Assembly (NCBI GenBank): GCA_048939465.1
Contig: JBHLPL010000011.1
Coordinates: 13,874 to 28,005 of the forward strand
Direction of reading: 5' to 3'
DNA from: Promethearchaeota archaeon
Lineage (GTDB): Archaea > Asgardarchaeota > Odinarchaeia > Odinarchaeales > JBHLKK01
DNA: 14,132 nucleotides
This document shows positions 1-14,132 of this stretch, one piece after another. Numbering within the stretch: the stretch's first letter is position 1; each line of letters opens with the position of its first letter. A model generated the notes under the pieces. That model did no database searches. It was not told the origin of the DNA and saw only the letters and a list, made by a program, of their open reading frames with translations. The position numbers were made by a program, and so were the translations under genes.

Positions 1-956
1 ATTCTAATCTTTTCTACCTTAGCCGGCTCTATGTGTACGGTGAACATGTCTAAATGACTCACTTCCTCCTTCAGTTTCTTTTCTATTCTATCCGTAATCT
101 CATGAGCTCTCTTCACATCTAAGAAACCTGATACTCCTACTGTCGCCTCGCCAAATATGAAAGAACCAGATTTTCTGAGCTTTATATCTCTCATCTCTTT
201 TACGCCATCAACTTTGGACACTATGGTCTCTATAGACCCTAAGAGTTCTGGATCTGTCCATGCGTCAAGTAGGAGCAATGTGGTATCCTTCGTGGAGATA
301 ACTCCAATTCTAAGAATCAATATGGAGAGAATTATGCCAACTACTCCCCCTGCATGAAGAAACCCTATATATGAAAATACAAGGCTCACAAAGACCGTAC
401 TGGATTTCAAGATGTCCGATTTCCTTTCTCTTGCATTGATTAGTATTATTTCTGAGCCAATTCTGGTTCCGACTTTGCTGAGGTAATGGAATATCCAGAA
501 GGAGGCAATGATAGACACAATCGCTGCTGCAAAGGCCATAGACGCAAATCTTAACTGTGTTGGGGCCAAGATTTGGATTATGCTTTCTCTGAGGAGCACT
601 GCGCCGATAAAGACAATAAAGACTGAAACAATCAGACCGATCAAGTTTTCCACACGATAATATCCGTAAGGGAATCTTCTGTCAGGACTTCTCTGAGAAA
701 CCCTCAGTCCGAACCATGAAGCAGACATAGTAAAGATGTCTGAGAAAGCATCAAATGCATCACCAATTAAAGAAATACTGCCTGACAGTAATCCAGCCAG
801 TAGTTTCAGAGTTAAGAGGGCTACGGCAGCAAAAGCTGAATATGCTGTTAGTCTTTCTCCTTGTTTTAGGAGACGTGCTCTCTCTCTTGACGAGTCGGAA
901 GACTTCGATTCATCGATTTGCATCTTCATCATCGTGATTCCTATCTGATTCTTCAT
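1..956 (-). CDS. Cation diffusion facilitator (FieF/CDF family) transporter, 3'-partial; probably fused to a C-terminal NifB/NifX-like domain beyond the window edge
   Basis: Not in the ORF track because it runs off the left edge. Manual translation from ATG 956, directly after the TAA of the upstream gene, is open to base 1. It reads ...LLSGSISLIGDAFDAFSDIF...RFPYGYYRVENL...NARERKSDIL...LLDAW...DIKLRKSGSFIFGEATV...AHEITDRIEKKL...TVHIEP-AKVEKIRI, which are CDF TM2/TM5 and cytosolic-domain motifs. The final KIRI resembles the start of a NifX-type domain. Confidence 0.9.
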   Translation of the reverse strand, partial: MKNQIGITMMKMQIDESKSSDSSRERARLLKQGERLTAYSAFAAVALLTLKLLAGLLSGSISLIGDAFDAFSDIFTMSASWFGLRVSQRSPDRRFPYGYYRVENLIGLIVSVFIVFIGAVLLRESIIQILAPTQLRFASMAFAAAIVSIIASFWIFHYLSKVGTRIGSEIILINARERKSDILKSSTVFVSLVFSYIGFLHAGGVVGIILSILILRIGVISTKDTTLLLLDAWTDPELLGSIETIVSKVDGVKEMRDIKLRKSGSFIFGEATVGVSGFLDVKRAHEITDRIEKKLKEEVSHLDMFTVHIEPAKVEKIR

Positions 957-1850
957 TTAATCAAGAATATCCGCTAGCCTCCTAAAAACATTAACTAAGG
1001 CAGCCGCTGCACGGCTGCTGGGCTGATCCTCAACGACCGGCGCAGCATTTGCTATTGAGGCTGGAACGGAGTCATCAAGCGGTATTTCTCCCAATAAGTC
1101 AATGTTTGAATTCTTGACAAATCTCAGCAGCTCCGCCCTGATGGGCTCGTACAAGTCTGCCTTGTTCAAAACAAGACCCGCAGGATGTCCGAAATGATTG
1201 ACAGTCAGAACTATTCTTTCTAAGTCGTGTTTAGCAGCTGGAGTAGGCTCAGTAATCAGTATGACATAATCTGCATTTGAGACTGCTGCTATGGCAGGAC
1301 AGCCGACGCCCGGAGGACCATCTGCAATCATTAAGTCCGCGTTTATCTTCTTCACGAGCTGTCTGGCTCTGTTCCTTGTTTCCACAACTATCTTGCCACT
1401 TCCAGTTCCCCCTATTTTTAGCTGTCCTACGACAACAGGGAATCCAAACTTCGAATGTATTTCTCTTATAACGCCGCTTTCGGCTTCTCTCATGTCCACA
1501 GCCTCTACTGGACAGACGACGGCACAGGCACCGCAGCCTTCGCAGAACATTTCAAGAATCTTCGGCACACCATCCGAATTTGTGTCCTTTATGGCGTCAA
1601 ATTTGCAGGCATCAATGCATAGACCGCAGCTGTTGCACTTCTCAGGATCTACTACTGCGATTTCGGTAGCAGCAATGGTTTCTCTGTTTCTTTCTAAGCC
1701 TTCTAAAACGAGAGCTAGGTTGGGGGCATCGACATCATAGTCGGCCGCTACTATTCTTGAGCCTTTTCTGTGAAAAAGCAAAGCCAAAGAAGCACTAATT
1801 GTTGTCTTTCCAACTCCTCCTTTGCCACTGACAATTACGATTTCCTTCAT
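957..1850 (-). CDS. MinD-superfamily P-loop ATPase with inserted 2x[4Fe-4S] ferredoxin domain (COG1149-type)
   Basis: Deviant Walker A SGKGGVGKT, DYDVDAPN, ferredoxin motifs CNSCGLCIDAC and CEGCGACAVVCP, DGPPGVGCP, VLNKAD. ATGA overlap with the upstream paralogue. Confidence 0.92.
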   Translation of the reverse strand: MKEIVIVSGKGGVGKTTISASLALLFHRKGSRIVAADYDVDAPNLALVLEGLERNRETIAATEIAVVDPEKCNSCGLCIDACKFDAIKDTNSDGVPKILEMFCEGCGACAVVCPVEAVDMREAESGVIREIHSKFGFPVVVGQLKIGGTGSGKIVVETRNRARQLVKKINADLMIADGPPGVGCPAIAAVSNADYVILITEPTPAAKHDLERIVLTVNHFGHPAGLVLNKADLYEPIRAELLRFVKNSNIDLLGEIPLDDSVPASIANAAPVVEDQPSSRAAAALVNVFRRLADILD

Positions 1851-2752
1851 ATTTCCAAAAGCTCCTTTGCTTTTTCATAGAGACTCAGCAAAGCCTTTGC
1901 TCCCGGTGCGAAGGGGGAAGCTAGGACAACAGGTACTCCACGCACGTAACAGTCTAATATAGAACGGTCCAGAGGGATTTCTGAGACAATTTCTGTTGAG
2001 TGTTTCTTGCTCACTTCCCCTATTAAGTCTTGGCTACCCTTCATGTCGGATCGATTAAGAACCACGAAGGTCTTTAGTTTCATCAATTCAAGCAAACTCA
2101 GAATCAGGTCCAAATCGTGAGCCCCAAAAGACGTTGGCTCTGTTACCGCAAATGTTATGTCCATGCCGAAAAGAGCGTTTACAACATCGCAGTGAGCTCC
2201 AGGAGCGGTATCTATTATTATTATGTCGTATTTGCCTACTAGGTTCTTCCTGAATGCCCTCTTCTTTGCAGCCTTAACTACTGCAGCTCCTCGCACTTCA
2301 TGCAGCTTCAGCTCTCCTACTACCAGGTCAATGCCATATGCTGACCCCTCATGTATCCAACCAATGACTTTCTCCCCGGCTGAGATTGCGTCATCGGGAC
2401 AGATCAGCAAACAGGATTCGCACCCGGTGCACAATTCAGCAAACAAAATTGGAAACTGAGACTTCACCTGAAGGATAGCATGTTCTCGGCAAACATCGCT
2501 ACACTTCCCGCATCGAGTGCACTTCTCGTGGTCAAATATTGGTTGGAAGACTTTTACATCTTCGCTCTTTTCGAGCCTTGATCCCAAGAGTATGGCTACG
2601 TTTGGGGCATCAACATCACAATCGATAATTAGAGTCTTTTTCCCGTTTTGCATGAAAGAGGTCGCAAGGTTTGTCGCCACCATGGTCTTTCCGGTCCCAC
2701 CCTTTCCGCCAGTTATCCCAATCAACGATGTTTTGTTGTTGCTCCTAGACAA
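1847..2752 (-). CDS. MinD-superfamily P-loop ATPase with inserted 2x[4Fe-4S] ferredoxin domain (second paralogue)
   Basis: GGKGGTGKT, DCDVDAPN, CTRCGKCSDVC and CTGCESCLLICP, DTAPGAHC, VTEPT. TTG start. Confidence 0.92.
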   Translation of the reverse strand: MSRSNNKTSLIGITGGKGGTGKTMVATNLATSFMQNGKKTLIIDCDVDAPNVAILLGSRLEKSEDVKVFQPIFDHEKCTRCGKCSDVCREHAILQVKSQFPILFAELCTGCESCLLICPDDAISAGEKVIGWIHEGSAYGIDLVVGELKLHEVRGAAVVKAAKKRAFRKNLVGKYDIIIIDTAPGAHCDVVNALFGMDITFAVTEPTSFGAHDLDLILSLLELMKLKTFVVLNRSDMKGSQDLIGEVSKKHSTEIVSEIPLDRSILDCYVRGVPVVLASPFAPGAKALLSLYEKAKELLEI

Positions 2753-2897
2753 TGAAAAACCCCCTTATCGATGAAGGTCTTGATATATCTTACGGAACCC
2801 TTCGGTCTGCTTTATCTCTTCCTGCTACGTCATCAAATAAGGTTTACATGGAAAAGCCACAGCACGCTCAGCCTACTTTCATCTCCAGGCATTACCT

Positions 2898-3329
2898 CTA
2901 TCTACGTCTGCCCCCTCCGCCTCCTCTTCCCATTCCCCTACCCATACCTCGCCCGCCGCCGATACCAGGAGCCGTAGGAGATGTGATTTCTGTCAGTTCT
3001 CCTTTTATGTATTCTTGAACCGCATCCCTTACAGTTGTACCCAAAGGCCCAGCGAATACCTTTATGCCAACTTGATTTAGTGAGGCAAGGGCATTTGGCC
3101 CTAGGTTACCCGCAATTATTGCATTAGCACCTAAATTCGCCACTGTTTGGGCCGCCTGGATCCCCGCGCCTCTGAAAGCGTCTACTGAAGTATTCTGAAC
3201 CACATTGGCCAATTCTATTCTGCTATTGTCAACGTCTACAACAGTATAGAATGCGCATCTGGCAAAACGGGGGTCAATGTATGCGTCCAAACCGCCTGGC
3301 GCCTGAGAGGCTACCACAACTCTAATCAT
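2898..3329 (-). CDS. NifB/NifX (dinitrogenase FeMo-cofactor-binding / ORP-like) family protein with Gly/Arg-rich C-terminal tail
   Basis: DPRFARCAFY, GAGIQAAQ and GNLGPNA motifs. Tail is GGGRGMGRGMGRGGGGGRRR. Confidence 0.88.
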   Translation of the reverse strand: MIRVVVASQAPGGLDAYIDPRFARCAFYTVVDVDNSRIELANVVQNTSVDAFRGAGIQAAQTVANLGANAIIAGNLGPNALASLNQVGIKVFAGPLGTTVRDAVQEYIKGELTEITSPTAPGIGGGRGMGRGMGRGGGGGRRR

Positions 3330-4222
3330 TTTCTTGATCCCTCCCTAGCTTCTATTTTCAATCGATTCACTATCTTCTCAGAGATGGTTTCCAAAATCTT
3401 TGCGGACGGGGAACTCCTATGCTCGATAACGAATGGTTTTCCGATATCAGAATCACCCGATATTGTTGGATCCATAGGGACTCTTGCCAGAAGAGGAACA
3501 TTAGTCTCATGGGCTAGTTTCTCACCGCCTCCAGATCCAAGTAGCTCGAATTCCGAACCGCATTTTGGACATATGAATCCACTCATATTCTCAACTATGC
3601 CTAAGATGGGAATCTTCATCATCTTCACCATGTTTATTGCTTTTCTAACAACTAGTTGCGAGACCTCGGAGGGTGCGGTGACCATTATAACACCATCTAG
3701 ATCTGGTATCAGTTGCATTATGGTAAGCGATTCATCTCCTGTACCGGGAGGTAAATCTATAAGCAAGAAATCCAGTTTTCCCCAGACCACATCCGACAGG
3801 AACTGACGTATTGCTGTCATCTTCAGTGGTCCTCTCCATATTACGGGGGAACCACTATCCGGAAGGAAAAAATCCATTGAAACCACTTCTATGTTGAAGG
3901 GGCCTATTATGGGGAAGATCCCGGGGGGTCCTGCAATTGGATGCTGCCCTTGGATTCCTAACATTTTGGGAATGCACGGCCCATGGAAATCTGCGTCAAG
4001 AATCCCCACTCTGAGATCCCTTGAAGCGAGTTCTGCCGCCAGATTTGCAGTTATCATACTTTTCCCTACTCCACCCTTTCCACTCATGACTGCGATTTTG
4101 TGATCTATCTGCTTCATGCGTATTCCTAGTTTTCTTTCTTGCTCGATGACTTTTTCTCTTGATTTGGAGAGTCTACCTTCTTGCGTTATGGGGGTTTCCT
4201 GACTCATTTTATTCTCCTTCAT
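3326..4222 (-). CDS. mrp: Mrp/NBP35/ApbC family Fe-S cluster carrier ATPase
   Basis: MSGKGGVGKS, DADFHGP, VIWRGP, WGKLDFLLIDLPPGTGD, ENMSGFICPKC. The true start may be ATG 4207, which has AGGAG 6 nt upstream. Confidence 0.95.
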   Translation of the reverse strand: MKENKMSQETPITQEGRLSKSREKVIEQERKLGIRMKQIDHKIAVMSGKGGVGKSMITANLAAELASRDLRVGILDADFHGPCIPKMLGIQGQHPIAGPPGIFPIIGPFNIEVVSMDFFLPDSGSPVIWRGPLKMTAIRQFLSDVVWGKLDFLLIDLPPGTGDESLTIMQLIPDLDGVIMVTAPSEVSQLVVRKAINMVKMMKIPILGIVENMSGFICPKCGSEFELLGSGGGEKLAHETNVPLLARVPMDPTISGDSDIGKPFVIEHRSSPSAKILETISEKIVNRLKIEAREGSRK

Positions 4223-4237
4223 TCCTGAACTATCCCC

Positions 4238-4612
4238 TTAATGCCTATGACGAGACTCACCGCAGGGCTCCGTAAGCGGCACAAGCTTCTTATCCACATA
4301 GGCGTCAATGGCTTCCCTGACGCTTCCAACTTCCCCGGAAAAAACATCTATTCCCAAATCCTGAAACAAGGAGATAGCTCTCCGACCCAGTCCTTTCACA
4401 ATCAATACGTCGGGCTTGAGATCGACTATGAGCGCAGAAGCACGACCACGACCTCCAAAGTGCTCTCCTACGTTCTTTACAGGATTAAGACTCCTGACTT
4501 CGTTTTCCTTTGATAACTCAACCACTGCAAAGACGGGCGCTCTGCCGAAATGGCCAGAAATCTGAGACTTTTCTCCTGCAAATTCTTCAATTGGTATTAC
4601 AATCTTGACCAT
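4238..4612 (-). CDS. NifB/NifX family protein (second), with Cys/His C-terminus
   Basis: SGHFGRAPVF, EHFGG and GLGRRA motifs; ends PCGESRHRH. GAGGTGA Shine-Dalgarno at 4626-4620. Confidence 0.88.
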   Translation of the reverse strand: MVKIVIPIEEFAGEKSQISGHFGRAPVFAVVELSKENEVRSLNPVKNVGEHFGGRGRASALIVDLKPDVLIVKGLGRRAISLFQDLGIDVFSGEVGSVREAIDAYVDKKLVPLTEPCGESRHRH

Positions 4613-4619
4613 TGTTTAT

Positions 4620-4668
4620 TCACCTCTCTGAGCTGCCGAATTGATTTAGTACGTTTCAAGATTTAAAG
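4620..4668 (-). promoter_or_regulatory. Probable internal promoter (TTTAAAT TATA-like box) and Shine-Dalgarno for the nifX-mrp block
   Basis: Minus strand reads CTTTAAAT at 4668-4661 and GAGGTGA 7 nt before ATG 4612. The same CTTTAAATC occurs upstream of nikR. Confidence 0.5.
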
Positions 4669-4767
4669 CTTATATGCCCTTGATTTATGTATCTTCCAAA
4701 CAACGTTCCATCAGCCACTGCATCTGGAGTCCTTGGGTCTCCGCGATTTCTGACATTCTCATGCCGC

Positions 4768-5127
4768 TTATTGGTCTTCCTTCATTTCGTTGAGTCTTTT
4801 TCTTATATCTTTCAATTGCTGCTCCAGTAGGCGTTTTTGACTCTCAAGCATCTGCTTTTCTTGATCTTTAGTTAATTGAGGTCTCATTGAAGCTATTGGC
4901 TGCGGAATCTTTGCGGGATCTATCGCGGCTTTTGGGAGAGTTTGTAGATATGATTGAAACTGCGGCAGTTGTCCGCTCTGCATTATCCACTCGGCAGTGG
5001 GGGGCAATCCGGAAGGAGATCTTCCAACCCAGCCTGGCGAGAATCCGAAGCGAATCCATCCAGGGAGGCCAGTTATTTGGTACATCCATCGATGTCTTCG
5101 TCCTCTTCCACCACCTCGATAAGCCAC
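4768..5127 (-). CDS. DUF5320-like protein (Gly/Arg-rich N-terminus, C-terminal coiled coil)
   Basis: RGGGRGRRHRWMYQITGLPGWIRFG...GLPP motif and heptad tail QEKQMLESQKRLLEQQLKDIRKRL. GTG start with GAGGTGG Shine-Dalgarno. Confidence 0.8.
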   Translation of the reverse strand: MAYRGGGRGRRHRWMYQITGLPGWIRFGFSPGWVGRSPSGLPPTAEWIMQSGQLPQFQSYLQTLPKAAIDPAKIPQPIASMRPQLTKDQEKQMLESQKRLLEQQLKDIRKRLNEMKEDQ

Positions 5128-5141
5128 TTTCGACCACCTCT

Positions 5142-5172
5142 ATTTTGTGTATATGCACAAAATCTTTATAAA
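5142..5172. promoter_or_regulatory. Palindromic operator ATTTTGTG-tATATg-CACAAAAT plus TTTATAAA TATA box (copy 1)
   Basis: 8-bp perfect inverted arms at 5142-5149 and 5156-5163, TATA at 5165-5172. A second copy is at 7232-7261. Confidence 0.8.
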
Positions 5173-5185
5173 GTTATCTATTGAC

Positions 5186-5394
5186 CCCAAGAACGCTCGT
5201 CCGAAGGGTGAAGATGAATTGCGTTGAGTTTCATAGACTCTTCTGTAACGAATATTTGAATTGAGTCGAGGTAGACTCATCGATTCGTGAGAGTCGAGTT
5301 TCAGGGCAGGAACTGCCCGTAGAGCCTGTAAGGCGCATCCCTTTAGGGAATGGATGAAGCAAGAAGCTCCTTGAGAAAGGAAGTAATAGTTCAC
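5186..5394 (+). mobile_element. Non-autonomous IS200/IS605-family miniature derivative (left end + TnpB-tail/omegaRNA-like right end, no tnpA or tnpB)
   Basis: TTGAC lies immediately 5'. Left end CCCAAGAACGCTCGTCC-GAA-GGGTGAAGATGAATTG is an imperfect hairpin. The plus frame 5301-5357 reads SGQELPVEPVRRIPLGNG*, like archaeal TnpB C-tails. Right end is GATGAAGCAAGAAGC-TCCTT-GAGA-AAGGA-AGTAATAG-TTCAC. The match is to remembered family end patterns, not to a database hit. Confidence 0.68.
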
Positions 5395-5425
5395 TGTATG
5401 AAAAGCAGATCACAACAACGCAGTA

Positions 5426-6424
5426 TCATGACTTAAAGGAATAGTAGGTCTCATCCTGACTGACTTTGCTGATTATCAAATCCTTGGATCTGAGCCTGGT
5501 CATATGTTTGATAACTGTTGTAGGGGAAAGACTTAGCATACTAGAGATATCTACGACACGGCAAGGTCTACGCTTGAGAATTTCAAGTATTTCATCTTTG
5601 AGATTCTTGCCAGGCTTCCATTCTACACGCTTACCTCTCGCATCATGGATTCCATAGACCCAGAGTTTTTCTTCGCCCAAGGTCCCTTTGAGGTCGTTAG
5701 CAAACTGGCTTAGATCATTTTGGGAGACGGGTCGAACGAACCCCTCTGATGGAGGTCTCCAAGGTGTGTATACCTGGACTAGATCCGGATTAATATCAAT
5801 TATCGAGTTTATCAACTGTCGTCGGGCTTCTCCGTCCACATTTGATATTCCAGAAGTTGTTCGAAGGAGCATGACTTCTAAAGCTACCATACCTTCGGTT
5901 TTTGCCTTAAGACTCTTTATTGACTGCTTTATCTTCTGGATGCTTATGCCTCTAACAGGTCTGTTTATGGCTCTGAACGTTTTTTCATCCCCCGCGTCAA
6001 ACTTGTTGGTAATTATGTCCAATCTAGAGACGTTTTCCGCCACATCACTTCTATGTAGCTGAGAAGCATTTGTAAGGATCACCAAAGGGATTGAACCTAC
6101 CAGGGGGCGAATTCCGTCTATAATCTCCCCTAATTTTAGATTCAATGTAGGCTCACCGGTCCCTGAAAACGTAACTACATCAATAGTGTCAATATCAATT
6201 CCGGTAAGGAATTGATTAAATTCATCTATTATTCTGCCAGGTGTGGGGAGATCCTCATTTACTTTTCCGGGATCTGACACATGAATCTTTGTTCTTCCCA
6301 ATTGGCAATATATGCAATCAAAAGTGCATTTCTTCGGTAATGTTGTGGTATCTATTCCTAAAGATCGGCCGAATCGCCACGATGGGACAGGTCCATAAAC
6401 AGTCTTCAAAAATCTGACCTCCAA
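5426..6424 (-). CDS. Radical SAM protein (TYW1/wyosine-synthase-like, COG0731-type) with C-terminal winged-HTH-like segment
   Basis: YGPVPSWRFGRSLGID, CTFDCIYC (CxxxCxxC), FSGTGEPTL, ILTNAS. The C-terminal ~55 aa (EILEILKRRP...LSLSPTTVIKHMTRL...) look like a wHTH. TTG start. Confidence 0.88.
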   Translation of the reverse strand: MEVRFLKTVYGPVPSWRFGRSLGIDTTTLPKKCTFDCIYCQLGRTKIHVSDPGKVNEDLPTPGRIIDEFNQFLTGIDIDTIDVVTFSGTGEPTLNLKLGEIIDGIRPLVGSIPLVILTNASQLHRSDVAENVSRLDIITNKFDAGDEKTFRAINRPVRGISIQKIKQSIKSLKAKTEGMVALEVMLLRTTSGISNVDGEARRQLINSIIDINPDLVQVYTPWRPPSEGFVRPVSQNDLSQFANDLKGTLGEEKLWVYGIHDARGKRVEWKPGKNLKDEILEILKRRPCRVVDISSMLSLSPTTVIKHMTRLRSKDLIISKVSQDETYYSFKS

Positions 6425-6425
6425 A

Positions 6426-7163
6426 TTAAATCAGTATTATACAGCCTGATCCATTTTCTACATATTTGTCACCCATTGCTTCTTTGAAAGCTTCCTTAGC
6501 CCCCGCTCCCGTGCAGTGACAAGGAGATACAAGACTGACCTCTAACCTATGAAAATACTCCAAAATCGGTGTGACTTCTTTTTCGCTGGAGACATGAAAG
6601 CCCCCTATCACAGCATGAACCCTAGAGACCCCACTAACCTGTCTAGAAGTCTCTACTACTCTTATCAAGCCCGGATGAGCACATCCAGTAAGAACAATCA
6701 GTCCTTTATCCTTAATATTGATGACTACTGAATGCTCGGCTATTCCACCTTCCACTCTCCCGGTAGATATGCAGCCTCGTGCTATTCTTGCGGGAGTGGC
6801 TCTAACTTCTGGCATTCCTCCAAGTTCTCTTATCTTAAGCTCAGCAGATGGATTCTCCGAAGGAAGATAGATGGGTATTGGAAGCTTTAGCAAGGGCAGC
6901 AATTTGGTTAATGCTCCGCAGTGATCGCCGTGCCAATGTGATATGAAGACGGCGAGGATTTCTTGAAAATCAATCCCCATTTTTTCAGCGTTTGTTAACA
7001 AGGTCTTATGAGAGCCACTGGTATCCATCAAAAAAATGAATCGTTGTTTGTCGTATGCCAATTCAATCTGGAAGGACAGACCCCAGCAAGAAAGCAAGTT
7101 GGGGCGTTTTATCTTATTGTCCACAAGTGTGGATATCTTTGCTGTATTTGCGACTTCAGGCAG
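6426..7163 (-). CDS. Metallo-beta-lactamase-fold hydrolase (COG1237-type)
   Basis: WGLSF, MDTSG, ISHWHGDHCGAL (HxHxDH), GCAHPG, GGFH, PCHCTG. The ORF track starts at GTG 7124, but the frame extends to PEVANTAKISTL-VDN, so the start is set at CTG 7163 (or ATT 7166) behind GGAGG. Confidence 0.88.
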   Translation of the reverse strand: MPEVANTAKISTLVDNKIKRPNLLSCWGLSFQIELAYDKQRFIFLMDTSGSHKTLLTNAEKMGIDFQEILAVFISHWHGDHCGALTKLLPLLKLPIPIYLPSENPSAELKIRELGGMPEVRATPARIARGCISTGRVEGGIAEHSVVINIKDKGLIVLTGCAHPGLIRVVETSRQVSGVSRVHAVIGGFHVSSEKEVTPILEYFHRLEVSLVSPCHCTGAGAKEAFKEAMGDKYVENGSGCIILI

Positions 7164-7231
7164 AATGAAACCCCTCCCGCCTCGATTAATTGCTAACTGC
7201 CGTAGCAGCTATTCAGGGCTGTTTTCAAGTT

Positions 7232-7261
7232 ATTTTGTGAATATACACAAAATTTTATAAA
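7232..7261. promoter_or_regulatory. Palindromic operator ATTTTGTG-aATATa-CACAAAAT plus TTTATAAA box (copy 2), divergent promoter region
   Basis: Arms at 7232-7239 and 7246-7253 are identical to copy 1; TATA at 7254-7261. Lies between the MBL gene (-) and DUF134 (+). Confidence 0.8.
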
Positions 7262-7319
7262 GCCTTCTAGTATTTTAGTCTAATGGAAATCCCTAAATCG
7301 TGTCGTCCCGGAGCGGTGA

Positions 7320-7661
7320 ATGCAGATGCGTAGACGATGGCGAAAAGGTCTAAGAAGGCCAGGTCGGCCAACCAAGCCGCGAACCTTGGAAACCCCGCCG
7401 GAAATCAGACACTTCATACCCGCCATTCCCAAAGACAGGTTAGATGATTTTCCTGATAATCCCATTTTTCTATATTATGACGAATTTGAAGCCTTGAGAT
7501 TGGTAGATCTGGAAGACCTGTCCCAAGAAGAAGCAGGGGAGAGAATGGATATCTCTAGAGGTACAGTTTGGCGTCTTATCGAGGAAGGTCGTAAAAAGGT
7601 CATTCAAGCTCTCATTGAAGGAAGAGAATTGTTCATAGTACCCAGAGAAGCTGAAGGGTAG
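7320..7661 (+). CDS. DUF134 / UPF0251 family HTH DNA-binding protein
   Basis: GRPTKPR...DEFEALRLVDLEDLSQEEAGERMDISRGTVWRLIEEGRKKV...ALIEG. GGTGA lies 6 nt before ATG 7326, which is the likelier start. Confidence 0.92.
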   Translation: MQMRRRWRKGLRRPGRPTKPRTLETPPEIRHFIPAIPKDRLDDFPDNPIFLYYDEFEALRLVDLEDLSQEEAGERMDISRGTVWRLIEEGRKKVIQALIEGRELFIVPREAEG

Positions 7662-7687
7662 TCCTGTCTTAATGCTCTTCAGGAAGC

Positions 7688-8095
7688 CTAGAAAAGGACT
7701 GACTTTATGTGTTTTGTGCCCTTGCTGCCGAATATCTCTTCGGCTAGATCATTAATCTTCTCCGCTTTTCCTCTCACTACGATGACTTCCAGACAGTTCT
7801 CTTCATCAAGATGAACGTGAAGTGTGGAACTTATAATGTCTTCATAATGATGTTGAGTGTGTGTCAAGCCATCAGAAGCCCCCCTAATAGTATGATCAAA
7901 AAGAACTATTAGAGTACCAACTCTCTCTCCTTCGCTTCTCTGTAGCTCCTTGTATTCTGAGATGAAATTTCGTATGGCATCCCTGGTTGCTTCAGATCTA
8001 TTAGTGTAGCTGCTTTTTTCAACTATTGAGTCAAACTCACCCAGCAATTTCTTTGGCAGGGATATGCCCGTTCTGATGACCTTTTCCTTCTTCAT
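7688..8095 (-). CDS. nikR: Nickel-responsive transcriptional regulator NikR
   Basis: N-terminal ribbon-helix-helix (RTGISLP...NRSEATRDAIR). Ni-site residues are present: QHH, LHVHL (two His) and NCLEV. Confidence 0.95.
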   Translation of the reverse strand: MKKEKVIRTGISLPKKLLGEFDSIVEKSSYTNRSEATRDAIRNFISEYKELQRSEGERVGTLIVLFDHTIRGASDGLTHTQHHYEDIISSTLHVHLDEENCLEVIVVRGKAEKINDLAEEIFGSKGTKHIKSVLF

Positions 8096-8165
8096 AGAAT
8101 CACGGTAATACTATCAACTGGACAGGATTTAAAGATTCGTGTATCTCTCATGTAGCCCAAGCTAC

Positions 8166-8522
8166 TCAGTTCTGCTCTGACCTAATTCGATCAAGGATTC
8201 TTCCTACCTCATCTACTTCCAGGGTGTTAGGCGTTCCTCTCCCGGTACGAACCTACTTAAATTCCCTTTCCAAATCTGTATTCTCAATCTCTCCGAGAAT
8301 CGCGCTAAGATATTCCTCCTTCACGGTCTCTGAGTTTAACTCCTTATGGAAATGACAGAAGGAACATTTTGAGTAGCAAAAAGGAATGTTTACGTAGGTT
8401 CTAACGTCCTCGTTGAGTCTGGGGAAACGTATCTTGTCAGGACGATATGATGCTTTTTCAAAGGATCTCCGCATTATTCTTTTACTAATTGAAATAGCCA
8501 GGATCGAGTCCAGCCTGCCCAA
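8166..8522 (-). pseudogene. Truncated HemN/HemW-like radical SAM remnant with in-frame TAG
   Basis: TYVNIPFCYSKCSFCHF matches the HemN-family YxHIPFCxxxCxYC. After TAG (8255-8253) the same frame continues VRTGRGTPNTL, compared with IYFGGGTPSLL, and stops at TGA 8168-8166 after ~118 codons. Most of the TIM barrel is missing. Confidence 0.78.
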
Positions 8523-8755
8523 CGCATTTCTGAGTCTGATGATATTGTTCCTCGGTCACCCTCGCATATACGACAAGAGGAACAAAAGAGCTTTGGTGGT
8601 GACACGGAAGACATAATAAAACGCAGTTTGTAACACAAACCGCAATTCAATTCTTGTTAGAAAACGTACACATTTATTAGTTTAATCGGCTCCAGAATTC
8701 AAAGATATAGATGTAGCGAACCCTAGACAAAGAAATACGAGGAGAAGCCCCCAGA

Positions 8756-9481
8756 TTGCATATCAGAACATTCCCCATGCTTGATAAGATATTGGGTGAA
8801 GGAATCTCTCCAAGAAATATGGTAATAATTAACGATACTCCAGCTGCCAATGGATATTTACTGGCTGACCAAATCTTCTTTGAAGAATTAGGTAGAAATA
8901 AGTACGGCATCTTCATGGCATTTGACCATTCCCCGGATATGCTACGCCAGAAATTCAAAGCAGCAGGATTTGACAGTGAGAAATACGAAAGCGAAGGAAG
9001 ACTGTTCCTGATTAACTGCTTCAAATTTATGGAGAAGAGTGGCCCATTTGCTGTAACTGACCCTTCAAACCGACCAGAAGTAATAAGACCTTTTAGAGAG
9101 ATAAGTAGGGTAACCAAAGGGAAGATGAAAAACAATACAGTGTGCGTGGTTGACTCCCTGCTGTCTTTGGCCACACTATTCAGTGTACAGCACGTGATAA
9201 GCTTCAGTCTGCTAATGCGTGAGATGTCCATAAAATATGGCTGCACAATATTCATGATAGCTCCGCAGGCCATCGACAAAGTCTGTAAATGTCTTGAGCT
9301 GATAGAATATAATTCAGACATTGTAATAGAGTTCAGAATAAGGGAGCATGATAAGAAGAATCAACCTATGCTTAGAGTTAAGAGACTGGGGGGATCGCCA
9401 CCTTCTGGCTGGATGCCCTTCTTGGTGAAAAAGGGTGTTATCAAAAGCATAGGGGTTTCTAAAAAGAATTCGCAAGACTAA
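8756..9481 (+). CDS. KaiC/RAD55 (RecA-superfamily) ATPase-fold protein, apparently inactive
   Basis: RTFPMLDKILGEGI start, GFDSEKYESEGRLFLINCF, Walker B VVDSL and DIVIEF are present. The Walker A position reads NDTPAANGY, with no GKT/S. Confidence 0.8.
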   Translation: MHIRTFPMLDKILGEGISPRNMVIINDTPAANGYLLADQIFFEELGRNKYGIFMAFDHSPDMLRQKFKAAGFDSEKYESEGRLFLINCFKFMEKSGPFAVTDPSNRPEVIRPFREISRVTKGKMKNNTVCVVDSLLSLATLFSVQHVISFSLLMREMSIKYGCTIFMIAPQAIDKVCKCLELIEYNSDIVIEFRIREHDKKNQPMLRVKRLGGSPPSGWMPFLVKKGVIKSIGVSKKNSQD

Positions 9482-9486
9482 AGCAG

Positions 9487-10005
9487 CTATTTTGGCACAT
9501 ACTTCTCGACTATGTCTTCCGCCATTATGTTGAACAGATTCTCAACGCCGTTCCCAGATTTTGCGGATGTTTCTAAGAATTCCAGTTTTGCCTTTTCAGC
9601 AAACACCGATCCTTCATTGGACGAGACCTTCCTCGCATCGTTCAGATCGGATTTATTGCCAACTAAGATTATTGGAACTCTTCCACAATACTTGTCAACA
9701 TCGCCAAGCCATTTGTCAAGGTTGTCAAAGGATCTCTTATTCGTTATGTCGTAAACGAGTATAGCGCCTCTTGCCCCCTCCAGGTAATGCCTTCTCAGAA
9801 TCTTGTATTTTTCTTGACCGCCTATGTCCCAGATGATTAGATTGAGGTTCAGTTTGCCGAAAGGAACGAACTTCCCTGCAAAGTCTATCCCGATAGTTGG
9901 TTTGTAATCCCCTGTGAAGCGTTTCTCAGTGTATCGAACGATTAGGGAGGTTTTTCCCACTTTTTCATCTCCGACCACTACAACTTTAAATACATACTCT
10001 TTCAT
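9487..10005 (-). CDS. Rab-like small GTPase (Ras superfamily, eukaryotic signature protein)
   Basis: G1 GDEKVGKT, switch I YKPTIGIDF, G3 WDIGGQ, YLEGARGAILVYDIT, G4 NKSD, G5 ETSAK. No C-terminal Cys. Confidence 0.95.
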   Translation of the reverse strand: MKEYVFKVVVVGDEKVGKTSLIVRYTEKRFTGDYKPTIGIDFAGKFVPFGKLNLNLIIWDIGGQEKYKILRRHYLEGARGAILVYDITNKRSFDNLDKWLGDVDKYCGRVPIILVGNKSDLNDARKVSSNEGSVFAEKAKLEFLETSAKSGNGVENLFNIMAEDIVEKYVPK

Positions 10006-10152
10006 GCTATACCCTCTAATACCTTTTTAGTCGCCAGTATTTATTAAGTAATAGGGTTGTGCTTGTCTACTACTCTCAATTCAAAATATCGAATAACTTG
10101 ATTATATACGTATCTTTCCTTCAAAATTCAGTTTATGATCAAAGCAACGCGT

Positions 10153-10656
10153 TTAGAATACCGATACGCCCCTTACTCCTGCAATCTTGAGTAGCTTCGG
10201 GATTATTCCACCTGGAAGTTGTCTTTCAGTAATTATGGTTAACTTTGGTTCGGGGAATAGCTCCGGATCTTCTGCCAGGATTTGCCTAATGCTAATTCCC
10301 TCGTCTGCAATCAGCGCAGTGGACTCGGCAACTACTCCGACTGCCTTTGGTTCTGCGTCTATCACAACAACTCCAAATCCAAGTTTCTTCGCGACGTCCC
10401 GGAAGAAGGGACCGGCTGGCTTAATGTTCTCGAATATTTCTTTCAGTTCAGGTTTCGAGAGAATCATCCTAACGGTTTCAATGATTACTCTTCGATCGAT
10501 ACCTATGGCTCTTGCAATTTTGGTTGGTGGAATCTCGATATAACCGCAATAGATCTTGCCATCTTCCCTCACTGATAATCCAAGTTCAATAATTGCACGG
10601 ACGACTCTTAGCCGAGCAGGGCTATGTTTTAGGGAATCACGTATTGCTGTCCACAT
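10153..10656 (-). CDS. trpY: TrpY-like regulator (HTH + ACT domain, COG2150-type)
   Basis: MW...ARLRVVRAIIELGLSV...GKIYCG...IARAIGIDRRVI...GISIRQ..AEDPEL...LTIITE...GVRGVSVF. Divergent from trpB2. ATG 10656 is preferred over GTG 10680. Confidence 0.85.
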   Translation of the reverse strand: MWTAIRDSLKHSPARLRVVRAIIELGLSVREDGKIYCGYIEIPPTKIARAIGIDRRVIIETVRMILSKPELKEIFENIKPAGPFFRDVAKKLGFGVVVIDAEPKAVGVVAESTALIADEGISIRQILAEDPELFPEPKLTIITERQLPGGIIPKLLKIAGVRGVSVF

Positions 10657-10714
10657 AGAATCACTTGCTTCTTTCTGCACGACATATATCGAATTGATGC
10701 ACTATAAATAGTTA

Positions 10715-10770
10715 TGTATATTTCTGTACGCAAAAGCCTTAAATATGACCTCTATGTATGCTTATTGACA
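10715..10770. promoter_or_regulatory. TRP-box-like pairs flanking the trpB2 promoter
   Basis: TGTATA-N4-TGTACG (10715-10730), then CAAAAG (BRE-like) and CTTAAATA (TATA, 10738-10745), then TGTATG-N4-TTGACA (10755-10770). The known TrpY consensus is TGTACA. Confidence 0.55.
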
Positions 10771-10803
10771 TTAGCCTACAAAATAGAGAGGGAGTGATGT
10801 AAG

Positions 10804-12195
10804 ATGGGATCATCCAAGAGGATTGAGCTTGATGAGGATGGCATACCAACCCAATGGTACTGTGTTTTGTCAGATTTGCCCAAGCCGTTATCGCCGCCGC
10901 TGAGTCCGGAAACCAGAGAACCCATAAATCCAGCAGCGCTGGAAGCGATCTTTGCGAAAGAGCTTGTTCGGCAGGAGGTTACTCAGGAACGCTGGATAAA
11001 GATACCCGAAGAGGTAAGAGACATATACCGTCTGTGGAGACCGACTCCGCTCATTAGAGCCAAAAATCTAGAAAGGGAGCTGAAGACACCTGCAAAAATC
11101 TATTACAAATATGAAGGAGTAAGTCCTCCCGGGAGTCACAAACCAAATACTGCTGTCGCGCAAGCATACTATAACATGAAAGAGGGAGTAAAGAGAATAA
11201 CAACAGAAACAGGAGCGGGCCAATGGGGTTCAGCCCTTGCCTTTAGTTGCTCGAATTTCGGCCTTGAATCTACTATTTACATGGTTCGGGCAAGCTATGA
11301 TCAGAAGCCCTACAGGAAGAGTCTGATGCATGTCTGGGGTGCTGAAGTCGAGCCAAGCCCCAGCAGCAGAACGAAGTTCGGGAAATCGATCTTGGAGAAC
11401 AACTCTGAAAACTCGGGCAGCCTTGGAATAGCTATAAGTGAAGCCATCGAGGACGCAATTACGCATGACGACACGAAATATACTCTTGGCAGTGTTTTGA
11501 ATCACGTTCTTACTCATCAAACTGTGATAGGTCTTGAAACCAAAGAGCAAATCAAGATGGCAGAAGATTATCCTGACATGCTCATTGGATGTATTGGAGG
11601 AGGTAGCAGTTTCTCAGGTCTATTTTGGCCTTTCTACTACGATAAGGTTACAGGGAAGGCTCCAAAGAACACAAAATTCATTGCCGTAGAAGCCGCTGCA
11701 TGTCCATCAGTAACAAGGGGAGTATACATGTACGATCATGGAGATACGGCACGAATGACTCCGATGCTAAAGATGCATACACTAGGTCACGAGTTCATCC
11801 CTCCGCCCATTCATGCAGGTGGCTTACGCTATCACGGTATGGCACCCACTGTGTGCCTGCTGGCGAAGGAAGGCGTCGTGCAGACACGAGCATACAATCA
11901 AGTGGACGTATTCGAAGCCGCTACGCTTTTCTCAAAGACAGAAGGATTAGTATCTGCACCAGAGCCAGCGCACGCCATCAAAGCAACGATCGATGAGGCG
12001 CTAAGATGTAAAGAAACAGGCGAGGCCAAAACCATTGTGTTCTTACTATGTGGCCACGGGTACTTTGACCTGAAGGCTTATGACGACTACTTCGACGGAA
12101 AACTTCCCCCCTATGAGTATCCAAAGAAGGAAGTTGACAAGGCAATAAAGAAATTGAAAGACTTATATCCTTGGATAGACAGTGTACCGTACTAA
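10804..12195 (+). CDS. trpB2: Stand-alone tryptophan synthase beta-like protein, TrpB2
   Basis: IPTQWY N-extension, [24 protein letters not shown] (PLP lysine), [27 protein letters not shown]. No trpA in the window. Confidence 0.97.
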
Positions 12196-12260
12196 TCTTT
12201 TCCCATTTCTTTTACAACATACCTATTTCTTTTAAAACCCGTTATAAAAAATAAAAGAAG
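12196..12260. terminator. Convergent oligo-T terminator region between trpB2 and the surface-protein gene
   Basis: T-tracts on both strands: TCTTTTCCCATTTCTTTT on plus and CTTCTTTTATTTTTT on minus. Confidence 0.55.
12238..12255. repeat. 18-bp direct repeat CCCGTTATAAAAAATAAA, copy 1
   Basis: Identical to 13952-13969; both copies are followed by a GAAG purine run. Confidence 0.85.
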
Positions 12261-12264
12261 GGGT

Positions 12265-13878
12265 TTAGGTTGGTTTTCTGCCTCTTAACAAGAAGGCGGC
12301 TACTCCAACTATAGCCACCGCTCCTAATACTCCGCCTAGGATAAGGTATAGGGTGTAGTCTGCTTCTTGGGGTGCGTTTACCTGTATTTGCACTTGGTCG
12401 TTTACGCTGTTTCCGTATCCGTCTTGGGCATATATTGTGACATTGTAGGTTCCTGCTTGGTCCAGATCAGTTATGTTTAGGGTTAGATTTTCATTATTAT
12501 TCCAGGTCCCACTGTGGGTGACATTTCCATCAAGGTGCAGCTGGTATTCTCCATGGGGATAAGCAGAGGAGGTTACCACCCAGGTTATCTCTGCATCTTC
12601 TCCTAGTGTTATTTCTTGGTCGCTGGGACTGGATAATGCTAATTGAGGTATTATACCCACCGGATCTGTGCTATTAAGGTAAAGTATCAAATCAAGATCC
12701 ATATAGAATATTACATGCGCATATCCTAAACGGTCTATTTGCAGATGGGGTAGACGCTCATCATCAGCAGGTTGGGTGATATTTATCGCTTGGTTGAAAC
12801 CAAATGTATTATTGATGTAATATAGTCGGAAATATGGCCCAGAATCCTGAGAGAATACTATGTGGGCGTTGTTAGAGTAATCTACTACCAAACTCATATC
12901 ATTAACGCCAAAATAGGTCTGGTTGAAATTAATTGGGGAGCTAAAGCTTGTGCCTGAACCTGAGGAATAGAATATACCCCAATAACCTGAAGAAGGTCCA
13001 GCCCAACTGAGATGTATTTGATCATTATTATCGATGTCCATAGAGAGATTGATTTCTTCAGTAGAACTGAAGTCGCCTGAAACATTGTATGGTGTACTCC
13101 AAAAGCCGGCTACATTATTACACAGGAAAACATCTCTATCCGAAGTACCACCGATTGCTCCTATGAATGCTATATGGACTTTGTCATTGGAGTCAACGGC
13201 TATACTTACATCATCAAGCACTGAATCAAAGATACCAGTATTTATTTCTTGAACCGAAGACCATACTCCGCTGGGACTGCGATAAACATATCTTGTGGCG
13301 TCACCGTCTTGAGTATTAATGAAAGCTATATGCACTCCGTCCTGACTATCAATAACCATGGTGGGGTCTTTTTCATTAAGACTATCCGTCTGGGTTATAT
13401 TATAAGGATTGCTAAATGTTCCCCCCTGGTTATTAGAGTAAAATATATCTCTGTTAGTAGTACCGTCACCTGGAGGAAATCCAGCCCAAGCTATGTGTAC
13501 TACTTCATTGCTGTCCAAAGCTATTACCGGTCGGTTCTGGTCGTAACCGGTAAGATTAACTTGGGTTACATACGTTATGTTCCATGAACCACCCTTATTT
13601 GTTGCGTATGAGATTTCATTATTCCCAGTAGTAAAGTTGGTATTCCCATACATAGCTACATGGACATATCCGTCGTTATCGACAGCTATGGCGCGGTCAT
13701 TAAAACCGATTAAGGTATCCATCCAAGGTGAGGTTTGCGAAATGGCGATAGGTATAGTCCAGTCATCACCCGCATCTGGAGAAGCGGATACTGGAGCGAT
13801 TAAAACCACTGTAGGCGCTAGCAATGCTAAGAATAGAAAACCAGAGAAAAAAAGAGCAAAATCCTTCTTATCTGTCAT
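12265..13878 (-). CDS. Secreted, C-terminally membrane-anchored glycoprotein: ~7 beta-propeller-type repeats + Ig-like domain
   Basis: N-terminal hydrophobic signal ending VSA. Seven repeats of (I/M)xxDxxxxxH(I/V/L). SPSD...ITW...GTW...GTYNVTIYAQDGYGN beta-sandwich. TM helix plus RGRK. 14 N-x-S/T sequons by manual count. Confidence 0.85.
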   Translation of the reverse strand: MTDKKDFALFFSGFLFLALLAPTVVLIAPVSASPDAGDDWTIPIAISQTSPWMDTLIGFNDRAIAVDNDGYVHVAMYGNTNFTTGNNEISYATNKGGSWNITYVTQVNLTGYDQNRPVIALDSNEVVHIAWAGFPPGDGTTNRDIFYSNNQGGTFSNPYNITQTDSLNEKDPTMVIDSQDGVHIAFINTQDGDATRYVYRSPSGVWSSVQEINTGIFDSVLDDVSIAVDSNDKVHIAFIGAIGGTSDRDVFLCNNVAGFWSTPYNVSGDFSSTEEINLSMDIDNNDQIHLSWAGPSSGYWGIFYSSGSGTSFSSPINFNQTYFGVNDMSLVVDYSNNAHIVFSQDSGPYFRLYYINNTFGFNQAINITQPADDERLPHLQIDRLGYAHVIFYMDLDLILYLNSTDPVGIIPQLALSSPSDQEITLGEDAEITWVVTSSAYPHGEYQLHLDGNVTHSGTWNNNENLTLNITDLDQAGTYNVTIYAQDGYGNSVNDQVQIQVNAPQEADYTLYLILGGVLGAVAIVGVAAFLLRGRKPT

Positions 13879-13951
13879 AAATCCCGCCTCGGAAAATCAT
13901 TTTTCGTAATGTACTATATACTACTATAAAATACCTTCCATAAATAACAAC

Positions 13952-13969
13952 CCCGTTATAAAAAATAAA
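13952..13969. repeat. 18-bp direct repeat, copy 2 (T-rich on minus strand, terminator-like)
   Basis: Identical to 12238-12255. Confidence 0.85.
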
Positions 13970-14063
13970 GAAGAAGGAAAAGATTGCAAACACCAAGCGA
14001 CCTAATCGCCACCCGACTTTCATCACTATTCACACTTACTTTAGAAATAAGCGTCGGATAAGA

Positions 14064-14132
14064 TGCTCGTAAGAGGAAGGTCCCGGGCAACCCGAAGGTG
14101 AAAACTTCCTCTGTAGCTGCAGATCGGGAGCA
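14064..14132. other. GC-richer stem-loop segment at the window edge, unidentified
   Basis: AGAGGAAG (14072-79) pairs with CTTCCTCT (14105-12) and encloses CGGG-CAA-CCCG. TGCTC (14064-68) pairs with GAGCA (14128-32). No convincing ORF. Confidence 0.3.

Follow-up and report, generated by a model that had tools for sequence, protein, structure and literature searches.

Gene units and paired palindromes

The window analysed here, a 14,132-nucleotide stretch of DNA from a Promethearchaeota archaeon, contains two gene units on the minus strand and a gene for a DUF134 protein on the plus strand. The first unit begins with a DUF5320-like gene (4768..5127; PF17253, E 0.0016, a match below the cut-off), behind which stand genes for a NifX-like protein (4238-4612; PF02579), an Mrp/NBP35 protein (3326-4222; PF10609), a second NifX-like protein (2898-3329; PF02579), two MinD/CbiA-ferredoxin proteins (1847-2752 and 957-1850; PF01656+PF00037 each) and a CDF cation efflux protein (3-956), whose gene runs off the window. 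As their reading frames share a strand and overlap or abut, the DUF5320-NifX-Mrp-NifX-MinD-MinD-CDF genes would form one operon. The second minus-strand unit encodes an MBL-fold protein (6426-7124) and, at 5426-6424, a radical-SAM protein whose C-terminal part is an ArsR-type winged helix. Upstream of the MBL gene, the frame stays open as far as 7208 and contains no ATG, GTG or TTG; the true start of the gene is probably upstream, near 7166. The DUF134 protein (7320..7661, plus strand; PF02001) has 113 amino acids and belongs to an SRGTVWR subfamily; a NikR gene is found at 7688-8095.

Each minus-strand unit stands behind one copy of a 22-base palindrome, ATTTTGTG-N6-CACAAAAT, which occurs twice in the window and is separated in each case by 0-1 nt from a TTTATAAA box. 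Copy 1 (5142..5163), ATTTTGTG-TATATG-CACAAAAT, is a perfect 8+8 palindrome and reads TATTTTGTG-TATATG-CACAAAAT-C-TTTATAAAG with its flanks (5141-5173). Copy 2 (7232..7253), ATTTTGTG-AATATA-CACAAAAT, reads TATTTTGTG-AATATA-CACAAAAT-TTTATAAAG at 7231-7262. The arms are identical and the centre is ATAT in both, exactly as the original prediction had described them. Its statement that there is no third copy in the window was likewise borne out, since TTTTGTG-N6-CACAAAA with up to two mismatches matches in these two places only. The chance expectation for this pattern is 0.07 per window, and none of 200 shuffled windows gave two matches.

Elsewhere in the 1.96-Mb genome (G000), a third copy with one mismatch in its outer 16 letters is located on another contig (G000:C89:2465-2486, which is 1500-1521 of locus L003), where it adjoins a TATA-like box and stands 5' of a second DUF5320 gene. 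With at most one mismatch of 16, these are the only three sites of the genome, and all lie by TATA-like boxes before genes. A two-mismatch site at G000:C43:2090 was not counted; it sits amid small integrase- or phage-like reading frames and does not have the GTG...CAC core symmetry.

The arrangement of the copies relative to the TATA boxes differs between the strands. For the DUF5320 unit, read along the minus strand, the TATA box TTTATAAA (5165..5172) is followed by 1 nt, the palindrome, GGTGG (5138-5134) and the GTG start codon (5127). In archaea, the usual spacing from the centre of the TATA box to the transcript start is about 26 nt, and from this spacing the transcript would start at about 5140-5145. 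Copy 2 is directly abutted by a symmetric TATA box TTTATAAA (7254..7261). For the MBL/radical-SAM unit on the minus strand, the palindrome is 3' of this box; for the DUF134 gene on the plus strand, it is 5' of the same box, on the BRE position. Judged from geometry only, the palindrome of both minus-strand units would thus lie between the TATA box and the expected start site. The order of site, TATA box, about 30 nt and DUF134 start codon also occurs in L141, L133, L165 and L146. Among 79 distinct related sites, 39 are abutted by a TATA-like box on exactly one side, compared with 5% of control windows.

Conservation of the site and its link to DUF134

Exact matches to the motif were found in the same genus and in three other families among 41 relatives. 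Across the phylum, exact matches occur in 36 of 400 genomes and number 49, as compared with 14 for the reversed control. The exact-match sites stand before DUF5320-like genes, DUF134, Mrp-radical-SAM operons and a feoA-feoA-feoB cluster. The DUF5320-like protein of the window shares an N-terminal Gly/Arg-rich PGW pattern with the products of motif-headed genes in L005, L006, L007 and L013. The conserved core appears to be TGTGC-N4-GCACA, with an A/T-rich centre and A/T-rich flanks.

For comparison at the level of the protein, we defined an SRGTxWR subfamily of DUF134 by a recognition helix of the form [VI]SRGT[VI]WR[LF] and an invariant Gly-Arg in the basic N-terminal arm; its members have about 105-125 amino acids and no C-terminal CxxC...CxxC ribbon. 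Of 80 loci of this subfamily, which span Asgard lineages, Bathyarchaeia, Archaeoglobales, Aenigmarchaeota and others, 55 contain a site variant with at most three mismatches (79 matches against 2 for the reversed control), a threshold that biases the site lists towards the consensus; about a third of the loci have no site within the stretch fetched. Where the start codon could be placed, 52 of 75 matches are centred between -100 and 0 from that of DUF134, and all five Archaeoglobales/Archaeoglobi loci have a site no more than 130 nt 5' of it. The recurrence in orthologous promoters on which the original prediction depended was therefore seen in the same genus, other Asgard families, Bathyarchaeia, Archaeoglobales, Aenigmarchaeota and Brockarchaeota, and the motif is concentrated, as anticipated, in the 100 nt before DUF134 genes and also before DUF5320 genes. 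The evidence throughout is comparative, and the related genomes are not independent of one another.

The prediction was also open to challenge by genomes that carry the motif without DUF134. Only two of the 36 exact-match genomes are of this kind, and their sites do not have the GTGC...GCAC core and resemble the chance matches of the reversed control. All of the roughly 25 genomes with convincing sites encode DUF134, but so do 313 of the 400 genomes of the phylum; plain phyletic co-occurrence consequently has little power, and it was replaced by tests at the locus and subfamily levels. Two relatives, G002 and G006, have neither DUF134, DUF5320 nor the motif, the module being missing or unassembled, which is consistent with the proposed link and does not discriminate.

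The subfamily-level comparison ties the site to the protein. TGTGC-N4-GCACA sites are present in 65 of 96 loci with an SRGTxWR-type DUF134 and in none of nine with an SQPTFxR-type protein, whereas ATGAATA-N2-TATTCAT sites are present in eight of the nine SQPTFxR-type loci and in three of the 96 others. The putative operator sequence changes together with the recognition helix of DUF134. On this basis the palindrome is very probably a DUF134 binding site and is likely to be the operator of the protein encoded at 7320-7661.

It could be argued that another protein binds the palindrome and that DUF134 is a co-regulated neighbour, the candidates being the radical-SAM/HTH protein, NikR, DtxR or a CRP/FNR-type regulator. 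The radical-SAM/HTH gene does sit in a site-headed unit in G000, G001 and G003-G005, but its full-length orthologues occur only in these genomes and in G012, not in the site-bearing G009 and G022; furthermore, the protein is encoded in 14 of the 80 DUF134 loci, and seven loci that have it away from DUF134 lack a site. NikR, which the original prediction had considered as a competing binder, is encoded in none of the 80 DUF134 loci, 55 of which have the motif. Known NikR tetramers bind half-sites about 16 bp apart, unlike the half-site gap of 4-6 bp here. In G022, the gene next upstream of the site encodes a DtxR protein, and feoAB, a classical target of iron repressors, has the site in G009. 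The core also resembles CRP-type sites, CRP/FNR proteins recognizing TGTGA-N6-TCACA-like sequences. A search for DtxR and CRP/FNR (PF13545) proteins in the genome of the window, which is 91% complete, found none: the best matches are RbkR-like and ArsR/MarR-type lookalikes, and only one PF13545 match exceeds the cut-off, an RbkR-like fusion with a CTP-dependent riboflavin kinase. None of these other proteins explains the switch of the motif with the DUF134 recognition helix, and we regard binding by one of them as highly improbable.

Still less credible, indeed with hardly any chance of being right, is the notion that the palindrome serves as a nucleic-acid structure, whether a hairpin in the leader RNA, a terminator of the upstream gene or a cruciform. 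Each copy can form a hairpin with an 8-bp stem (-5.9 to -6.9 kcal/mol; z -2.9 to -4.8), which is expected of any palindrome of this size, and copy 1 is downstream of the radical-SAM gene. However, it is the letters that are kept and not the pairing: among 125 sites there are 182 one-sided changes in the arms against 18 complementary double changes, and TGTG/CACA is nearly invariant across phyla. The stem is weak and A/T-rich and is followed by no T-run, the site would be untranscribed at promoters where it follows the TATA box, given the usual spacing to the start, and scans of the window for Rfam families and tRNAs gave no match.

The DUF134 protein and a model for repression

The window protein belongs to DUF134/UPF0251, its residues 13-106 matching PF02001 with 80.5 bits (cut-off 27) and E 1.5e-22, and it also matches Sigma70_r4. 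It has the recognition helix and the other features of the SRGTxWR subfamily, and S79, R80, G81, W84 and R85 together with G15 and R16 are invariant in 17 sequences. It contains no cysteine and no sensor domain, and no effector-binding feature is visible in its 113 amino acids. In the structure model, the pLDDT exceeds 90 over the helix-turn-helix (HTH), and the N-terminal arm is disordered. The homodimer prediction, for which a custom alignment was used, scored 0.81 against 0.01 for the best of three controls. Among proteins of solved structure, this mark was reached by 20 of 30 one-chain-pair proteins and one of 23 single-chain proteins, counts that are only rough owing to the use of that alignment. 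Runs of the homodimer model showed a contact agreement of at least 92% and a partner pLDDT of at least 76. The model is thus of a symmetric dimer whose HTH is of the sigma-70 region-4 type. Among solved structures, the closest are the DNA-binding domain of DeoR in complex with its operator and region 4 of an ECF sigma factor on -35 DNA; a Foldseek search of the model against the PDB returned no match at E <=0.001, and the likeness is confined to the HTH.

In the mechanism that we propose, each subunit of the symmetric dimer would dock the recognition helix (SRGTVWRL) of its region-4-type HTH on one of the two TGTG/CACA half-sites, whose centres are one helical turn apart. The disordered basic N-terminal arm, with its invariant Gly-Arg (PGRPTKPR, AT-hook-like), would probably occupy the minor groove of the A/T-rich DNA. 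At the MBL/radical-SAM promoter and both DUF5320 promoters, the site is predicted to take up the DNA from the TATA box to the start, and hence a bound dimer should block the recruitment of RNA polymerase. At the DUF134 promoter, the site would cover the BRE upstream of the TATA box, where the dimer should compete with TFB and exert negative autoregulation. We conclude that a DUF134 dimer probably controls the DUF5320-NifX-Mrp-MinD-CDF operon and the MBL/radical-SAM operon, presumably as a repressor. It probably represses its own gene too, although this is less certain than repression of the two minus-strand units because the site is upstream of the TATA box there. The original prediction of an autoregulated repressor of both transcription units is thus supported by comparative evidence, with all of its computational checks turning out in its favour, but the predicted regulon of this genome comprises three promoters and not two.

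The two placements of the site raise the question of whether the sign of regulation depends on them. Some archaeal regulators activate from sites upstream of the TATA box, and TrmBL1/Tgr of Thermococcales represses or activates depending on position. By analogy, DUF134 could repress from sites placed after the TATA box and before the start (the DUF5320 units, the MBL/radical-SAM unit and feoA) and activate from sites immediately 5' of the TATA box (its own gene and the Mrp/radical-SAM operon of G003-G005). Both arrangements are found and each is conserved, the TATA box preceding the site at the window copies on the minus strand and in L003, L005, L007, L120, L097 and L166, and the site preceding the TATA box in L008, L009, L012, L141, L133, L165 and at copy 2 relative to DUF134. 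In the latter arrangement, however, the gap is 0-3 nt, so that the site covers the BRE itself rather than the DNA upstream of it, which favours competition with TFB. In addition, many loci (L068, L071, L141) have a second site across the same TATA box, a sandwich that looks repressive. Dual action is therefore an unlikely alternative to repression at all of these promoters.

The predicted regulon of the repressor is made up of ORP-like metal-cluster genes and genes for iron-sulfur handling, with feoAB added in one relative, and this makes metal or cluster status the probable signal. As DUF134 has neither cysteine nor a sensor domain, the signal may come through a partner protein. One could go further and suppose that DUF134 and the Gly/Arg-rich DUF5320 form a pan-archaeal feedback pair on core promoters, in which DUF5320 or a cluster-loaded NifX-like protein would act as co-repressor or anti-repressor, reporting metal-cluster status, and DUF134 would repress or activate according to the side of the TATA box; we consider this reading doubtful. 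Under it, DUF5320 would be the most constant target and divergent neighbour of DUF134, from Archaeoglobales to Asgard archaea.

Comparison with known regulatory systems

DUF134/UPF0251 (PF02001) is an old, widespread and uncharacterised family of anaerobic archaea and bacteria. A literature search yielded no paper on a DNA target, motif or function of DUF134, and none on a DNA target of DUF5320. With a candidate operator, a small predicted regulon and two specificity classes that track the recognition helix, DUF134 becomes directly testable as a regulator. The putative members of this regulon are DUF5320, NifX-like, Mrp/NBP35, MinD-ferredoxin, CDF, MBL and radical-SAM proteins, with feoAB in a relative. 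The finding also offers a way to approach what the ORP-like metal-cluster genes do, a matter obscure even in Desulfovibrio. For Asgard archaea, whose gene regulation is barely known, the palindrome would be a first cis-regulatory element with a candidate factor. The type of system is ordinary, namely an autoregulated dimeric HTH protein whose palindromic site lies in the core promoter of archaeal genes.

Archaeal repressors that bind the region from TATA/BRE to the transcript start include MDR1, Phr, NrpR and TrmB-type proteins, and they are often autoregulated. The proposed DUF134 system resembles them in the position of the operator relative to the TATA box and start, in its palindrome, in a dimeric HTH protein and in autoregulation; the families and motifs differ.

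With regard to the target genes, the closest counterpart is the orp system. To our knowledge, archaea have no sigma-54. The window contains the ORP gene set, with NifX-like PF02579 twice, PF10609 once and PF01656+PF00037 twice. In Desulfovibrio vulgaris Hildenborough, the orp operons are controlled by OrpR, a sigma-54 enhancer-binding activator with an Fe-S sensor that binds to GGGCGYRTTTTGCGCCC (PMC8359166, PMC3897727, PMC6345978). The two systems share their targets, the NifX-like 'orange protein', Mrp/NBP35 and MinD-like ferredoxin ATPases, and in both a palindrome stands at two neighbouring promoters, the regulator, here a proposed one, is encoded at the locus and the regulon is very small. 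Unlike OrpR, DUF134 has 113 amino acids and no cysteine, its putative site TGTGC-N4-GCACA adjoins the TATA box of an archaeal promoter and its action is likely to be repression. No OrpR-type sigma-54 activator is encoded in the window, and the site differs from GGGCGYRTTTTGCGCCC (PMC8359166).

With regard to the protein, two regulators can be compared. The first is EnfR (TON_1525, Tfx family) of Thermococcus onnurineus, which represses the codh cluster through a 36-bp pseudo-palindrome (PMC10570040; PDB 8hno/8hnp). Like the proposed DUF134 regulator, EnfR is a small archaeal regulator with a sigma-70 region-4-type HTH, no effector domain and a site at the core promoter. It is a repressor that dimerises through a long helix and recognizes DNA with the help of an N-terminal loop. 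The DUF134 model matches its HTH weakly in structure (ranks 30-48), whereas its Pfam family, its fold outside the HTH and the sequence of its site are different. Membership of the window protein in the Tfx family was rejected, as the profile search gave no Tfx match and the likeness is limited to the HTH. The second, and the nearest solved protein in sequence (profile E 6.8e-06) and in fold, is the DNA-binding domain of DeoR (SorC family) from Bacillus subtilis (PDB 7bhy, 8r7y), which superposes on the DUF134 model with an rmsd of 0.6 A over 40 residues at 40% identity. This domain sets a region-4-type HTH on a palindromic operator. Beyond the HTH, to which the likeness is limited, DeoR contains a large domain that binds sugar phosphates, and it assembles into higher oligomers, whereas DUF134 has a basic N-terminal arm as well as a beta-strand and a C-terminal strand that are modelled to form its dimer interface.

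Copies of the palindrome and the genes they precede

The candidate operator TTTTGTG-N6-CACAAAA occurs twice in the window. Copy 1 (5142-5163) reads ATTTTGTG-TATATG-CACAAAAT and is separated by one C from TTTATAAA at 5165-5172; copy 2 (7232-7253) reads ATTTTGTG-AATATA-CACAAAAT with TTTATAAA directly adjoining at 7254-7261. Both copies, palindrome and TATA sequence alike, are present as the original prediction gave them, as is the absence of a third copy in the window: with up to two mismatches the pattern matches in these two places only, against a chance expectation of 0.07, and none of 200 shuffles yielded two such matches. A search of the whole genome (1.96 Mb in 152 contigs, 91% complete, 43% G+C) gave exactly one additional copy, on contig C89, and none for the reversed control pattern; sites with three mismatches were about as frequent as for the control (16 versus 9). 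The third copy adjoins GATATAAAT and lies 26 nt before the TTG start of a DUF5320 gene, a clear PF17253 match (E 7e-23). Thus, the marked promoters in the genome number three rather than two.

Downstream of copy 1 on the minus strand come GGTGG, the GTG start (5127) of a DUF5320-like gene and then, in order, genes for a NifX-like protein, an Mrp/NBP35 ATPase, a second NifX-like protein, two MinD/CbiA ATPases with ferredoxin inserts and a CDF cation efflux protein. Copy 2, read on the same strand, precedes an MBL-fold gene and one encoding a radical-SAM protein that ends in an ArsR-type winged helix. In the opposite direction, DUF134 (7320-7661, plus strand) has its start codon 58 nt past the copy-2 TATA box; the 113-residue product (PF02001, 80.5 bits) has its closest relative in a Candidatus Hodarchaeota MAG (76% identity).

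Several other features of the window were observed. The 252 nt without genes between the radical-SAM stop and the copy-1 TATA box (5174-5425) are a dispersed repeat without an Rfam match, with about 20 more copies on 17 contigs of the genome at 70-89% identity. Since the equivalent place in G001, of the same genus, holds only about 45 nt (L006 1521-1565), this stretch resembles a mobile insertion immediately ahead of the copy-1 promoter. Upstream of GTG 7124 (7124-7210), the MBL-fold frame stays open and contains no ATG, GTG or TTG; this part encodes AKISTLVDN, the first strand of the family, and GGGAGGGG stands ahead of ATT and CTG codons near 7166-7163, which together suggest a non-canonical start codon. 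The winged helix fused to the radical-SAM enzyme (5426-6424, minus strand) matches HTH_5 (E 1.5e-05); G001, G003-G005 and G012 have full-length orthologues of the enzyme. Further along, a KaiC-like frame (8756-9481, plus strand) and the gene for a Ras-family small GTPase (9487-10005, minus strand) are convergent neighbours. Such a GTPase is typical of Asgard archaea and, like the Hodarchaeota relative of the DUF134 protein, indicates that the window comes from one.

Conservation of the site and its match to DUF134 groups

Among 41 relatives, seven genomes carry the exact pattern: that of the window, a congeneric one, three from a second family and a single one from each of two further families; the reversed control gave one match. 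Across the phylum, 36 of 400 genomes have it (49 sites versus 14 control sites), including 12 of the 22 from one family. Convincing sites share the extended core GTGC-N4-GCAC and precede DUF5320-like genes, DUF134, Mrp/radical-SAM operons and a few genes for small Gly/Arg- or Cys-rich proteins, so that the anticipated occurrence upstream of both DUF134 and DUF5320 genes is borne out in related genomes. In G004, a single strand carries, in order, a site, Mrp, radical-SAM, a small gene, a second site, DUF5320, two NifX genes and DUF134. The genes at L080 1535-1966, L081 1585-2079 and L082 1579-1851, behind exact sites, encode small products that by eye cannot be recognized as DUF5320; these contain either CRCGYGPNA[FY]Y or a zinc ribbon with a Gly/Arg-rich tail after it. 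A single relative has the operator ahead of feoA-feoA-feoB (L004 1501-1520; G009:C2:33454-33473), a site that links the candidate regulon to ferrous iron uptake.

Plain co-occurrence is a weak test of the binder because 313 of the 400 genomes encode DUF134. DUF134 proteins split into two groups. The short group, which includes the window protein, has the recognition helix [VI]SRGT[VI]WR[LF] and a basic N-terminal arm with an invariant Gly-Arg, and lacks a C-terminal zinc ribbon; the long group has a VSQPTFxRIL helix and a C-terminal CxxC...CxxC ribbon. Some genomes encode both in one locus (L065, L066). We sampled 80 short-group loci from Bacteria and Archaea at one genome per species, drawn from ten Asgard lineages, Bathyarchaeia (the majority), Archaeoglobales, Aenigmarchaeota, Brockarchaeota, Thermoplasmata and Methanomassiliicoccales. 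The site (at most three mismatches of 16) is present in 55 of them, with 79 matches versus two for the reversed control, in lists picked by likeness to the consensus from relatives that share ancestry and hence are not independent. Where the DUF134 start could be placed, 52 of 75 matches are centred between -100 and 0 from it; given enough upstream sequence, 39 of 72 loci have a site within 130 nt upstream (Archaeoglobales/Archaeoglobi, 5/5). The count matrix of these sites yields aTTTTGTGcttATGCACAaaat, with TGTG and GCACA nearly invariant.

The TGTGC-N4-GCACA-type motif occurs in 65 of 96 short-group loci and none of nine long-group loci, while ATGAATA-N2-TATTCAT occurs in eight of the nine and in three of the 96 (its control, two), often about 20 nt before the long-group start codon (L014, L015, L022, L035 and others). 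This switch, tracking the recognition helix, would be hard to explain by another binding factor.

In the loci compared, no other candidate regulator accompanies the site. NikR, set against DUF134 in the original prediction and encoded here convergently with it (7688-8095, minus strand), is absent from all 80 short-group loci; the arrangement is not kept. The radical-SAM/HTH protein is found in 14 of the 80; seven radical-SAM loci at a distance from DUF134 lack the site, and G009 and G022, which both have the site, yielded no full-length orthologue. No true DtxR or CRP/FNR member was found in the window's genome, which is 91% complete. G022 encodes a DtxR-family iron repressor immediately upstream of its operator and DUF5320 gene (L005 1591-1989). 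Companions in the 80 loci are NifX-like (55), MinD/Mrp (36) and MBL (13) proteins.

Promoter geometry and the predicted DUF134 dimer

A TATA-like box lies within 12 nt of 39 of 79 distinct sites, always on one side only, compared with 5% of control windows. The order TATA-site-start holds for both window copies on the minus strand, the third copy and many DUF134 genes, including L120, L097 and L166, where the start codon directly follows the site. With the usual archaeal spacing, transcripts would start at the palindrome's far edge (~5142 and ~7231), and a dimer bound between TATA box and start would block polymerase recruitment. The DUF134 gene of the window shows the order site-TATA, as do those of L141, L133, L165 and L146 and the Mrp operon of G003-G005; the gap of 0-3 nt would place the BRE under the site. 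Often the TATA box is flanked by a further site opposite the first (L068, L071, L141). Activation may occur at site-TATA promoters, but we read both arrangements as repression by DUF134. Across 125 sites, arm changes are mostly one-sided (182 versus 18 complementary double changes) and the hairpins fold weakly; the palindrome is therefore conserved as sequence to be read, not as structure.

The DUF134 model (mean pLDDT 80; >90 over residues 50-100) begins with a disordered basic arm (1-20) and a short strand; then come a region-4-type HTH of three helices, a long third helix (80-100) and a final strand. No solved structure of the family was found; the nearest solved fold is the DeoR DNA-binding domain on its operator, with an r.m.s.d. 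of 0.6 Å over 40 residues at 40% identity and a profile E of 6.8e-06; ECF sigma region 4 on -35 DNA is also among the nearest. A two-copy model scored 0.81 (best of three controls, 0.01), a mark reached by 20 of 30 solved one-chain pairs and one of 23 solved single chains; the counts apply only approximately, since the model used our own alignment. Runs share at least 92% of contacts with partner pLDDT of at least 76, and the interface (27-36, 56-64, 91-106) does not occupy the beginning of the recognition helix. The prediction supports a symmetric dimer. With no cysteine and only one histidine, the protein offers no evident site for a metal or cluster.

Comparison with known systems

In the literature searched, DUF134 is named in two papers only, neither of them concerned with its function. 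The orange-protein (ORP) system of Desulfovibrio has the same gene set as found here; its genes are controlled by the sigma-54 activator OrpR, which acts at another palindrome (PMC8359166). The characterized archaeal regulator closest in mechanism is EnfR, a Tfx-family dimer that has a region-4-type HTH, contacts DNA through an N-terminal loop, binds a pseudo-palindrome in the promoter and lacks an effector domain (PMC10570040); its family is not that of DUF134. The present case would add two DUF134 specificity classes and, in this genome, a three-promoter candidate regulon.

Follow-up and report, generated by a model that had tools for sequence, protein, structure and literature searches.

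A decayed, gene-less IS200/IS605 derivative in an Asgard archaeon, from a dispersed family carrying omegaRNA-like scaffolds

Structured intergenic DNA that is repeated around a chromosome, yet encodes no protein, can be the trace of a small RNA gene or of a mobile element; which of these lies around position 5,300 of the window, the whole 14,132-nucleotide stretch of Asgard archaeal DNA analysed here, and is it still functional? The original prediction described a gene-less IS200/IS605 mini-element, retaining a TTGAC target motif, a left-end hairpin and an omegaRNA-like scaffold, that could still be mobilised and supply a guide RNA to a TnpB nuclease encoded elsewhere. The short sequences on which this was based are all present: TTGAC at 5181-5185, hairpins at 5262-5279, 5304-5318, 5336-5340 with 5352-5356 and 5368-5381, and TTCAC at 5390-5394. 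The 235-nt stretch folds better than shuffled sequences (z of -2.46 on the plus strand and -3.11 on the minus strand), and comparison with Rfam gave no match, either across the whole window at the gathering score or at E values up to 10 over positions 4700-5900.

Elements of this kind have been characterised in Geobacillus stearothermophilus, where gene-less IS605-family (ISGst) PATEs keep both the left end (LE) and the right end (RE) and depend on one TnpA acting in trans; these PATEs 'often encode omegaRNAs' for the TnpB of another IS, the ends of several tnpB families resemble one another, and next to the LE is a conserved TAM (Meers et al. 2023, PMC10055086). The window segment is very probably a decayed member of such a group, which would have arisen by deletion within a tnpB-bearing element, spread as a miniature form and provided omegaRNA to a TnpB in trans, the particular copy in the window being largely dead.

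Limits of the element and its copies in the genome

The genome searched was the window's own Asgard archaeal MAG (1.96 Mb in 152 contigs, 91% complete). In it the segment matches 22 other places; an iterated nhmmer search gave 14 full copies of 207-215 nt and several partial copies; one further copy, on contig C16, spans the whole model but without about 35 nt internally. The family thereby stands at around 16 diverged copies in 1.96 Mb, and PATE copies are also found in two congeners, G001 and G002. The expectation that other copies would exist alongside a full tnpA/tnpB parent was borne out for the copies and for tnpB, a parent of which lies on contig C2; the tnpA gene sits apart, on a separate IS605 on contig C105.

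The flanks of all copies are mutually unrelated, and the limits of the repeat are sharp and shared. When copies were aligned with 45 nt of flanking sequence, similarity stopped in every one of them right after ..AGTTCAC, corresponding to window position 5394, and no motif is common to the copies after the RE; the right end predicted at TTCAC, with a guide starting at 5395, was accordingly placed to the nucleotide. On the left, similarity starts at a TTTAT-like 5-mer (TTTAT itself in 7 of 16 copies, with variants including TTTAC, GTTAT and TCTAT), with CT(T)CTTCTCCGCAAGAAGAC next to it. Column identity, averaged over pairs of copies, is about 0.27 in the flanks, 0.55 at 5173-5182, 0.53-0.89 inside the element and no more than 0.34 after 5394. 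Among the most conserved blocks (0.84-0.89) is the hairpin at 5258-5286, in which substitutions are mostly of U-A to U-G, changes tolerated only on the plus strand as RNA.

These alignments move the left boundary. As homology starts about 8 nt upstream of TTGAC, at GTTAT, TTGAC is not at the boundary, and the element occupies 5178-5394 (Table 1), a length of 217 nt in place of the approximately 209 bp that resulted from setting its first base at 5186. Nor can TTGAC have been the target motif: it falls inside the element, where it aligns with TTCTC or TTGCC of other copies, and the true motif is TTTAT-like. A TTGAC found upstream of the C2 tnpB element was also considered as a left end, and proved a coincidence, the LE consensus starting about 40 nt further in.

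Within these limits there is no transposase or nuclease gene. The plus frame holds a 17-codon relic of a TnpB tail only, and the sole ORFs over the element, of 84 and 60 aa, are on the minus strand and run past it on one or both sides. With both ends matching those of the C105 IS605, the description of the segment as a gene-less IS200/IS605 mini-element holds.

Table 1. Features of the window copy, in window coordinates
Feature	Position	Strand	Observation
Whole PATE	5178-5394	+	Limits common to 14 full copies, the internally deleted C16 copy and partial copies
TAM-like motif GTTAT	5173-5177	+	Left edge of copy-to-copy homology; family consensus TTTAT
Left end with degenerate subterminal hairpin remnant CTCGTCCGAAGGGTGAAG (5196-5213)	5178-5222	+	Aligns with the LE of the C105 IS605 and of the C2 tnpB element
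Degenerate TATA-like box TTTCATAG	5229-5236	+	Family consensus TTTAAATA
Hairpin GAATTG..CGATTC around TGAGTC-N6-GACTCA	5258-5286	+	Specific to the mini-elements; segment aligns weakly with the tnpB 5' UTR
tnpB 3'-end relic and right end, equivalent to omegaRNA scaffold core	5300-5394	+	Homology to C2:27187-27281
TnpB C-terminal coding relic GQELPVEPVRRIPLGNG, then stop	5304-5357	+	Matches the C2 TnpB tail; no upstream continuation of the frame
Scaffold helix P1	5304-5318	+	
Scaffold helix P2	5325-5327 with 5361-5363	+	
Scaffold helix P3	5334-5352	+	Inner TCCC/GGGA and outer pairs
Scaffold helix P4 (terminal hairpin)	5367-5387	+	
Right-end tip TAGTTCAC of the scaffold	5387-5394	+	
Would-be omegaRNA guide segment, flanking DNA TGTATGAAAAGCAGATCACA	5395-5414	+	Directly 3' of the conserved right-end cleavage site

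The end sequences are more widespread than the 217-nt unit. Separate LE and RE profiles detected 78 LE and 49 RE sites in the 1.96 Mb, many of them solo left ends. Pairs of LE and RE carrying the same end motifs about 350 or 290 nt apart (for instance C10:12048-12395, C106:4101-4447, C137:14184-14539, C69:6875-7228, C38:1589-1878 and C66:3252-3543) constitute further PATE families, such that there are at least three size classes, of about 215, 290 and 350 nt.

Comparison with the same-genus genome G001 shows the locus to be polymorphic. Between the same genes, at the orthologous site, the element is absent from G001: the flanks of the window site, which are 72-73% identical between the two genomes, are 41 nt apart there as against 260 nt in the window. 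The prediction that relatives would carry an empty allele was therefore right as to the absence of the element, but not as to the proposed junction TCTATTGAC/TGTATG (a slash here and below marks an element boundary or insertion point); homology to the left flank in G001 ends about 8 nt upstream of the end of TTGAC, and the intergenic DNA of G001 is too diverged for an empty site to be defined to the base. Over positions 4600-6400, the contigs of four metagenome runs from other studies gave no empty-site allele. Two of the runs carry both element junctions unchanged, and contigs break at the repeated core 5297-5332; since metagenome contigs drop rare variants, this lack says little.

A second site is informative at the level of individual bases. 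The tnpB of G001 encodes a protein 83% identical to the C2 TnpB, and its IS has inserted at a position that is unoccupied in the window's genome, on contig C16. The occupied sequence is ..GGTTTAT/TATTATCTTTTTCC...GTAGTTCAC/TATTATTG.., and the unoccupied one ..GCTTTAT/TACTGGTG.. (...CTTTAT/TACTGG), which indicates insertion 3' of TTTAT and a right-end cut after GTTCAC, a TATTAT repeat at the G001 site leaving a 6-nt ambiguity in the position of the left cut.

The DNA beside the window copy has features of its own. A 22-nt palindrome, ATTTTGTG-N6-CACAAAAT, is present at window positions 5142-5163 and 7232-7253 and at C89:2468, these being the only three occurrences in the genome; when the minus strand is read, a TTTATAAAG-like TATA element comes after it. 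In the same-genus genome, in which neighbouring coding DNA is about 72% identical, the palindrome is conserved at 100%, and it resembles a repressor operator covering the promoters of minus-strand operons. The operons at these palindromes comprise a 119-aa ORF, a NifX-like protein and a NUBPL/Mrp ATPase, as well as metallo-beta-lactamase-fold and radical-SAM genes, and beside the second palindrome are NikR (7688-8095, minus strand) and a DUF134 regulator (7320-7661, plus strand). For a 537-aa protein of the window, the ESM Atlas offered only BNR/PKD/Kelch-like leads, all below 0.9, and no informative taxon. The PATE lies 5 nt beyond the TATA of the first palindrome promoter, hence the upstream (BRE-side) context of that promoter has been replaced.

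Origin from a tnpB element and conservation of the scaffold

A single intact cognate tnpB is present in the genome, at C2:26093-27244, encoding a protein of 384 aa with the Pfam domains HTH_OrfB_IS605, OrfB_IS605 and Cas12f1-like_TNB. Over residues 2-362 this protein matches the structures of ISDra2 TnpB (PDB 8BF8, 8EXA and 8H1J) with an E value of 1e-60, and it contains GVDVGL, VFENL and DRDVN along with CxxC..CxxC, taken to be the RuvC D-E-D residues and a zinc ribbon. The coding sequence ends ..SGQELPVGPVRHIPLGNG and a stop codon, after which the element continues to ..GGGGCAGTTCAC/.

Window positions 5300-5394 are 82% identical to C2:27187-27281, comprising the tnpB 3' end and the right end. 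The plus-frame peptide GQELPVEPV, which had been thought to resemble a TnpB tail (5304-5330), continues as RRIPLGNG to a stop at 5357, and the resulting GQELPVEPVRRIPLGNG is identical to the C terminus of C2 TnpB at 15 of 17 residues; taken with the nucleotide identity, this establishes the peptide as a true relic of the TnpB tail. On the other side, the left 138 nt of the mini-elements align with the C2 element from the LE to just before the tnpB start codon, well over the first 70 nt or so and with gaps afterwards, the middle 55 nt having weak, gapped homology to the tnpB 5' UTR (C2:26040-26090). A single junction, GGTTT(C)AG/GGCAGG, is common to all the mini-elements and joins the tnpB 5' UTR to the last 95 nt. 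The TATA box TTTAAATA is conserved in the other copies, and TTTAAATG is found upstream of tnpB in the C2 and G001 elements; the box in the PATE would be the former tnpB promoter.

The mini-elements are thus homologous to the C2 IS1341-type element and its relatives in Hodarchaeota, Sifarchaeum and Borrarchaeum in the LE, the promoter region, the last 95 nt and the tip TAGTTCAC. They differ from the C2 element in lacking about 1.1 kb of tnpB coding sequence and in the middle 55 nt, which have diverged into a hairpin specific to the mini-elements. This points to an origin in which an IS1341-type, tnpB-only element suffered one internal deletion, from approximately the start codon to approximately codon 365 of tnpB. 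Such a deletion would leave the LE, the tnpB promoter and 5' UTR, the last 95 nt, in which the TnpB tail codons are at the same time the core of the omegaRNA scaffold, and the right end.

Strong conservation of the last 95-105 nt before the right end, a stretch that overlaps tnpB and continues downstream of it, is seen in MAGs labelled as Hodarchaeota, Sifarchaeum, Borrarchaeum, Methanoperedens and Methanosuratincola. An alignment of 30 sequences (14 tnpB-linked right ends, 15 mini-elements and one relic) gave a consensus fold of four helices, with compensatory changes in 16 of the 21 modelled pairs. Paired cells made up 95% of the total, against 36-53% when partners were slid, and none of 500 shuffles reached the observed values. 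Helix P4 is also the hairpin expected to be recognised by TnpA, so its covariation is not assignable to RNA alone; P1 and P3 are outside that hairpin. Changes from G-C to G-U and from U-A to U-G are frequent among the mini-elements, as fits an RNA read from the plus strand. One helix differs from that predicted, the covariation backing the inner TCCC/GGGA and outer pairs of P3 instead of a pairing of CATCC with GGATG.

A covariance model, R1, was built from the 14 tnpB-linked archaeal right ends only (from Hodarchaeota, Sifarchaeum, Borrarchaeum, Methanoperedens and Methanosuratincola MAGs and from C2). The full length of the model aligns with window positions 5290-5394, plus strand, with a score of 71.3 bits and an E value of 3.4e-21, and in the window's own genome it detects 18 sites of the family at E values of 4e-11 or less, in agreement with the original prediction of an omegaRNA-like scaffold. 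The best R1 score of all (107 bits) belongs to the right end of a second tnpB 3' relic, C73:1803-2347, in which 152 aa at 25% identity precede a final 21 aa at 76%, and which has no intact gene upstream.

The TnpBs of Methanoperedens (L063 and L064) and Methanosuratincola (L075) are only about 50% identical to that of C2, yet their elements have the same tip, GTAGTTCAC, and the same scaffold architecture, with helices that are fully compensated. The retention of tip and scaffold at this level of TnpB identity points to an RNA and end module common to several archaeal phyla.

Mobilisation of the family and decay of the window copy

Only one Y1 TnpA gene was found in the genome, at C105:1150-1548 (Pfam Y1_Tnp, 126.7 bits), beside a different tnpB of 433 aa. 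This C105 IS605 shares both ends with the mini-elements, its LE being TTTAC/CTTCCTCTCCGCAAGAAGACTCCATCCGGAAGGGTGGAG (also TTTAC/CTTCCTCTCCGCAAGAAGACTCCATCC..) and its RE ..GGGTGGAGTAGTTCAC/ (also ..CCCCATCCTTTAGGGTGGAGTAGTTCAC/). A third tnpB is split over the contig ends C70:1-926 and C55:5735-6043, with the overlap peptide FLEYKATLKGIRVVYVKPHYTSKEC, and has the right end ..GGTGGGGTAGTTTAC/; these contigs break at a repeat, as Logan contigs do at window positions 5297-5332. The right ends of the C2, C105 and C70/C55 elements are alike, such that several nuclease families share one kind of end.

Because both of their ends match those of the genome's only tnpA-bearing IS605, the mini-elements were presumably mobilised in trans by a Y1 TnpA. 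By analogy with the established mechanisms of IS200/IS605 elements and TnpB, the enzyme would act by single-strand 'peel and paste' at TTTAT and GTTCAC. The mini-element spread to at least 16 sites, in each case inserting with no target duplication on the 3' side of a TTTAT-like motif. If the retained TATA promoter is used, transcription would produce a scaffold of about 140 nt reading into the flank, an omegaRNA with flanking DNA as its guide. The 384-aa C2 TnpB would load this scaffold and flank guide (TGTATGAAAAGCAGAT.. in the window, from the segment 5395-5414) in trans and cut the empty site comprising TAM and guide, from which the copy would be restored by recombination. When 16-mers from the guide flanks were compared with the genome allowing up to two mismatches, each guide had 1-9 matches, where chance is estimated to give about one assuming uniform composition and more in AT-rich DNA, and the matches are therefore uninformative.

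There is little to indicate that such transposition continues. Pairwise identity has a median of 76% across the family, and even the closest pair of copies are only 86% identical, giving no sign of recent transposition. The C105 TnpA reads DYFHMIF where ISDra2 TnpA reads DHVHLLL, the first histidine of the HUH motif being replaced by tyrosine (YFH), a position at which the TnpA of another family-level relative keeps DHIHLF. The catalytic tyrosine context, KKYIENQ, is kept in C105, and this TnpA may be inactive or an atypical transposase. With the sole detectable TnpA having YFH, present-day mobilisation is doubtful, and the combination of this substitution with the lack of near-identical copies suggests that the family is not moving at present, in a genome that is 91% complete and of which another tnpA may be unassembled.

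Whatever the state of the family, the window copy is the most decayed of the 14 full copies. It has 20 private changes at near-invariant columns, compared with 1-15 in other copies, to which its median identity is 68%. Clear LE and RE hairpins are present both in the family consensus and in the C105 IS, and the RE arms covary. In the window copy, a 2-nt deletion in the 5' arm has left no stable DNA hairpin at the left: the predicted left-end hairpin folds at -1.3 kcal/mol, a value equalled or bettered by 176 of 200 shuffles. Of the RE hairpin 5 bp are left, and there are changes in the 3' arm of the terminal hairpin. The TATA-like box reads TTTCATAG against TTTAAATA, owing to a deletion and a substitution at 5231/5232, and in P2 the substitution G5362A disrupts a base pair that 28 of the 30 aligned sequences have as C-G.

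It is consequently unlikely that, as first proposed, this copy is still active, moved by TnpA and supplying a working omegaRNA with the guide TGTATGAAAAGCAGAT to a TnpB in trans. A full-length R1 match of 71 bits, the intact P1, P3 and tip TAGTTCAC, and the presence of an intact cognate TnpB are what would be expected of an active copy. Set against them are the degeneracy of this copy relative to every other full one, the loss of the LE hairpin as DNA, the damaged promoter box and the broken near-invariant scaffold pair; in addition, the TAM is GTTAT and not TTTAT, the only TnpA has YFH instead of HUH, and the TTGAC that was to serve as target motif does not do so. Mobility and much of the RNA function have probably been lost.

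Other readings and relation to known systems

The cassettes might also be considered collectively. The genus carries dozens of these protein-less units, each with its own putative promoter, scaffold and a different flank-derived guide, and one or very few TnpB genes are shared among them; used by the host or the TnpB, they could form a dispersed multi-guide library for genome surveillance or gene control in place of plain transposon homing. This is very improbable on present evidence; were it true, the system would fall naturally between transposon nucleases with one guide and CRISPR-like systems with many, in an archaeal lineage that is the closest one to eukaryotes.

Slightly less credible again is a takeover by the host, in which scaffolds have been kept as dispersed guides or small regulatory RNAs, for example steering the one TnpB or acting as antisense on neighbouring genes. 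The ratio of around 16 scaffold-bearing mini-elements to one intact cognate tnpB is compatible with this, as are the greater conservation of RNA blocks than of linkers and the position of the window copy, directly beside a conserved promoter/operator and oriented towards a radical-SAM/ArsR gene, at its 3' end. Guides that are simply the local flanks are, though, what a selfish element would be expected to have, the element is absent from the orthologous site of a congener, and conservation would be just as uneven were spread confined to functional master copies. Least plausible of all is the insertion of a full-length tnpB element at the window site followed by deletion of the gene in place, with no movement as a mini-element, which would account for a segment having both ends and the tail of a tnpB element but not for the sharing of one junction and architecture by 14 full copies at unrelated loci, where a single deletion followed by spread is required in place of 14 identical, independent deletions.

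The preferred reading, a PATE family derived from a tnpB element and represented in the window by a largely dead copy, has clear precedents. That PATEs can carry omegaRNAs for use in trans has been published before (Meers et al. 2023, PMC10055086). The archaeal family resembles the Geobacillus stearothermophilus PATEs in being gene-less, in its shared ends and omegaRNA scaffold, in the occurrence of several tnpB families with similar ends and in having a TAM at the LE; it differs in its Asgard archaeal host, its TATA-box promoter and its other TnpB clade and scaffold, and is known here from sequence alone. As in the TnpB-omegaRNA (reRNA) system of ISDra2 from Deinococcus radiodurans, the guide RNA would overlap the tnpB 3' end and right end and take its guide from the flank. 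Unlike that of ISDra2, which is TTGAT, the TAM here is TTTAT-like, and the two scaffolds are unrelated at the nucleotide level, with no Rfam match. Among archaea, the PATEs of Haloquadratum walsbyi (Dyall-Smith et al. 2011) are reportedly gene-less IS200/IS605 derivatives bounded by parental ends, and were described before the guide-RNA role. PATE, MITE, standalone and orphan elements all go unmentioned in a paper on archaeal circular omegaRNAs (PMC12558985). Particular to the present case are the Asgard host, the archaeal-type promoter, the TnpB clade and the high ratio of cassettes to nuclease genes.

For annotation, the analysis accounts for a structured, repeated intergenic segment that could otherwise be mistaken for a new small RNA. 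The R1 model and the TTTAT-like TAM are usable for the TnpB clade of the Hodarchaeota-, Sifarchaeum- and Borrarchaeum-labelled MAGs and of some methanogen-related archaea. More broadly, an Asgard archaeon proves to be rich in putative TnpB guide-RNA cassettes that lack a nuclease gene, with their boundaries, parent, tnpA-bearing relative and RNA model now documented; as relatives of TnpB (Fanzor) are also found in eukaryotes, the Asgard lineage is one in which such cassettes are of interest.
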